From the NCBI GenBank assembly GCA_965217865.1, contig CBDCJO010000002.1, positions 5,280,001-5,344,000 on the forward strand: a stretch of 64,000 nt of DNA, in the 5' to 3' direction. The position numbers and the translations under genes were made by a program. The stretch is from Candidatus Latescibacterota bacterium (lineage in GTDB: Bacteria; Latescibacterota; UBA2968; SICM01). Below are positions 1 through 64,000 of the stretch, one piece after another. How positions within the stretch are numbered: the stretch's first letter is position 1; each line of letters opens with the position of its first letter. The notes below the pieces were generated by a model. It saw only the letters and a program-made list of their open reading frames with translations, had not been told where the DNA came from and did not search any database.

Positions 1-1
1 T

Positions 2-265
2 GAGACACTCGCAACGATCACACCGGACGGCATCGATCCAAAGGCGTCCGGAGAACTGCCGGGTCCCATCGGTAGCCTTTGTCGGCTCCACGCGGATATC
101 CACGAACTCACGGTCAAGGCGGGGCTTGAAGGCGATCGAAACCTGTTCGTACAGGCGTTGTCTCTCGATCCTTTGAGTGCGGGAGCCGACTTCTCCGAGA
201 TCGGGGATCTTGCTGACGAATTGCTGATCGCGAATCGCGAATGGCTTCCACGATTCTTTGGATAA
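2..265 (+). CDS. C-terminal part of a glycoside hydrolase family 4 (alpha-galactosidase/glucosidase-like), 5'-partial
   Basis: Not in the ORF track. My frame-2 translation gives ETLATITPDGIDPKASGELPGPIGSLCRLHADIHELTVKAGLEGDRNLFVQALSLDPL...ELLIANREWLPRFFG*, which matches the typical GH4 C-terminus (ELTVEAAL.GDR...QAL.LDPL...N..YLP.F). Confidence 0.8.
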   Translation, partial: ETLATITPDGIDPKASGELPGPIGSLCRLHADIHELTVKAGLEGDRNLFVQALSLDPLSAGADFSEIGDLADELLIANREWLPRFFG

Positions 266-339
266 GAAGAGTCCCGGAGCGCTCCCTCGCTTGACGATTC
301 GATTCAGCGAAGGAAACCTCTCCCGGTCGAAATCTAAAA

Positions 340-1455
340 ATGAGGCGTCCTCTCAATTTCATCCACGTCGCATCCGCCGATTTCATCACCCGCTCCGCTT
401 ACCAGATGGGCAAGACGCCGGTATTACCCATCTTTGCTGCCACACTGGGGGCAAGCGGTCCTTTCCTGGGCTTTATTGTCTCCGTCTCTACTCTGACCGG
501 TTTTGTCCTGAAACCCCTCATCGGTATTCTTTCCGACCATTTCGGTCGCCGGGTGTGGCTTATTGTAGGAACCCTATTCTTTGTCGGCACCCCGTTTTTA
601 TATCGCTTTATTCAATCCCCAGAAGGACTTTTCGGCATTCGCGTTGTCCATGGATTGGCCACGGCCATCACCGGTCCTGTTGCGCTGGCTTTTGTGGCCG
701 AGCGGGAACCGAAGGGCCTCGGAGAAAAGTTAGGCTGGTTCGGACTTGCACGGCACGCAGCCAACATTTTCACGATCATCGGGATTTCGAGTTCGCTGGC
801 CTTTTTTTTCATCCTTTTCCCCTCAACCCCACCAAAATTCCACATCGCAGTTCCACCTGGGCCCATCCGTTGCCGTATCCTTCATGGACTCAGAACAGGT
901 GCCAGTGTCGCATCGATCTGGCTGGCCGGCGGGCTGGAAGCAACCGTGTTTATCGCACTTTATGGGGTAAGGGTTTTTTTGCCCGTTTATGCCATTGCCG
1001 GCGGGGTTAGCGTTGCACTTGTCGGGGCCTTCTTTGCGATCCAGGAGACCATCCACGTTGCGTTGAGGCCCGTCGGGGGACGCCTTGGGGACAGGGTTGG
1101 ATATCTCCGAGCCATCGGTCTCGGGCTGGCCTTGATGGGGTTAACGCTACCACTGATCGGGGCTACGACCCGTTCTTTGAACCTGATGATATTGGCCCCT
1201 CTCCTTGGGGTGGCACAGGCCTTGATCTTCCCGTCCACAGTTGCTCTGGTTTCGACCCGGATTGATCGGGGCCACCTGGGTGCGGGGATGGGTTTGATCG
1301 GAATGCTCCGGAATGCCGGCAAGATCATAGGTCCGATCCTTGGGGGGGTTCTGGTTCACTGGTTCGACTTTTCCCAAATGGTTCGGTTTATGGGATTTTT
1401 CTCCCTTTTGGGGGCTATACTCTGCTATCGGGCGCAAGGGAAAAGAGAGGCCTGA
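340..1455 (+). CDS. MFS transporter
   Basis: Hydrophobic 371 aa with MFS motif A twice (GILSDHFGRR; GRLGDRVGY). The region around TM5-6 looks shortened. Confidence 0.85.
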   Translation: MRRPLNFIHVASADFITRSAYQMGKTPVLPIFAATLGASGPFLGFIVSVSTLTGFVLKPLIGILSDHFGRRVWLIVGTLFFVGTPFLYRFIQSPEGLFGIRVVHGLATAITGPVALAFVAEREPKGLGEKLGWFGLARHAANIFTIIGISSSLAFFFILFPSTPPKFHIAVPPGPIRCRILHGLRTGASVASIWLAGGLEATVFIALYGVRVFLPVYAIAGGVSVALVGAFFAIQETIHVALRPVGGRLGDRVGYLRAIGLGLALMGLTLPLIGATTRSLNLMILAPLLGVAQALIFPSTVALVSTRIDRGHLGAGMGLIGMLRNAGKIIGPILGGVLVHWFDFSQMVRFMGFFSLLGAILCYRAQGKREA

Positions 1456-1510
1456 TCGATCGGCCGCCCACGCATGATCTTTTGAACTCGGAAGGTTGGA
1501 AGATCCGCTG

Positions 1511-3625
1511 ATGAACCTGGTTCACTTCTTTGAAACCCTTTCCGTCGGTACGATCGTCAATTTCGCGGGCGCAGGATACCGGGAGGGAGTTCTTGCAAAG
1601 GAGGCAGATGCCGGATGGCCGTTGGGCGTTGTCCGCCGGCTAAACGGAGACCTGATCGTGGTCGATTATCTGGCCCATAGGCTCTGGCGAATCGACCGGG
1701 ACGGGATCTTGCACGTATTTGCCGGCGATGGCATCGGGGGTCATTCGGGCGATGGGGGACCGGCGGTGGAAGCCCGTTTTTTTCTTCCCCACGATCTTTT
1801 CCAGGACATTTCCGGAAACCTCTATCTGTCCGATCTGGGGAATTACACGATTCGCCGGATCGACTTTGAAAGCGGAATAATCACCCGGGTCGCCGGGGTT
1901 GGACGGCGTGGACGAGGGGGAGATGGGGGCCCGGCGATTGAGGCCGAGCTCGACTGTACAAGCGGGGTTGCAGTGGACGAAGCGGGCAACGTTTTTCTTT
2001 CCGATGAATGGGCGTGTAACATCCGCCGGGTTGACTCCCGAACGGGGATCATCGAAACCTTTGCCGGTCAAAACGCCCGACACTATCCCTCGGAGCGTGG
2101 AGATAGCCGACCTTTGGCAGGTCCCGGGCTTAGCCTGATGGGCTACCACGGAGATGGGGGACCTGCATCGGAGGCCGCTTTCTATCACCCGGAACACCTG
2201 GCCTTTGATTCCAGGGGAAACCTGTATGTCTGCGATAACTCCAACGACCGGATACGCAGGATCGAAAAAAAGACCGGGATTGTGACGACTGTCCTCGGCA
2301 ATGGACAACGTACATCCAACGGTGATGGAGGACCTGCGATAGAGGCCGGCACTCTGATGCCGGACGCGATCTGTCTGGATGTTCACGATAACCTCTACGT
2401 CGGCGAGAAATATGGCTTTCGCGTACGCAAAGTCGACGCTCGGACAGGGATCGTGAACACGCTGGTCGGCAATGGGGTTCCGGGGTTCGGCGAAGAGGGT
2501 CTTCACGGATCCCATACAAGCTGCAATTCCTGCGAGGCCGGTATCTGGGCCGATCCGGATGGCACGGTGTTTTGGGGGGATTGCTCCGGCCGCCTCAGGC
2601 GCTACGACGGACAAACCGGAATTGTGACGACGGTTCTCGGAGGGACAAGCGTCCACGACGGTGAGGCGGCATCGGAGGGTTTCCTCTGCGGCCCCCGGGG
2701 GTTGTCCGTTGGACCGGATGGGCATATCTACATCGCAGATCGATGGAACCAGCGTATACGCGGGATAGATCCTCTAACGGGATCTATTCGAACCGTGGCC
2801 GGAAACGGAGCAAGGGCATATGGTGGGGACAATGGCCCTGCAACGGAAGCCTACCTGGGAAATCCGTCCGACGTATCGGTCGATTCCAGGGGTCGTGTGG
2901 TCATCGCGGATACACGCCACGGACACGTCCGGCGTGTGGATGAGGACGGAATCATCCGGGTCGTTGCTGGAACGACCTTTCAATGGGATAAGGGGGATGG
3001 GGGCCCCGCCCTCGGAGCCTGCATGGTGAGCGTGGAATCGGTTGCCCACGGTCCAAACGACGATATTTACTTTGGCGATTCGATTGGCAGAATACGCAGG
3101 ATCGATGACAAAACCGGGATCATCACGACCGTCGCAGGCCTGGGCATGACAGGATATTCGGGGGACGGGGGTCCGGCCGTCCAGGCTCGAATCGGAAGCC
3201 CGTCAGCGATCTGTTTGGATTCGGATGGAGGCCTTTACTTCGCAGACACCTCTTACCACGTTATCCGAAAGATCGATTCGCGAGGGATCATCTCGACGAT
3301 CGCCGGTTCCGGCCAATCCGGCACCTCACCTGACGGCACACACGCACAGGAGGTCAGGCTCGATTCGCCTCAAGGGATCGCGGTATCCGGTACCGGGGGG
3401 ATCTATATCGCAGATTCGCGGAACAACCGGGTCCGGCGGATTACGCCAAGCAATAAGGTGGAGACGGTGGTGGGGGGTGCGATGCCTGGGGATGGTGGTG
3501 ATGGGGGGCCGGCCCGAGAAGCCAAACTAAACGAACCTCACGGGCTCTGTTTCTATCAAGGGGACATTCTTTTGATCAGCGATTCCTGCAATAACAGGAT
3601 CAAGGCGGTCAAGGTTGCAGGATGA
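1511..3625 (+). CDS. NHL-repeat (teneurin-like NHL) beta-propeller protein
   Basis: Many repeats of G.G..G..GDGGPA..A.L..P..(V/L)AVD..G.(L/I)Y(I/V)AD..N.RIRR(I/V)D...G.I.T.AG. The ATG at 1511 is preferred over the TTG at 1496. Confidence 0.9.
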   Translation: MNLVHFFETLSVGTIVNFAGAGYREGVLAKEADAGWPLGVVRRLNGDLIVVDYLAHRLWRIDRDGILHVFAGDGIGGHSGDGGPAVEARFFLPHDLFQDISGNLYLSDLGNYTIRRIDFESGIITRVAGVGRRGRGGDGGPAIEAELDCTSGVAVDEAGNVFLSDEWACNIRRVDSRTGIIETFAGQNARHYPSERGDSRPLAGPGLSLMGYHGDGGPASEAAFYHPEHLAFDSRGNLYVCDNSNDRIRRIEKKTGIVTTVLGNGQRTSNGDGGPAIEAGTLMPDAICLDVHDNLYVGEKYGFRVRKVDARTGIVNTLVGNGVPGFGEEGLHGSHTSCNSCEAGIWADPDGTVFWGDCSGRLRRYDGQTGIVTTVLGGTSVHDGEAASEGFLCGPRGLSVGPDGHIYIADRWNQRIRGIDPLTGSIRTVAGNGARAYGGDNGPATEAYLGNPSDVSVDSRGRVVIADTRHGHVRRVDEDGIIRVVAGTTFQWDKGDGGPALGACMVSVESVAHGPNDDIYFGDSIGRIRRIDDKTGIITTVAGLGMTGYSGDGGPAVQARIGSPSAICLDSDGGLYFADTSYHVIRKIDSRGIISTIAGSGQSGTSPDGTHAQEVRLDSPQGIAVSGTGGIYIADSRNNRVRRITPSNKVETVVGGAMPGDGGDGGPAREAKLNEPHGLCFYQGDILLISDSCNNRIKAVKVAG

Positions 3626-3684
3626 GTTCAGTGACATAGGGAAGATAGACACGTCGACCGACGCCGTAACAGAGGAGCCATCCA

Positions 3685-4473
3685 ATGCACCCATTCGAAG
3701 ACCTCGAAGTCCCTGCCAGTGCCGCCGGTATCCACTGGTTCGGCCAGAGCACTTTCGCCCTCAAGGACGTTTCCTGCACCATCGTCCAGATAGACCCCTA
3801 CTACCCACGCGAGCGTCCCGCCGAACGATTTATCCACGCGCGTCCTCCCCTGCACGAGGCGTCGTTGCGCACCGATTTCGTGCTTCTGACCCACAATCAT
3901 GGCGACCACACCTGCATCGAGAGCATTGAGCGCATCCACGCAGCGTACCAGGAAGTTCGTTTCATCGGGCCCACAGAGAGCATCCAGGCCGTGCTGGAGA
4001 CGGGCGTCGACGCGTCCCAGACTCAGATCGTCACGGCCGGCGACATCGCCGAGATGGGCACGATAAAAGCGCAAACCGTGTGGGCGAAACCCCCGGAGGG
4101 CCTGTCCGCAGACGAGATCCAGCCTCCCGACGTGGCCCACCTCGGTTATGTGGTCGAAGTCGGCCAGACGCGCGTGTATATTTCCGGGGACCCGGTCAAC
4201 ACCTTCGCAGAGCACGAGGCGTTGCTCAAACCCGTGCGCGAACTCAAACCCTTCATCGGCTTCCTGACGACTCACCCCAACGAAGGCGAGTTTCCCTTCT
4301 TCGACGGCTCGGTTAAAATCGCCTCTTCTCTGGGCTTAAAAGCAGCCGTGCCCGCGCACTACGCATGTTTTGTAAAACGTAATTATGACCCGGTAGAATG
4401 GGCAGGTGGTTTAGAGGGCGTCGAACCACTGATCATCCCTTACAACCAGTCAGTCGTTTACCCCGCCGACTGA
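3685..4473 (+). CDS. MBL-fold metallo-hydrolase (UlaG-like)
   Basis: WFGQS, IDPY, THNHGDH metal motif, YISGD and PAHY. AGGAG RBS upstream. Confidence 0.88.
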   Translation: MHPFEDLEVPASAAGIHWFGQSTFALKDVSCTIVQIDPYYPRERPAERFIHARPPLHEASLRTDFVLLTHNHGDHTCIESIERIHAAYQEVRFIGPTESIQAVLETGVDASQTQIVTAGDIAEMGTIKAQTVWAKPPEGLSADEIQPPDVAHLGYVVEVGQTRVYISGDPVNTFAEHEALLKPVRELKPFIGFLTTHPNEGEFPFFDGSVKIASSLGLKAAVPAHYACFVKRNYDPVEWAGGLEGVEPLIIPYNQSVVYPAD

Positions 4474-4483
4474 ACACGAGCGC

Positions 4484-4571
4484 AGCCCAAACTGAACGAA
4501 CTGCTCGGGCTCCGTTTTTTGATCAGCGATCCCTGGAATTACCCGGGTGGTCAAGGACCCTGGATGAGTTC
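4484..4571 (+). repeat. Degenerate copy of the 3' end of the NHL gene (3520-3629)
   Basis: gcccaaactgaacgaactgctcgggctccgttt...tttgatcagcgatccctggaattac...ggtcaaggaccctggatgagttc aligns by eye with gccaaactaaacgaacctcacgggctctgttt...tttgatcagcgattcctgcaataac...ggtcaaggttgcaggatgagttc. Confidence 0.7.
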
Positions 4572-4612
4572 GATCCGAAGCTCTGAAAAAGGGTGATGAC
4601 AGAATAAATAAG

Positions 4613-4642
4613 AGGCCGACGAGTAGGTTTCGTCGGCCTTTT
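4613..4642 (+). terminator. Intrinsic terminator hairpin between convergent genes
   Basis: AGGCCGACGA-gtaggtt-TCGTCGGCCT followed by TTT. Confidence 0.65.
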
Positions 4643-4673
4643 GAATTCGGGGATATCTCGCAGTTTTATGAAT

Positions 4674-5177
4674 TCACGCCTGCATACGATCCGGAAGAAG
4701 CGTCGTTCCATCCGTTATAGCGGATTCGATCTGTTCTGTTGTGAGGCCGATGGTCGATCTCAGGTCCACTCGGCGAAGGCTGGTCCCTTCCAGGTCCGAT
4801 CCGGTAAGATCAGCGTTCTGGAGTTCGGCATAAGGGAGATTGGCTCCCTCAAGATTTGCACCCTGGAGGTTCGCTCCCCGGAGATCGGCTTTCAAGAGAT
4901 CTGCCAGTGAAAGCTCCCCCCACTGGAGATTCGCTCCTTGAAGTTTGGCCCACTGTAAGTTGGCCCCCTGGAGATCGGCCCACTGAAGGTAGGCCATCAG
5001 AAGACTTGCTTTGCAGAGGTTCACTTCCCTGAGGTCGGCCCGTGAACCTTCCTCACGATTGGTCGCCACCCACTTTCGATGTGCTGCCAGAATTCGGCTT
5101 AATTCTTTGAAGGATATCTCGCGTATCGAAGGAAGGCTCGATGCCTCATCCGTAAGAGAATCGTTTGGTTCACTCAT
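4674..5177 (-). CDS. Pentapeptide-repeat protein
   Basis: A(D/N)L.. pentapeptide repeats preceded by the ILAAHRKWV...EG.RADL cap motif. Confidence 0.9.
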   Translation of the reverse strand: MSEPNDSLTDEASSLPSIREISFKELSRILAAHRKWVATNREEGSRADLREVNLCKASLLMAYLQWADLQGANLQWAKLQGANLQWGELSLADLLKADLRGANLQGANLEGANLPYAELQNADLTGSDLEGTSLRRVDLRSTIGLTTEQIESAITDGTTLLPDRMQA

Positions 5178-5358
5178 CCCATATTTCCTGCAGGCCGTAT
5201 TTCGATATTCACTTCCCGACCCTAAACCTAAAAAGGTCCCGAGGCTTAATCCATGGTTCGCCAGGGGCGGGACCTTTCATGAGTTGATCTGTCACGTGTG
5301 ATTCAAAACCATCGGCAGTTCATTACATCTATTCGACACCGTTAATTTCTCAACCCTA

Positions 5359-5796
5359 TCATCCTACGAGCCATAGAAATAGAAAAAAGAATAAGGATAT
5401 GAAGAAAAGGGTTTTCCCTTTAAGCCCCTCCTCTTCTCCTCGGAAGTGAAGATCGGACCTATCCAGATCGGTTTGTTGAAGTTCCGGACCGATAATATGC
5501 ACCCCCTTCAGGTTCGCCTTTTTGAGATTTGCCTCTCCGAGTTGAGCCCCTACCAGGTTTGCACCGAAAAGGTCGGCCTTGTAGAGATTCGCCTGATTGA
5601 GATTCGCTCCGCCAAGGTCCGCCCCGCGGAGGTTGGCTCCATAGAGGTTGGATGTACGGAGGTTGGCTCGGCCGAGGTTGGCCCCGGAGAGATCGGCGCG
5701 GCTGAGGTCTGTGAGTATCTTCGGGTTTTCATCTCTCCATCTGTTCCAGGTTTCAACCCCTTCCTGAATCAGGGCGAGATGTTCCTGGTTTGCCAC
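5359..5796 (-). CDS. Pentapeptide-repeat protein with C-terminal transmembrane segment
   Basis: MANQEHLALIQEGVETWNRWR N-cap, ANL repeats and hydrophobic tail FFISLFFFLFLWLVG. Confidence 0.85.
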   Translation of the reverse strand: MANQEHLALIQEGVETWNRWRDENPKILTDLSRADLSGANLGRANLRTSNLYGANLRGADLGGANLNQANLYKADLFGANLVGAQLGEANLKKANLKGVHIIGPELQQTDLDRSDLHFRGEEEGLKGKTLFFISLFFFLFLWLVG

Positions 5797-5814
5797 GTAT
5801 TCGACCCCTTTGTT

Positions 5815-6612
5815 CTATTCGGGAAACTTGGTCTTGAAATCTGTTATGGCGGATTCCTTTTGTTCCCTCGTGAGCTGTAACGCCCCCCTCAAGTCGGCCC
5901 CGTTAAGGTTTGACCGCAGAAGGTTGGCATCCTCCAGATCAGCACCGCTCAGATCAGAACCCTGCAGATCGGCATCTGACAAGTTTGCCTTTTTGAAGGA
6001 GGTCTTCTGGAGATTCGCCCTCCTGATGTTGGCGCCTTGTAGATCAGCGCCCTGAAGATTGGCCTCCTGGAGGTTGGCTCTCCAGAGAAAGGCGGACTGA
6101 AGATTTGCTTCACCAAGGTTTGCCTCCGAAAGATTGGCTTTCCAGAGAAAGGCCTCCTGAAGGTTGGCTTTTTTCAGATTTGCTTTTTTCAGATTCGTCT
6201 CTCGAAGAAAAGCCCTCCAGAGTGAGGCCTCCGTTAAATCAGCCCGGCCAAGACTGGCCTGCATCAGGTTGACTTCCTGGAGGAAGGCCCCCCACAGGAT
6301 CGCTCCCCGAAGATCCGAACCCCTCAGATCAGCGCCCTGAAGATCGGTCTCCTGTAAATCGGCATCTCGGAGGAGTGCGTTATTAAGATCCGCCTTCCCG
6401 AGGATTGCACCACGCAGTTGTGCCTGGAACCCCTCCTTCCGATCAGACTCCAACCACTTCCGGTGGGCTTCCAGAATGTCCACCAACTCATCTTTGGATA
6501 ATTCTCTTAATTCCGAACTGGGGGCCTGAAGAATCTCTTCCAGTTTCTCGGGAGAGAGCTCTCCGAAATGATTGTTGTGGATAACCTGATCTTGAGGGCC
6601 GTCTTTCAGCAT
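5815..6612 (-). CDS. Pentapeptide-repeat protein
   Basis: ILEAHRKWLESDRKEG cap followed by a long run of A(D/N)L.. repeats. Confidence 0.92.
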   Translation of the reverse strand: MLKDGPQDQVIHNNHFGELSPEKLEEILQAPSSELRELSKDELVDILEAHRKWLESDRKEGFQAQLRGAILGKADLNNALLRDADLQETDLQGADLRGSDLRGAILWGAFLQEVNLMQASLGRADLTEASLWRAFLRETNLKKANLKKANLQEAFLWKANLSEANLGEANLQSAFLWRANLQEANLQGADLQGANIRRANLQKTSFKKANLSDADLQGSDLSGADLEDANLLRSNLNGADLRGALQLTREQKESAITDFKTKFPE

Positions 6613-6732
6613 TATTCAACTCCAGACGGAAATCGGATCTTAGAATCTGGTGGTGAAACTCCTGTGCGTCTACAGCACATATTTTTTCTTTTAAGTTTCG
6701 AACACGATCTTTCGTCCATCCATCCGGACGGT

Positions 6733-7200
6733 TTATTCCTCCGAATCATGTTCGTCCTCAAGGATCACCTCGAGTTCCATCCCAATCTTTGTTTTGGCCA
6801 CCTCTCGAAACGACTCCTCCTCTTTCTTGTCGAGTTTTAAAAGGATGGATCTCGTTGTGTCCGGGGTATCGTAGCTGATGGTGAACCAGTGATTCTTTCG
6901 CTTCGAAAATAGGGTGAAGGGGGTCAACAAAATGCCGACCACGCCTCGTTTGTGTTTCGACCGTTCATAGATCAGATCATTTATGGATTCATAGTGAACG
7001 GTTGTTGTATCCGGATAGTCCTCTTTTTTGCCCGTGATAACCAGGGTGGTGTCCGTGAAGTCTACGATCACGGGGTATTGGTTCGATTTTCCTCCCTCTT
7101 TATCGATCACGATTTTTGTTTTCTCGAAGGCGACGTCCTCTGCCGCTGCAAGATTGCCGAATAGTATGAAAAAAGCCAGCCCTCCTGCCAGCTCCTTCAT
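6733..7200 (-). CDS. Secreted hypothetical protein
   Basis: Signal-peptide-like N-terminus (MKELAGGLAFFILFGNLAAA), beta-rich body, GGGGA RBS. Confidence 0.7.
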   Translation of the reverse strand: MKELAGGLAFFILFGNLAAAEDVAFEKTKIVIDKEGGKSNQYPVIVDFTDTTLVITGKKEDYPDTTTVHYESINDLIYERSKHKRGVVGILLTPFTLFSKRKNHWFTISYDTPDTTRSILLKLDKKEEESFREVAKTKIGMELEVILEDEHDSEE

Positions 7201-7511
7201 CCATGTCCCCTTTCGTCATCCGTAAATAACCCAAGTCCCCACCCAACCAGGTCGCCTCTCCTCCCGTACGGAAGCGGAGATCGTCCGTCCTCTTTCGCCA
7301 GGTTCTTTACGCAATTTAGGTTGGGAGATATTCGATGTCAAGCGAAATAAGGAGGTGTAAACAGGGGTTTGACGGGCTAAGGGCGGCTGAAAAATGTGTT
7401 CCTTTCTCCTTCCGATCGTGCAAAGGATTTTCACGATCGGCATAAAGGGATACCCGGATACCACCAGGATAACCGTATAGAAATTACCTCCTTGAAACCT
7501 GCAACGAGATT

Positions 7512-7527
7512 CGGCACAGGTGTTGCA
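7512..7527 (+). promoter_or_regulatory. sigma54 (-24/-12) promoter upstream of the dockerin/cohesin surface-protein genes
   Basis: CGGCACAGGTGTTGCA = GG-N10-GC with a GGCAC...TTGC consensus, ~48 bp before ATG 7575. Confidence 0.65.
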
Positions 7528-7574
7528 TCAGGAGTGGAGTCAGAACCGCAACCCGATTTCAGCGAGTTATTTCT

Positions 7575-8779
7575 ATGGGACAGTTTCGCATTCAAGCATG
7601 TCTGTTGATCCTCTGGTTCGCCGATGGATCGGCGCAATCATCCGTCGAACTTTCGAAGCCCTCTATCGATTTCGGAATAGCGCGGACCAAGAGGGCGGTG
7701 ACGGACACGGTCGGGGTCACCAACACGGGAGTTGTGGACATGTTTGTGGAGCGTATGGATATGCGGACCACGACTTTCGATCTGCCGCCTGAGGGTGTGA
7801 CATCCGGACCGTTGAAGATTCGGGACTGGCGAATCTTGCAGGGGAGGGTGTTGTCCTGCCGTTGAAAGCGGGGGAGACGAAGATCAGGGCGGCCGCCGGT
7901 GAGGTTGTGAGTCCGGATGCGGTCCTTCGAATCGTAGCCCGGGGTGACCTGAATGGGATTGCGGATGTGGAGGTCTCAGATGTCCTTCGGATGATCGATA
8001 TCATCCTGGAGGTCTCTCCGGAGCCGACCCCCCTTGAATTGAGTGCCGGCGATATGAATGGGGACGGGGGGATCGATGTCCTGGACCTCACGTGGATTAT
8101 CGACATGATCCTCGGAAAATCAGGACCCCCATCAACGAAATTCGCTGGCGTGACGGGATGTCGTTATGAGGTGAATGTGGGGGAAGAGGATGGCATGGCA
8201 GAGCTTATCCTGGATTGTCCAGAGGCCGTTCGGGTCGTGCAGATTGACTTGGTTGGGATTGAAAAAGGGATTGCGTCGGTCGGGGTTGCAGATGGGATGA
8301 CCCTGGCATACCACCAAATTTCTGAGGTAAAGACTCGTGTCTTGCTCTTCAGCCTGGAAGGAAAGGTTATTCCGCCGGGGAAGGGTCCGATTCTTGAGTT
8401 TCGAAAGGACGGGTGGATCGAGGAGTTGGTGGTTGCCGGCCGGAATTTTAAAGAAACGGTGTTGCAAAATGGGTTGCGGGGGGAAGAGGCCGGAGCGGAT
8501 TTCGGTTTTCGCCTTCGGCAGAGTTACCCGAATCCGGCCAACGGCGCTGTTGCGATCGGGTACGACGTGCCGGAGGCACTGGAGGTAAGCCTCGAGATCT
8601 TCGACCTGTTGGGTCGAAGCGTGATCCGATTAATGAAAGGGTATAGTTCGTCCGGCCGTCACCTCATGACTTGGAATGGAAAAGATGGAAAAGGACGGGG
8701 GGTGGGAAATGGGGTCTATTTCATTCGGCTGAAGGCCGGCGCTTTCGTCGACGTAAGAAAATTAGTCTGGTTAAAATAG
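7575..8779 (+). CDS. Secreted dockerin-like + FlgD/T9SS-type CTD protein, frameshifted near 7820 (ORFs 7575-7865 and 7862-8779)
   Basis: Signal peptide and Ig-like start (SIDFG...DTVGVTNTG). The second frame is open upstream of 7862 and carries paired GDLNG.ADV.VSDV / GDMNGDGGIDVLDL dockerin repeats and the C-terminal QSYPNPAN...WNGKD..G..V..GVYFIRL...KLVWLK. Confidence 0.75.
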
Positions 8780-8804
8780 CACGTCCTTTCGAGGTCATCT
8801 GAAA

Positions 8805-11360
8805 ATGCGTTATAGGTTTCGGATTCCGGTTCTGTTCGCAGCCGTCTTATTGTCGGAATCAGATCTTTCAATCGGGCAAACTACGGAAGACACACTCTCG
8901 GTTGAACACGGGACCTGGGGGATCGCGGAGAGTGTGTCATTGGGGATCGCACTGGTCAACCACAGAAGGGTGGGAGGCGTTCAGTTTGATCTCGTGGCCG
9001 AAGGAGGCTTCATACGATGGGGAGCCGTCCGTCTCGAAGAGAGGTCCGCGGGGATGGCGCTCCATAGCCGAATCATCGGAGACACCCTGAGGGTGGTCGT
9101 GATCGATCCCGGCCGGAAGGCGGTCCTTGAACCGGGATCCGGTACGATCGTGACCGTCGGGGCAGATGTCCTCGGAAGGTCCGGGGATGTATCCATTGAA
9201 CTGCACGGTGTTCGGATATCCGACGATGGCCATCCCCCGATGCTACACGATGCCGTGGCTTCACCCGGACGCGTGAACCTGGTGTCCAATCTATTCAGCC
9301 TTCGGGATAGTGCCGAGGTCGTCCATATCGTCTTGTCTAACGTGGATCCAGTCGCGGGAGCTCAGTTCGACCTGGTCTACAATCCGAGCGAAGTCGCAAT
9401 TTCGGAGATTCGCGTGTCGCCCAGGAGTATGGGGATGACCACCTACAGCGCCACGGCAAATCCTGGGCGGACCCGGGTGATCCTCGTCGACGTTCAGGGG
9501 TCCGGTTTGGTTTTCCCCGGGGATGGCCCGGTGGCAGAGGCAACCTTTTATGCGATTCGGTCGGGCCAGGGTAAAAAAACTCCCATTGACGTTGAGCGTG
9601 CCCTCGCGTAGAAGGGGACGGGAGGGATTCCATTATCGGGATAGCCTTCAGGTGAATAATCTGGATGGGGGTGCGATTCGCCTGAGTGATGCGCCTCCGG
9701 GGTTCACAATCGACGATCGGATCCTCGAATGGCGTCCGTCCTCCACCGGGGTATGGTCCGTTGTCGTCGAAGCCGAGGATCCGAATGGGGGAAGTGCAAC
9801 GATTTTCTGGGAGATTGTGTCTCTACCAATGCCCTCTTTGACAGTGGAGGAGATCCTTGCCGATCCTCCCCTCGGTGCGATTGGGGATGCGAATGGGGAC
9901 GGCAGGAGAGACGGCCGTGAAGACGAGTTTATCGAGCTCATGAACCGCGGTGTGGATACGGCTTCAATAGGAGGGTTGGCGCTGGGGCCGGAGGGGACTC
10001 CCCCCCACCGGCTTTTTCGATTCCCGAACGGGACTTCGATTCCCCCCGGGAGCCGTCTTCTGTTGTTTGGGGGTGGAAGTCCCGGGGAATTTCCTTGCCC
10101 CGTGTTTGTAGCGGGAGGACGAATCGGCAAGGGGCTGTCCGCCAACGGCGCTACGGTTGTTCTGATTGATTCTGCGGGTCCAGATACATTGATCCGCGTT
10201 TCCTACCCCGCGGGCGCGGGCGCGCAGTCGTGGGCTAGGCCAACCGCCCAGGATTCTTCTGCAGGTTTGGGAGGAGGGCCCTTCGTCCTTCACAGTCACT
10301 TACCGGGAAGGGGTCGCTTCTCCCCGGGACGGAGTAGGCCAACCCTGAAATCTATCGCATTGATAGCAGAGTCGACGATGGTCGTGGGCGACCGGCGTCA
10401 GGTCCGGGTATTCGGGTTTTTTGACGATGGAGTGGAGGAGTCGCTAACAGGACGGGTTCCTCTAGCGGTTTCCGATTCCTCTATTATTAAGATAGAAGAT
10501 GACAGATGGTTGGTCGGCATGGGGGATGGCATTTCACGGGTAAGCGCACGGTTTGGGGAGACTGAAGGAGAGGCACGGGTTCTGGTGATACCCGTTGAAA
10601 CCATTCCGGCCGATTTTGCAGAGGTGCCTTCAGGAAAGGAAGGGGGAAATCCTGGCGATCGAGCAGGGGTCGAAAATTCCGATACCCTTTCCGGGGTGAT
10701 TCCCGTGAAAGATACCGTTGCGGTTGGATCCGATTATCGAATCCGATTGGGTTCCTTGTTGGGACCATCGGTAGAATGGGAAGTCAAGGATAGACCGGAA
10801 TGGATGAGCGTGGAGGAGACGACCGGGGAACTGGTTGGGAAGCCGCCCGAAGCGGGCGTATTCCGGATCGTTCTGTCCGTTCGAGACAGCACCGGATCGA
10901 CTTCAACTGTTGTTATCCACCTCGAGGTCGAGACGGAGATCGAGGGTCGGGGAAGAGTACCTCCCGGTGAAGAATCATCCTCCCATAGCGGGGTTGTAGA
11001 ATTGGACGGTCAGAGGCATGGGGGAGAGGGAGGCCCGAATGATCCTAACGAGGAACATCGCCCGGTCGAAAAAGGCGATACATCCACTGTTGACAGCAGC
11101 AGGCCAACCCTGTCTCTCAATTACCCAAATCCTTTCAACACCAGTACTGTCCTGCGCTGTCGTTCGCCGACCCCGGGAAAGCTCGTTATCTATACACTTC
11201 TGGGTCACCGAGTAAAAAGTTGGCAAAACTCAACCGTGACTTTGAACAGTCGTGGGATGGAAGAAACGAGTCGGGACATCTTATGCCATCGGGCACCTAC
11301 TTTCTCGTGTTCACCGGGGGGGGTGTTCGATCGGTCAGGAGCATCACGTTGCTCAAGTAG
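8805..11360 (+). CDS. Large secreted protein (2x cohesin-like, lamin-tail domain, Big_2/He_PIG Ig, FlgD/T9SS-type CTD), frameshifted at ~9610 and ~11218
   Basis: Cohesin-like LVNHRRVGGVQFDL and LSNVDPVAGAQFDL. LTD motif VEEILADPP...GDANGDG...EDEFIELMN. NYPNPFNTST continues in another frame as ...SWDGRNESGHLMPSGTYFLVF...VRSITLLK* ending at TAG 11358-11360. Confidence 0.72.
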
Positions 11361-11447
11361 GAGTCTAATCGGGCCTCTAAATCACGAAGAGGCAACCGGA
11401 AATCGATATCATTGATACGACTTTCACCAATTGGAAGGAGGCCAAAA

Positions 11448-11705
11448 ATGGCACAGCCGGAGATGGTTTTCAAGAACGGAGGGTGTAACGCGGCGATTTT
11501 CTCGAAAGAGATTACACGGGGGGACAGGACTTTTGAGATCCGTTCCGTTTCTTTTCAGAAGCGTTACATGGACAAAGCAGGGGAGTGGCAGACCTCGTCT
11601 TCTCTCGACGTGAACGACCTCCCCAAGGCCGTACTGGTTATCAATAAGGCTTACGATTATCTGACCTCCAACGGCCATCGGGAAGCGGACGCAGAAGAGG
11701 CTTAA
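11448..11705 (+). CDS. Small hypothetical protein, possibly a PC4/whirly-like ssDNA-binding fold
   Basis: GGAGG RBS and ATG 11448. The motif AAIF...SVSFQKRY.DK.GEWQTSSSL..NDLPKA.LV..KAY.Y is a beta-sheet followed by a helix. Terminator downstream. Confidence 0.7.
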   Translation: MAQPEMVFKNGGCNAAIFSKEITRGDRTFEIRSVSFQKRYMDKAGEWQTSSSLDVNDLPKAVLVINKAYDYLTSNGHREADAEEA

Positions 11706-11722
11706 TCGTGTACGACGGAAAC

Positions 11723-11757
11723 AAAAAGGGCGTGTCCGGTTTCGGACACGCCCTTTT
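11723..11757. terminator. Bidirectional intrinsic terminator
   Basis: AAAAAGGGCGTGTCCG-gttt-CGGACACGCCCTTTT between convergent genes. Confidence 0.9.
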
Positions 11758-11776
11758 CCGTTCCAAAAAATAATCC

Positions 11777-12136
11777 TTATTCGGTCGGCCCAGCTGGTTG
11801 CGGAGGCGATGGTGGGGTTTGAGGGGGAGTTTTCTCAGGCTGTTCCAATCGAGGTTTATGAAGCTCCTCTTTGATCAGAACGCCGGCTTTGAAGTAACTC
11901 TTTTTTCTCGCCGGAACATAGACGATCTCTCCGGTCCGGGGATTTCGGGCTGCGGGTTTCGGCTTCGTATTTTTTACCCCGAGTACACCAAATCCTCGAA
12001 TCTCGATTCGATCCCCGCGAATCAAACTGTCTCTCATCGCATTGAAAAGACTATCCACGACTTCGTATGCGAGCTGTTTCTTTACCCCGACCTCCCCCGC
12101 CACCCGAAGTGCCAAATCTTTCTTTGTAGTGGTCAT
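11777..12136 (-). CDS. HU/IHF family DNA-binding protein with Pro-rich C-terminal tail
   Basis: TKKDL...IEIRGFG...ARNPRTGE.V.VPARK..YFKAG signature. ATG at 12136 after GGAGGGAG. Confidence 0.93.
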   Translation of the reverse strand: MTTTKKDLALRVAGEVGVKKQLAYEVVDSLFNAMRDSLIRGDRIEIRGFGVLGVKNTKPKPAARNPRTGEIVYVPARKKSYFKAGVLIKEELHKPRLEQPEKTPPQTPPSPPQPAGPTE

Positions 12137-12363
12137 ACAACTCCCTCCTCTAAGAGTCATCGAGTTCAGGGGTTCGGCTCGAAGGCCCCGGATCCCTTAC
12201 TCGATGCTCTCCCGTAATTGCAAATAAATATACCTATAACCATTCAATGGACAAGAAAAAAGAGAGGTGTAGAAAAATGTCTTTGATTTTCGAAAATGAA
12301 GTGGGAGGTTTTTCGATGGGCGGTTGCAGACTACAAACCTCAGGGGTTTAAATCCTGATGCAC

Positions 12364-12392
12364 AGTATACAATATCCAAACCGGATTGTCAA
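12364..12392 (-). promoter_or_regulatory. sigma70 promoter upstream of HU/IHF
   Basis: Minus-strand TTGACA-17 nt-TATACT. Confidence 0.7.
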
Positions 12393-12509
12393 GTGTCTGA
12401 TTGGGTAAAAAATCAACCGTCGTCAGAGCGGATATCCCCTATCCTTATAAACCCCGTCTTCACGAGTCTTTCTTTGGATTTTTGATCGAGAATCTGGTGC
12501 TAAAGTCTG

Positions 12510-12947
12510 TCATGCGTGATCCAGTTTCCAGACAGGAAAGTAAAAGGGGAATATCCGATTAAGGACTTCGCCGGCAATGCCGGTGTTTTCCAGAGGTCCG
12601 ACGAATTTCTTCGGTAGTCCGGATGCGTGATGGTGGCGCTGATGATTCCCATTGTGAATTGATCTTTTGAGGCGCTTGACCGTGCGGGGTGCGACCGGCA
12701 CCTGAGACACGATCACCCCGTCCATCTTGATGACCCGCATGTATTCCAATTTCGACGGATCGAAAATAAGCGGGTAATCGGTCCGGATATCCTGAGATGT
12801 GCCCTTCCTGAAGGTTTGATTGATCAGGGAGACAACCTCTTGAAACTCTGCACGCAGGCAAGCACGCGGCCCATCTATGGTGTCCAGGTTTTTCGTTTCC
12901 CATTGGTCAGGAATTGTAAATTTCACACTATTCTGATGAATTGACAT
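12510..12947 (-). pseudogene. GNAT acetyltransferase remnant (frameshift plus large internal deletion)
   Basis: The N-terminus is GNAT-like (LINQTFR...DYPLIF). An alternate frame gives MGIISATITHPDYR (GNAT motif A start), which then jumps directly to the C-terminal ...RIFPFYFPVWKLDHA. Confidence 0.65.
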
Positions 12948-12953
12948 GTCAGG

Positions 12954-13769
12954 CTATTCGTTAAAAGCCTGATCGAAATCTTTTCTTATTGCCTGGTAGC
13001 CTTCCTTCAGGATGATGATGGCCGCGCCGCAAGAGAAGAACTGTGCTCCGGCTTCATTGAAAAGGCGCGCCGCATGACTCGCATCAGGAACCGGTTGGCC
13101 CCAGAATTTGTTGTGTTTCTTGGCGGACGCAGCGACCAGTTTTTGGGCTTCCTTCATCTTCGGGTGATCGAACTGGAGGGGAACACCGAGCGACTGGGAC
13201 ATATCCCCGGGTCCAAAGAAAAATCCGTCAAGTCCGTCCATTCTGGCGATTTCATCGACGATGTCAAGCGATTCCTTGTCTTCCACCTGAAAGATGACGA
13301 ACGTTTCCCGCAACGCCCAATCCATGTATTCCGCCATGGGAGCCAGGCTGTACTTGGCTGCCGCTTCCACCCCATCCATACCCCGCAACCCTTTCGGGTG
13401 ATAACGGGAAAATTTCAGGGCCCACTCTGCCTCCTCGAGAGTACGGATGTGCGGAACCATGATTCCGGTTCCTCCGGCCTCAAACGCCCGGTAGAAGGAA
13501 TGATCCCCTTCTTTGCGTATCCGGATCATAGGCTCCATTCCGGAAGCACGAGACGCGAGGCACATGTTGAAAACCTGGTCGTAAGAGTAGTCCTGATGCT
13601 CCATATCGATCCATAGTGCATCATATCCGATCAGACCCATCATTTCGGATATCTTGGGTGATGGGTAAGGGGTGGAAGTACCGCACAACACATATTTCCC
13701 TCCCCGAATCCGCTCCAACACCCGATTCGGACGAAGCGTGGCGCGTTCCTTTCGGTCGACCCCAGTCAT
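12954..13769 (-). other. HpcH/HpaI aldolase family protein
   Basis: GYDALWIDMEH, GIMVPHI, RYHPKGLRG, QVE and FFGPGDMSQSLG motifs. Confidence 0.92.
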
Positions 13770-14074
13770 TCGGATGTCCTTTCGATTTTGAGTGTTTGAG
13801 ATTACAGGGTTCGTTATTTATGAAGTTATTGGAGAAGAAACAAACGGAATGATCGGAGAGATTGTCCGTTTATATTTCGAAGGGGACAATATACAATCCT
13901 GTATCTGGATTTGTCAAACAGGTTTAATCGGTAAAAAAGTGGGGTAGGGTGCGGAGTTGGGGAAGGGAAACCGATTGGATGAGCCGTTGTAGGACCGGTC
14001 TCCGACCGAGGGTGCTAATGGTATGGGTGGTTTCAGGTGAGGTTTAAAGAAGCTTTCAACGGAAAGGGAAGGGT

Positions 14075-14878
14075 CTAACGGTGGGAGGGATCGGTGTCCT
14101 CGGTTTCCGTACCGAATCGCTTTTTTCCTAAGGTTTCCATCCGGTGAAACCTTTCGGCCTCCAGGGACTTGTCCACTGCCTGTTGTAATCCCTCCGATAC
14201 ATAACTGGGAACTCTCGAAATGAAGAAATTGGCGATGGATCCGATGAGGCATAAAACAGCGACTATCGCGTAGATTTTGAGTTTCCTTGAACTCCGGTGT
14301 TTGCGCCGCCGCCGGCGCCGGTGATAAGTGAAGTGGTCTGATTGTGGCTCAAGATCCCCGGAATTTTGGGGCGGTGTTTGAGTTCGGTCGTAGTTTTGAG
14401 GGCTGGGGGCCGGTGCCGCGGTTTGAGGAAAGGCTGTTTCAACCGGGCCCGGGTTCGGTGTTTCTACCGGGGTGGGAGTATCCAAAGAAAATGGTTGGAC
14501 GACCCTAAGGATTTTTGAAACCAGGTCTTGAAGGCTGAATGGTTTGGGGGCGAAATCTTCGACTCCCAAGGTTTCCAATTCTTCAATTTTCCTTTCGCTT
14601 AGATGCGCGGAGATAATGATAACAGGCAGATTGAGACCTTCTTCCCGGATGAAATCCAGGACAGATTCTCCCTGAACTGTGGGCATATGAAGGTCGAGGA
14701 GGATGAGGTCCGGTGGATCGTGGGTAATCAGGTCGATGGCCTCGGTCCAACTGGAGGTTGTGATGGCTTCGAAGTTGCAGGAACGAAGATGCTGGTTCAG
14801 CAACTTCAGGACGACGGGCTCGTCATCGAGGACCAGGATTCGTTTTGGTTTGAGTGCGGTGTACATGATTTGTTCCAA
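14075..14878 (-). CDS. Response regulator receiver domain with Pro-rich linker, poly-Arg stretch and transmembrane helix
   Basis: ILVLDDE, DLILLDLHMP and KPF. Tail RRRRRRRKH followed by IYAIVAVLCLIGSIANFFI. Confidence 0.85.
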   Translation of the reverse strand: MEQIMYTALKPKRILVLDDEPVVLKLLNQHLRSCNFEAITTSSWTEAIDLITHDPPDLILLDLHMPTVQGESVLDFIREEGLNLPVIIISAHLSERKIEELETLGVEDFAPKPFSLQDLVSKILRVVQPFSLDTPTPVETPNPGPVETAFPQTAAPAPSPQNYDRTQTPPQNSGDLEPQSDHFTYHRRRRRRKHRSSRKLKIYAIVAVLCLIGSIANFFISRVPSYVSEGLQQAVDKSLEAERFHRMETLGKKRFGTETEDTDPSHR

Positions 14879-14889
14879 GGTTAATCGAC

Positions 14890-15486
14890 TCAGCGCGCCA
14901 GGAGTTCATTGATAAGGACGATGAAAGATCCGAGCAAGCAGGTAAGGGCGATTCCCAAATAGGGTTTAAGGTTATTGAGTTGCAATCCACGGTGAGGATG
15001 TTCGACATTCTTTGGAGACGGGTCAGGCCTGTCAATCTCAGGATTTTCAGGCAAATCCTCTGGTAGGGAGGGGGAGAAGACCTCTGGAATGAACGGAGCC
15101 GGCTGATCGGACTGTCCAAGCACCTTCACCACGGTCGCAACAAGCTCATCCAGTAAAAAAGGCTTTGTTATGAAATCATTGGCGCCCTGCATGCGGAGAT
15201 ATTGCATTTTTTCATAGTTGAGAAAAGAGGAGACGATGATGACCGGCAGGTTGGGGCATTCCTCCTTGATAAAGTCCAGAACGGTTTCTCCCTGAATCGT
15301 GGGCATCTGGAGGTCAAGCAGGATGAGATCAGGCGGATCGTAGGTGACCTGTTCAACGGCGTCGGTCTATTTATCCGTTGAGAGGGTCTCGAAGTTACAC
15401 GACCGAAGATGATTGTTGAGCAATTCCAGCATATAGGGTTCGTCATCGAGGATCAGAATGCGTTTGAGCTGTGAGATGGTTTCCAT
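14890..15486 (-). pseudogene. Paralogous membrane-anchored receiver-domain gene with an in-frame TAG at codon 40
   Basis: From ATG 15486: METISQLKRILILDDEPYMLELLNNHLRSCNFETLSTDK*TDAVEQVTYDPPDLILLDLQMP... The TAG (15367-15369) aligns with W in the neighbour (TSSWTEA). Confidence 0.8.
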
Positions 15487-15547
15487 GATTCTTTTTCTCC
15501 GAGGTAAAGATCACAGGTTAAATTCTCTTGCTTCCACCATATGATTA

Positions 15548-15563
15548 TGCAATGCCTGTGCCA
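15548..15563 (-). promoter_or_regulatory. sigma54 promoter for the receiver-domain gene pair
   Basis: Minus strand TGGCACAGGCATTGCA (GG-N10-GC), ~62 bp upstream of ATG 15486. Confidence 0.75.
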
Positions 15564-15765
15564 GAAAAATCGACCTGCTGATATCCATTTATTTAAAACG
15601 GACTTAAAATCATTTCGCTCGGAAAAAACCGGAAGCCTGGGTTGGATTTATCAAGGATTATTAGCAACAGTTGCCAAATCCGAACTCCCGAAGAGATAAT
15701 TTTGTTATCTGCATTCTCCGTTTGAAATTTTACTTTTCAAGTGACTGCTCACCTGGCCATTTGCC

Positions 15766-15794
15766 TTGACACAAGTCCGCTTTGCGGGTATCAT
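15766..15794 (+). promoter_or_regulatory. sigma70 promoter of yajQ
   Basis: TTGACA-17 nt-TATCAT, followed by AGGAGG and ATG 15818. Confidence 0.75.
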
Positions 15795-15817
15795 AGCGCA
15801 GAGGAAAGGAGGTCCAG

Positions 15818-16312
15818 ATGGCACCAGAGGCTAACTTCTTCGACATCGTGTCGAAAATTGATACTCAGGAGGTTCGAAACGCCGTGGACCAGGCCCAAAA
15901 AGAAATCCGGCAGCGATACGATTTTAAGGGGAGCAAGAGCGCCATCGAGTTGGTTGAGGACGAATTGGTTCTGGTGTCCGACGACGAAGGAAAGCTCAAG
16001 AGTGTGGTCGATGTTCTGGAATCCAAGATGGTTCGAAGGAAGATTTCCATGAAGGCCCTCAACTATGGAAAGATCGAGCCTGCATCGGGGGGGACGGTGC
16101 GACAGGTGGTCGGGTTTAAACAGGGGGTTGATAAGGAGAATGCGAAGCGGATCACAACCATCGTCAAAAACTCCAAATTGAAGGTTCAGGCCCGGGTCCA
16201 GGACCAGCAGGTACGAGTCACGGGTAAAAAGATCGACGATCTCCAGACCATCATCGAAATGGTCAAGGAGGCGGACCTTGAGATACCGGTCCAGTTTGTG
16301 AATTACATGTAG
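15818..16312 (+). CDS. yajQ: YajQ family nucleotide (c-di-GMP)-binding protein
   Basis: [28 protein letters not shown] ... KLKVQA...[13 protein letters not shown]...PVQFVNY signature. Confidence 0.95.
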
Positions 16313-16348
16313 ATTCGATACAATACGAGTTATAGAGGAGATAGGTAG

Positions 16349-17083
16349 ATGGGCCGGTTAGACGGCAAAGTTGCGATCATCACGGGTGGGGGAGGTGGGA
16401 TCGGCCGCGCGATGGCGCTGACATTTGCGCGGGAAGGTGCGAAGGTGACAGTGGTGGATAATCGTGAGGAGATGGCAGCTCAAACCCTGAGGGATGTCGA
16501 GAGGATCGGGGGAGATGGGGCGGCTTTGCAGGTAGACGTGACGAAGGATGAGGAGGTGCGCGGGATGGTGGGGCAGACAGTCGATCGATTCGGTCAGGTG
16601 GATATCCTGGTCAACAATGCGGGTATCTTTGCCGTCTATACCACCGAGACCTGCCCGGATGAAGAGTGGGACCGGATTTTCAATGTGAACACAAAGGGTG
16701 TTTTTCTCTGCAGTAGGGCGGTAATAGGACCGATGCGCGAGCGGAAAACCGGTGCGATCATCAACATGTCCTCTCTCGCGGCTAAAACCGGGGGACTGGC
16801 GGCCGGTCCTCCTTATTCGGCCTCCAAGGCGGCTGTCGCCTGTTATACCTGGTCCCTTGCCAAAGAGGTGGCCCCCGATATTCGGGTCAACGGGATTTTA
16901 CCCGGTCTCATCGATACCGAGATGACGAAGAATCACCCGGATTCCCTGGTTGCCGGAACGCCTCTAAAAAGAAAGGGGACGCCCCAGGAGGTGGCTAATG
17001 CGGCCCTCTTCCTGGCTTCGGATGAGGCATCCTTCGTTACGGGAGAGTTGATCAGCGTGAACGGCGGATTGTTCATGGATTGA
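16349..17083 (+). CDS. SDR family oxidoreductase (FabG-like)
   Basis: TGGGGGIG, NNAG, YSASK catalytic motif, PGLIDT. Confidence 0.93.
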   Translation: MGRLDGKVAIITGGGGGIGRAMALTFAREGAKVTVVDNREEMAAQTLRDVERIGGDGAALQVDVTKDEEVRGMVGQTVDRFGQVDILVNNAGIFAVYTTETCPDEEWDRIFNVNTKGVFLCSRAVIGPMRERKTGAIINMSSLAAKTGGLAAGPPYSASKAAVACYTWSLAKEVAPDIRVNGILPGLIDTEMTKNHPDSLVAGTPLKRKGTPQEVANAALFLASDEASFVTGELISVNGGLFMD

Positions 17084-17179
17084 AAAGGGCCGGCAAGCGA
17101 AAAACGTGAAACGGCAAACGGATAATTAAAAAGGAAGGGGGTTTTTGAAGGGAAACAGATCAATCGGTTTAATGTTTTG

Positions 17180-17204
17180 GTAGGGGCGACCCGTTGGGTC
17201 GCCC
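17180..17204. repeat. REP-like palindrome (GTAG-type)
   Basis: GTAGGGGCGACCC-gtt-GGGTCGCCC. Related GTAGGGGC palindromes lie at ~18000-18027, ~24807-24831 and ~33645-33670. Confidence 0.65.
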
Positions 17205-17225
17205 ATTGTCATTTGGGGTGGTTTG

Positions 17226-17590
17226 GAGTCTTACAGTGTGATTTCTACCGTGATGTCAAGCAGGTCTCGAAGGCGTGCAACCGCCCCCCCTGCGGCTTAA
17301 GTCACACCGGGGCACCCCTCCCGGGATGGGATTGGTGAAGTCCCCTCCTTGGAGGGGATTTAGGGGTGGATATGAGATAAGGAAAGACAGGATAGATTGG
17401 AGAGGCTCGGTTTTCGGGTGCTGCGATTTACTGAGGGTAATGTTAAGTAAAATCTCGAAGGTTGTGCTACATGGGATTCGGAATTGGATAGATGAGAATG
17501 GGATATGACCCACCCCGCCCCGGCTTAAATCACGCCGGGGAACCCCTCCCGGGAGGGGATTTAGAGTCTTACAGTATGACTTCTACGTAT
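17226..17590 (+). repeat. Composite repeat: DUF559-like endonuclease C-terminal stub plus CCCCTCC...GGAGGGG palindromes, bracketed by a GAGTCTTACAGT(A/G)TGA(C/T)TTCTAC motif
   Basis: Near-identical to 34640-34996. The stub encodes RQDRLERLGFRVLRF..., degenerate here. Confidence 0.7.
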
Positions 17591-17644
17591 GCGGCTAAGG
17601 TCTAAATTGTAATAAGCTTCGACCACATTAAAATCTTCTGTGGC

Positions 17645-17700
17645 CTTCGACAAGCTCAGGATAAACTCCGTCGCATTTTTTGCGGAACGCAGTCGAAGGA
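17645..17700. repeat. CTTCGACAAGCTCAGGAT...GTCGAAGGA palindromic repeat family
   Basis: Related copies at ~24694-24737, ~37041-37108 and ~39661-39765. Confidence 0.65.
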
Positions 17701-17820
17701 CGGGGATGGGAGCCGGCATGGCGAGGGAATAAATTCCCTCGCCATCCTATCTAAGATACGTAAATCAATTTTTAGTCCCCGCTGATTGAAGTCCGCGAGG
17801 TAATGGGATAACCCCTTAGA

Positions 17821-17926
17821 TTTGTGGGACCCGACTCCAGTCGGGGAATAAGGCCAACAGCCAAAAGAAAAGCATGGATCCTGGCCCTCCAGAGCCTATT
17901 CCCGGTCTGGAGACCGGTCCCACAAA
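17821..17926. repeat. Inverted pair of REP-like palindromes (BIME-like)
   Basis: TTTGTGGGACCCGACTCCAGTCGGGGA ... TCCCGGTCTGGAGACCGGTCCCACAAA. Confidence 0.6.
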
Positions 17927-18050
17927 TTTTGGCCATATATGGCTATGGATTTTTATTGCAACTGAGCGTAACCAAGCCGCAATAAGGAATTATCAAATTG
18001 TAGGGGCACCGCATGCCGTGCCCCTACTGACCGTTCGAACGGATTAGCCC

Positions 18051-19097
18051 TCAATTTCTCGCAAACCGGTACGGCGACGGCCTCGGAAGAGCTTCCAGCA
18101 AGGCCTCCGTTGTCGGAAATAGCAGATCGGCCTTCCTTGACGTGACTGAAAAAACCTGCCCGGTTGTCCTGAGACGCAGGTAAACACCCCCCTTAGCATG
18201 CTGCGTCCCTACTTCGAGCGTATCGACTGCCCCCTCAATATCCTCCAGGTAAAGTACCCGCTTCGTCCGGTCGAAACCGTATTCGGATTCAGGGATATGA
18301 GGGTCGTATAACGCCTCGTACTGCAGGCCGGAGAGGAAGCCGATGTAGGCGAAGGCGCTTGTCGTATTGCACGCTTTCTCCTTTCCCCGCACCACGACGT
18401 ACCACTCGTATGTGGGCCCTTCCGGGAGTCGCCCCAGTGAACCGAGAGAATCCGCGATCGTTAGGCGGCGCAGAGTCTTCGTTGGACCCGTCTTATAGAT
18501 GACTTTAACGATGGGTTTCCTTGGAATCGCCCGGGGAAACACGTGAGGATCGATCATCGGGGGCTTCCCGGGAAGCGCTGGTCCCATCGCGAGACGGGGA
18601 TTTGCGTGGAAATGATAGACTGTATCCCATCCTGCTATTTGCACGTAGGATTCGCTCGCATCCCTCCCGGGGAGATCCTGCCCTACCCACAACTCAAGAA
18701 ACCCGCCGCCGGAGGCGTCTGTCAAGCGGACAGCCGTTGCCTGCTTGGGGGAGAGGCCGAATCGTGTGAAGGCCTCCGGATCCGTGCCGACGATCGACCC
18801 CATTCCCTTCAGGATCCCTTTGAGCAGCCGCTCCACGCGGTCCGTCTGCACGTAAGCGTCGAAAGTGTCGGGATAGCGCCAGGTTGAACCATCGAATCGG
18901 TAAGTGTATGGCTTCAAGTCTATTGCGGGAAACACTTGAAATTGTTGAACACGTTCGATAGAGAGTTTCGCAGGATCGACCAGCGCGCGAATCGCCCCGC
19001 TTTGGATGCGTCGTGCTGCCTCCCGGGTTCGTAGCATTTGGTCGGCGACGATCAGGATGGCCAGGACCACGATCGAAATTGCGAGGTGTCGGTTCAT
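18051..19097 (-). CDS. DUF4340-domain membrane-anchored protein (Gld-type ABC accessory)
   Basis: N-terminal TM helix and two repeats of 'FGL...V.L...L.VG...YV/L.....V'. ATG 19097 overlaps the upstream stop (ATGA). Confidence 0.75.
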   Translation of the reverse strand: MNRHLAISIVVLAILIVADQMLRTREAARRIQSGAIRALVDPAKLSIERVQQFQVFPAIDLKPYTYRFDGSTWRYPDTFDAYVQTDRVERLLKGILKGMGSIVGTDPEAFTRFGLSPKQATAVRLTDASGGGFLELWVGQDLPGRDASESYVQIAGWDTVYHFHANPRLAMGPALPGKPPMIDPHVFPRAIPRKPIVKVIYKTGPTKTLRRLTIADSLGSLGRLPEGPTYEWYVVVRGKEKACNTTSAFAYIGFLSGLQYEALYDPHIPESEYGFDRTKRVLYLEDIEGAVDTLEVGTQHAKGGVYLRLRTTGQVFSVTSRKADLLFPTTEALLEALPRPSPYRFARN

Positions 19098-22000
19098 GGG
19101 TTTCGGATCGGTTTTTGTCGCCTGAAATAACGTCTCAGACCATACAAAAGAATCGCTATGGGGCCCGCGCCCACGGCGAAAAACCGCCACAACCCTTTCT
19201 CCCGGGGGTCCTGAAAAACAAATCCCTGCCGGGTCTGGTTCCGGGCCTGGAGTTTGGCCATATCCGGGCCAAACGCCAGGTTGGCGACTGCGTTCAAAAG
19301 GAACTGGTTGTGCTGGAACTCAGGCGCATAGAGGTACTCGTCCCTGAACATCTCAGAACATCCAATCAGGAGCAGGGTCCCTTCCGCCTTCGCCGCATCC
19401 GAATCCTTAAGGCGCATCTCCCTGCCCCCGTCCTCCTCCTGAAAATTAACCTGAGGAAACCTCCCCTGAAGCATCATTGCTAGGGGCTGTTGGCCGGGAA
19501 GGAATTCTTGGAGGCTAAACGCCTCATCCGGCAGCCATCCCCCCTTCCAGTTGTAGGACCAGGACTTATCTGAAGTGGTGATCAGGACCTTGGGCGTGAT
19601 GTTCAGGGAATCCATCCTTGTTTGGTCCAGCGAAAACCGGTTTCCCCAGATAAAAAGCTGGTCTCCCAGCCTTCGCGTAATCGGGGATCCGCTCGAAAAG
19701 TTGGGGCCTACCGCCCGGATCAGAAAGGGGAGCGCCACTTCCTGCCCTTCGTACTCCCGGACCGCCCTTCGGTTGATTTGGGTCTCCAGACGCAGATGGG
19801 ATCGAGTCCTGTCCATCAGGACCTCCCGGACCTGTTCAACGCCGAACAGGCGCAGATAGGGGTTCAGATCCTGGAACTGCGGCTGTGGCCAGTAGACTGT
19901 CCGGAATCCCCTTCCCCGGTACTGGCGCTGCTGGATGTTGAAGTGCTGCAGGGCCACGATCGCTGTACCCCCACTTGACAGGTGGTCGCTCAGCAGGCGG
20001 ATAGCATTTGTCGCATCCCGGCGGGGTTGGAACCAGAGCAGCAGATCGGTTCCCTCCGGCAAATAGGGGTTTCGGGGGTCGACGGGGTGTACCCTGTACC
20101 CGTAGGCACCCAGCATCCGCTTTGCTTCGCTGTAGACGTCCGCACCCTTGGGGGGAATCAACCCTTTCTGGTGGTAGTCGTGGAAAGCTTCGGCGGGTGA
20201 AAGCCGGGGGGATTCGGCGATCACGGCCACCAGGGGCGCCTCGGCGCTCTCGATGCGGCGGACCGCGGCCACAAGGAGAAACTCGAGGTGGTCCAGCGTG
20301 CGTGTGTCAAGCCGGGGTATGATTGTGCTGCCTCCCCCCAGTGTAACGCGGAGGCCGCTCCAAACCTGACGGGAGACGGTTTCGTCGTTCAGAACAGTTC
20401 TCACCTCGAACGGCCCGAGACCCTGGGATGACAATGATGTCAAATCCGATTGTGGAAGCAGGTCGGGACGGAGGACCCGGACGTTAATCCCCAATTCGCG
20501 AAGCCTGGCGCGGATAGCCGCCTCGAGATGCTTCATGGAAGCGGGGAGGGAGGCCTTCGGGGTGATCACGAGCTCCACGCTCAGATTCGGGCTTCGTTCT
20601 GATAGCATTTGCCGGACCCGGAGCACGGGCGTGTTTGCCGCATCCCGGGTCAAGTCAAGGACAATACCGCCCGCATCCTGCCACATCTGCATCCCCATGA
20701 ACACAATCGCCAGAGCGATGGCTACGCGAATGGATAACCGGCGCCTCGGGGCGGACCAGGTCCCGCCCGTGGCTATGTAACGGCGAATCCCCAGGGCGAG
20801 GAGCAGAATCGGGATCAGAAACAGGGTTACGACCCGCCAGAAGGACCGTGAATAGGCGCTCAGAGGGGGAATCTCGGGAGGCGTGTAACGCTTCATACGT
20901 GCCCGAACAAGACGCTGCGGATCTGAATAGGTGCGCATCAGGGTCTTCAGAAACACCCTGTGTCCGTATCCGGGCTGGTTCAGGATGCCGTCCCGGAACA
21001 GGCTGGAGCTTCCCAGGACCAGGACCTGTCCCTTCCAGGGATCTTCAGGCTTAAGGAGGAGCATCAGGTTCTGCTTGCCGACCTTAAGCCGGGGTGTGAG
21101 TCCGGCATTGTCGAAGGGTTTTTGAGGAAGGCCTTCCACCCAGGCCTCTTCCGTGGTCGTGGCGAGGAGTTCGGCCTGATACCCGGCATCGGCCAGAAGG
21201 CGAGGTATGATCTGCAGGGGACTGGACGAGACGAAACTGAGACCGCCCCTTGCGGGGCCGGCAAAGCCCTTCAGGTTGTAGAACCCGGGCATGCAGCGGA
21301 GGTGAAACGGCGCTTCGACCTCGTGGACCTCACCCCCGGGGTCTGCCCAGAAGACAGGACCGCTCCGGCTGTCCATCAGAAGATCCGGTTGGGGGCGAAG
21401 ACCCAGGGGGGAAAGGAGAGACGCCCAGGCGGGTGACAGGGGAAAAGCCCGGTACTGGATCCCACCTGTTTCCGCTTTTTCATACTCCACGGTATACTGG
21501 CTGCCTGCCAGTACGGCGGTTCTCCCCGCCTCCAGGAAGCGTTGAAATTCCTTCAGATGGGAGGCGGTCATCCGTGCGGGCTGGATCCAGAACAACACAT
21601 CGGTCTCGGGCGGGATTCGGGGGTCGCTGTCCAGGTTGATCCGGATGACGTGTCCGAACTCTTTCAGGTGCTCCGCCAGCAGCTCGAAAGGCGGTGGGGC
21701 CGATACCGCGAACGTTGGACGCGGAGGATCCCTTAAAGCCTTCAGATTCTTGACGATTAGGTCTTCGAGATGCGGGAAATCGGTGGGTGTGATCCCCTGG
21801 ATCAGGACATCCTGATATTGTCCGTGAGAGAGGACCAGGGAGGACCAGACTTTCTGTTCGCTGTGCTCATCTCGGAGGATCCGGCGGGAACTGAAGGGAG
21901 AGGCTTTTTTTCGAGCGGCATAAGCCGCCCCCGAAGCGCCGCTCAACTCGGGGTCCAGGACCCGATACACGATTTTATCGGGTGCCTGGCGTTTTAAGGC

Positions 22001-22288
22001 ATCCAGAAGCGTGATTACTGAGCTTTCCACCCCTTTCAAATGAGATGGCATACGATCCCGGGCTGATACGAAGTAGGTAACGGCAAGTGGGCTCTTGAGC
22101 CCTGCCAGAAAAGCCCTGGTGTCCGACGAGAGGCTGGCGATGTCCCTTCCGGAGAGATCCAGTTTCACGCCACCGATGCGTGTAGCGATCCGCCCGGCGT
22201 AGACCACGATGAGGAGGAGGAAAAGGAAGAGGAGGATCGCACTTAGGATGAAACGTCGGTGGGCGGAGAGCCTAAAAATAGATCTCAT
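19094..22288 (-). CDS. GldG-like ABC-type auxiliary component with two tandem GldG units
   Basis: DLS...SLS.DT..FL.GLKSP..VTYFVS....P and DLT...TP motifs, each followed by an ABC_transp_aux-like domain and a TM helix. Confidence 0.8.
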   Translation of the reverse strand: MRSIFRLSAHRRFILSAILLFLFLLLIVVYAGRIATRIGGVKLDLSGRDIASLSSDTRAFLAGLKSPLAVTYFVSARDRMPSHLKGVESSVITLLDALKRQAPDKIVYRVLDPELSGASGAAYAARKKASPFSSRRILRDEHSEQKVWSSLVLSHGQYQDVLIQGITPTDFPHLEDLIVKNLKALRDPPRPTFAVSAPPPFELLAEHLKEFGHVIRINLDSDPRIPPETDVLFWIQPARMTASHLKEFQRFLEAGRTAVLAGSQYTVEYEKAETGGIQYRAFPLSPAWASLLSPLGLRPQPDLLMDSRSGPVFWADPGGEVHEVEAPFHLRCMPGFYNLKGFAGPARGGLSFVSSSPLQIIPRLLADAGYQAELLATTTEEAWVEGLPQKPFDNAGLTPRLKVGKQNLMLLLKPEDPWKGQVLVLGSSSLFRDGILNQPGYGHRVFLKTLMRTYSDPQRLVRARMKRYTPPEIPPLSAYSRSFWRVVTLFLIPILLLALGIRRYIATGGTWSAPRRRLSIRVAIALAIVFMGMQMWQDAGGIVLDLTRDAANTPVLRVRQMLSERSPNLSVELVITPKASLPASMKHLEAAIRARLRELGINVRVLRPDLLPQSDLTSLSSQGLGPFEVRTVLNDETVSRQVWSGLRVTLGGGSTIIPRLDTRTLDHLEFLLVAAVRRIESAEAPLVAVIAESPRLSPAEAFHDYHQKGLIPPKGADVYSEAKRMLGAYGYRVHPVDPRNPYLPEGTDLLLWFQPRRDATNAIRLLSDHLSSGGTAIVALQHFNIQQRQYRGRGFRTVYWPQPQFQDLNPYLRLFGVEQVREVLMDRTRSHLRLETQINRRAVREYEGQEVALPFLIRAVGPNFSSGSPITRRLGDQLFIWGNRFSLDQTRMDSLNITPKVLITTSDKSWSYNWKGGWLPDEAFSLQEFLPGQQPLAMMLQGRFPQVNFQEEDGGREMRLKDSDAAKAEGTLLLIGCSEMFRDEYLYAPEFQHNQFLLNAVANLAFGPDMAKLQARNQTRQGFVFQDPREKGLWRFFAVGAGPIAILLYGLRRYFRRQKPIRNP

Positions 22289-22348
22289 ATATTAGGGGTA
22301 ACTGGAAGTCTGGCAGTAGGTTGTGTGGAATAAAAAACGTGAGGCAGA

Positions 22349-22600
22349 GCATCAGCGGGCCACAGGCCCGTGATTCCTTGGCCCAGCCCAACGGGCTGGG
22401 TTTTGAATGTGGGCGCATCAGCGGGCCAACGGTCCGCGATCCGGACCAATCCCACACATACCTGTAGATGAATCAGGATGCGGGACAGGAATTGGGGGAT
22501 GTGAAATTATCGCGGCCCTTCAGGCCGCACGACGCTATTTTATTTCACTAACAGGGCGACTCGCCTGGGTTAAGGAACAACGCGCCGTTGGCGCTGAAAG
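22349..22600. mobile_element. Non-autonomous IS200-like palindromic element, copy 1
   Basis: Imperfect terminal inverted repeats (TCAGCGGGCC..GGCCCGTGATTCC / GGAACAACGCGCCGTTGGCGCTGA). The minus-strand centre reads PQFLSRILIHL plus a YVWD-type stub. Confidence 0.75.
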
Positions 22601-22636
22601 AAGGTTTTTGGTGGAAAGCGAAGTTCTTTAGGTGAC

Positions 22637-22851
22637 GCATCAACGGGCCAACGGCCCGTTGATTCCTTTGCCCAGTCCGACGGGCTGGGTTTTTAATGTG
22701 AGTGATTCGAGCGGGCCAACGGTCCGCGATCCGGATCAATCCCACCCATACCGTTATTATCGCGGCCCTTCAGGCCGCACGACGCTATTTTATTTCACTA
22801 ACCCAGGGCGTTGCCCTGGGTTGAGGAACAACGCGCCGTTGGCGCTGAAAG
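22637..22851. mobile_element. Non-autonomous IS200-like palindromic element, copy 2 (shortest centre)
   Basis: Same ends as copy 1, in tandem, inserted between the gldF-like and gldG-like genes. Confidence 0.75.
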
Positions 22852-22972
22852 AAACCCCTGACTACAGTCTCGGCGTCAAAACCATCCTGAATTGAAGAGG
22901 CCATTGCCTTTGATCTTCCTGCCAACTGCTGCCTTTCCCTGATCCTTGACCTCCGACCCCTGACCTCCGTTC

Positions 22973-23740
22973 TCAATACTTGCTCTGCCTCAACGTCACC
23001 TCGTTCATCCAGATGAAAAACGCGCTCATCAGGACGAAGTAGAGGGTGGGTGTCAGGCCAAAAACGCCTCTCCCGAAGGCTTCGTAATGGGGCATCACGG
23101 AGATCGATTCGTAGAGGAGGGTGCCGATCTGCCATTCCGGCACCAGGCCGTCGAGGACTTCAACCACTTTTTCGTGCCCGCTGAACACGAAAACGAAGCA
23201 GAACAGGGCCCCCAGGACGAAGGCGATGATCTGGTCCCGCGTCAGTCCCGAGACAAAGAGGCCGGCAGCCAGGAAGAAGGCCCCGAGCAGGACCGCCCCT
23301 AGATAATTGGCGAATATCAACCCGAAATCCGGGTTTCCTAAATAAGAGAGCATGATGACGATCGGGAGGCTGCCCATCAGCACGATGAAATAGAAGCAGA
23401 GGGCGGCCAGGTATTTTCCCAGGACAATCTGGAATGGCTGGAGGGGCAGGGTCATCAACAGTTCAAAGGTGTTGTTCGAACGCTCTTCAGCCCATCCCCG
23501 CATCGTGATTGCGGGGATAAAGGGGATCAGGAGGAAGGGGAGGATTTCAAAATAGGGGCCCATATCCAGGAGGCCGTTGAGGAAGAAGGCGTTCATGAAG
23601 GTGGAGCAGGAGAGGACCAGGAAGACCGAGGCGTAGATGTAGGCGATGGGGGCGTCGAAATAGGCTTCCAGCTCCCGCGAAAAGACGACTCTGGCGCCGC
23701 CCAAGAATTCCCTCGATGTAAGTCGATTCGGATCAGGCAT
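22973..23740 (-). CDS. ABC-2 permease, GldF-like
   Basis: RELEAYFDAPIAY, PAITMR.WAEER...TFELLMTLP...IVLGKY and S.LT.DQI.A motifs. Confidence 0.9.
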   Translation of the reverse strand: MPDPNRLTSREFLGGARVVFSRELEAYFDAPIAYIYASVFLVLSCSTFMNAFFLNGLLDMGPYFEILPFLLIPFIPAITMRGWAEERSNNTFELLMTLPLQPFQIVLGKYLAALCFYFIVLMGSLPIVIMLSYLGNPDFGLIFANYLGAVLLGAFFLAAGLFVSGLTRDQIIAFVLGALFCFVFVFSGHEKVVEVLDGLVPEWQIGTLLYESISVMPHYEAFGRGVFGLTPTLYFVLMSAFFIWMNEVTLRQSKY

Positions 23741-24479
23741 GGGCCGCTTCTCCTTGTTCCGATTGGCGGACCAGGTGGGTAAAGATGCCTTCCAGGTCGT
23801 TTCCCGATAGGCCGGTCTGTTTCCCCAGTTCCTCTTTTCGGCCGTCGGCCAGCAGCCGGCCGTTGTTGATGATCAGCACGCGGTCGCTCAGGGCCGAGAC
23901 TTCCCCGATGATGTGGGTGCTGAAGAGGATCACACGGTCCCGTCTGAGGCCGCGCAGCAGGTCGCGGAAGGCCAGCACCTGCATGGGGTCGAATCCGTGA
24001 GTGGGCTCGTCGAGCAGGAGGATGGGCGGGTCGTGGATCAGCGCGGTGGCCATGCCGATCCGCTGGCGGAATCCGGTTGAGCACTGGACGACCCGTTTCA
24101 GGAGCACCTCTTCGATTCCGGAGACATCCACGACCCAGTCGAACTGTCTTTTCAGGGCTTTTCCGCGAAGCCCACGGGCTTTTCCGATAAACTCGAGGAA
24201 TTTGTCCACCCGCATGCCCTGGTAGAGCGGGGTATCCCCCGAGAGGTACCCGATCAGTCGACGCACTGCGAGCGGATTTGCCACAACGTCCAGCCCGTCG
24301 ACCGTAATAACCCCTTCCGTGGGATAGATGAAGGTGGAGAGCATCTTCAAGACCGTGCTCTTGCCCGCACCGTTAGGGCCCACGAAACCGACGATTTCAT
24401 CCGGTTTGAGGGTGAAGCTGATGTCTTCGACGGCCTTGATTCGGCCGTATCTTTTTGTAACGGACTGGGCCTGGATCAT
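23733..24479 (-). CDS. ABC transporter ATP-binding protein, GldA-like
   Basis: Walker A GPNGAGKST, signature STGFRQR, Walker B LLLDEP and H-loop STH. Confidence 0.93.
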   Translation of the reverse strand: MIQAQSVTKRYGRIKAVEDISFTLKPDEIVGFVGPNGAGKSTVLKMLSTFIYPTEGVITVDGLDVVANPLAVRRLIGYLSGDTPLYQGMRVDKFLEFIGKARGLRGKALKRQFDWVVDVSGIEEVLLKRVVQCSTGFRQRIGMATALIHDPPILLLDEPTHGFDPMQVLAFRDLLRGLRRDRVILFSTHIIGEVSALSDRVLIINNGRLLADGRKEELGKQTGLSGNDLEGIFTHLVRQSEQGEAAHA

Positions 24480-25003
24480 CAGGGGGCAAGGGGCTGGGAG
24501 TGAAAAGAAGCTTAAGCTGACAGTAAGGTCCTACTTATACGTTAAAATCGGAGAAAGATCAAGGGAAAGAGCTGGAAGAGCGGGCAAACGGCAAACGTGA
24601 AACGGCAGACGGAAGTCGGGGGGCAGGAGTCAGAATCCAGGAAGGGGGAACAAAACGATTAGCTAAGCGAGTCATAAGCCATTAACGAAGACCTCCTGAG
24701 CGGAGTTCCGCGGTTTTTGCGGAATGTAGTCGAAGGACCGGGATGGGTTTGGGGCAATTCTCCGGAGAGGCGAGGGATTCCAAATAGAAAACACAATGAT
24801 TGGGCGTAGGGGCCAACTTGTGTGTCCGGCCCAATCAGGAGGGCGAACCGGCAGGCCGCCGTTTCCCACCCGATTATGGCAACGGAATTATTATGAACAG
24901 ATCATCCGCGATGATGGGCTTTTTAACCTTGACCGGGTCAATATGTGGAAGTACCTTAATCCTTAATTTTTATTGGATAGGAGAATGCATCCCCTTAGTT
25001 GTG

Positions 25004-25081
25004 ACGGATATACGGAATTCGATCTGCGGTCAAACCTAACCCCCAAACCCCCTTCCCGAAACGGGAAGGGGGCTATCGCCT
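25004..25081 (+). repeat. 78-bp direct repeat, left copy (right copy 33332-33409)
   Basis: ACGGATATACGGAATTCGA..GGTCA.ACCTAACCCCCAAACCCCCTTC.CGAAACGGGAAGGGGGCT.TCGCCT occurs on both sides of the giant FG-GAP gene. Confidence 0.85.
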
Positions 25082-25106
25082 CTATTTTAGCCGAACTTCA
25101 AACAAT

Positions 25107-28100
25107 ATGATTTCCCCTCTCCACAAAAACCGCCTTCCAACCCAATTCTGGTCTCGCCTGGGTATGCCCATTTTACATTTTTTACTTTTCATTTTCCGGG
25201 GCTGCTTTCGCCCAATCCGGCACCGTTTCCAGCAACCAGAAAATCGCGGCCAACATCGGCGGTTTTCCCCTGGTGGATATTACACTGGCGGATAATGACC
25301 AATTCGGCTTTTCGACAGCGGCTATCGGCGACCTTGACGGCGACGGTGTGGAAGACCTGGCCGTTGGGGCGCGCAACGACGACACCAACGGCACGGACCG
25401 TGGCGCGGTGTATGTGCTGTTGATGAACAGCGACGGGACAATCAAAAGCAACCAGAAGATTGCTGACAACACGGGCGGCTTCAGCGTCACCCTCACCGAT
25501 AGTGACGGATTTGGCAACTCGGTAGCGCCTGTGGGGGATCTGGACAACGACGGTGTGGAAGACCTGGCCGTGGGGGCACGCTTTGACGACACAGGCGGCA
25601 CGGATCGCGGGGCAATGTATGTGCTGTTGATGAACAGCAATGGGACAGTGAAGAGCAATCAGACGGCACGGGTCGGGGTGCGGTGTATGTACTGTTTATG
25701 AACACGGACGGCACGGTCGACCACCCGCAAAAGATCAGCGATACGACCGGGGAGCTTTCTGATAGTGACCAACTAGGCTTCGAGATAGCGAGTGTGGGGG
25801 ATCTGGACAACGACGGTGTCGAAGACCTTGCTGTGGGGGCGAACCAAGACGACACCAACGGCGCGAATCGCGGTGCGGTTTATGTGCTGTTTATGAACAG
25901 CGACGGCACAGTCTCCAGCAACCAGAAGATCGCGGACAACACGGGCGGCTTTAACGTCACCCTCACTGATGGTGACAGATTCGGCTGGTCGGTCGCTGGC
26001 CTGGGTGACCTGGACAACGACGGTGTGGAAGATCTGGCCGTAGGGGCGTATCACGACGACACGGGGGGCACGGATCGTGGCGCGGTGTATGTGCTGTTCA
26101 TGAACACCGACGGCACGGTCAAAAGCAACCAGAAGGTCGCGGATAACACCGGGGGCTTCAGCGTCACCCTGACGGATAGTGACGAATTCGGCAGCTCGAT
26201 AGGAGATGTGGGGGATCTGGACAACGACGGTGTGGAAGACATGGCAGTAGGGGCGAACCCTCGACGACACGGGCGGCGCGGAACGCGGTGCGGTGTATGT
26301 GCTGTTGATGAACAGCAACGGCACGGTCAAGAGCAACCAGAAGATCGCGGACAACACGGGGGGCTTCAACGTCACCCTGACGAATGATGACCGATTCGGC
26401 TTCTCGGTAGCTGGCTTAGGGGATTTGGACGGCGACAGTGTGGAAGACATGGCCGTGGGGGCGATCTTCGACGACACCGGTGGTGCGGATAGTGGCGCGG
26501 TGTATGTGCTGTTGATGAACAGCGATGGCACGGTCAAAAGCAACCAGAAGATCGCGGACAACACGGGGGGCTTCAACGTCACCCTCACGGATAGTGACCA
26601 ATTCAGCTCAGTAGCGGGTATGGGAGATATAGACAACGACGGTGTGGAAGACCTTGTCGTGGGGGCCTACTCAGACAACACCGGCGGCACAAATCGGGGT
26701 GCGGCGTATGTGCTGTTCCTGAACCAGGCGGATTTCGCGGAGGCGGGGAATGTGGCGGGGGTGGACCTGAGCGCAAACGTGGAGTCGGTTTCCTGGGTGG
26801 ACTATGACGGAGATGGAGACCAGGATCTCTACGTGTCCGCCCGGTCGAGTGCCAACAAGCTATATCAGAACAACGGCAGCGGGTCGTTTACCGATGTCGC
26901 GAATGCGCCTGAGAACAGCAGCACGGACGACCTGGGCGCCGCCTGGGGGGACTATGACAACGACGGCGACCTGGACCTGTACATCACCGTGTCCGGGGGC
27001 GGGGGGGCCAATATTTTTTATGAGAACGATGGAGACGGCACGTTCACTGACAAGACGACCGCCTCCGGGTTGACGGACACCGGAGGGGGGCGGACCCCCG
27101 CCTGGGCGGATTACGACGACGATGGAGACCTGGACCTGGCGCTGGCCAACTTCACCGCAGCGACCAGTAAGCTGTTCCGGAACGATGGGAATCTCACCTT
27201 CACGACACTGGGCGGTCCAATCGCGGCGGCCCCTGGCGCCCACGCCGTTACATGGGGGGATTATGACGGTGACGGGGATCTGGATCTGTACATGACGCAC
27301 CACGCGGCCGTCAATTCGCTTTTCCGGAACGACGGGTCGGATACGTTCGTGGAGGATGCGGCCACAGCCGGGGTGGCCGATATCTCCGGGCTGGCCTACG
27401 GCGCTGGGTGGGCGGATTACGACAACGACGGGGACCTGGACCTTGCCGTTGTCAACAGCGGATTCGCGGACCGCCTCTTTACCAACGGAGGAAGCGGAAC
27501 CTTCGCCGAGGTTGCTACCACGGCCGGGCTGGGGGATACCGGTACCGGTCGGGGTATGGCCTGGGCGGACTACGATGGGGACGGCGACATGGACCTCTAC
27601 GTGGCGACCGCGACCGGGGAGACCAACCTGCTTTACAAGAACAACGGCAACACGAACAAGTGGCTGCACGTGAAGCTGACCGGTGTGGCGAACAACAAAT
27701 CTGCGATAGGAACCCTGGTGACGGCCGTGACGAGTTCGACCCGGCAGCAGCGATACGTGGACGGGGGATCGGGGTATCTTTCTCAGCCTTCATTGCCAGT
27801 GGAGTTCGGATTCGGTTCCACGACCACAGTGGATTCATTGATCGTGGACTGGGCGGACGGATTTCATCAATCCCTGACCAGCGTTGCGACCAACCAGGTC
27901 CTTTCGTTGACGGAGACGTTTCCCACCATCACTTCCATCAGTCCCACCTCCGGAAACGTGGGGACTTCCGTCACGATCACCGGGACCAACTTCGATCCCA
28001 CTCCGGCCAACAACACGGTCTTCTTCGACCCCATCGAGGCGACGGTCACCGCGGCCTCAGCGACTTCGCTCACAGTCACCGTCCCTTCGGGCGCGGGCTT

Positions 28101-31100
28101 CGGTCCGATCAGCGTGACGGTAAGCAACCGGACCGCAATTTCCACCGATTTCTTCCTCCCCACTTTTTCGGGCACTTCCCCGACGATAAGCGCCTCGACC
28201 CTGGCTGCCAAAGTCGACTTCACCGCTGGAACCGATCCAACCAGCGTGGCGATAGGTGATCTTGATGGCGATGGTAAACTTGAATTAATCGTCGCAAATA
28301 ATGGCGGGGGCAGCGGAACTACGATGTCGGTGTTTCGCAATACGAGCACATCTGGAACCATTGATGCAAACTCCTTTGCTGCTAAAGTCGACTTCACTAC
28401 AGGAACCGGTCCATACGGCGTAGCGGTTGGTGATCTCGATGGCGATGGTAAACCCGATGTTGTCGTGGCGAATAACATTTCTGCGACCGTGTCGGTGTTT
28501 CGCAATACGAGCACATCAGGAACCGTAAATGCCTCTTCCTTTGCTGCGAAAGTCGACTTCACCGCTGGAGCGGGTCCAATCGGCATGGCGATAGGTGATT
28601 TTGATGGCGATGTCAAACCCGATTTGGCTGTAGCGAATGGGGGTTCAAACACCGTGTCGGTGTTTCATAACACGAGCACATCTGGAACCCTTGATACCAA
28701 TACCTTTGCTGCTAAAGTCGACTTCACCACTGGAGCCGCTCCACAGATCATGGCGTTAGGTGATCTTGATGGCGATGGCAAACCCGATTTGGTCGTGGCC
28801 AACTTTACTTCTGCCACTGTGTCGGTGCTTCATAACACGAGCACATCTGGAACCCTTGATACCAATACCTTTGCTGCTAAAGTCGACTTCACCACTGGAA
28901 CCCAGCCACTGAACGTGGCGTTAGGTGATCTTGATGGCGATGGCAAACCCGATGTCGTCGTGGCCAACTTTGGTTCAACCACCATGTCGGTGCTTCGTAA
29001 CACGAGCACGAGCGGAACCCTTGATGCCTTTTCTTTTGCTGCGAAAATCGACTTCAACACTGGAACCTCTCCATACAGCGTGGTGATAGGTGATCTGGAT
29101 GGCGATGGGAAACCCGATGTGGCGACGGCGGATGGTACAGGCGCATCGGTGTTCCACAATTTAACCTCCACCGTCCCTCCGCCGAGTCCGGTATCGCCGC
29201 CGCTGAACGACATCGATGCGTTGACCACAGCGAACGTGACCGCGACTTTCGACCAGGCCATAAACGCCGGGACTGCGAGCACGTTTGTGGTGCACGGGTC
29301 CTTGACCGGAGAGCGATCCGGGACATATGGAGGAGGGGGGACGACCGTGATCAGCTTCGATCCGGCCGCGGACTTCCATCCGGGAGAAGAGGTGCAGGTT
29401 TCCTTAACTTCGGGGATTCAGACCCCTGGAGGGGAGGCCATTCCGACTTATGTGTGGACGTTTAGAGCCGCGGCCGGAACAGGTGCCGTAGGCTTCTCCG
29501 GACCTTCCATAAACTTCGGAACGGGGAGCGATTTGTCGTATGGTGTAGCTTTAGGAGACGTGGATGGCGATGGGGATCTGGATGTGGCGGTGGGGAACGA
29601 TGGCGAGCAGAACGCGGTGTATTTGAACGATGGGAGCGGGAACTTCACCACATCGAGAAACTTCGGTACCGGAACAGATGCGACGCAAGAGGTCGCGTTG
29701 GGAGATATTGACGGGGATGGGGACCTGGACATCGTCGCGGGGAACGTGCTGGAACAGAATGTGGTTTATTTGAACGATGGGATCGGAAACTTTTCTGCAG
29801 GCAGCAACTTTGGCCCCGGGTCTGATGCTGCGGATGCGGTTGCCCTGGGAGACGTTGACGGTGACGGGGATCTGGATATTGGTGTGGGCGGGGCTTTCGA
29901 TCAAAACGTGGTTTATCTGAACGATGGGACAGGGAGCTTCCCGTCCAGCAGCGACTTCGGTACCGGAACCGACCTTACGGTCGCAACTGCCTTTGCGGAT
30001 GTAGATCTGGATGGGGATCTGGATGTGGCCGCGGGTAACATTGGCGGAGAGCAGAACGTGGTCTATCTGAACGATGCGGCCGGGGTGTTTAGCACCGGGA
30101 GCAGGAACTTCGGCACCGGATCGGATGCAACGAGTTCAATGGTTTTGGGGGACGTGGAGGGGGACGGGGATCTGGACATCGCTGTTGGAAACTCCTCCGA
30201 ACAGAATGTGGTGTATCCGAACGATGGAAGCGGAAACTTCACCACATCCACGAACTTCGGAACGGTGAGTGACGCGACCGAGTCGATTGGATTAGGAGAC
30301 GTTGACAACGACGGCGACCTGGACATCGCGGTCGGGAACGCCTCGCCGAATGTGGTCTATCTGAACCAGCCTGCGATTATCTCGCTCTCCGACTCATCGG
30401 TATCGTTTGGGAGCGTGGAGAAGGGTCAGTCGGCCCAGGATTCGTTCCAAATCCGGAACGATGGGGGGCTGACCTTGACCATATCGGGGCTTTCGGATGA
30501 CTCGGATCAGTTCAGCCTTTCTCCTGTTGTACCTCCGAGCCTCAACATAGCACCCGGGGACAGCACCACGGTTATAGCGACATTTTCACCGACGTCTGTT
30601 GGTACCAAAGCGGGAACGATTACGATTTCCAGCAACGACTCGACCACCCCGACAGAGACGGTATCGCTTTCCGGGTCCGGGCCCGATACCACAGCGCCTG
30701 CGATCCCGACCGGCCTTTCAGCCACAGCCGGGCCGAACCAGGTGTCGCTTTCCTGGACGGCCAACACCGATGCAGACCTTTCTCACTATGTCATCCTGCG
30801 CAGCACGACCGACGGTTTCACGCCGACCCCGGCGGATTCTGTAGGCCGTGCGGACGCCCCTGCGGCAACCTTTACGAATACAGGGTTGACGGAGGGGACC
30901 TTCTATTACAGGATCACCGCGGCCGACAGCATCGGGAATGTAAGCAGCGCATCGGCGCAGGTGTCTGCGACGCTTGTGCCAGCCATAACGCTTCCGGCGG
31001 GTAGTCTGTCTTTTGGGGGTGGACCTGGGGGGAACCTCGCTTTTGGAGCTTTCAATTTCGAACCCGGGCACGGCGGTCCTATCGATTTCGAGCATGACCC

Positions 31101-33311
31101 TTGCCGGGACGGATTCAAGCGAGTTTCAGTTCCAGGCCACGGCTTCTAGCGTGGGAACTGCCCAGACTTCGGCCGTGGGGCTGGCGGTCTTCGCGCCGAC
31201 CTCCGGGGGGAGCAAAGACGCACATATCGTGATCGTTCATAACGCTGTGGGGAGTCCGGACTCGGTTTTTTTGAGCGGAAGCGCCAACGTCCCATCCGCC
31301 CCACAGATCCTTGTGACGGGCTTGAACTTCGGTGACGTTGACCCGGGGAACACCAAGACCTTGACGCTTAACATCACAAATGTGGGTGCGTCCAGTGTGT
31401 CGATCGACTCGATCCGTTTTGATACGGATCTTTTCACGGTCTCTGCCACCGCCTTTGTCCTTGGGGTGGAATCCGGGAGGGAGCTTTCGATCACTTTCTC
31501 CCCCACGACTGCGGGGACGGTCAACGATTCTCTGAGGGTTTTCCACAACGGTTCCGGGGGATTGTTGACCGTCTTTTTGACGGGTCGGGGTGTAGTCCGT
31601 GGGATCTCTCTTTCGGTGGGGTCTCTAGATTTTGCCGACGTGGAGGACGACCTATTTCCTGCAGGTCAACTCGACGGACCGGTCGGGCAACGGCCCGACG
31701 TTCGGTCCGGCTCAGGGTCAGACCATCTCTTTCACCACGGAAGCCGCGCCGGATATGATCGCTCCTGCCCAGGTAGCGAATCTGATCGGTCGGGTAGGAA
31801 GCCGGACCATCTTTTTGAGATGGACTGCAGGCTCAGAACAGGATTTGGAAGGCTACAACCTCTACCGGGCTTCGGGGGAGGATCCGCTCGCGCTGATCGC
31901 CTCGAACCTGGCCGAAGCCAGGTTCATGAATGAAGGGTTGATCGATGAAGTGGTTTACCGATATTCTGTTACGGCATTCGACGGGTCGGGCAACGAAGGT
32001 GAAAGGTCAGCCGAGGTGCTACTCACGCCTTCCGAGGGGAACGCACCTTCGGCCCCGGTCTTCCGGACGATCCGTGGGGATGTCCTGATGCCCACGTTCG
32101 TGGTGGAAAATGCATCGGGTGCGGAGGGACGTGATCTGAGCTATACCTTCCATGTGTCTGTCAGAGAGGACTTTGCGGATGTGGTGGCCGCGGCCGCGGG
32201 GATTATGGAGGGGAACGAATCGGAGGAGGGGGGACTGACCGCCTGGACGATTCCTCGTGAGTTGACCGAGGGGGCGACCTACTTCCTTCGTGTTCGGGCC
32301 AACGACGGGTTCGACGGACCCTTCATGCCGGTGCATCGTTTCCTGGCGAGCGATGTTGCGTTGGCGCGTGAGTTGCGTCCCGGGGACTTCGACGGGAGCT
32401 TCAAGGTGGATTTCGAAGACTTCTTCCTGTTCGCGGCGGCGTTTGGCCAATCCGGAACCGGGGAGAACGCCGTATTCGACCTGAGCGTGGACAATAAGAT
32501 CGATTTCGAAGATTTCTTTGTATTCGCATCGGTGTTTGGGAAGCAGTACGATCCGCCCGGCGGAGCAACCAAGCTCCTGGCTTTCGTGCGGCCGCTTGAT
32601 CCCACCCTCCGGGTCCGTCTAACCGCGGTCGGGAATTTCCCATCCATTGGGGAGGAGTTCATTGCGAGCATAGCTCTGGAGGGTTTACCCGACTTGAGAG
32701 GCTACGGGATTCGGATCGAGTTCGATTCCGAACAACTCGAGCTGCTGCACGTCGAACAACAGGAGAATGGGCTGGCAAAGGTACTCAGAACCGATATCAA
32801 TGAAGCGGTGATCCTGAACTACGGAGCGGGACTTGTGAGCGAAGCGATGGAGTCGGAAGGGTCGGAGGGGGAGGGCTCGGAGGGTGAAACAAACCTGGCC
32901 GATCTCCGGTTCCGGGTGAAGGTCTCCACTCTGGAGCCGCACGCAGAGGTATTGGAGATGGTTTTGCTGGATTCAGAGGGAGAGATGCGGATACCCGGTG
33001 ACCTTTCGTCCGCAAGGTTGTCCCTGCTTCCGAATCAGGTCCTATTGAAGCACAACTATCCGAATCCGTTCAACCCGATCACCACGATCCGCTACGGGAT
33101 CCCGGACGATGCCCGGGTCTCGATCCTGGTCTACAACATCCTGGGTCAGCAGGTGGCGCAGCTTGTGAACGAACTCCAGCCCACAGGTTTCTACACAATC
33201 GCCTGGGACGGGCGGGACACGCAGGGGCGCACACTGGCATCAGGGGTTTATATTTATAGGATTCAGGTGGGGAAGATCGCGCGGGTGCAGAAGATGATGC
33301 TGTTGAAATGA
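25107..33311 (+). CDS. Giant (~2700 aa) secreted FG-GAP/VCBS adhesin-like protein, split by ~5 frameshifts/deletions (ORFs 25107, 25273, 25683, 26293, 31013, 31632)
   Basis: In order: signal peptide ...AAFA-Q; integrin-alpha FG-GAP repeats (GDLDNDGVEDLAVGA); CRTAC1-like DYDNDGDLDL repeats plus ASPIC/UnbV (GSGYLSQ...FG.G); IPT/TIG; further FG-GAP repeats; ASH-type Ig; FN3; DFDG..VDFEDFF EF-hand/dockerin pair; cohesin-like; NYPNPFNP...KMMLLK CTD. Confidence 0.8.
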
Positions 33312-33331
33312 GGAGAGCCGGCAAACGGCAA

Positions 33332-33409
33332 ACGGATATACGGAATTCGAATAAGGGTCAGACCTAACCCCCAAACCCCCTTCTCGAAACGGGAAGGGGG
33401 CTTTCGCCT
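33332..33409 (+). repeat. 78-bp direct repeat, right copy; contains a hairpin
   Basis: Matches 25004-25081 with about 7 mismatches. Contains CCCCCTTC-tcgaaacgg-GAAGGGGG. Confidence 0.85.
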
Positions 33410-33546
33410 TTAATTTAGTAAATGTCAATCACATGGTCTCCCCTCTCCTTTGAGGTCCAATTTGCACCTTTCAATTTCCATCATCCTCATTATATTTCCC
33501 ACCTCAGTGTCCTCCGTGGTTTCCAGGTTCGGATTGTGCAATATTC

Positions 33547-33639
33547 CCTGATCGCTATGAACGACTAAAAAAAATTCCGCGAACTACCATCTGAAATCGT
33601 CACAATAATTTCTGACCACGAGAAATGGCTGGAATCAGC
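33547..33639 (+). pseudogene. Abortive duplicate of the 5' end of the downstream pentapeptide gene
   Basis: cctgatcgctatgaacgactaaaaaaaattccgcg...aaatggctggaatcagc matches 33716-33808 but has a TAA at codon 4 and stops just before a REP-like palindrome at 33645. Confidence 0.75.
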
Positions 33640-33725
33640 TCCCTAAGGGCACGGTATGCCGTGCCCCTACATCAATGCCGCGCGGTTACCACCGCCTTTC
33701 CAGCCTTGGCTCTAACCTGATCGTT

Positions 33726-34505
33726 ATGAACGACGAAGAAGAATTCCGCGAGCTGCCATCTGAAATTGCCACGATAATTTCGGACCACGGGAAATGGCTG
33801 GAATCAGCGGGGAAAGAGGGGAAAAGAGCGGACCTGCGCGGAGCGGACCTGAGCCACTTAGATCTCAGGGATTTACCCATTCGAGGCGCTGACCTCAGCG
33901 AGGCGAATCTGGAAGGGACCCAGCTCGAAGGTTCGGACCTCAGAGAGGTCGACTTGCAACGGGCCAGCCTTCGAAAAGTCCGTTTGGACGGAGCTGATCT
34001 CCATAGCGCGAACCTGGATGGGGCGGCTTTGCAAGGGGCTTATCTCCGTGGTTCGAACCTGTGTGAAGCGGGCCTTTCACCGGCGGATCTCGAGTTGGCC
34101 GATCTCAGCGAGGCGAACCTCGAAAAGGCAAGGCTGCAGGAGGCGAACATCTTCAAGGCGAACCTTCGTGGCGCAAACCTGAGCGGGGCGAAGCTGGATA
34201 AGGCAAGGCTCCAGGAGGTCGAGCTCTGGGGGGCAAATCTTCGGGATGTCAGCATGAAACAGGCGGACCTGCGTGGGGCAGATCTCACAAAGGCCAATCT
34301 CCGGGGGGCCAACCTCAGGAAGGCCAAACTTCAGGGAGCCGATCTTGTTCAGGTGGATTTCGAAGGGGCCGATCTTCAGGGGGTCAAATTGCAGGATGTG
34401 GACCTGTATAAAGCCAACCTGCAGAATGCTGACCTGCGAGGGGCAGACCTTTCCGAGGCGACAGGCCTCACTCAGAAACAGCTGGCTTCCGCTCGACAAA
34501 AATGA
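33726..34505 (+). CDS. Pentapeptide-repeat protein
   Basis: DHGKWLESAGKEGKRADLRGADL cap and long A(D/N)L repeats. ATG 33726 is preferred. Confidence 0.92.
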   Translation: MNDEEEFRELPSEIATIISDHGKWLESAGKEGKRADLRGADLSHLDLRDLPIRGADLSEANLEGTQLEGSDLREVDLQRASLRKVRLDGADLHSANLDGAALQGAYLRGSNLCEAGLSPADLELADLSEANLEKARLQEANIFKANLRGANLSGAKLDKARLQEVELWGANLRDVSMKQADLRGADLTKANLRGANLRKAKLQGADLVQVDFEGADLQGVKLQDVDLYKANLQNADLRGADLSEATGLTQKQLASARQK

Positions 34506-34520
34506 GATGTTGTGTAAGAT

Positions 34521-35065
34521 TAGAGTCTTCCAGTACGACTTCTACGCAAGATGCGTAGATCTTTTTTGGTTGCGGCGAGTGAAACGAAGCCCGCGATAGG
34601 GGTCGGTGCGAGAAAGATCCTCAGATAGACGCATTACCTTAGAGATAAGGAAAGACAGGACAGATTGGAGAGCTCGGTTTTCAGGTGCTGCGATTTACTG
34701 ACGGTGATGTCAAGCAGATCTCGAAGGCGTGCTGCATGGGATCGGGATTGGATAGATGAGAGTGCGATATGACCCATCCCGCCCAGGCTTAAGTCACGCC
34801 GGGGTACCCCTCCCGGGAGGGGATTGGTGAAGTCCCCTCCTTGGAGGGGATTTAGGGGTGGGTAAGAGATAAGGAAAGACAGGATAGATTGGAGAGGCTG
34901 GGTTTTCGGGTGCTGCGATTTACTGACGGTGATGTCAAGCAGAATCTCGAAGGTGTACTGCATGGGATTCGGAATTGGATAGATGAGCATGGGATATGTT
35001 ACAGTATGACTTCTACGAAAGATGCGTACATCTGTTTGGTTGCGGCTGAGCGAAGCGGAGCCGCA
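34521..35065 (+). repeat. Tandem DUF559-like stub/palindrome units flanked by the (AGAGTC)TTACAGTATGACTTCTACG..GATGCG motif
   Basis: Two ~225-bp-period units encode DKERQDRLERLGFRVLRFTDGDVKQNLEGVL.GIRNWIDE. The flanking motif also occurs at 17226, 17563 and 56622. Confidence 0.72.
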
Positions 35066-35088
35066 ATAGGCTAACAAGGGGGAATATC

Positions 35089-36096
35089 GTGTCTGAAAAA
35101 ATCAGGCTCGCTTTTATCGGTTCGGGCGGCATTGTCCAGCACCATCTCGATCACGGTCTGAAGGACTTCGAGGATGTTGTTTTTGCCGGTTGGTGCGACC
35201 TCGACGAACAGACCGCCGCGGCTCGGAAGGAAGCTGTGGGGGGGCAGGGAGAGATCTATACGGATGCCGGCCGGATGCTTGACCAGGTCAAGCCCAATGC
35301 GGTCTATATCTCGCTACCGGTGTTCACCCACGGTCCCGCGGAACAACTCGTCATTGAGCGGAAGCTGCCTTTTTTCGTTGAAAAGCCTGTTGCCATAGAC
35401 CTGAGGACTGCCCGGATGGTCGCGGAAGGGGTCCACAAACACGGAATCCAGACAGCGGTGGGCTACATGAATCGCTATCGCTGGTCCGTCCAACGGGTCC
35501 GTGACCTGCTTCGAAATCGGAAGCCTGTCCTTTTGCACGGTGGTTGGATGAACGGAGGTCCGACTGCTTATGTGGGAATCGGAAAGTGGTGGGTTCAGAA
35601 GGATAAATCGGGGGGCCAATTTGTCGAACAGACGACACACACCACCGACCTCGTGCGATATCTGTTCGGGGAGGTCAAGTCCGTCTACGCTTCTGCGGTT
35701 CGAGATCGTCGGGAGCGGCCGGACTTTTATACGATCGAAGACGCATCGATGGTACAACTATCGTTTGAAAACGGGGCGGCCGCGGGCCTCTACAGCTCTT
35801 GCTGCACATCTGTCGGGGGTGGCGTCTCCCTGACGTTGTGGGCAACGGATATGAAAGCTGAATTCTCGGGTTGGGAAAATAACGTAAAGATCGACTTGCC
35901 CGGCGACGAAGAAATTACGATCCCGGGCGAGCCCAATATTTTTGCGATTGAAGATCGCGCCTTCATCGATTCCGTTAAAGCGGGCGAGAATCGGGGAATC
36001 CTCGCCACCTACGAAGATGGTTTGAAGGCCACCGCCATCGCCTGTGCTGCGAATGAATCGATGGAGACCGGAGAAGTTGTGAGTATCGAGGAATAA
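35089..36096 (+). CDS. Gfo/Idh/MocA family oxidoreductase
   Basis: IGSGGI Rossmann start, FVEKP, SGGQFVEQTTHTTD. Confidence 0.92.
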   Translation: MSEKIRLAFIGSGGIVQHHLDHGLKDFEDVVFAGWCDLDEQTAAARKEAVGGQGEIYTDAGRMLDQVKPNAVYISLPVFTHGPAEQLVIERKLPFFVEKPVAIDLRTARMVAEGVHKHGIQTAVGYMNRYRWSVQRVRDLLRNRKPVLLHGGWMNGGPTAYVGIGKWWVQKDKSGGQFVEQTTHTTDLVRYLFGEVKSVYASAVRDRRERPDFYTIEDASMVQLSFENGAAAGLYSSCCTSVGGGVSLTLWATDMKAEFSGWENNVKIDLPGDEEITIPGEPNIFAIEDRAFIDSVKAGENRGILATYEDGLKATAIACAANESMETGEVVSIEE

Positions 36097-36132
36097 GAAT
36101 CCGGTTAACACCCCGTTCAAGGTGAGAGATTG

Positions 36133-36912
36133 ATGGGCATAAAACAGTCGATTTGTTATCCCTTGTTCAAACCTGAGGACAAGAGTCTCGAATTTCTTCT
36201 CAAGACGGCGGCCGATATAGGTTACGCCGCCATTGAGCTGTGGAGACGCGGGAACGATTTTGAGGATGTCGTCGGGTTGGCCCGGAGGAACGGACTTGCG
36301 GTTGCCAGCATGTCGGGCCATGAATCTCTCCCGGATGGGTTGAACAAGAGATCCAATCACGATCGGATCGAGGAAGAGCTGATTATCTCGATCGATCTGG
36401 CGGCAGAACACGGAATCCCCGGCCTGATCTGTATGTGTGGAAACCGTCAGCCGTACCAGACCGAGGTCGAGGCCATTGAGGCCGTTGCGGACGGACTGAG
36501 ACGGGTGGCACCCTACGCAGAAAAGAAAGGCATCAACCTGAATCTTGAGCTTTTAAACTCGAAGGTGGATCATCCAGGATATCAGTGTGACCACACCGCC
36601 TGGGGCGTCGCGGTCTGCGAGCGGGTCGAGAGCCCTCGCGTGAAGCTGTTGTATGACATCTATCACATGCAGATCATGGAGGGAGATGTGATCCGAACGA
36701 TCCGGGAGAATATCCGGTGGATCGGTCACTTTCATACTGCCGGAAACCCTGGACGAAACGATATGGATGACTTGCAGGAGTTGAACTACCGGGGGATTTG
36801 TCAGGCCATTGTAGCCACGGATTATGACCTTTTTGTAGGGCACGAGTTCAGGCCGAAAGGGGATCGCATCGAATCGCTGAAGCAGACCTTTGTGACCTGC
36901 AATCAGGGATGA
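36133..36912 (+). CDS. Hydroxypyruvate isomerase-like TIM barrel (xylose-isomerase-like)
   Basis: ELLNSKVDHPGYQCD, KLLYDIYHMQIMEGD, HFHTAGNPGR and GHEF motifs. Confidence 0.9.
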   Translation: MGIKQSICYPLFKPEDKSLEFLLKTAADIGYAAIELWRRGNDFEDVVGLARRNGLAVASMSGHESLPDGLNKRSNHDRIEEELIISIDLAAEHGIPGLICMCGNRQPYQTEVEAIEAVADGLRRVAPYAEKKGINLNLELLNSKVDHPGYQCDHTAWGVAVCERVESPRVKLLYDIYHMQIMEGDVIRTIRENIRWIGHFHTAGNPGRNDMDDLQELNYRGICQAIVATDYDLFVGHEFRPKGDRIESLKQTFVTCNQG

Positions 36913-37164
36913 TCGAGGTGATGTAAGGGGAAATGCAAAGTGAAAAATGAAAAATGGAAATTGCAAAATTTACGACAGACCGGAGCTGAGCGCAACAATG
37001 ACCGCTATAGATTAGCAAATCATAAACCCTTAATCAATACATCCTGAGCCCTTCGACAAGCTCAGGATATACTCCGTTCCGCGTTTTTTGCGGAACGGAG
37101 TCGAAGGACGGGGAATGTCAGGGAGGAAAGTGCAGGAGGGCGAAGGTCGGAGGTTAGAGGCGAC

Positions 37165-37351
37165 GCATCAGCGGGCCAACGGTCCGCGATCCGGATCAAT
37201 CCCACACATACCGTAGATGAATCAGGATGCGGGACAGGAATTGGGGGATGGGAAATTATCGCGGCCCTTCAGGCCGCACGACGCTATTGCTTTCCAAGGG
37301 ACCCAGGGCGACTCGCCTGGGTTAAAGGACGACGCGCCGTTGGCGCTAAAA
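37165..37351. mobile_element. Non-autonomous IS200-like palindromic element, copy 3 (left end truncated)
   Basis: Minus strand 37249-37196 reads IPQFLSRILIHL-RYVWD*. Right end as in the other copies. Confidence 0.75.
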
Positions 37352-37439
37352 GAACGCCCTGTCTTTAGGCTCGGCTTTTCGATTTAGCTCCAAGGCCCCC
37401 GGGTGTCAACCGCGAAGACGGGGTCAACTATATTCCACT

Positions 37440-37465
37440 AAAAAAAAACCGAGGATACGCCTCGG
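37440..37465 (-). terminator. Intrinsic terminator (minus strand)
   Basis: CCGAGG-cgtat-CCTCGG followed by nine T on the minus strand. Confidence 0.85.
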
Positions 37466-37756
37466 AGGGGGATGAATCAAATATTATTTTACGGCCGCGA
37501 CTGTGGGGAGAGAATCCTCTACATCACAATCGCGACCGCTAAAAATTGTCCGGTGGCATAAACCTCCTATCACGGGGTTCATACGGAAAATGGTTCACGC
37601 CCGTGGTCCCTATGCACAAGCTTCGCGTCCACGCCCATCCACTTAATTTGGAATATTCAATTCCCGGTCAGATGAAGCGCTGACAATATATGGAGATGAT
37701 CCGAAGACGTTTTTGCTGAAGCGGACCATTTCGGACGCTTGTCGTAATCTTTCCCC
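37440..37756 (-). ncRNA. Candidate ~315-nt structured ncRNA of unknown family
   Basis: No ORF >=60 aa. Upstream TTGACT-17-TAACTT promoter, nested helices with G-U pairs that favour the minus strand, 5'/3' closing stem and U9 terminator. Confidence 0.55.
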
Positions 37757-37762
37757 GTTCAA

Positions 37763-37791
37763 AAGTTAATATATATCTGATGATAAGTCAA
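37763..37791 (-). promoter_or_regulatory. Putative sigma70 promoter for the candidate ncRNA
   Basis: Minus strand TTGACT (37791-37786), 17 nt, TAACTT (37768-37763). +1 would fall at the G of GGGGAAAG (37756). Confidence 0.5.
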
Positions 37792-37819
37792 GTTAATTGT
37801 CATTAGAAATAATAACGAA

Positions 37820-38884
37820 TCACGCCATTCGCATCCGAACCCCTACATCGTCCAGCAGGTCCAGGGCGCGTTGCCACATTCCAGCCTGATCTCCCGGTTC
37901 AGCTGCGTTTACGATTGCTTTTAGGGCCTCTTCCGAATACGTCACACCGTGGAAAGCACCATAACGCCTGCTTAGTTCCCGGAGGCCTTTCAGAACACCC
38001 TCCTGGTCCAGGGGAAGCATCGCAACGGACCGGAAATATTCGGTTATTCCGGGATCCGTCTTCACGCATGCCTCGATTTCCCCTTGAACGGCCCCGGCGA
38101 TTATCCGGACCCAACCCGCCTGGAGACCCGCCTGAAAGAAGGAACCGGTGGCTTTTCCCTCCAGGTCGATGAGATCGGCCAGACTTTGACAAAAGAGAAT
38201 GATATCCCCATCCTCCTTAACTTCCCGGATGGCCTGAAACAGCCTTTCCTCCAGTTGGCCTCGATACTTAGTTCCCATCACCATCCCCCCGGGGTCCAGT
38301 CTTAATATCCGTTTCCCGGCCAGGAAACCGAGGTTTTTTCCCCGGATCATTTCACAGGCCAATCCGGAAACGAATCGGATGATCTCCGCCCGGCTCGAGG
38401 CCGTCAAAACCACGCTGTTGTGAGCTCGTCGGGCGAGTGCGCTGGCAATCTCCTGGATTTCCCAGTCGTGTCCAGGTGCCGGATCGCGGACATCCTCCGC
38501 GGCCAGGAACGACATGTCCTCTAAGAAGTGGTCGAGGAATGGGGTTTTGCTCTTTTCCCGGTTGCTCGGTTCATCGCTTTTCCCCCTTTCCGGTGTCTTC
38601 CAGAGGGTATTGGCTTCTACAACAACCGTTTCGCTAATGGCCTCGGCCTGACCGCGATCTCGGGCTGCCAGCCCGATCAATTCCTGACCGATCTCCTCTG
38701 CAACCCCGGGGTCGAGGTACCGGCTCCATTCCAGGATCACCTTGTCGGCCGGAGGATTCCTTTTACCCCGTTCAATATCCGATAAATATGCTGGCGAGAT
38801 CCCACAGGCCTCTGCGAAAGTCCCCTGCAGGATTTTTCGGTCGGTCCTGTACTCTCGAAGCCTTTTTCCGAAGGCACTATTCAT
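37820..38884 (-). CDS. XRE-family HTH fused to a degenerate ClpA/B/C NBD1 (AAA+) domain
   Basis: FGKRLREYR...CGISPAYLSDIERGKRNPP HTH, then SKTPFLD.F..D...A.....DP..G...EI, KRILRLD...GTKYRGQLEERL, Y..FHGV.YS.EAL and ALDLLDD.G.R, collinear with ClpC NBD1. Confidence 0.85.
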   Translation of the reverse strand: MNSAFGKRLREYRTDRKILQGTFAEACGISPAYLSDIERGKRNPPADKVILEWSRYLDPGVAEEIGQELIGLAARDRGQAEAISETVVVEANTLWKTPERGKSDEPSNREKSKTPFLDHFLEDMSFLAAEDVRDPAPGHDWEIQEIASALARRAHNSVVLTASSRAEIIRFVSGLACEMIRGKNLGFLAGKRILRLDPGGMVMGTKYRGQLEERLFQAIREVKEDGDIILFCQSLADLIDLEGKATGSFFQAGLQAGWVRIIAGAVQGEIEACVKTDPGITEYFRSVAMLPLDQEGVLKGLRELSRRYGAFHGVTYSEEALKAIVNAAEPGDQAGMWQRALDLLDDVGVRMRMA

Positions 38885-38911
38885 ACAGGTTCTCCCATAG
38901 AAGGTGGAATA

Positions 38912-38954
38912 AATAATTAGCATATAAGCTAATTATTCTCAAGCTCAATGTCAA
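38912..38954 (-). promoter_or_regulatory. sigma70 promoter with an overlapping perfect palindromic operator
   Basis: Minus TTGACA (38954-38949)-17-TAGCTT. AATAATTAGC-atataa-GCTAATTATT (38912-38937) overlaps the -10 and +1. Confidence 0.75.
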
Positions 38955-39099
38955 GAATAAAATGTAAGCCCATTAATATAATTATCTTATGGAATCTATC
39001 AGTCGGGGGAAGGACGTAATGGGAGCGTTGGGTTGTTTTGAAATGCTGCAGGATTGAGGATCTACCTGGTTTTTGATGGAAAGCGAGGTGTGAAGCGAC

Positions 39100-39338
39100 G
39101 CATCAGCGGGCCAACGGCCCGTGATTCCTTGGCCCAGCCCAACGCTGGGTTTGAATGTGGACGATTCGAGGGGCCAAAGGTCCGCGACCCGGATCAATCC
39201 CACACATGCCGTTCATCGTAGGACAGGGATTGGGGGATGTGAAGTTATCGCGGCCTTTCAGGCCGCAGCACGGTACTGTATTTCACGACCCAGGGCGATG
39301 CCCTAGGTTGAGGAACCACGCGCCGTTGGCGTTGAAAG
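39100..39338. mobile_element. Non-autonomous IS200-like palindromic element, copy 4
   Basis: Full ends. Minus-strand centre reads IPQSLS-YDERHVWD*. Confidence 0.78.
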
Positions 39339-39361
39339 AAGTCCTTGACTTGGAGCGGCCT

Positions 39362-39571
39362 CTATCGTTCCGTCACCTTGAACCCTTCCTTTTCAAAGTC
39401 CTTCCGGTGTCCGGATTTTAGCGGAACGTCCATCGATATATAAACCATGTTCTGATCGAGCCGCTGTGTGAGGTTGTACCCTCCGAGGTTGAGCCTGAGG
39501 ATTCTCTCAACCCAGGGAAACTCGAGATTATCCGGAAGCGTGAGCGTATAACGATGTTGGAACTCTTCCAT
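39362..39571 (-). CDS. Small hypothetical protein (~69 aa)
   Basis: Protein-like sequence MEEFQHRYTLTLPDNLEFPWVERILRLNL... with AAGGT upstream. It lies between two repeat elements. Confidence 0.5.
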   Translation of the reverse strand: MEEFQHRYTLTLPDNLEFPWVERILRLNLGGYNLTQRLDQNMVYISMDVPLKSGHRKDFEKEGFKVTER

Positions 39572-39835
39572 AGTGAACCTTATGAAATCCACGCGCGCGT
39601 GAAATTCAATTTGCACCCGGCAGGTATAGAATATATTTTCCGGCTCTAGAAACTGCTCTCTGGATAAACTCCGCGGTTTTTGCCGCGCAGTCGAAGGAGG
39701 GCTTTATACGCTTGAGCATCCTTCGACTGCGTCCCCCAAACACCGGGGGACTCCGCTCTGGATATTTTGACTATTGGATTGTTTCGACAGTCGTACTGTA
39801 TTCTCATGTCCAGAACCATTGGTTTTGGAGGCGAT

Positions 39836-40084
39836 GTATCCGCGGGCCAACGGCCCGTGATTCCTTGGCCCAGCCCAACGGGCTGGGTTTGAATGTGGGC
39901 CCATCGATCGGGCCAACGGTCCGCGATCCGAATCAATCCCACACATACCGTAGATGAATCAGGATGCGGGAAAGGGATTGGGTGATGTGAAATTATCGCG
40001 GCCCTTCAGGCCGCACAACGCTGTTGTATTTCACCCAGGGCGGCTCGCCTGGTCTAAAGGACAACGCGCCGTTGGCGCTGAAAA
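39836..40084. mobile_element. Non-autonomous IS200-like palindromic element, copy 5 (plus a partial left arm at ~40109-40141)
   Basis: Minus-strand centre reads ITQSLSRILIHL-RYVWD*. Confidence 0.78.
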
Positions 40085-40246
40085 AAGGCTCTGCGAGGCA
40101 GGCGCAACAGCGGGCCAACGGTCCGCGACCCAGACCAATCCTCGAAGTGCCAATAAAATTACTGTCGTAGACGAGCAACGGCAAGCAATTTTTCACGATG
40201 GAAAAGATTCAGAATCCGAATTCCATATTCCAGATGGAGGGAAGGT

Positions 40247-41359
40247 ATGGCCGTCAAGATAGGGGAGCAGGATACAGGTTCCGTTGTCTATCAGGCAACG
40301 GAAGAGTTGCTTTTGAAATCGAATATCTATTGTGAGATTCCATACTGTTCCGCAGACTCGAGGACTTTCGTGTATGAACGGACTAATCCCGCATCGGAAC
40401 CGAACCCGATAGAATATGTGATTTGCGAGTTCGGGACATGGGAAACTCAGGTCGGTGGATGCGGACTCGGTGGTCCGGCGATCACCCACGAAGGGTTGCT
40501 CTATTTTCGAAGGATGGCCGGTGAGGTCGCCCAGGAACTGGTGCGTCTCAAATTGAGCACCGGAGCCTCGGAGGTGATCCACGATTTTCCGGAGGGTCTG
40601 AAACCCGTTGGCCTCGGGACGATGTCTCCAGGTGAGCGGTATTTCGCATATGGCGTGGCAATCAGCTATTCCCCCAGGATGTTCTGGATAGAGCTCCTGG
40701 ACCTGAATGCGGGCACCACAGAGATCATCAACACGGATCCGGACATCTGCAATCCTCACACTCAATTTGAACCGTCGGAGGGAAAGCAGGTGATGGTACA
40801 GCACAATCGAGGCTGTGAGTTCCTTCCGGACGGGACGCGGGTCAAGCTGGTCGGGGAGGAGGGGGCGACGGAGTATCTGCTGGATATCCCGGATGGAAAG
40901 GTGACCCGGCTCCAGGTGGGAAAGCCCTATACGACTCCCATTACCGGCCACGAATCCTGGATCGGAGATACGAAGGAGATCCTTCTCTCGGTCGGGACAG
41001 ATGGAGATTTCGCTCCAGAGAAAGGTAACCTCCTGGCTGTTCGGTCGGGTTCACCGGCTCGGGTGGCATCAAAGGGTTACACCTTCAGCCACGTGGGCAC
41101 TTCCGTCTGCGGGAGATTTTTCTGCTGCGACGATCATCCAAGCGCAGACTTGATCGTGGGTTCGATCCGTACGGGAAAGAACGCCGTGATCTGCCACTCG
41201 GAATCCTCATTCGGTTGGGGGGACCAGAACACACATCCCCATCCCTACCTGTCCCCTGATCTGAAGTGGACCGTGTTTAACTCGGACAGGAGTGGGGAAC
41301 CGCAGGTTCACGCTGCGACGATACCGGATGGGATGTTGGAAGAACTGGAACGGGCGTAA
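40247..41359 (+). CDS. Oligogalacturonate lyase-like beta-propeller protein
   Basis: NIYCE, H.QFEP, GHESW and HPHPYLSPD.KW.VFNSDRSG motifs. Confidence 0.75.
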   Translation: MAVKIGEQDTGSVVYQATEELLLKSNIYCEIPYCSADSRTFVYERTNPASEPNPIEYVICEFGTWETQVGGCGLGGPAITHEGLLYFRRMAGEVAQELVRLKLSTGASEVIHDFPEGLKPVGLGTMSPGERYFAYGVAISYSPRMFWIELLDLNAGTTEIINTDPDICNPHTQFEPSEGKQVMVQHNRGCEFLPDGTRVKLVGEEGATEYLLDIPDGKVTRLQVGKPYTTPITGHESWIGDTKEILLSVGTDGDFAPEKGNLLAVRSGSPARVASKGYTFSHVGTSVCGRFFCCDDHPSADLIVGSIRTGKNAVICHSESSFGWGDQNTHPHPYLSPDLKWTVFNSDRSGEPQVHAATIPDGMLEELERA

Positions 41360-41542
41360 CGCCCCGCAACCCATCCACCCAGGAATACAGAATATAGAAT
41401 GCAGAAGAAAGACCATCTGACTTTCACTCTGCATTCTGAATATTGCTTCTTATATTCTGTTTTTTCTGTTCGACCTGTGCTTCATTCTGACTCCTGACTC
41501 CTGACTCCTGTATTCTGAATTCTGATTTTCTTTGAGGTTTTT

Positions 41543-42838
41543 ATGACTAACGACACGGTCTTTGAAATGGGATCCACACAGCTCCGTTTCGGGACAGGTG
41601 GAACGCGAGAAATAGGGATGGACCTGGTGGATTTGGGAACAAAGCGCGCGATGGTCCTGACGGACTCGAATCTGTCCGGTCTTCCCCCGGTCCAGACCGC
41701 CATTGAATCTCTAAAGGCTGAGGGGATCGATTTCGCTCTCTTCGATCGGGTAAGGGTCGAACCGAACGATGTGTCCTTCAGGGAAGCCATCTCCTTCGCC
41801 GAAGATGGGAAGTTCGATGCGTATGTGGCGGTGGGGGGAGGATCGACGATAGACACTGCAAAGGCTGCGAATCTCTATACCACCTACCCAGACGAATTCC
41901 TGGCCTACGTGAATGCCCCGATCGGTCAGGGAAAGCCTGTTCCTGGCCCCCTCAAACCTCTGATTGCAGTACCCACCACCGCGGGTACCGGGAGTGAAAC
42001 CACCGGGGTCGCAATATTTGACCTTAGTGATCGGCACATCAAAACAGGGATCGCCCACCGAAGATTGAGGCCGACGCTTGGTATCGTCGATCCGGAGAAC
42101 ACCCGGACCCTCCCGTCCGTAGTGGCTGCATCGACAGGGCTGGATGTACTTTGCCACGCACTTGAATCCTATACCGCACTTCCTTTCCATTGCCGTCCTC
42201 ATCCAGAACGACCGATCCTCAGGCCGGCCTACCAGGGATCCAATCCGATCAGCGACATCTGGTCTGTGAAGGCGATTGAGCTGGTCTCACGCTATCTTAT
42301 TCGAGCTTCAGCAGATCCGGAAGACGACGAAGCCCGTGAGAACATGCTGCTGGCTTCTTCATATGCAGGCATGGGATTCGGGAATGCGGGTGTTCACCTT
42401 TGCCACGGCATGTCATATCCGGTCTCGGGGATGGTTCGGAGTTTCCGGCCCGAAGGGTTCGTTTCTGACCATCCGATCGTCCCACACGGGATATCGGTGG
42501 TGCTCAATGCCCCGGCCGTGTTCAGGTTCACGGGACCGGCATGCCCGGATCGACATCTGCGGGGGGCCGAACTGTTGGGGGCGGATAGTTCAACCCTGAA
42601 GGACCCGGAGGGAGAAGCGGGTGACTTTTTGGCCTCCAGGATTGTCGATATGATGAAACGCCTGGAGATGCCCAATGGTCTCTCCGCAGTCGGGTATACC
42701 GAAAAGGACATCCCCGACCTTGTGGAGGGAACCCTGCCGCAGCACCGGGTGACGAAACTTTCTCCGAGGCCAGCGGGAAAAGATGATCTCCAGAGGCTGT
42801 TTGAAGATGCTATGGTGGCGTGGGCAGAAAAGCAGTAG
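41543..42838 (+). CDS. Hydroxyacid-oxoacid transhydrogenase (iron-containing ADH family, ADHFE1-like)
   Basis: VGGGSTIDTAKAANLY, YVNAPIG.GKP, PTTAGTGSETTG, KTGIA, GNAGVHLCHGMSYPVSG and PHGISV. Confidence 0.92.
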   Translation: MTNDTVFEMGSTQLRFGTGGTREIGMDLVDLGTKRAMVLTDSNLSGLPPVQTAIESLKAEGIDFALFDRVRVEPNDVSFREAISFAEDGKFDAYVAVGGGSTIDTAKAANLYTTYPDEFLAYVNAPIGQGKPVPGPLKPLIAVPTTAGTGSETTGVAIFDLSDRHIKTGIAHRRLRPTLGIVDPENTRTLPSVVAASTGLDVLCHALESYTALPFHCRPHPERPILRPAYQGSNPISDIWSVKAIELVSRYLIRASADPEDDEARENMLLASSYAGMGFGNAGVHLCHGMSYPVSGMVRSFRPEGFVSDHPIVPHGISVVLNAPAVFRFTGPACPDRHLRGAELLGADSSTLKDPEGEAGDFLASRIVDMMKRLEMPNGLSAVGYTEKDIPDLVEGTLPQHRVTKLSPRPAGKDDLQRLFEDAMVAWAEKQ

Positions 42839-42864
42839 CAGTGGCAGTAGCAGGAAAAGCAAAG

Positions 42865-43121
42865 GCATGGCGGGCAAACGGCCCGTGATTCCTTGGCCCA
42901 GTCCAACGGGCTGGGTTTGAATGTGGTGAATCGAGCGGGCCAACGGTCCGCGATCCGGATCAATCCCACACATACCGTTCATCGTAAGCCACTCGATACC
43001 GTCCCAACAACCGTCGGTATGTGAAATTATCGCGGCCTTTCAGGCCGCACCACGCTATTGCTTTCCAAGGACTCAGGGCGATGCCCTGGGTTGCGGAACA
43101 ACGCGCCGTTGGCGCTGAAAG
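42865..43121. mobile_element. Non-autonomous IS200-like palindromic element, copy 6
   Basis: Minus-strand centre reads YRRLLGRYRVAYDERYVWD*, the longest C-terminal transposase stub. Confidence 0.8.
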
Positions 43122-43284
43122 AATGCCTTGACTATAGTATAGGCCTTTGTAAGGATCGCCCCGATTCCCGGAAAGCGTCAAAGATCCTTTCCAGGAATTA
43201 TTTTTAAAGGCTCGGTGGGTTGGTTCTAGCCCTATTCCATCCCTTTATCGTCCGAACGGGTACCAAAACCCAGATTCCATTTGG

Positions 43285-43305
43285 ACCGACAATTAAATTG
43301 TCGGT
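43285..43305. promoter_or_regulatory. Perfect palindrome, candidate enhancer (UAS) for a sigma54 activator
   Basis: ACCGACAATT-A-AATTGTCGGT, ~165 bp upstream of a sigma54 promoter and separated from it by an AT-rich tract. Confidence 0.55.
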
Positions 43306-43469
43306 TGTGGTAAATTTATGTAATATTTATAAGCTATGATTAAATATTATATTAACAAATAATATAAATAGTCATGCCAATTGTATTGTCAGTTAGTTAA
43401 GGAATCAGGCAAATCGGTTTCAGGAACTTCATGTTGTTTTTATTTGTCTTTAGCTTAAAAGATCCCGGT

Positions 43470-43485
43470 TGGCATAAGGGTTGCA
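43470..43485 (+). promoter_or_regulatory. sigma54 promoter
   Basis: TGGCATAAGGGTTGCA (GG-N10-GC), upstream of ATG 43561. Confidence 0.72.
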
Positions 43486-43560
43486 TTTATAGCGTCTCTG
43501 GAAGGGCCTTGGGTGGACTTGACCAGATGATTAAAGGCAACCTTAATACGGGAGTGGACC

Positions 43561-44025
43561 ATGACGATCAAAAAAAACCTCCAAAGAATCGCATGGGTTT
43601 GCCTGGCGATCGTAATATCTGTTTTTTGTTTTTGGCTGTCCAATCCGTTCGCTGCGGCGAACCCCGGGAAGGACCGCGGTTGTTATAGTGGGATAAGTCA
43701 TTTACAAAGACGGTTTCAATTACTGGAAAATCGGTTCGCTCTAAATGCAGACCAGTTGGCGGCAAGGGAAGCCCTTATCGGCAGGCACAAAGGGGAAATT
43801 GAAGCACTGATCAAAAAAGCCAACGCTGCAGGTACGAATCGGAAGACCCTAAAAAGGGAGATGCGAGGTCTCATTGAGAATTACAACCGGGAATTTCTGG
43901 GGATTCTTACTCCTGAACAGCAGATTCAATTCAATGAGTTGAGAACAAAATCAAGGGTATATCCAAAGTATCATTCAAAATCTCGTCAAACCCAACTCAG
44001 GACGAAAGATCGCATCTGGATTTGA
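43561..44025 (+). CDS. Exported helical protein (Spy/CpxP-like LTxxQ)
   Basis: Signal peptide plus LNADQ and ILTPEQQIQF motifs. Confidence 0.6.
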   Translation: MTIKKNLQRIAWVCLAIVISVFCFWLSNPFAAANPGKDRGCYSGISHLQRRFQLLENRFALNADQLAAREALIGRHKGEIEALIKKANAAGTNRKTLKREMRGLIENYNREFLGILTPEQQIQFNELRTKSRVYPKYHSKSRQTQLRTKDRIWI

Positions 44026-44071
44026 AAAAATCCGCCGGGATAAAGGGCTTTCTTCGAAGAGAGGTGACGAA

Positions 44072-47000
44072 ATGTATAAGCATAGATATGGGATGATCGC
44101 AATATTGGCTTTGAGCGTCATGGCCTTTCTGCCCATGACCGCCTCCGCACAGTATACGGCGTTCGGCAAGAACAAGGTGAACTATGTAGACAACGACTGG
44201 CAATACATCAAAAGCGCGCACTTTGATGTCTATTTTGTAAAAGGCTCGTATCGGTTAGCCGAATTCACGGCTAAAGAGGGCGAAAGGGCTCTTATTCGGA
44301 TTCAGCAAGACCTCCAGTACAAGCTGCATAACAGGGTCCCGATCGTGATCTATAATTCCCATAACGGGTTCGCTCAGACCAACATCATCCTGAGTGAACT
44401 CCCGGAAGGGATTGGAGGATTCACCGAGTTCGCGCAGAACAGGGTGGTGATCCCCTATCAGGGTTCCTTCGACCAGTTCCGTCACGTGATTCACCACGAG
44501 CTGGTCCACGCCGTCACCGTCGAGCAGTTGACGGGCGGCAAGGGCCTGTCTGCTCTTGTGTCACAGTCCGCGACCCTGCCACCCCTCTGGATCGCAGAGG
44601 GGATGGCCGAGTATCTCTCTTTAGGGTGGGACAAACAGACGGACAATATGATGCGGGACGCTTCGATCACGGGTTACGTCCCGCCGATCAATCAGATCTT
44701 CGGGGGGTTGTTCGCTTATAAGGGAGGCCAATCGATCTTCAAGATGATCGAGGAGAAGTATGGGAAGAAGAAGATAGCGGAGTTCGAGGCAGCCCTCAAG
44801 ACGGCCAGGATACCCGACAGGGCCTTGAAGGCCAGCCTGGGGATCGACACGGAGAAGCTCTCTGAGGAGTGGCACCTCTGGCTGAAGCGGCGCTATTGGA
44901 ACGACATCAACCTGCGCGAAACCCCCGAAGAGGTGGCGGTCAAGCTGACCGATCGGAAAACCATACGTTCGTTTTACAACCTTGCCCCGGCGATCTCGCC
45001 GCAGGGGGACAAGATCGCTTTTCTGACGGACCGACGGACATACACGGATATCTATCTGATGTCGGCCATCGACGGGAAGATCCTGAAGCGTCTGGTGGAC
45101 GGGGAGAAGTCCTCCAAATTCGAGACGATGCTCCTGCTCAGCCCGGGCATCACCTGGTCTCCCGACGGCAAGGAGATCGCCTTTATCGCCAAGGCCGGGG
45201 ACCGCAACGCCCTCTACACGCTCAACGTACGGAAGACGAAGTTGACCCGAAAGATGAAGTTCGATCTGGACGGCATGTTCAAGCCCTCCTGGTCCCCGGA
45301 TGGCAAGCGGATGGTGGTGGTGGGGCTGAAGTCTGGCATGTCGGATCTCTACACGATAGGCCTGGAGGATCGGTCCATCCGGCGGATCACGGCGGACCCC
45401 TACGAGGAGACCGACCCGGAGTGGTCGCCAGACGGCGAATGGATCGCATTCTCATCGGACCGGCCCGATGCGACGGTGACGTTCGAGGGGGACCGGGATT
45501 TTCCGTTCGGGCAGTACGATGTATTCGTCATGCGGCCCGACGGGCAGGAGATGCGACGGATCACGAACGATCCCTCCCTGGACAGCAAGCCGAGCTGGTC
45601 GCCTGACGGCAACCGGATCGCTTTCATCTCGGACCGATCAGGGGTGGGCAACATCTACATCGCCGAGTTGGACAGCCTGGTTGGCAAGCCCGCAAGATAC
45701 TATCCGACAAAGGACTCCACGCTGCTGGCCGAACAGGTGGACACGATGATGCTCCCCATTGCATATCCGATCACCAACCTGTTGGCCTCCTGCGAGGACA
45801 TTCACTGGTCTGCAGACGGGAAAAAGATTGCCTTCTCCGCCTTCCACAAGGCGGGATACGACATCTATGCCATGAAGAATCCTCTGGAACATCGGATGGC
45901 GGACGCCGATATCCCCCCCACGATATTCGCGACCAATCTGATTGGGGGGAAGAAGGCAGAAAAAAAGGTCTCTGTTGGACCCACCGTAATGGACACGGTA
46001 TCCAATGCATCGGTCCCGGCCTCCGAGGAGGAAGAGTCTGATACCTTCGGTGATTTGGTCGTCCGGAAGGATGGAGATGGGAACGAAGGGGTGCTGGGTG
46101 AGGAGGTATGGACCGTCGAGGGGGAGGAGATCGCATCGACTGAAAATCTCGATAAGGCGGACCCGAACTCTGAGTCTCCGAAGGAAAATGGAGAGCTTGA
46201 AGAAAAGGGGCCCGCGAACAAGCAGGTGGAGTGGTTGGGCTTGCCCGAGAAGAAATTCGAGGTTCACAAATACAGGCTTAAGTTCAAACCCGAACTATTC
46301 GCGGCCAATGCCGGTTTCGACACCTTCTACGGGGCCAGCGGCATGGTACAGCTTTCCATGACCGACATGATGGGCAACCATCGGGCAAGTTTTGCAACGA
46401 GCCTCAACTTTTCTTTGCGGGACAGCGACATCATCGGTTCCTACGCATATCTAAGGCGAAGGACCCAGTACGCCGGCGTGCTCTATCACACCCGCTACTT
46501 CTTCTATACGCAGAACCAGTTGGCCGCGGATCGAATCTACGGATTCAACATGCTAATGGTGCGGCCTTTCAACAGGTTCTCCCGGTTGGAGATGAGCAAC
46601 AATTTCGTGAACATCAGCCGGGAGATTATCAACAACCAGCAGGCCAGCCCGTTTACCCGCGGGGGCTTCTTCGCGGGCACCACCCGAGGATTGAGCGGAC
46701 AGACACTACCGACACGCAGGGCTTACACCACAGAGGTTGCCCTGGTTCAGGACAACATCCTCCCGGGTTTCTTCGGTCCGGTCGACGGCTCACGGTCCCG
46801 TCTTGCGTTTGAGCGAAGCTGGTCGGGTCTGACCTTCAACACCGTAGAACTCGACACCCGGCACTATTTCCGGTTTCTGAACGATTACACTTTTGCTCTT
46901 CGCCTGGCGGGCGGGAGCAGCTTCGGCCAAAACCGACAGATTTTCTTCCTGGGTGGGGTGAACAACGAGATCAATCCCATCCTGGCAACAAATAGCCCTT

Positions 47001-47434
47001 TGAACAACCTGGATTCGGACGACGTTTTCTTCTCCAAGTTTGTCTGGCCCCTGCGGGGCCTGGGCCTGTTCGAGCAGGCCGGGGACAGCTACCTGCTCGG
47101 CAACGTAGAGTTCCGGTTCCCGATCGTTCGTCAACTCGCCCTGGGCTGGCCCCTCCCCTTCCTGTTCCAGGACATAGAGGGTACCCTCTTCTTTGACATG
47201 GGCGGGGCATTCGATCGGGGCAACTTCGATCCCTGGGATATTCGGAACGGAGGGCTGATCCTGAATGGATACAATCCGAGCAAGCGGGGCGGGTTTGCAG
47301 CGGGATACGGTCTGGGTGTCCGCGTCAACGTGGGAATCTTCCTCTTCCGCTACGATCTGGCTTGGCCTACAGATCTGGAACAGACGTTTGGACTCAGGCA
47401 TTACTACTCCGCCGATTTCCAGGGATTGTTCTGA
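44072..47434 (+). CDS. Omp85/BamA-superfamily protein with N-terminal zincin (HExxH) and TolB-like PD40 propeller
   Basis: Signal peptide; HHELVH...W.AEG.AEY; repeated P.WSPDG..IAF; C-terminal barrel with FFLGG, LRG, N.EFRFP, G.G.RVN and terminal F. Confidence 0.85.
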   Translation: MYKHRYGMIAILALSVMAFLPMTASAQYTAFGKNKVNYVDNDWQYIKSAHFDVYFVKGSYRLAEFTAKEGERALIRIQQDLQYKLHNRVPIVIYNSHNGFAQTNIILSELPEGIGGFTEFAQNRVVIPYQGSFDQFRHVIHHELVHAVTVEQLTGGKGLSALVSQSATLPPLWIAEGMAEYLSLGWDKQTDNMMRDASITGYVPPINQIFGGLFAYKGGQSIFKMIEEKYGKKKIAEFEAALKTARIPDRALKASLGIDTEKLSEEWHLWLKRRYWNDINLRETPEEVAVKLTDRKTIRSFYNLAPAISPQGDKIAFLTDRRTYTDIYLMSAIDGKILKRLVDGEKSSKFETMLLLSPGITWSPDGKEIAFIAKAGDRNALYTLNVRKTKLTRKMKFDLDGMFKPSWSPDGKRMVVVGLKSGMSDLYTIGLEDRSIRRITADPYEETDPEWSPDGEWIAFSSDRPDATVTFEGDRDFPFGQYDVFVMRPDGQEMRRITNDPSLDSKPSWSPDGNRIAFISDRSGVGNIYIAELDSLVGKPARYYPTKDSTLLAEQVDTMMLPIAYPITNLLASCEDIHWSADGKKIAFSAFHKAGYDIYAMKNPLEHRMADADIPPTIFATNLIGGKKAEKKVSVGPTVMDTVSNASVPASEEEESDTFGDLVVRKDGDGNEGVLGEEVWTVEGEEIASTENLDKADPNSESPKENGELEEKGPANKQVEWLGLPEKKFEVHKYRLKFKPELFAANAGFDTFYGASGMVQLSMTDMMGNHRASFATSLNFSLRDSDIIGSYAYLRRRTQYAGVLYHTRYFFYTQNQLAADRIYGFNMLMVRPFNRFSRLEMSNNFVNISREIINNQQASPFTRGGFFAGTTRGLSGQTLPTRRAYTTEVALVQDNILPGFFGPVDGSRSRLAFERSWSGLTFNTVELDTRHYFRFLNDYTFALRLAGGSSFGQNRQIFFLGGVNNEINPILATNSPLNNLDSDDVFFSKFVWPLRGLGLFEQAGDSYLLGNVEFRFPIVRQLALGWPLPFLFQDIEGTLFFDMGGAFDRGNFDPWDIRNGGLILNGYNPSKRGGFAAGYGLGVRVNVGIFLFRYDLAWPTDLEQTFGLRHYYSADFQGLF

Positions 47435-47605
47435 AAGAGGTTTTGATCCGATTGATCTTTAGTAACTGATGGGATACCATGAATCCCTCCTGGTTGCTGG
47501 TTTAGAAGACAGGGGCTAACCCGGCTGGCCTTCCTGCATCTTTTCAGCCACCAGGGGGGTTTTATTTAGATATGTCTTGTCGTTTTCCTCCAAAAAGGGG
47601 GGTTC

Positions 47606-48086
47606 ATGCGGAAGGGTCTTCTGGCTCTGATAGGTGCTTCTCTTTGTTTCTTAATTTCAATCACTGCGGATGCTCGTCCGCATCGGGTCAACCAGATTCC
47701 CAACGGAGCGGTTTTTAGCTGTCTGACCTGCCACAACTCTACAGCGGGTGGGGCCCGCAATCTGTTTGGAAGGACGGTGGAAGGTTCATTCCTGACTGGG
47801 AGCGGCGCATCCGCGAATGTGGTATGGAATACCTTACTGGCAAGCCTGGATTCGGACGGGGACGGGTTTTCGAATGGAAGGGAACTCGGCGACCCGGGGG
47901 GGACGGGACTGCCCGGATTCGGATTTTGACGGGGATGGAATGATCGATCTGGACGATTTCTTTTTCTTCGCCGGGGCTTTCGGAGGCACCGACCCGTTAT
48001 ACGACCTGAACAAGAGCGGAAAGGTGGACTTTGAAGATTTTTTCATCTTTGCTGTGGACTTCGGGAAGAAGGCGAGGCCTTCATGA
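47606..48086 (+). CDS. Secreted temptin-like/CxxCH domain plus EF-hand/dockerin tail, frameshifted at ~47910
   Basis: Signal peptide; IPNG..SCLTCH...GGARNLFG...W...L...DSDGDGFSNG.ELGDP. A second frame gives DFDGDGMIDLDDFFFFA..FG...DLNKSGKVDFEDFFIFA.DFGK. Confidence 0.65.
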
Positions 48087-48163
48087 GAATATACACTTGT
48101 TATTTCCGATCGTGAACGAGGATCTCCTGAATGGGAATGGTTCGTTCGAATTCGATTAGTCAG

Positions 48164-48195
48164 AAAAGAGGGCCTACTTCAAGGCCCTCTTTTTT
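48164..48195 (+). terminator. Intrinsic terminator
   Basis: AAAAGAGGGCCT-acttca-AGGCCCTCTTTTTT. Confidence 0.85.
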
Positions 48196-48352
48196 CATCC
48201 CGTTGATCTGGCCATTCTACGTGTCCTTCCTGAACCGAGAGTCAAATAAATATTGTGAATCCTCATCGATCCTATGTAAATTTAAAGGTTAGGAAAGGTT
48301 TCAAGACGCATTTCTTTGCGTTTTCCGATATCGAAGCTCCTATTACGTAAGG

Positions 48353-50041
48353 ATGTTAATATTGCCGGGCAAAAGGCACACCATTCTGATCGTCGATGAC
48401 GATCCCGGAATCCGGGATTCGCTCCAAATCTCTTTGGAGCTTGATTATGACGTACTGACAGCACCCGGTGGAACAGAGGCTCTGGAGCTGTTAACCCGTC
48501 ACGAAGTGGCCTTGATCATTACCGACCAACGGATGCCTGAAATGACGGGGGTTGCCTTCCTGGAAAAAGCGCAGCAAATTTCGCCCAAAAGTGTTCGGAT
48601 GATGCTCACGGGTTTTGCGGATTTCGATGCGATCGTGAACGCTATAAACCAGGGACAAATCTATCGGTATATCGCTAAGCCCTGGGAGCCGAGAGAGCTT
48701 GAAATGGATGTCCGCCGGGCAGTAGAATCGTATGAGCTGAAGGTCTCTCTGGACAGGCGGATGCACGAGCTTCGAACGCTTTGTGAGATCGGGGCCACGA
48801 TCACTTCAGTCCTGGATGTTGATGAAGTGATTCAGACGATCCTGAACGCTGTTGTCGAGACGCTCGGGTTGGATCGATCCTTCCTGATGTTGGTTAAAGA
48901 AGGGGAGGGTGTCCTCTGCAGCCGGGCGTGCGCCGGGGCGAGCCCGGAGGTGATAGCGGTTTTTTCAGGACTCGAATATCGGTTGGACCGGGAGGACGTT
49001 GCCGTCGTACGAACGATCCGTGAGGACCGTTCCATTCTGGTGGAGGATGTGGAAAATCCTCCGGTTCCGGTAGACAGAGAATCGATACATCGCATGAAGA
49101 TCAGGTCATTTGTCACTGCGCCTTTGCGGGCTGGAGACCGTCGAATAGGAGTCCTGATGGCGGATCGGATCGAGACTGGCGAACAGGTCACCGCTCATGA
49201 CCAGCGTCTGTTGATAGGATTTGCGAACCAGGCGGCTATCGCTATCGAAAATGCGCGACTTTACAGCGAAGCTTTAGAGAAGAAGCGGTTGGAGGAGGAG
49301 GTTGCGTTGGCCGGTCGGATTCAGTTCCACCTGTTACCGCAGACCATCCCACAGGTCGATGGATTCGATCTCGTCGGGCGAAGCCTGCCCAATCGAGCGG
49401 TAAGTGGGGATTATTTCGACGTCCTGAAGGACCCGTCAGGCAAGGTATGGATTGCCCTGGGAGACGTTTCCGGCAAAGGCGTTCCTGCGGCCTTGACCAT
49501 GGCCACCCTCCGATCCCTGTTTCGCTCGGAACTCGAACGAGAGCATAGTCTTTCAGAGTCGATGCGTCGAATCGGTGTAGGTCTTTGGCACTGCACAGCT
49601 CCCGAAGTGTTTGCGACGTTCTGTTTCGGGGTTTTGGACCCATCCAAGCGGACCTTCAGGTTCGTCAATGCGGGACATCCCCTTCCGCTCCTGGTTCGGG
49701 CAAAGGGAGAGTCCTGTGTGGCCGGGGGTGCGGGTATGCCGGTGGGGATCGATCCCGCCCTTGTGGGTGAAAAATCCTATCCGGAACAGCAGATCAAACT
49801 GGAACCTGGGGATGTCCTGGTGATTTATAGTGATGGCATCACCGAGGCTGGGTCGACCGGAAATGAGATGTTTGGCGATGAACGGCTTGAATCGGTTGTC
49901 TCAAGGCACAGGTCGAACGGAGCAGGCGCCGTTCAGGCTGCGGTGTGTGATGCCGTCGACGAATTTTTAGGAAATTCACCGCCTGATGACGATTTGACGA
50001 TGGTGGTGATTGGGGCGAAAGAAAATGGGACCAGGAATTAG
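48353..50041 (+). CDS. REC-GAF-PP2C (SpoIIE/RsbU-type) phosphatase
   Basis: LIVDDD / TDQRMP / KPW receiver; GAF with AAIAIENARL; GDYFD, GDVSGKG, YSDGITE and DDLT. Confidence 0.92.
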   Translation: MLILPGKRHTILIVDDDPGIRDSLQISLELDYDVLTAPGGTEALELLTRHEVALIITDQRMPEMTGVAFLEKAQQISPKSVRMMLTGFADFDAIVNAINQGQIYRYIAKPWEPRELEMDVRRAVESYELKVSLDRRMHELRTLCEIGATITSVLDVDEVIQTILNAVVETLGLDRSFLMLVKEGEGVLCSRACAGASPEVIAVFSGLEYRLDREDVAVVRTIREDRSILVEDVENPPVPVDRESIHRMKIRSFVTAPLRAGDRRIGVLMADRIETGEQVTAHDQRLLIGFANQAAIAIENARLYSEALEKKRLEEEVALAGRIQFHLLPQTIPQVDGFDLVGRSLPNRAVSGDYFDVLKDPSGKVWIALGDVSGKGVPAALTMATLRSLFRSELEREHSLSESMRRIGVGLWHCTAPEVFATFCFGVLDPSKRTFRFVNAGHPLPLLVRAKGESCVAGGAGMPVGIDPALVGEKSYPEQQIKLEPGDVLVIYSDGITEAGSTGNEMFGDERLESVVSRHRSNGAGAVQAAVCDAVDEFLGNSPPDDDLTMVVIGAKENGTRN

Positions 50042-50095
50042 AATAGCAGAAACCTGAATGGTGGAAATGATGTTGGGTAGGGAACGGAGGATTAC

Positions 50096-51553
50096 ATGAA
50101 ACGCCACCGAATCCTCATCGTGGACGATGAGAAGGATATCCTGGACTCGCTTCGATTAGCTTTTGAAGAAGATTACGAGGTCGTTACCGCGAGCAGCGGG
50201 GAACAGGGTCTGGAAATCCTTCAGGGTCTTTCGGTCTCGGTTATGATCGTGGATCAGCGAATGCCCGGAATGGACGGGGTGACATTTCTGGATCAGGCGA
50301 TGCAATTGGCACCCAAAGCCGTCAGGATCATTTTGACGGGATATACCGATATGGATGCCTTGATCGCTGCCGTGAACTCGGGACAGATTTACCGATACAT
50401 ACACAAACCGTGGGAACCGGATGCATTGAAAATGGATGTTCGCCGCGCGGTGGAACGTTTCGAGATGTCTTCGGAGTTGGAGGAACGATATGGAGAGATC
50501 CTCCGGTTGAATCAAGAGCTGGAAGAGGCAAAACAAAAGCTTGAATTGGAGAATGTTCAGCTGCGTCACGCGGCTTCTCAACGCTATGTAGCAGATGGAT
50601 TGATCGGCCAAAGCCCAGCCATGGAAAGGGTTTATGATTTGATCGAAAAGGTCTTGAATAGCGATGTCACCGTTATCCTGACGGGTGAGACGGGCACGGG
50701 GAAAGAATTGCTTGCAAGATGTGTCCATTTTAATGGCCCGCGAAAAGAAATGCCTTTTGTTGCTCAAAACTGCGGGGCGTTACCTCCCGAGTTGCTCGAG
50801 AGCGAACTCTTCGGACATCGAAAGGGCGCCTTCACAGGAGCCGTTGAGGATCGGCCCGGGATGTTCGAGGCAGCCGACGGCGGAACTATATTTCTGGACG
50901 AGATCGGAGACACGTCCATGGCGATGCAGGTGCGGCTTCTAAGGGTGCTTCAGGAGGGGGAAATCCGTCGTGTGGGGGAAGTTCGGGACCGAAAGATCAA
51001 TGTGAGAACGATCGCTGCAACCAATCAGGACTTGAAGGTCGAAGTGGAGGCAAAGCGATTCAGGGAGGATCTTTATTTCAGGCTGAATGTGTTTCCGATC
51101 GAAGTCCCACCTCTTAGAGACCGGACCGAAGACGTTCCTCTCCTCGTCGCCCATTTTTTAAAGACTTACGCTACGGAACGCGAGGTTCTGTTTGCAGCAG
51201 AGGCGATGGATCTCCTCTGCCGATATTCATGGCCAGGTAATGTGAGGGAGCTTGAAAATGAAGTGCGAAGAGCCCTGCTCCTCGCAGGAGAAGCAAAACG
51301 AATCGGTCCTGAAGTGCTTACCGAGGTGATTCGCGAAAATGCTTCGCCCGGAAAATTACGTTTCGACGGCACCCTGAAGGCCGCAATCGTAGAGGTAGAG
51401 CGAAAAATGATCGTCGATGCCTTAAATCGCTCGGATGGAAACCGCACGCACGCCGCCCGGATGCTCGGGGTGAGTCGATGGGGATTGGTTCAGAAGATAG
51501 AGAAGTATGGGATTGAAGGAGCCGTGAAAGGAGCCGTGAAACGTGAGAAATGA
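50096..51553 (+). CDS. NtrC-family sigma54-dependent response regulator
   Basis: [41 protein letters not shown]; Fis-type HTH. Confidence 0.96.
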
Positions 51554-51683
51554 AACGGCAAACGGGGGAAGGAAATAAAGAGGAAGGATTAAAAGTATGG
51601 AAGGTTAAAGATGTGGGATCATCTTCCCATACTCCCACACCGGGGGATTTGAGGTAGAGCGGATTTGGAATCTGGAACTGATT

Positions 51684-54600
51684 ATGATTAAGCTGAGCCA
51701 TATGATCTCGGCGGTGATCATCCTGTCGACGGTATCACAAGCCAAGGCATCACAACAATATCAACCGGTTATTGCCGATCCCGTGTTGGAACCGTGGCGC
51801 TGGCGATCTTACCCGGAATTACAGGGTGTAGGACCTCAGTGTATGGTCGAAGATAAGGATGGAAATCTCTGGTTCGGGACGGACGAGGGGGTTCGGCGAT
51901 ACGATGGTGTAAACTGGACGGTCTTCACGCCGGACGACGGTCTGGTTGGGACGCCAGTTTCAGTCTTGTGCGCGACCAGGGACGGGATTATCTACGCTGG
52001 ATCGGAAGAAGGGATCTCCCGGTTCAGCAACGGTGAATGGGCCCGGATATTTCCCTCCGACGGTGATGTCCCTTTGCCCATCTACGATCTTATGGAGGCA
52101 TCGGATAGAAGCTTGTGGGTGGCGACAAAACACGGGGCTTTTCAGCTCCAAGGGGAGAAATGGACCTCCTACACCACGGAATCCTTGAATGATTTCGCGC
52201 TTTTTGCCATGCCCGGTGTGAAGATTACCTTAGTCCCAGATGAAATGACGCTGGTCAGCCACTGGGGGAGCGGGATCGGTGCTCTTGTGCTTCCGACTCA
52301 GGACGGATTTAAACGGATCGTGAAACTCGTATCTGGAGGCCCGGGCGAGGATGCAGGTCTGAAGGTGGGTGACCGGATTCTGAAGATTGACGGAACAGAA
52401 CCCCGTGGCCGCGCGTTGTTCGGGCCCGTTGGCACATCCGTCAGATTGACGGTTCAGCGGGAAGGCCAAACCGTACCCATAAAGGTTCCTGTGATCAGAG
52501 AACAGATCGCGGAGTCCTTCCGCGATTTTCCGGTCTTCGATGTCTTTGAAGACCTTCAGGGGTCTATATGGTTCGGTCTATCTCACGGTGATATCGTCCG
52601 CTACCATCCTGAAAGTCGATCGGGAAAGGATTCTAAGAACGGGTTACCCAGCCCAAGGAATAAATGGGAGCTTTACATCGAAGATGACGGACTCGATATC
52701 GGACCCTATCCTCGAATCGCCCAGACACCGGATGGTTCCATCTGGACGTTCTCGACGGCTACAAAACGTGGCCTCAACCGATTCCAGGAGGGTTTCTGGA
52801 TAAACATCCGGTTGGCCTCACCCGTTGGTGATCACCGCTACACCTCCATCCTCGGGGGCCAGGATGGTACGCTTTGGGTCGGAGGGTTTGGAACCCTGAA
52901 CGCGTTCCGCGACGGAGTATGGAAGGTTTACCATCCGCCCGATGTACCCGTTCCATCGATTGGGACGATCGATCTATTTGAGACATCAGATGGCGCCCTC
53001 TGGGTCATCAGTCGAGGCCAGGAAGCCACAAGGTTGGACTGCAGGACGCCTCAATGGGCAACTTACGAAGGCCTGGCGTTTCAGTGTGAGACACCCGATG
53101 GGGCGAAATGGTTTCTGACCCAGGACAATGGGGTTGTCAGTTTTAAGGGGGAGAACTGGATTCGCTATGGAGTAGAAGACGGGCTGATGGATTCCCCCAC
53201 GGCTTTGATCTCTACAAAAGCCGGTGTTCTCTGGGCAGCCGGGAGCAACGACAAGATTGCCGCAACGGCCCGGTTCGATGGGGTCGGATGGTCTTTACAA
53301 ACACACCCACGACTTTCCTGGGGCATCCATCCCAGCGCAGTCTACGAGTCCTCCGATGGTTCCCTATGGTTTGGAGCTACGAGGGGGTGGAGACGGATGC
53401 GGGGTCAGCGGGGGGGAGTCCTGAGGTTCAACGGGAATATGTGGGTCCATTACACGCCTCCATGGGCGCCGGTATACCTCACGGCTATCGCTGAAACCCC
53501 TGATGGCTTTGTCTGGTTCGGAGGTGATCGACTCTACAGCTTGAACAAACAGAGTTGGAACGTCGTGTCGGAACCTGAGGAGGTCTCCACAACAATCGAA
53601 CATGTGAAGACGGATCTTAATGGAAATCTATGGGTCGGGACACGAGCTTACGGCATATTTCACAGGAAGGGAGGTGTATGGTCCCGTTACGACGTAAGAG
53701 ATGGAATTGCCGCAAACGGGATCAAAAGCATCCTTCCAAGGAAAGATGGCAGCATTTGGGCTGGCACCGAAAAGGGAATCAGTCGCTTTGACGGGAGAAC
53801 CTGGACGACGCACGTCCTTCCCAAAGGCCTCTCCGGCTATATCCTTCGGGAATCCTCGGGAGGGTCTCTCTGGATCAACAATCTCCCTCTGGACTGGGCC
53901 ATGCGGGCAAGGGATGAAACTCCCGCTAAAAAGGGGGCTTATACGATTGGCACAACACGCTATAAGCCTGATGAAGAACCACCGGAAACCGATATCACGG
54001 TGTTTCAGGACAGGGTTTCTCAGCCCGGGAATACGATTATCTACTGGAAGGGGACCGATGCATGGCGCGCGACGCCGGACGAGGAACTTCAGTATGCTTG
54101 GCGTCTGGATGAAGGGGATTGGTCCCCCTTCTCTTCGGAGGAGAGCCAGGTATTCTTCTCTTTGTCAGGTGGGGACCATACCTTCGAAGTCAGGGGACGG
54201 GACCGGGATTTCAACGTTGACCCGACCCCGGCGTCCGTCCGATTCACAGTCGTGCCTCCGGCCTGGAGAAGTCCCTGGTTTCTGGGGTTGATGGTTATCC
54301 TACTCGCGGGAATCGGATTTCAGACTGGAAGGGTCATCCGACGGGGTTGGCGTTTGCAGGAGTCGAATTTGGCGCTTTCTGGAGCCTATCGACAAATCCA
54401 GGAGGCAAACCGCTTGAAGTCGCAATTTTTGGCCAATATGTCTCACGAGCTTCGAACCCCGATGAATTCGATCATCGGTTTCACCAACCTTGTCCTGAGG
54501 CGAGGGGCGGACTCCCTGTCTGAACGGCACCGAGACAACCTGACCAAGGTAAAGATGAGTGCCGATCACCTTTTAAATCTGATCAACGATATATTGGACC

Positions 54601-55124
54601 TCTCGAAGATTGAAGCCGGGAGGATGGATATCAAACCAGAATCGTTCGATGTAAAAAACTTGATTGCGAGTTGCTGCGCATCCGTAAGCCCCATCGTCAA
54701 GCCTGGGGTAAAATTGAATTACGAAGTCCAGGAAGGTGTTGAGGCCGCATATACAGACGAAGCCAGGCTGAGACAGATCGTTATAAATTTGCTTAGCAAT
54801 GCGATAAAATTTACGGAGCAGGGAGAGGTTTCTGTCTGCGTTTATAAAGACGGCGAATCCGATGGGGACCCGTCGATGATGGTTCGCGTATCGGATACTG
54901 GGATTGGAATCCCGGGGGATGCGGTGGATTATATTTTTGATGAGTTTCGTCAAGTTGACGGTTCAACCACCCGGCGCTACCAGGGTACGGGATTGGGGCT
55001 TTCGATTACCAAAAAATTTACCGAGCTTCTGGGAGGTGCGATTGACGTTGAGAGCCAGGAGGGAAAGGGTTCGACGTTCACGGTTCGAATTCCCGTGACT
55101 TACCGGGGGGGAGAGGCGAACTGA
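51684..55124 (+). CDS. Membrane sensor histidine kinase with two-component-regulator propeller, inserted PDZ and Y_Y_Y-like domain
   Basis: ED.DG.LWFGT repeats; PG..AGLKVGDRILKIDG PDZ; TM; FLANMSHELRTP, NLLSNAIKFT, DTGIGI and GTGLGL. Confidence 0.92.
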   Translation: MIKLSHMISAVIILSTVSQAKASQQYQPVIADPVLEPWRWRSYPELQGVGPQCMVEDKDGNLWFGTDEGVRRYDGVNWTVFTPDDGLVGTPVSVLCATRDGIIYAGSEEGISRFSNGEWARIFPSDGDVPLPIYDLMEASDRSLWVATKHGAFQLQGEKWTSYTTESLNDFALFAMPGVKITLVPDEMTLVSHWGSGIGALVLPTQDGFKRIVKLVSGGPGEDAGLKVGDRILKIDGTEPRGRALFGPVGTSVRLTVQREGQTVPIKVPVIREQIAESFRDFPVFDVFEDLQGSIWFGLSHGDIVRYHPESRSGKDSKNGLPSPRNKWELYIEDDGLDIGPYPRIAQTPDGSIWTFSTATKRGLNRFQEGFWINIRLASPVGDHRYTSILGGQDGTLWVGGFGTLNAFRDGVWKVYHPPDVPVPSIGTIDLFETSDGALWVISRGQEATRLDCRTPQWATYEGLAFQCETPDGAKWFLTQDNGVVSFKGENWIRYGVEDGLMDSPTALISTKAGVLWAAGSNDKIAATARFDGVGWSLQTHPRLSWGIHPSAVYESSDGSLWFGATRGWRRMRGQRGGVLRFNGNMWVHYTPPWAPVYLTAIAETPDGFVWFGGDRLYSLNKQSWNVVSEPEEVSTTIEHVKTDLNGNLWVGTRAYGIFHRKGGVWSRYDVRDGIAANGIKSILPRKDGSIWAGTEKGISRFDGRTWTTHVLPKGLSGYILRESSGGSLWINNLPLDWAMRARDETPAKKGAYTIGTTRYKPDEEPPETDITVFQDRVSQPGNTIIYWKGTDAWRATPDEELQYAWRLDEGDWSPFSSEESQVFFSLSGGDHTFEVRGRDRDFNVDPTPASVRFTVVPPAWRSPWFLGLMVILLAGIGFQTGRVIRRGWRLQESNLALSGAYRQIQEANRLKSQFLANMSHELRTPMNSIIGFTNLVLRRGADSLSERHRDNLTKVKMSADHLLNLINDILDLSKIEAGRMDIKPESFDVKNLIASCCASVSPIVKPGVKLNYEVQEGVEAAYTDEARLRQIVINLLSNAIKFTEQGEVSVCVYKDGESDGDPSMMVRVSDTGIGIPGDAVDYIFDEFRQVDGSTTRRYQGTGLGLSITKKFTELLGGAIDVESQEGKGSTFTVRIPVTYRGGEAN

Positions 55125-55170
55125 AGAACCTCAGGTGGATGAGGCTTTCAAAAGGGGAAGACGCAATCCG

Positions 55171-56376
55171 ATGGAAAATGGAAAACCCACGATTCTAATC
55201 GTCGACGACGAGCCTTTCAACCTCGACTTGCTTGAACAGGAGCTCATCGACCAGTACGAGGTCGTGAAGGCGAAAGATGGTGAGGAAGCCCTTCGGGAGG
55301 CTGGAGAAACCAATCCCGACGTGATCCTGCTTGATGTGCGGATGCCTGGGATGAGCGGACTTGAAGTCGTAGAACACCTCAGGGGATCGGAACGGCACCT
55401 CACCACCCCGGTGATCCTTCTGACGGCACAGTCTGGGCTGAGCGATCAGGTCGAGGGACTGGATTCCGGCGCGGATGATTATATCACCAAGCCTTTTGAA
55501 CCCGAGGATCTGCACGCCCGGATCCGAAGTGCGCTGAGGATCGGTCGTTTACAGAAGGCATTGGCCCGGGATCGAAACGATCTGAAGGAAGCCCTGGAGA
55601 ACCTCCGGGCGACCGAAGCCCAGTTGGTGCATTCTGAAAAGATGGCCGCCCTCGGAAAGCTGGTGGCCGGAGTTGCTCACGAGTTAAACAATCCAATCGG
55701 ATTTATCTATGCAAACGTGGAACACCTCCGCCGATATTTGGGAACGCTGCGGGATGTTTTCACGGAGACTGAACTATCGCCCGATATGGCCGGACGTTGC
55801 GCAAAGGCATTTGAAACCCTGGACCGGGTTATCGAGAACTGTGCCGATGGCGCAAATCGAATCAAGGTGATCGTAAAAGGGCTGAGAACCTTCTCTCGGC
55901 TGGATGAGGCTGAGTTAAAGACGGTGGACATACACGAGGGTATCGACAGCACCCTGGCGTTGCTGGAACATTATCTTAAGGATCGCGTCGAAGTCCATCG
56001 AAATTTCGGAGATCTTCCCCCCCTGGAATGCTTCGCCGGACAGCTCAACCAGGTCTTCATGAATCTGTTGACGAATGCATCAGATTCAATTGTGGGACAA
56101 GGGGATATATGGATCGATACAATCATAGAAGGTGAAAATGCCCGGATCTCGATCCGGGATTCCGGTTCGGGAATCCACCCAGAAGATATCAACCGGATCT
56201 TCGACCCGTTTTTCACCACCAAAGAGGTAGGAAAGGGGACCGGCCTGGGATTGTCGATCAGCTACGGGATCGTGGAAAGACACGAAGGCCGGATCGAGGT
56301 GGAGAGCGAGGAAGGGAAGGGCAGCACATTTTCGGTGATCGTGCCGTTGAAGTTAAGCAAGAGGACAAAGGGTTGA
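55171..56376 (+). CDS. REC-histidine kinase (NtrB-like)
   Basis: REC; GVAHELNNP; NQVFMNLL.NA; FDPFFTTK.VGKGTGLGL. Confidence 0.93.
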   Translation: MENGKPTILIVDDEPFNLDLLEQELIDQYEVVKAKDGEEALREAGETNPDVILLDVRMPGMSGLEVVEHLRGSERHLTTPVILLTAQSGLSDQVEGLDSGADDYITKPFEPEDLHARIRSALRIGRLQKALARDRNDLKEALENLRATEAQLVHSEKMAALGKLVAGVAHELNNPIGFIYANVEHLRRYLGTLRDVFTETELSPDMAGRCAKAFETLDRVIENCADGANRIKVIVKGLRTFSRLDEAELKTVDIHEGIDSTLALLEHYLKDRVEVHRNFGDLPPLECFAGQLNQVFMNLLTNASDSIVGQGDIWIDTIIEGENARISIRDSGSGIHPEDINRIFDPFFTTKEVGKGTGLGLSISYGIVERHEGRIEVESEEGKGSTFSVIVPLKLSKRTKG

Positions 56377-56621
56377 TGGTGGTTTTTTTGGTTATGGCTG
56401 GACTCTAATCAATGAATGATTTTACGTCTCGATATAATCGACGTTTTTTAAGACGCTGGCTTAGAACCCCAAATCTGCCAGAATTTTGATCCTTCCACGT
56501 CTCAGATAGCCCGGTTCATGAAATATTACCTCGATTGCATCATCGATCCAACCTTTTCAAATTCCTATCTTCAACTTATCGAATTCCCATCATCCAACAG
56601 CTTAGTTTGGTCGGATCAAAT

Positions 56622-56690
56622 TAGAGTCTTACATTGCAACTTCTCCGTAAGATGCGGACATCTTTTGGGTTGCGCCTGAGCGAAGCGAAG
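56622..56690 (+). repeat. Stand-alone copy of the AGAGTCTTAC...GATGCG...GGTTGCG..TGAGCGAAGCG repeat
   Basis: Aligns with 34521-34595 and 34998-35065. Confidence 0.6.
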
Positions 56691-56829
56691 AAAGGGAAAT
56701 GGGCGGGATTACCATAATTCTACTTGACTTCAGCGTCCCATTGGTAGTATGATTTCATCCGAGATGTCGGGCAAAGGGGGTATTTGTGTCCGGAAAATCC
56801 GTGCTGGGATTAAAGTTAAGGAGCGACGC

Positions 56830-58500
56830 TTGTCAAAGATTCTGATTATCGATGATGAAGAAGATAGCCGGATCATGTTGTCTGAAATCCTTGAATCCGA
56901 GGGCCACGAAGTCATTGAAGCTCGTGATGGGAGGGAGGGCCTGGAAGAGATTCGCCGATCCCGTCCGGACATGGTTTTTCTGGATATGAGGATGCCTGAG
57001 ATGGATGGTTTACAGGTTCTCGAAGTCCTCCGGAGTGAAAAAAACGAGGAACTGAGGACCACACCCGTCACCGTGCTGACCGGCCTTGACTCGGGGCAGC
57101 AAGTAATCGACAGCCTCGAAGAGGGGGCAAACGATTATATCACCAAACCATTCAATGTGGAAGAATTGCTCGCACGCCTGGGCGTCCAACTCCGGGTCCA
57201 GAAACTGGAACGTGAAATCCGAGAGTCCGAAAGACGATATCGTACGATGTTCGAGCGCTCTGCGGATCCGATGGTCCTGCTGGACGAGAGTGGAAAGATT
57301 CTCCAAGCGAACCAGGCGGCAGCCATCCTGCTCGATTCGAGCCCGGAAAAACTAACGGGAGTTCCGGTCCAGGAGCTTGTTACCGCTTCAGGTAGTGCGG
57401 AGTTTGAGGCCGCTCTCGTTGGGGCCTTTGAAGGCAGCAAGATCCCGATTTTCGAAAGCCATCTGGTTCCACTCAAGGGGAACCCCCTTCCCGTAGACAT
57501 CGATCTTCACACGATCGAGATCCAGAACCGGCGCAATCTGCTTCTGCACATACGAGACATCCGTTGGCGGAAAGCCACCCAGGTCTGGTCGAACATGGTC
57601 TTCGAATTCATCGGAGATGCCATATTTATAACGGACGGCAGGGGAATCATCCTGCTGGCCAGCAGGAGTGCGGCCGACATGACGAGGTATTCACAGAATG
57701 AGATTGTGGGCCTGGATATCGCAAAGCTCCATCCTGAAGAGACCATCCGGCAGTGGAAAGAACAGTATTTTTCCAACCTTCGGGAAGGGCACTCCATGGT
57801 TTATGAAGGAGAGCTCCGGAAGAAGGACGGGAATAAAATTCCGGTAGAATGGGTCCTCGCTCTTTTTCTTGTGGACGGGGAGGAGTTCTTGATAGGTGTG
57901 GCAAGGGACCTGACGGAACGAAAACTGCTTGAAGAGCAGCTTCGCCAGACCCAGAAGATGAAAGCGATCGGCCAACTGGCAGGGGGTATCGCCCACGAGT
58001 TTAACAACCTGCTCCAGGTGATCTTGGGATACAGCGAGCTCCTTCGAAACCGGCCTTCCGTGGAGGAACCCATACGTGGAGAGGTGGCGGAGATCCAGAA
58101 GGCAGGAGAACGTGCGGCTTCCCTAACCCAACGGCTCCTGGCCTTTAGTCGTCGCCAGGTCCTGATGCCGACTATGCTGGATTTCAACGCGGTTGTTACG
58201 CGGATGGACGCGATGCTTCGGCGTTTGATCGGTGACCAGATTCAGATGATAACCGAGCTTCCCCAGGGATTGGAGCGGGTGAAGGCTGATCCGGGTCAGA
58301 TTGAAGAAGTCATTCTGAACCTTGTGGTGAATGCGAGGGATGCGATGCCGGAAGGGGGGAAGCTGACGATTGGGACTGAGAATGTGAAATTGGGCGACGA
58401 TTACTGCCGTGACCATCCTGAGATTCAACCGGGTTCCTATGTGATGTTGACGGTTAAAGACACGGGTCCGGTTGCATCCAAGGGTCCGGCTCGTAAGTGA
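56830..58500 (+). pseudogene. REC-PAS-PAS-HisKA kinase truncated within the HATPase domain
   Basis: GGIAHEFNN and NLVVNARDAMP.GG.L are present, but the gene stops just after V.DTG (no FFTTK/GTGLGL). Confidence 0.8.
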
Positions 58501-58723
58501 AGGTGTCCCACGAACTGTCGTTAAACCCCGGATCAGCCCACTCCGCCTGATCGCCGGAACGGTATCGCCAACCCTCTGTGAGTAAAAGCAGACCATACGA
58601 ATCCCTCAACCCCTCGGGGTCAAGTGCGGGCCTTGAGATGACAAACCCTCCGGCCGATTGGCTCTGTGCCGTCGAAGTTGGGGCGAGGATCGTTAGGCAT
58701 ATGATGGCAAGTCTTGATATCAT
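58454..58723 (-). pseudogene. N-terminal fragment of a secreted sugar-binding-like sensor protein
   Basis: Signal peptide, then L.EGWRYRSGD..EWADPGFNDSSW. It ends at the junction with the truncated kinase. Confidence 0.6.
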
Positions 58724-58852
58724 TGCGGCTCAAGTCATTGAAGGGTTAGGGATTTCAACCTTCCTCAAGTTAAATTCGCCTACGGCCTGCGTCAAGGGAA
58801 AAGGGATCGAGCCAGAATGGGAACACTTCGCTCCCCGAGAGCGTTTTTAGCC

Positions 58853-58882
58853 TTGACATTCGAACCCCTAAACGGTTAATTT
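58853..58882 (+). promoter_or_regulatory. sigma70 promoter of the YbjN-pspA operon
   Basis: TTGACA then 18 nt then TAATTT. GAGGAG RBS before 58934. Confidence 0.55.
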
Positions 58883-58933
58883 TGTCGAACAGTTCAAGAA
58901 ATTATAACGTTTTACAACCGTCGAGGAGCCTCC

Positions 58934-59329
58934 ATGTCAGACTATTTCGAAACCGTAAGGGGCCACCTGAACGACCTGGATCTTTTGATCGAATCGGAAG
59001 ATCCCGAGGATGAACTCTTCATCGTAAACGACGAAGATCGTGGTATTCATCAGCTTATCGTCGACTGCGCGGATCCGATACTGATCCTGGAGCAGGCCAT
59101 CATGCCGGTTCCGTCGAATCCGGGTGACCTCTTCAGACGTCTGCTAAATATCAACCGTACCCTGATCCACGGAGCCTTTGCAATCGATGAAGAGACCGGG
59201 ACAATCCTGTTTCGGGATACCCTTCGCCTGGAGACCCTCGATCGGGGAGAGATCGAAGGATCGATCAACGCCCTGGGATTGGCACTCGCGGAAAACGCGG
59301 ATGAACTCTTGAGTTACCACCAACGATAG
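58934..59329 (+). CDS. YbjN/CesT-like (T3SS-chaperone fold) protein
   Basis: LF.RLL.INR...HGAFAID.....LFRDTL.LE.LD..E pattern, directly upstream of pspA. Confidence 0.8.
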   Translation: MSDYFETVRGHLNDLDLLIESEDPEDELFIVNDEDRGIHQLIVDCADPILILEQAIMPVPSNPGDLFRRLLNINRTLIHGAFAIDEETGTILFRDTLRLETLDRGEIEGSINALGLALAENADELLSYHQR

Positions 59330-59339
59330 GAGACCTAAC

Positions 59340-60044
59340 ATGGGAATCTTCCAGAGAATATTCAGCGTAGGCAAAGCGGAAGCCCACGCCGCCATCGATC
59401 ACCTCGAAGATCCGATAAAGATGACCGAGCAGGGAATCCGGGACCTGAAAAAGGACCTGAACAGCGCCATGACCAGTCTGGCGGAGGTCAAGGGGCTTGC
59501 CATCCGTCTGAAAAAGGAGAAGGAGGATAATAAAAAGGCCGCGGCGGACTATGACCGGAAGGCCATGCTTCTCCTTCAGAAGGCTGAAAAGGGGGAAATT
59601 GATTCGGCCGAAGCGGATCGGCTTGCGACGGAGTCCCTGAAACGGAAGGAGGAGTCCGAAAATCGCGCGGTGTCCCTGACCAAGGACTGGCAGCAGCAGG
59701 AAACGACCGCAGCAAACCTTCATGGCCAGGTGGAGAAGCTCAAGTCCACCATCGCAAGTTACGATAACGATCTGGTCACCCTGCGCGCAAGGGCGCGGAC
59801 AGCAGCTGCCACGAAGAAGATCAACCGGCAGTTGGCCCGGGTCGATTCGTCCGGCACGCTCGCCATGCTTGAAAAGATGAAGGACAGGGTCGCCAAGGAC
59901 GAGTCCCTCTCCCAGGCTTACGGGGAAATCGCTTCTTCCGAAAGATCGGTTGAGGAAGAGATCGACTCCGCCCTTGCCGGAACGGATAACAAAGGCGCGG
60001 ACAAACTCGCCGAACTCAAGGCAAAGATGGGGGTGGGGAAGTGA
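59340..60044 (+). CDS. pspA: PspA/IM30 (ESCRT-III superfamily) protein
   Basis: MGIFQRI amphipathic start, ID.LEDP.KM.EQ.IRDL, coiled coil, LAELKAKMG end. Confidence 0.9.
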   Translation: MGIFQRIFSVGKAEAHAAIDHLEDPIKMTEQGIRDLKKDLNSAMTSLAEVKGLAIRLKKEKEDNKKAAADYDRKAMLLLQKAEKGEIDSAEADRLATESLKRKEESENRAVSLTKDWQQQETTAANLHGQVEKLKSTIASYDNDLVTLRARARTAAATKKINRQLARVDSSGTLAMLEKMKDRVAKDESLSQAYGEIASSERSVEEEIDSALAGTDNKGADKLAELKAKMGVGK

Positions 60045-60159
60045 CACCTCCGCTTCCAAGTTCGATGTTCCAGGTTCCTGCTTCTGATAATACGGAGTCG
60101 TGAACGAAACTTGGAACAGGAAACCTGGAACAGGAAACCTGGAACTCGGAATTTTACTC

Positions 60160-60705
60160 ATGTCCTGGAATCCGTTTAAAAAGAAGCCGAAAGAACCCGA
60201 ACTCGACCCCCTGAAGGATCTGACGCTGTCGAATCTAAAACCCGGGTACTTCCTTGAATATGACCTCAAGACCTGGCAGGTCAAGGGACAGAATCGCTAC
60301 GACTTCGACGGGGATAGAACCGATGAGTGGGAACTGGTCAGCGGTGAAGAGGTCCGCTACCTGGAGCGGGAGGAGGACGATGGGGTTTCCTGGACGCTCG
60401 CCCAAAAGATTCCGGTCTCACAAATTGAGGGAAACCTCCAGACCTCCCTGCGGAATCAGGAGGACCCTCCGGAACGGGTCACCTGCGACGGGGTCGAATA
60501 TTTCGGAGAATCCAGTCAGGTGGGGACGTTTTTCAAGGATGGGACGGGAACAGGACAGGAATTTATCGTATGGGATTACATTGACAGATCCCAAAAGTTG
60601 ACCCTGGGCATCGAACAGTGGGGGGACGAAGAATACGAAGCCTCACTGGGCGAGATCGTAGAGGAATATCAGTTCAGCCGAATCCTTCCTTCAAAGCAGA
60701 ATTGA
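60160..60705 (+). CDS. DUF4178-domain protein
   Basis: L.PG..L.YD..TWQV....YD.....EW.L and L.IEQWG..EYEAS.G motifs, plus PspA context. Confidence 0.75.
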   Translation: MSWNPFKKKPKEPELDPLKDLTLSNLKPGYFLEYDLKTWQVKGQNRYDFDGDRTDEWELVSGEEVRYLEREEDDGVSWTLAQKIPVSQIEGNLQTSLRNQEDPPERVTCDGVEYFGESSQVGTFFKDGTGTGQEFIVWDYIDRSQKLTLGIEQWGDEEYEASLGEIVEEYQFSRILPSKQN

Positions 60706-60832
60706 TGACGTAAAGTGGGGCTCCCGGACGTCAAAACTTCCGTTTACCTTCCACTCCACCCACTTGGGAGGGTTTTGGGGGGGCCAATTTACACTTTCCA
60801 TTTTCCACTTTTCATTTCCATTCCATCTTCTC

Positions 60833-62365
60833 CTACATTCCCCATTCCGCCTCCCTGTAATATCGATCCACGACAGGTTCCATCTCCCTGTTGATCTCCA
60901 CATCTGAAGCCCCTTCGAACATCCCCTTCCAGAAATGCAGCATTCCCGCCATCGCCTCCCGGTCCAGGAATTTTGTCGACCCTGGGAAATCCAGGTCCAA
61001 CGCCCGATTTTTAAGATCGAGCGTGGGAATCGCCTCCGCCTTCATGCCCAGATTCCATCCCCAGAGGCCCATCGTCGGAAGGGTATTCTGGTAGGGGAGG
61101 ACCGAAAATCCAGCCGCTTCCATGGTGCGCTGGATGCAAATAAAGGTCCGGGGGGCAAGGAGTGGGCTGGAACTCTGCGTCACAAGAACGCCGTATTCCG
61201 ACAGATGCCGTTTGCAGGAACGGTAAAACCCCTCTGAATAGAGCCGGGCGAGATCGGGCCCTTTCGGATCCGGCAGGTCGATCACAATCACATCGAACAG
61301 CTGATCTGAGGCCGACAGGAATCGACCCGCGTCGTTATTCACCACCCGAACCTTTGGGGCATTCAACGAGCCTTCATTGGCATCGAGAAGCGCTGGATGG
61401 GTCTTTGCCAGATCGGTCATGGCTGGATCCAGGTCCACGAGTGTGATTGATTTTACATCCGGGTATTTTAAGACCTCTCGAACCGCCAGGCCATCTCCTC
61501 CTCCCATGACCAGGACCCGTTCGCGAGAGGCGGCGAGATTCATCGCAGGATGTACCAGAGGTTCGTGATAGCGGGCTTCGTCATAAGTGCTGAATTGCAC
61601 CGATCCGTTCAGGTAGAGCCAGTGGTAACCCTTCCATTCCGTGATCACGATCCGCTGATAGCGGGTCTGGTCCTGGTAGATCACACGGTCCCGGTAGCGA
61701 CTCTGCTCACCGAAGAGCACGATCGGTCGTATCAAAATCCCCAGGGCCAAAATGCAGATCGCCACCGCTCCAAAGGCCGCGGTCAAGCGCCCCCGAAAGG
61801 CCGTCAGGTCCCGGTACTTCCAGAGAAGTATGGAGGCCACTCCAAAATTCACCGCGCCCAATGCGATGGGGGTATATGTCAAGCCCAAATGGGGCAGCGC
61901 AAAAAATGCGAACAGAAGCCCTCCTACCAGCGCTCCGTAATAGTCTTTCTCCATCACGGATGCGATGTTCGTTCGTAAATTCTCGTATGTCTGGTTCATC
62001 CTGGCGACCAGGGGGATCTCCATACCGATCAACAATCCTATCGCGGCCGCGTAGCCGTAAAGAACGGCCCCCGTCTGTCCGACGAGCGCCGTCCCGAAAT
62101 AGGCCGCTGCGCCACACGATGCGCACAGCGCTGATAGCGTAAATTCTACAGCGATGAAACGATCCAATAAACGCTTGGAGATATGTCGGCTCAGACGGCT
62201 GCCCAGCCCCATGGCAAAGAACATCAGGGACATCACCAGTGTCCACTGAAGGGTGGGGTTTCCGACCAGATAGCTGGCCAGCGTCGAGAGCGTGAACTCC
62301 GCAACAATCCCGGCGCACCCCGTTGCGAACAGACAGGCCTTAAGGAGATAGCTTCTCCCGGCCAC
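60833..62365 (-). CDS. speE: Membrane-bound polyamine aminopropyltransferase (spermidine synthase with N-terminal TM domain)
   Basis: About 7 TMs, then QT.YQ.I, LYLNG..QFS..DE.RYHE.LVHP, VLVMGGGDGLAVRE, VDLD and DLPDP. Confidence 0.9.
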   Translation of the reverse strand: MAGRSYLLKACLFATGCAGIVAEFTLSTLASYLVGNPTLQWTLVMSLMFFAMGLGSRLSRHISKRLLDRFIAVEFTLSALCASCGAAAYFGTALVGQTGAVLYGYAAAIGLLIGMEIPLVARMNQTYENLRTNIASVMEKDYYGALVGGLLFAFFALPHLGLTYTPIALGAVNFGVASILLWKYRDLTAFRGRLTAAFGAVAICILALGILIRPIVLFGEQSRYRDRVIYQDQTRYQRIVITEWKGYHWLYLNGSVQFSTYDEARYHEPLVHPAMNLAASRERVLVMGGGDGLAVREVLKYPDVKSITLVDLDPAMTDLAKTHPALLDANEGSLNAPKVRVVNNDAGRFLSASDQLFDVIVIDLPDPKGPDLARLYSEGFYRSCKRHLSEYGVLVTQSSSPLLAPRTFICIQRTMEAAGFSVLPYQNTLPTMGLWGWNLGMKAEAIPTLDLKNRALDLDFPGSTKFLDREAMAGMLHFWKGMFEGASDVEINREMEPVVDRYYREAEWGM

Positions 62366-62476
62366 CGATCACCTCCCTTCCTTTCCAGACCCCGGTTCCG
62401 GGTTTCCCCCTTCCCTTCACACCTTCCCGATCCAATTTTCATGTGGATTGGGTCTTAGGAACCTGGAACTATTTTA

Positions 62477-63343
62477 TCATAGACTCCAAACGATGAGGAA
62501 CGACGCGCCTATGTATGAAAACGCCTCGATAAAACCCGCTCCCACGTTTGGCTTTTCGGGATGGGCGATCTCATCAGACAGTTTGCTTCCCGGTAAGAGG
62601 ATCTTGTCCGTGATGAATCGGCCGACCGGGAGGAGCACCAGCCCGATGGCCAGATAGATCAAAAAGGACTGGAGATTCATCGACCAGGATATAAAGTCCC
62701 CCTCGACCGCGTGGCGGACGATGTTCCCGATTCCGAACAGGGCCCCGGCAAAACCTAACCCTGCGGCAACGTTATCCCGTTCGATTTCCTTGTGGAGATC
62801 GTAAGGGGTGATCCAGTTGTAGACTACCCCCGCCAGCACCAGGCCAAGTTGCCCCAATACCCAGAAAACCGTCGTGCTGACGACCGTGCCAAGGGCACCC
62901 GCAACGGCCACCCCTGAGACGGCCCCGTAGATGACCATCCCGGTTGCGAGATATGAGGCGCAGACAACCGCACCTGTTCCAACATTCTGGTCCCGGATAA
63001 TCTCATCTCGAATAGGGAAACCGTGGAGGATCAATCGGTCGTTGATAAAACGGGAGAGATTCAACAGCACGATCGACAAAGGTCCGAAGATCATCACATC
63101 GATCAAGTCTTCCTCCAGACCGTGTGAATCTCCTGACATCACACCCCCGATGGACAGGACCAGACCCATGTAGTATCCCACCATGGCAATCGCAAGGGCC
63201 TTGTTGCCCTTTTCGGCCAACTCCTCCCGCACGCGATAGGTGGGGGTGGTCCAATCGTACACGAGTTTCCCGATCAAGAACAGGATGTAGGAGCAGACCA
63301 GATAAATCCCCGTGGTCATTAAGTCAGTCCAATTAATTGTCAT
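62477..63343 (-). CDS. Tandem DUF350 membrane protein
   Basis: TP.Y....E....N.A and EI..DQN.G.G repeats twice, ~8 TMs. Confidence 0.85.
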   Translation of the reverse strand: MTINWTDLMTTGIYLVCSYILFLIGKLVYDWTTPTYRVREELAEKGNKALAIAMVGYYMGLVLSIGGVMSGDSHGLEEDLIDVMIFGPLSIVLLNLSRFINDRLILHGFPIRDEIIRDQNVGTGAVVCASYLATGMVIYGAVSGVAVAGALGTVVSTTVFWVLGQLGLVLAGVVYNWITPYDLHKEIERDNVAAGLGFAGALFGIGNIVRHAVEGDFISWSMNLQSFLIYLAIGLVLLPVGRFITDKILLPGSKLSDEIAHPEKPNVGAGFIEAFSYIGASFLIVWSL

Positions 63344-64000
63344 TTTCCAAATCCCCCGAAGCTACGGCTTCCAAAACCGGACCTGCTCCTACCGGCCCGA
63401 CTCCGAACCCTTTGCGAAAAGGAACTCTTCCTTCGCGCCATCGCCTGCTTGCGCCGCGCGAAGAAACTCGGTCTTTGTTGTTTGGTGATCGATCCCTTCG
63501 TTCCGAATTCTTTTTTTCGGCCGAAATAAGGACGCCTCTGAGTCCGATGGGTCCGATAACTGTCGTAATCATTCCGATAGACCGACCTCCCGCCCCACCC
63601 GAGCATGTGGCTCATCATGGCGTACTGTCCGTAAAAGACCCAGAAACTGTTCCCTCCTCCACCCCCCCAGTGGCCGTATTGGGGATTCCCGACATAATGG
63701 TAGCCTGCGGGGTGAGGCGTACTGTTCACCCCCTTGTCGGACTTGGCCACAAGGGCCATCCCCAAAAAGGCCTCGTATTTTCGATACACGGACTCCGGAA
63801 CCTCGACCCAGTTTGTCTCGATCTGCTTTTCCCCCTGCGTGATCTTATATCGATGGTAGTACTCGGGGAAATATGCCCCCTCCTCACGCATATCTTCCAG
63901 GATAATCATATAGTCGGGGGCCGAAGCAAGACTCCGCTGCATCTGTTCAACCGGGTCACGGGTTCCGCAACTCCACATCGCTAAGGTCATCGCGATCACA
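63340..64000 (-). CDS. Lipoprotein with Gly/Arg/Ser-rich tail (possibly 5'-partial), PspA-polyamine cluster partner
   Basis: Lipobox-like MWS-C; YVGNPQYG.W....SFW.FYGQY; tail RSGFGSRSFGGFGK overlaps the DUF350 start. Confidence 0.75.
   Translation of the reverse strand, partial: VIAMTLAMWSCGTRDPVEQMQRSLASAPDYMIILEDMREEGAYFPEYYHRYKITQGEKQIETNWVEVPESVYRKYEAFLGMALVAKSDKGVNSTPHPAGYHYVGNPQYGHWGGGGGNSFWVFYGQYAMMSHMLGWGGRSVYRNDYDSYRTHRTQRRPYFGRKKEFGTKGSITKQQRPSFFARRKQAMARRKSSFSQRVRSRAGRSRSGFGSRSFGGFGK

Follow-up and report, generated by a model that had tools for sequence, protein, structure and literature searches.

A conserved, structured RNA gene that carries a Met-Pro-Pro mini-ORF cassette in a little-studied bacterial class

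On the minus strand of a 64,000-nucleotide stretch of a Candidatus Latescibacterota genome (hereafter ‘the window’, meaning the whole stretch of DNA that was analysed), positions ~37756–37440 very probably constitute an independent, conserved and structured RNA gene of ~315 nt, bounded by a promoter-like site and an intrinsic terminator. The RNA joins a 5′ fold of ~140 nt to what may be a translation-sensing cassette, composed of a Shine–Dalgarno sequence (SD), a start codon followed by two codons for proline, and a hairpin ~20 nt from the AUG. Bacteria have few large conserved RNAs whose function is unknown, and such RNAs have repeatedly been a route to new biology; this one spans a little-studied class of bacteria and attaches a sensor-like fold to a three-codon frame in which Pro-Pro is the constant.

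The promoter-like site (37763..37791, minus strand), as read from the sequence, consists of a −35 hexamer TTGACT (37791–37786), a 17-nt spacer and a −10 hexamer TAACTT (37768–37763). Six nucleotides then separate TAACTT from GGGGAAAGAUUA, whose initial G at 37756, 7 nt past the −10 box, is the predicted 5′ end of the RNA. The original prediction had placed the promoter and the start at just these positions, and they align with TTGACA-17-TACTTT of a homologue in a second genome (G001, see below), although a consensus scanner leaves these hexamers out of its list: TAACTT matches only three of six consensus positions, and the scanner reports TTAACT-17-TATATT, which overlaps them, instead. At a similar distance upstream of the conserved core, most of the 21 loci compared likewise have TTGACA-type sites. 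The terminator that had been proposed is also present, with the stem-loop CCGAGG-CGUAU-CCUCGG at 37465–37449 and U9 at 37448–37440, and a consensus scan for terminators agrees. Because the unit is furnished with a promoter and a terminator of its own and the next downstream gene is convergent, such that no regulated gene lies in the same transcription unit, it appears to be independent. It is present as a single copy in the window’s genome (G000; 6.43 Mb, 2 contigs).

Read 5′ to 3′ along the minus strand, the leader GGGGAAAGAUUACGACAA (37739..37756) precedes the 5′ domain (37597..37738), which is delimited by RNAalifold, by covariance model matches and by covariation. Two helices close this domain, P1a (GCGUCCG/CGGGCGU, 37738–37732 / 37603–37597) and P1b (GGUCC/GGACC, 37727–37723 / 37609–37605), and it contains two conserved internal hairpins, GUCAG..CUGAC (37684–37667) and GGAAU..AUUCC (37664–37650). 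A linker (37569..37596) leads to the ribosome-binding site, with an SD that reads AGGAGG (37563..37568) before the mini-ORF AUG CCA CCG GAC AAU UUU UAG (MPPDNF*, 37539..37559), of which Met-Pro-Pro is conserved. A long, GC-rich hairpin of 15 bp follows (GCGGUCGCGAUUGUG ... CACAGUCGCGGCCG, 37491..37539), its first pair lying at +21 from the A of the AUG, and the RNA closes with a lineage-specific 3′ tail that includes the terminator (37440..37490). The SD (37568–37563) and the hexapeptide frame (37559–37539) had been mentioned only as a side remark in the original prediction; they are as it described them and are in fact conserved better than any other part of the element.

The folding of the RNA was foreseen in part. 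For the 317-nt RNA the folding energy is −111.4 kcal/mol (z −3.27), and none of 100 shuffled controls folds as well; the plus strand gave z −2.32 and two of 100 shuffles as good. Among the helices that had been drawn, GUCAG/CUGAC, GGAAU/AUUCC and the 15-bp hairpin are conserved, but three others (ACAAGC-GUCC/GGAC-GCUUGU, UCCGCUU/AAGUGGA and CACGGG/CCCGUG) occur neither in the minimum free energy (MFE) structure nor in the conserved structure, both of which have P1a and P1b in their place. A proposed pairing of the two ends is not conserved: UGAUUCAUCCCC (37479–37468) in the 3′ tail does pair with the 5′ GGGGAAAGAUUA in the window’s MFE structure, but only three of the pairs are left in the comparison with G001, and in family f2 the RNAs end at the long hairpin.

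Homologues of the element are distributed across the class. A BLASTN search of 40 related genomes recovered a single homologue, in G001, which belongs to a different genus of the same family, and an exact-pattern scan of genome contigs had its sole match on the same contig. This alignment extends from the −35 box to the terminator with 77% mean column identity, 16 of the 79 pairs that RNAalifold predicts from it have a compensatory change, and the G001 RNA itself folds with z −5.09. A covariance model of the 276-position core built from these two sequences (R1) gave full-length, mostly single matches in 21 of 132 class genomes, representing all four families (f1 to f4), and no match in a phylum sample of 36 genomes from ten other families. 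A second model, restricted to the 3′ 122 positions and built from 19 sequences (R2), matched 56 of the 132: 29 of 31 genomes in f3, seven of 22 in f4, 18 of 76 in f2, where many genomes are incomplete assemblies, and, besides the window, one of two in f1. At the level of genera, g4 was matched throughout (21 of 21), and laxer filters gave no match in the 15 genomes of g13, most of them near complete (best E 0.24). The covariance searches found one main copy per genome. The RNA is therefore class-wide and not universal, since g13 is empty and so few of the f2 genomes were matched.

The elements so collected share a consensus order: a sigma-70-type promoter-like site, a leader of 20–45 nt, the 5′ domain, the linker (its sequence often GAGUUGnGGGCCG), SD, start codon, CCR CCN and a GC-rich hairpin. 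Within the 5′ domain, P1a is separated from P1b by a 4-nt A-rich bulge, and an irregular rod and two terminal hairpins follow. In an alignment of 14 sequences made by the covariance model, a fit that favours the structure, 89.4% of cells are paired, as compared with 30–45% when the partners are slid by one to three columns; double changes occur in 50 of 65 pairs, including six of seven and four of five in helices 1 and 2, and none of 500 shuffles reached any of the observed covariation measures. Two further lines of evidence are independent of the model fit. First, in a plain MAFFT alignment of 19 sequences, seven of the ten consensus pairs of the long hairpin are doubly changed. Second, the closing helices recur at one place in different base pairs, P1a as CCGUCCG/CGGACGG, CCAUCCG/CGGAUGG, CCGAUCG/CGGUCGU or CCGCUCG/CGAGUGG, and P1b as GGUCC/GGACC, GAUCU/GGAUC or GACCC/GGGUC.

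The RNA is uncatalogued in Rfam and in the literature that was searched, the searches not being by organism name. Specifically, Rfam 15 at gathering scores gave no match anywhere in the 64-kb window, nothing overlapped the element at E ≤ 10, and nothing overlapped the homologues in the loci of ten relatives at E ≤ 0.1, as the original prediction of an RNA outside known families would have it. The literature searches returned no description of such an RNA, and the main text of a 50-genome survey of non-coding RNAs (PMC11109978) has no occurrence of ‘Planctomyc’, ‘Verrucomicrob’ or ‘CBS’. The element is also distinct from RNase P RNA (295 bits), tmRNA (198.5 bits) and SRP RNA (71.7 bits), as had been supposed; all three are located elsewhere in G000, and ARAGORN found no tmRNA or tRNA in the window. 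There are slight indications that the gene is expressed. Two metatranscriptomic runs from different studies each contain one contig inside the element (37528–37748, all 220 nt of the contig, and 37614–37750), and both contigs end 6–8 nt from the predicted 5′ end; contigs from DNA runs continue beyond it. We take these contigs as a weak hint of transcription, given that such libraries can contain DNA. Together with the silence of Rfam and the covarying homologues in four families, they bear out the prediction of a novel, structured non-coding RNA on the minus strand.

The cassette at the 3′ side is the most constant part of the family. From 62 candidate modules in the loci examined, 51 distinct ones were kept by a filter that asked for a perfect 8-bp helix with at least five G-C pairs starting at +18 to +25; as it also required CC at both codons, the occurrence of CCR CCN in 51 of 51 describes the family as defined. 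Of the 11 modules dropped, five were second copies in g4 whose stem is imperfect, two were chance matches, and the others were L074, L078, L080 and L082. All 51 kept modules have GGAGG 3–8 nt before the start codon (4–5 nt in 45), which is AUG in 49 and GUG in two, with UUG in the dropped L074. Codon 2 is CCA (38) or CCG (13), codon 3 varies more widely (CCG 26, CCA 17, CCU 5, CCC 3), and codon 4 is mostly Asp (15), Ile (15, all in one genus) or Gly (8). In 47 of the 51 the first helix position falls at +20 to +22 from the AUG, and 18 of 19 rows of the MAFFT alignment are gap-free between the AUG and the helix start. The exceptions to Pro-Pro that we noted are the paralogues L018 and L073 (GUG start, other codons), L079 (CCG CUG) and L111 (UCG CCG). 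Paralogues and second modules that lack CCRCC retain the SD and an AUG or GUG, and both f4 and g4 have a second SD-AUG-hairpin module without proline codons.

The mini-ORF looks translated, to judge from substitutions that are confined to alternative start codons, from the spacing of the SD and from wobble variation. Beyond residue 3 the peptide tracks the sequence of the hairpin and the ORF ranges from 6 to more than 40 codons; an unconserved peptide end and length fit a regulatory ORF, and as in leader-peptide attenuators we find an SD-bearing short ORF with conserved codons. A very unlikely reading, that the element is a small-peptide gene with the peptide (MPPDNF in the window) as its product and the RNA structure as a long 5′ untranslated region, would account for the conserved SD, start codon and first three codons; however, with only three residues conserved and the remainder following the hairpin, no peptide family can be defined. 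The proline codons themselves may owe their conservation to structure rather than to coding, since CCRCC is an imperfect complement of GGAGG and codon 2 is either CCA or CCG in all kept modules. By our reading of the indices, the MFE structures of several members pair the two motifs, and GGAGG is predicted to be paired with a probability of at least 0.5 in 19 of 20 members. The window and G001 differ in that their MFE structures pair GGAGG with a C-run upstream of it and not with CCRCC (in the window, the linker C-run at 37579–37576), and the conservation of this pairing is uncertain. The coding and pairing readings of CCRCC are not mutually exclusive.

The genes that surround the element vary with lineage. 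The only neighbours common to the window and G001 are convergent GFO/IDH/MocA and xylose-isomerase-like genes; in the window a dispersed repeat lies between these genes and the RNA. A convergent downstream gene is found throughout f1 and g9 and beside the main copy of g4. Where downstream genes are co-oriented they are diverse (AlaDH/PNT, epimerase, FAD oxidoreductase, 2-hydroxyacid dehydrogenase), and in one genome (G059) a ZTP riboswitch lies between the RNA and the next gene, a 2-hydroxyacid dehydrogenase. Two associations recur. First, 12 of 50 modules examined are located 40–120 nt before a gene for a CBS-pair protein (~145 aa), all of them in f3 and spread over five genera, and one further module outside these 12 of 50 also leads a CBS-pair gene; the CBS leader in g4 is a second copy, in which the cassette is present with a different 5′ region. 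Second, four g15 genomes have a short leader, containing one or two cassettes, in front of a gene for a one-domain ABC ATPase (ABC_tran). Diverse or convergent downstream genes are a poor fit to a simple cis-regulator, and the free-standing copies have no known output. The termination signals differ as well: in f2 and G001 the long hairpin is directly followed by a U-run, and thus is a terminator, while the window’s long hairpin has no U-run and a separate terminator lies 26 nt further on.

From this anatomy we infer a function in which the mini-ORF would be translated, the ribosome would stall at the prolines, the stall would be coupled to the hairpin and any further action would be in trans. 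We hypothesize, tentatively and with somewhat more doubt than confidence, that the element is a translated Met-Pro-Pro stall cassette that couples elongation capacity to the state of the hairpin or terminator, fused to a sensor-like 5′ domain. Pro-Pro is the hardest peptide bond to make, and Pro-Pro-Asp, -Gly, -Asn and -Glu are strongly EF-P-dependent motifs. A ribosome loading on the mini-ORF may therefore be slowed at Met-Pro-Pro-(Asp/Gly/Asn/Glu and others), to an extent that would depend on EF-P and prolyl-tRNA. Given the size of the ribosome footprint, a ribosome held at Met-Pro-Pro would adjoin the intact hairpin; such a stalled ribosome would sit just before it, and one that passes would have to melt it. 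In this manner the cassette would report translation-elongation capacity as one of two states, ‘hairpin closed’ or ‘hairpin open’.

What follows from the two states would differ among copies. In f2 and G001, where hairpin and U-run are joined, the outcome would be termination versus read-through. Without a U-run, termination control as such is inapplicable to the window copy, and the outcome there might be a refolding of the 3′ part ahead of the separate terminator. No antiterminator alternative is conserved in the RNAalifold or covariance model structures, and the leader–linker test described below yielded no convincing one. In other relatives the cassette would serve as the leader of a CBS-pair gene (f3) or of an ABC ATPase gene (g15). 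Having no downstream gene, the window copy must, on the same reasoning, have the RNA itself as its output, whether through length, stability or conformation, and would act in trans through its 5′ domain, which probably binds a ligand or a protein. A more far-reaching version of the stall hypothesis, which we consider unlikely but worth stating, is that of a free-standing ‘translated riboregulator’, in which a ribosome probes the Met-Pro-Pro stall site, the conformation or length of a large conserved RNA domain comes to depend on the elongation capacity of the cell (EF-P, prolyl-tRNA, ribosome-targeting drugs), and this domain then affects a protein or mRNAs in trans. If true, such an RNA would amount to a global regulator of a new class, in a class of bacteria without detectable 6S RNA. 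As a candidate trans target, the orthologous CBS gene of G000 was considered and rejected: it has a plain promoter-like site and a short untranslated stretch with no cassette upstream, and a 6-nt loop match noticed by eye is not conserved.

Known systems offer three analogues. Termination in the mgtA leader of Salmonella is Rho-dependent, in contrast to the element with its intrinsic hairpin at a constant spacing. As excerpts of its published descriptions have it (PMC6460261, PMC5021804), this leader contains a proline-codon ORF, mgtL, the reading of which depends on EF-P, and so resembles the element in combining a long structured leader with a short proline-codon ORF such that the speed of proline translation feeds into the fate of the transcript; the element, however, has no sequence or Rfam relationship to it, belongs to another phylum and is free-standing in most lineages. 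In the bmrB-bmrCD system of Bacillus subtilis, a ribosome-dependent transcription attenuator with a leader peptide according to parts of PMC4191407, a short ORF with its own SD likewise stands before a terminator hairpin whose formation is decided by the progress of the ribosome, and the gene downstream of the g15 cassette is, as there, an ABC ATPase. Unlike this system as it is portrayed in those parts, the element conserves Met-Pro-Pro only, has a covarying domain of ~140 nt before the ORF and has no antiterminator that we could find, and the window’s copy and many others lack a downstream gene. A precedent for a terminated attenuator RNA with a translated mini-ORF that works in trans as an sRNA is rnTrpL of Sinorhizobium meliloti with its leader peptide peTrpL, an attenuator-derived trans-acting sRNA in the portions of PMC6614838 and PMC7298713 that deal with it. 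By those accounts rnTrpL is still the leader of trpE(G), whereas the element is fully detached in f1, f4 and parts of f2 and f3; the element is also three times longer, with a large conserved fold.

If the mini-ORF is indeed a stall sensor, the family would represent a leader-peptide attenuator turned into an independent RNA gene, as well as a naturally occurring reporter of elongation capacity that is easy to test, for which the cis-acting relatives before CBS-pair and ABC ATPase genes would be ready reporter systems.

It is also conceivable, though we think it improbable, that the element is a ligand-sensing, riboswitch-like RNA, with the 5′ domain as an aptamer that gates the SD and AUG, the mini-ORF and hairpin as the expression platform, and the free-standing copies as orphan riboswitch sRNAs; this overlaps with the stall hypothesis and differs in what is sensed. 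The 5′ domain is, as one would look for in a riboswitch, a large, conserved, covarying and aptamer-like fold immediately upstream of the ribosome-binding site. The structure predicted for the window’s RNA has the linker sequestering both SD and AUG (pairing probabilities 0.80 and 1.00). CBS pairs typically bind adenosine-type ligands, and in f3 the RNA occupies the 5′ untranslated region of a CBS-pair gene. Beside P1a there is, in addition, a candidate helix between leader and linker, found at one place in ~15 of 25 sequences with base pairs that differ between families (GCGGC/GCCGY, CGGUC/GRCCG, CGACC/GGUCG, UGGGC/GCCCA). However, this helix has no statistical support, as neither its duplex energy relative to shuffled leaders (mean z −0.80; two of 35 at or below 0.05) nor a test of the longest helix (5.32 for own pairs versus 4.65 for cross-family pairs) was significant, and we keep it only as a tentative feature. 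No known riboswitch family was matched, and g4 and g15 use the Met-Pro-Pro cassette without the 5′ domain. Nor does the RNA stand before a coherent set of genes as a riboswitch would: the neighbours differ between families, several are convergent, and many copies have none downstream that they could control.

A further possibility, to which we likewise assign a small share of our confidence, is that the RNA is an untranslated decoy or sponge, in which SD-AUG-CCRCC mimics an initiation region or folds upon itself through GGAGG:CCRCC, and which would work in trans, in the manner of CsrB or 6S RNA, either by titrating a repressor of translation or 30S subunits or by pairing with mRNAs. Such a role would be suited by a gene that stands free, has strong promoter-like and terminator signals and is present in one main copy per genome, and also by the predicted pairing of GGAGG in nearly all members. 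Start-codon-specific substitutions and wobble-type variation point to decoding instead, and the same cassette is a 5′ leader in f3 and g15. CsrB-type sponges are not limited, as this element is, to one or two GGA-type sites.

The comparison with 6S RNA (RF00013) deserves separate mention, because the element is, like it, single-copy, free-standing, structured and provided with a strong promoter, and the class has no RF00013 match (none in 132 genomes, and none at E ≤ 1 in G000), a silence that is weak evidence given that the Rfam model also misses 9 to 10 of 14 control genomes. We found nothing positive for a divergent 6S RNA. The element has no match to the model, is branched, is ~315 nt long and carries a ribosome-binding site and mini-ORF; in place of the rod of ~180–200 nt with a large central bubble that characterizes 6S RNA, its consensus fold has a rod that terminates in two hairpins, which the ribosome-binding site and a further hairpin follow.

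The reading with which the original prediction had closed, that the adjacent regulator has the RNA as its target or partner and forms a ‘protein plus RNA module’ with it, fails on genomic comparison, and we regard it as scarcely credible, because the regulator gene, although a co-oriented neighbour of the RNA in this genome, does not stand next to it in G001 or in any of the 20 other loci examined, and the RNA has a promoter-like site of its own. The gene in question (37820..38884, minus strand, outside the element) encodes a protein of 354 aa with HTH_3 and a region like ClpA/ClpB D1 AAA (Pfam, NCBIfam; ‘XRE-Clp’), for which the ESM Atlas offered AAA-family leads only, all at ≤ 0.84. In G001 the upstream gene encodes instead a BFN-domain protein (Pfam) unrelated to XRE-Clp (BLASTP E 0.31), and neither HTH_3 nor AAA_lid_9 was found in 42 neighbouring ORFs from the 20 other loci, where the largest flanking ORFs were scanned. 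One of the two metatranscriptomic runs with a contig inside the element also has contigs on the XRE-Clp gene.

The RNA, or its 3′ module, is present twice or three times in some genomes: at loci L018 and L071 in genome G041, L033, L072 and L073 in G064, and L074 and L075 in G067. The extra copies in these three genomes tend toward loss of the Pro-Pro codons or toward GUG or UUG start codons.

The Met-Pro-Pro cassette (SD, start codon, CCR CCN and a GC-rich hairpin) also occurs in leaders of protein-coding genes. In genus g4, a separate leader at a second locus (L064–L070) lies upstream of a CBS-pair gene and runs from a promoter-like site through the mini-ORF MLPKPDS*, the cassette and a terminator to that gene; no recognizable copy of the 5′ domain, the ~140-nt covarying fold upstream of the cassette, was found in this second-locus leader. 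Leaders of ~250 nt in genus g15 (L101–L104) precede the gene for a one-domain ABC transporter ATPase, each with one cassette, or two in tandem in genome G123, and with a further terminator in addition. At locus L016 of genome G059, the homologous RNA is followed directly by a ZTP riboswitch (RF01750; plus strand, 1849–1936; Rfam match of 53.3 bits) and then by a 2-hydroxyacid dehydrogenase gene. The Rfam 6S model matched none of the 132 genomes of the class, and was also silent in 9 to 10 of 14 control genomes.

Beside the RNA in the window, the XRE-Clp gene (37820–38884, minus strand) encodes 354 aa, with HTH_3 at the N-terminus and a ClpA-like region matching ClpA model positions 153–410 (D1 AAA plus lid), and lacking both the Clp N-domain and a second AAA module. 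On its other side, the RNA terminator is separated from the convergent xylose-isomerase-like gene by a gap that a dispersed intergenic repeat (36924–37409; ~250 nt) occupies; G001, the genome with the closest homologue of the RNA, has no corresponding gap. The repeat has 78 BLASTN matches genome-wide, several of them inside the window (near 22414, 39171, 39909 and 42934), and its depth in two DNA runs is 10–100 times baseline.

What the first reader, a model, noticed from the sequence alone, without database searches (positions are those of the whole stretch)
37820..38954. XRE transcription factor fused to an ATPase-dead Clp NBD1 that keeps its substrate pore loop
Seen: after an intact XRE HTH, the protein follows ClpA/ClpB/ClpC NBD1 from SKTP.LD to A.D..D..G.R. 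Walker A (GEPGVGKT) reads TASSRAEI, Walker B (FIDE) reads FCQS and the Arg-finger region (ERRF) reads TEYF, yet the pore-loop motif GTKYRGQ.EERL is preserved and the ORF is uninterrupted. A perfect 10-6-10 palindrome (38912-38937) overlaps its own TTGACA-17-TAGCTT promoter. Known: the NBD1 pore-loop tyrosine grips substrate polypeptides, and XRE repressors often autoregulate through such palindromes. Inference: a pseudo-ATPase repurposed as an oligomerisation or unfolded-protein/adaptor sensor, or as a subunit that co-assembles with the host Clp hexamer to link proteostasis to transcription. I do not recognise this architecture.
Basis: partly seen in the sequence, partly recalled or inferred. 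Interest (0 to 1): 0.85.

Follow-up and report, generated by a model that had tools for sequence, protein, structure and literature searches.

The report
Self-regulating repressor with dead ClpC domain
A conserved bacterial gene fuses a DNA-binding switch to an ATPase-dead copy of one module of the ClpC protein-unfolding machine, and it appears to control only its own promoter, a rare design resembling the ClpC2 decoy-repressor of mycobacteria.

Summary
Window 38884..37820 (minus strand) encodes a 354-aa protein with an XRE helix-turn-helix, a disordered linker and a ClpC-type NBD1 that stops where the M-domain would begin.

In 41 aligned homologues (42-95% identity) the P-loop, the Walker B Asp-Glu and the arginine fingers are present in 0 of 41. 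The pore-loop block G-x-K-Y-R-G-Q-x-E-E-R is invariant in 41 of 41, except R208 at 40 of 41. The loss is old and the gene is under purifying selection.

The palindrome is real. Its core, TTAGC-N6-GCTAA, sits over the likely -10 hexamer upstream of orthologues. It is the only exact copy in this 6.4-Mb genome, and in three relatives it lies at the orthologue's own promoter.

Best reading: an autorepressor whose pseudo-ATPase domain is a partner- or ligand-binding module. Its main output is its own abundance. This matches the logic of mycobacterial ClpC2, which copies a different Clp part and has a different DNA-binding domain. DNA binding, the ligand and the oligomeric state are untested.

It is a new variant of known kinds: rare, uncultured lineage, moderately interesting.

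The parts
37820..38884 (-). Coding sequence of the 354-aa XRE-HTH / pseudo-ClpC-NBD1 protein (stop codon at 37820-37822)
   Evidence: the start is fixed by the N-termini of homologues and the RBS GGGAGA at 38891-38896
38651..38884 (-). Residues 1-78: XRE helix-turn-helix domain plus a long extra helix (59-78)
   Evidence: Pfam HTH_3 and HTH_31; AF2 helices with pLDDT 87-95; mean pairwise identity 0.64 in the family
38549..38650 (-). Residues 79-112: linker, predicted disordered. It carries a semi-conserved E-x-V-x-E...(I/L)-W motif followed by a variable charged stretch
   Evidence: pLDDT below 50 for residues 80-109; mean identity 0.27; consensus line
38015..38548 (-). Residues 113-290: ClpC-type NBD1 large (alpha/beta) subdomain, ATPase-dead
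   Evidence: rmsd 2.6-3.3 A to ClpC1/ClpC NBD1 over about 245 residues
38381..38404 (-). Residues 161-168: degenerate Walker A (TASSRAEI in place of GEPGVGKT)
   Evidence: 0 of 41 homologues have GxxGxGK[ST], and the P-loop Lys position is Glu or Asp in 33 of 41
38243..38275 (-). Residues 204-214: pore-loop-1 block G-T-K-Y-R-G-Q-L-E-E-R
   Evidence: G204, K206, Y207, G209, Q210, E212, E213 and R214 are invariant in 41 of 41, R208 in 40 of 41; strain variants at codons 204, 208 and 210 are all synonymous
38183..38200 (-). Residues 229-234: degenerate Walker B (IILFCQ-S in place of hhhhDE)
   Evidence: positions 233/234 are His or Pro and Ser or Asn in the family, with Asp-Glu in 0 of 41
38033..38044 (-). 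Residues 281-284: former arginine-finger site (TEYF in place of ERRF)
   Evidence: position 282 is Glu, Asp or Ala and position 283 is Cys in 35 of 41, with no Arg at either
37823..38014 (-). Residues 291-354: AAA lid (small) subdomain. It ends where the ClpC M-domain would be inserted
   Evidence: Pfam AAA_lid_9; alignment to ClpC ends at ...AIDLIDEAGSKVR
38912..38937 (.). Operator: perfect 10-6-10 palindrome AATAATTAGC-N6-GCTAATTATT, with conserved core TTAGC-N6-GCTAA
   Evidence: the same core lies upstream of orthologues; unique in the genome
38926..38954 (-). Promoter-like TTGACA (38954-38949), 17 nt, TAGCTT (38931-38926). The -10 hexamer is the left arm of the operator
   Evidence: the same -35 / 17 nt / -10 layout was read by eye in the printed upstream sequences of 6 of 7 distinct family promoters; the consensus scan did not list this pair
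37449..37465 (-). Terminator-like hairpin plus T-run, about 355 nt downstream of the stop; the nearest one predicted
   Evidence: consensus match only

Best explanation
This is a stand-alone, autoregulated one-component regulator. Its XRE helix-turn-helix, presumably as a dimer, binds the TTAGC-N6-GCTAA palindrome that overlaps the -10 hexamer of its own promoter and shuts off its own transcription.

Its C-terminal part is a copy of ClpC NBD1 that lost ATP binding, hydrolysis and arginine fingers long ago. It keeps the K-Y-R...E-E-R pore-loop surface under strict selection. I read this domain as a binding module for a polypeptide or other factor that normally engages ClpC's first ring, such as an unfolded or tagged substrate, an adaptor, or a ClpC-directed toxin or natural product. 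Occupancy of the domain would pull the protein off its operator.

No other operator is detectable in the four genomes examined. The main output would therefore be more of the protein itself: a demand-driven decoy, sponge or sensor. Mycobacterial ClpC2 works by this logic.

Shown here: the architecture, the motif losses, the selection, and the conservation and uniqueness of the operator. Inferred: DNA binding, repression, the identity of the ligand, derepression and the decoy role.
For: Architecture and fold.

Ancient, uniform loss of catalytic motifs with an invariant pore-loop block: P-loop 0 of 41, Walker B Asp-Glu 0 of 41, Arg fingers 0 of 41, and eight pore-block residues 41 of 41.

Single origin: one branch (SH-aLRT 100) separates 40 family NBDs from 47 true Clp NBD1s (quick tree).

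Selection: dN/dS is 0.35 overall, 0.13 for the HTH and 0.51 for the NBD, in the one close pair available. Of 31 listed strain variants inside the CDS, 19 are synonymous and 12 are not. All 12 listed indels lie outside the CDS.

Operator: the exact core occurs once in G000 (control 12). It occurs once in G094 and once in G099, each upstream of the orthologue. It occurs twice in G095, once at the orthologue and once inside a 518-aa ORF. Related palindromes with a GCTTATAAGC-type core lie 28-70 nt before the start codon in metagenome members. They keep the -35 / 17 nt / -10-in-left-arm layout in 6 of 7 distinct promoters.

Gene neighbours differ between loci, so the gene is monocistronic and has no conserved partner.

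Precedent: ClpC2, a partial ClpC1 homologue, binds a pseudopalindrome in its own promoter. It is released by the ligand cyclomarin A and acts as a sponge (PMC10030653, passages).

In the ClpB hexamer, K250, Y251 and R252 clamp the substrate, and K250-E254 and R252-E256 bridge neighbouring pore loops (PMC6546751, passages). The equivalents here (K206, Y207, R208, E212) are invariant or nearly so.
Against: No binding experiment exists, and the ligand is a guess.

The operator model rests on seven sites, all autoregulatory. A regulon reached through weak or half sites would be missed. A second site with 15 nt identical to the operator exists at C2:2235389, though between convergent genes.

The K-Y-R/E-E contacts known from ClpB need a ring of protomers. 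NBD1 rings normally need ATP, which this protein should not bind, so how the block is used is unclear.

dN/dS of the NBD (0.51) is only moderately low and rests on 33 substitutions. Only 40 of 215 variant places were shown.

The -10 assignment is by eye. The promoter scan listed other hexamer pairs, not this one.

ClpC2 copies the N-domain, not NBD1, so the analogy is one of logic only.
Confidence: 0.5

Rival explanations
1. It is a classical transcription factor with a wider regulon, for example stress or proteostasis genes. It would reach these through degenerate or half-site operators that my seven-site model cannot see. The strong palindrome at its own promoter would be only the autoregulatory site.
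For: Many XRE regulators autoregulate and also control other genes (general knowledge). A site sharing 15 nt with the operator lies at C2:2235389-2235418, at 22.6 bits against 27-39 bits for the true sites. A weak AAGC-N6-GCT site lies 24 nt before a 202-aa ORF at C2:77381. Second, imperfect sites lie upstream of the main operator in G094, G095 and L096.
Against: The exact core is absent elsewhere in G000, G094 and G099. The one extra copy in G095 is intragenic. All other hits in G000 score below the roughly 23.6 bits I reckon is needed for one chance match in 1.3e7 positions. The C2:2235389 site lies between convergent genes, not at a promoter. No hit lies near clpC (about C2:1328770) or clpB (about C2:4835297). 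No gene neighbour is conserved.
Confidence: 0.2
2. The dead NBD1 is only an oligomerisation scaffold that raises the avidity or cooperativity of the HTH. It has no ligand, and the pore-loop block is kept for folding or assembly.
For: AAA+ domains are natural oligomerisation modules. In ClpB the KYR/E-E residues make contacts between protomers. Some promoters carry a second operator-like site, which would suit a higher-order oligomer.
Against: The residues that hold NBD1 rings together through nucleotide (P-loop, arginine fingers) are gone in 41 of 41. A scaffold role does not explain why the solvent-exposed K-Y-R is the most conserved part of the domain: block identity is 0.85 against 0.48 for the domain. 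Simpler dimerisation helices are the rule in XRE proteins (general knowledge).
Confidence: 0.15
3. The pseudo-NBD1 inserts into or docks onto the host ClpC ring as a regulatory or poisoning subunit. This would tie repressor availability to ClpC assembly or lead to its degradation. It is the reader's co-assembly idea.
For: The domain is closest to ClpC: 32% identity to the genome's own ClpC (E 3e-34) against 29% to ClpB. The pore-loop residues that contact neighbouring protomers are kept. The host has one ClpC and one ClpB.
Against: The protein has no D2 ring, M-domain or N-domain, and there is no co-occurrence or neighbourhood signal with clpC. The family NBD has diverged far from ClpC, by about 2.3 substitutions per site on the separating branch. 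Nothing here tests binding.
Confidence: 0.1
4. It is a decaying gene or an assembly or fusion artefact with no function.
For: One genome (G039) carries a copy whose first 27 codons and operator are replaced.
Against: There are 43 homologues with E <= 8.5e-54 and a narrow length range, found on contigs of several independent sources. Residues are invariant in both domains. Substitutions are biased towards synonymous changes and indels avoid the CDS. A near-identical intact form of the G039 protein exists (P0128).
Confidence: 0.02

Closest known systems
ClpC / ClpC1 (class I Clp/Hsp100 AAA+ unfoldase), first nucleotide-binding domain
   Same: It has the same fold: Foldseek rmsd 2.6-3.3 A over about 245 residues and phmmer E 4e-29. 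40 positions are conserved with the same residue in both groups, including the TP.LD.F..D start, GLA, the K-Y-R-G-Q-x-E-E-R pore loop and lid residues. The domain boundaries are exactly N-domain linker to M-domain insertion point.
   Different: It has no Clp_N domain, M-domain or D2 ring. Walker A, Walker B and the arginine fingers are replaced in all 41 members. It scores about 96 bits against NCBIfam cut-offs of 993-1232. An XRE HTH takes the place of the N-domain.
Mycobacterial ClpC2 (partial ClpC1 homologue, autorepressor and sponge)
   Same: ClpC2 is a non-proteolytic partial copy of a ClpC-type unfoldase. It represses its own promoter through a (pseudo)palindrome and is released when its Clp-derived domain binds a ligand, so that its own level is the output (PMC10030653, abstract and passages). 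A 2026 preprint reports phosphoarginine control of its repressor activity (10.64898/2026.06.30.735635; search listing and start of the abstract only). Here too the operator is found only at the gene's own promoter.
   Different: ClpC2 copies the N-terminal domain of ClpC1 and binds DNA with that same domain. Here the copied part is NBD1 and DNA binding is delegated to a separate XRE HTH. The two proteins share no homologous part. The analogy is one of logic, and it is untested here.
BzdR/BoxR-type regulators (XRE HTH, linker, catalytically dead shikimate-kinase-like sensor)
   Same: The build is the same: an N-terminal XRE-type HTH, a linker, and a C-terminal P-loop-NTPase-derived domain that lost its enzymatic activity and serves as the effector-binding domain (PMC3602430, abstract). 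The NCBIfam BzdR-type model PRK08154 weakly matches the HTH here (E 0.0011).
   Different: The sensor domain comes from a different NTPase family (shikimate kinase against AAA+ Clp). BzdR controls a catabolic operon with a known effector (benzoyl-CoA). Here no target operon and no effector are known.
ClgR (XRE-family Clp gene regulator of actinobacteria) and restriction-modification controller (C) proteins
   Same: The HTH is of the same XRE type: phmmer gives E 6.5e-5 to ClgR 3f51 and 2e-4 to C.AhdI 1y7y, and PADLOC control-protein models give 1e-6. That C proteins bind palindromes overlapping their own promoters is recalled knowledge.
   Different: Both are small single-domain proteins without any Clp-derived domain. 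ClgR activates clp genes. No operator was found at clp genes here.

Membership tests
XRE-family helix-turn-helix regulators (Pfam HTH_3 / HTH_31) | Match to the HTH profile above the curated cut-off | tested here: met
   HTH_3 scores 37.5 bits (cut-off 23) and HTH_31 scores 36.4 bits (cut-off 27), at residues 4-50
XRE-family helix-turn-helix regulators (Pfam HTH_3 / HTH_31) | Sequence-specific binding to an inverted-repeat operator | not testable with these tools
   Only indirect support: a conserved palindrome upstream of orthologues, unique in the genomes
Clp/Hsp100 class I AAA+ unfoldases (ClpA/ClpB/ClpC) | NBD1 AAA+ fold with lid | tested here: met
Clp/Hsp100 class I AAA+ unfoldases (ClpA/ClpB/ClpC) | Walker A GxxGxGK[ST] | tested here: not met
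   0 of 41 family members; the Lys position is Glu or Asp in 33 of 41
Clp/Hsp100 class I AAA+ unfoldases (ClpA/ClpB/ClpC) | Walker B hhhhDE and arginine fingers | tested here: not met
   Asp-Glu in 0 of 41; Arg at positions 282/283 in 0 of 41
Clp/Hsp100 class I AAA+ unfoldases (ClpA/ClpB/ClpC) | Second AAA+ ring (D2), Clp_N domain, and full-length score above the equivalog cut-off | tested here: not met
   The protein ends at the NBD1 lid. There is no Clp_N or AAA_2 hit. It scores 95.8 bits against a cut-off of 993 for ClpA and 92.7 against 1232 for ClpB
Clp/Hsp100 class I AAA+ unfoldases (ClpA/ClpB/ClpC) | K-Y-R pore-loop-1 motif of NBD1 | tested here: met
   K206 and Y207 in 41 of 41, R208 in 40 of 41; the role of the motif is described in PMC6546751
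ClpC2-type autorepressing partial Clp paralogues | The copied part is the ClpC1 N-terminal domain, which also binds DNA | tested here: not met
   The copied part is NBD1 and there is no Clp_N hit
ClpC2-type autorepressing partial Clp paralogues | Palindromic operator in its own promoter, conserved among homologues | tested here: met
   (sequence level only)
ClpC2-type autorepressing partial Clp paralogues | Ligand-induced release from DNA and a sponge function | not testable with these tools
   Needs EMSA, reporter and binding assays
BzdR-type regulators | Shikimate-kinase-like effector domain behind the XRE HTH | tested here: not met
   The C-terminal domain is Clp NBD1. PRK08154 matches only residues 3-43, at 18 bits against a cut-off of 204

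The most novel reading that the evidence does not exclude
The dead NBD1 may still assemble, alone or on the host ClpC, into a pore-loop spiral. Through the invariant K-Y-R...E-E-R clamp it would grip an unfolded or tagged polypeptide without any ATP. The cell's load of ClpC substrates, or a ClpC-directed toxin, would then be read directly by a DNA-binding protein. That would be an ATP-independent substrate-gripping sensor or decoy built from an unfoldase ring, and a second, independent invention of the ClpC2 principle from a different Clp module.
Probability: 0.15. Interest if true: 0.8.

Novelty: new variant of a known kind. Interest (0 to 1): 0.6.

Why it matters
If the reading holds, bacteria have at least twice turned a piece of the ClpC unfoldase into a self-regulating DNA-binding decoy or sensor. 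One case uses the N-domain (ClpC2, published). This one uses the first ATPase ring.

It would be a clean natural experiment on what the NBD1 K-Y-R pore loop can do without ATP, arginine fingers or a second ring. It would also give a compact, orthogonal repressor-operator pair whose inducer reports on the Clp system.

The family is rare. It makes up about 4-8 clusters among 1.84 billion representatives and occurs in 5 of 168 genomes of its phylum. It is named only 'helix-turn-helix domain-containing protein', or wrongly 'ClpA/ClpC', in public records. A correct description is therefore of practical use for annotation.

Tried and rejected
1. The genome-contig scan with the full alignment was flooded by true ClpC genes through the pattern KYRGQ[LF]EE. 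I used the genome search and an HTH-only alignment instead.

2. The homodimer job on the full-length protein gave 'no answer', with scores 0.00 and 0.00. No conclusion on oligomeric state follows.

3. The viral-contig scan found only short (16-29 aa) HTH matches and no family member among 5 loci. PADLOC and PHROGs gave only generic HTH and Clp-protease hits. A defence-system or phage origin was therefore not pursued.

4. The ESM Atlas returned only generic AAA clusters at 0.83-0.84, below the 0.9 level.

5. Rfam found no match in 36500-40500 at E <= 0.1.

6. Regulon search by position weight matrix and relaxed patterns found nothing above chance level except C2:2235389, which is not at a promoter.

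7. A KamA-like radical-SAM gene lies upstream in 3 of the 4 relatives' loci, but not in the window or in L094/L096. The nearest G000 homologue is at C2:1174278. I rejected it as a functional partner.

8. A contig joint skipping 37951-38661 in run X3 has only 26 letters on its shorter side. I treated it as unreliable.

RNA-library contigs of X17, 90-99% alike, cover parts of the gene. The tool notes that this does not show transcription.

10. Literature searches for this architecture found no description. A search for plant SMXL/D53 Clp-like repressors returned no paper on them, so that recalled analogy is left out.

12. The careful maximum-likelihood tree did not finish in the time allowed. 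Only the quick tree is reported.
Full report
**Observation.** The minus-strand frame 38923..37820 is open. The start is the ATG at 38884. All 41 aligned homologues begin M-x-x-A-F-G, and a GGGAGA lies 6 nt upstream. The product is 354 aa.

Pfam finds HTH_3 and HTH_31 at residues 4-50 and AAA_lid_9 at 299-353, and no AAA core hit. NCBIfam ClpA, ClpB, ClpG, ClpK and ClpV models match only residues about 100-353. The best scores, for ClpA and ClpB, are about 96 and 93 bits against cut-offs of 993 and 1232.

The best solved relatives are B. subtilis ClpC, S. aureus ClpC and T. thermophilus ClpB, at E 4e-29 to 1e-26.
- GEPGVGKT aligns with TASSRAEI.
- The Walker B site reads FCQS.
- ERRF aligns with TEYF.
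- GTKYRGEFEDRL aligns with GTKYRGQLEERL.

The match starts at the TP.LD motif behind the ClpC N-domain. It ends at A.D..D..G.R, where the M-domain is inserted in ClpC.

An AlphaFold2 model built on the 41-row alignment has mean pLDDT 86.4. It shows a folded HTH part (1-78), a disordered linker (80-109, pLDDT below 50) and a folded AAA+ module. Foldseek places that module on ClpC1/ClpC NBD1 at rmsd 2.6-3.3 A over about 245 residues.

The 10-6-10 palindrome at 38912-38937 is perfect.

**A conserved family, not decay.** The word-indexed search returned 43 proteins with E <= 8.5e-54 (42-95% identity, 236-381 aa). There is then a gap to true Clp fragments at E 2e-32.
- None of the 43 carries the AAA core family PF00004.
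- 40 of 43 carry HTH families.
- The three exceptions are a 290-aa fragment (P0044), a form with an aberrant N-terminus (P0034), and P0041. An intact near-identical version of P0041 exists as P0128.

In the library of 1.84 billion representatives, only eight entries score above 290 bits: four full-length proteins and four fragments. The next entry is an ordinary ClpC with an intact P-loop.

On the alignment of 41:
- GxxGxGK[ST] is present in 0 of 41, and the P-loop lysine position is Glu or Asp in 33.
- The Walker B Asp-Glu is present in 0 of 41 (His or Pro, then Ser or Asn).
- No member has Arg at either arginine-finger position (Glu, Asp or Ala, then Cys in 35).
- G204, K206, Y207, G209, Q210, E212, E213 and R214 are identical in 41 of 41, and R208 in 40 of 41.

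Mean pairwise identity is 0.64 for the HTH part, 0.27 for the linker, 0.48 for the large subdomain, 0.54 for the lid and 0.85 for the pore block.

I compared the family with 47 true Clp NBD1s, including this genome's own ClpC and ClpB. 40 positions keep the same conserved residue in both groups. 59 positions that are at least 90% conserved in Clp differ in the family.

A quick maximum-likelihood tree separates the 40 family NBDs from the 47 Clp NBD1s by one branch with SH-aLRT 100. Branches within the family are longer. The careful search did not finish. The losses therefore date to the origin of the fusion.

**Selection.** The only close pair with DNA (G095 and G094, 96% nucleotide identity) gives dN/dS of 0.35 overall, 0.13 for the HTH, 0.12 for the linker and 0.51 for the NBD. 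This rests on 22 synonymous and 24 nonsynonymous changes.

Contigs of four public runs were laid on the stretch and show strain variants. Of the 40 best-supported places shown (175 more were not shown), 31 lie in the CDS. 19 of these are synonymous and 12 are not. All five in the HTH part are synonymous, and so are the three in pore-loop codons 204, 208 and 210. All 12 listed indels lie outside the CDS, although the CDS is 73% of the stretch. Gene G+C (0.566) is close to that of the genome (0.55).

**Operator.** TTAGC-N6-GCTAA occurs once in the 6.43-Mb genome, where the reversed control pattern occurs 12 times. The gene was found in 5 of 168 genomes of the phylum, including this one, spread over four families.
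- G094 and G099 each have a single exact site in the genome, upstream of the orthologue.
- G095 has two, one at the orthologue and one inside a 518-aa ORF.
- G039 has none. There the first 27 codons and the upstream region have been replaced.

The metagenome members L094/L095, L096/L097 and L098 carry related palindromes 28-70 nt before the start codon: TTAGCTTATAAGCAT, a 30-nt perfect palindrome around GCTTATAAGC, and TTAGCATATATGCTA.

In 6 of 7 distinct promoters I read a TTGACA-like hexamer, 17 nt, and a -10-like hexamer (TAGCTT, TATGCT or TAGCAT) that is the left arm of the operator. L088 is the exception, with 14 nt. This is a reading by eye. The consensus scan listed other pairs.

One laid strain variant changes the spacer to TTATAA, the form seen in G094/G095. 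No listed variant falls in the arms. Only 6 of the 12 differences of that contig were shown.

A position weight matrix from the seven sites scores the true sites at 27-39 bits. Apart from the gene's own operator, the best site in G000 scores 22.6 bits (C2:2235397). It overlaps a 16.7-bit site that shares 15 nt with the operator. It lies between a 73-aa ORF and the end of an ORF that I take, from its sequence and from memory, to be rsmG, so it is not at a promoter. All other hits score 18 bits or less. None lies near clpC or clpB.

**Context.** Gene neighbours are not conserved. A KamA-like radical-SAM gene precedes the gene in G094, G095 and G099. Other loci and the window have unrelated neighbours. 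The gene has its own promoter, and in those three genomes it follows the terminator of the upstream gene.

In the window it sits between copies of a dispersed repeat of about 200-340 nt. No family member was found in viral contigs. PADLOC and PHROGs give only generic HTH and Clp hits. No Rfam family matches the surroundings.

The genome is probably a member of Latescibacterota. Its ClpC is 76.5% identical to a fragment so labelled, and one family member carries that label. This is only a hint.

**Mechanism.** The comparative data make autorepression the most economical reading: a palindrome fixed over the -10 hexamer, conserved with the gene and absent elsewhere.

What the dead NBD1 does is inferred. 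The residues kept under the strictest selection are those that clamp the substrate in the ClpB hexamer (K250-Y251-R252) and bridge neighbouring pore loops (K250-E254, R252-E256). Charge reversals there abolish casein binding (PMC6546751, passages). That points to a binding function rather than mere folding.

No other operator exists, so the simplest circuit is one whose output is the protein itself. Exactly this has been shown for mycobacterial ClpC2. It is a partial ClpC1 homologue that binds a pseudopalindrome in its own promoter, is released by cyclomarin A and acts as a sponge protecting ClpC1 (PMC10030653, abstract and passages).

BzdR shows that an XRE HTH joined by a linker to a catalytically dead NTPase-derived domain makes a working effector-controlled repressor (PMC3602430, abstract).

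I put 0.5 on the autorepressor with binding module and self-limited output. The rivals are a hidden wider regulon at 0.2, a pure oligomerisation scaffold at 0.15, co-assembly with ClpC at 0.1, and decay or artefact at 0.02. A homodimer prediction gave no verdict and is not used.

**Novelty.** Three full-text searches found no description of an XRE-Clp NBD1 fusion. Public names are 'helix-turn-helix domain-containing protein' or, wrongly, 'ClpA/ClpC'. The parts and the logic are each known, but the combination is not: a new variant of known kinds.

Noticed in passing
window 37060-37400, 39085-39351, 39828-40153; also 22414-22874 and 42934-43148: The gene is bracketed by copies of a dispersed repeat of about 200-340 nt (76-92% alike). 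It contains GCCAACGG...CCGTTGGC-type inverted segments. The genome holds 99 blastn hits and 46 copies of 150 nt or more, 39 on C2 and 7 on C1, which looks MITE- or REP-like. Spurious ORFs beginning MGLIRIADRWP come from it.
   Followed up: partly
own genome C2:2235389-2235418 (outside the window): A second site shares 15 consecutive bases (ATTAGCTTATATGCT) with the operator. It overlaps an imperfect GCTTATCAGC site that resembles the secondary sites upstream of the G094/G095 orthologues. It lies between convergent genes, at the stop of an ORF that I take, from its sequence and from memory, to be rsmG. It may be a remnant of a former location of the gene or a decoy site; this is unexplained.
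   Followed up: partly
L089 (G039:C3) 7941-9008, minus strand: This orthologue has its first 27 codons (HTH helices 1-2) and the whole promoter/operator replaced by unrelated sequence. A 357-aa protein that is otherwise identical (P0128) has the normal N-terminus. It is a natural 5' truncation that leaves an NBD-only open frame.
   Followed up: partly
L086 about 7800-7815, L087 (upstream of the gene), L096 about 5306-5321: Several orthologue promoters carry a second, imperfect operator-like site 30-130 nt upstream of the main one (TTAGCATATCAGCGAA, TTAGCATATAAGCGAA, TAAGCTAATAAGCTAA). This would suit cooperative binding or looping. The window's promoter has none.
   Followed up: no
window residues 80-96 of the protein (about 38597-38647): The disordered linker carries a semi-conserved acidic-aromatic motif (A-E-A-V-x-E-x-V-x-E ... 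I/L-W) before a variable charged stretch. It could be a short linear motif, such as a degron or a pseudo-substrate for the pore loop.
   Followed up: no
L099-L103, L106 (metagenome contigs): Small (about 120-136 aa) XRE proteins share the same ISPAYLSDIE-G-R/K-RNPP recognition-helix signature without any Clp part. L104/L108 carry it on about 370-aa proteins with a different C-terminal domain. The HTH module thus belongs to a wider subfamily that has been fused to different sensors.
   Followed up: no
window 37690-37776, minus strand, downstream of the stop: A promoter-like TTAACT-17-TATATT and a 28-codon ORF (MVRFSKNVFG...) lie between the stop codon and the terminator-like hairpin at 37449-37465. 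Strain variants show many indels here, so the region is probably non-coding.
   Followed up: partly
window 35089-36912 and 40247-42838: The neighbouring genes look like ordinary sugar and alcohol metabolism genes, named from their translations and from memory, with no family search. They are a Gfo/Idh/MocA-type oxidoreductase, a TIM-barrel sugar-phosphate isomerase/epimerase-like protein, a 370-aa beta-propeller-like protein and an iron-containing alcohol dehydrogenase. No link to the finding was seen.
   Followed up: no
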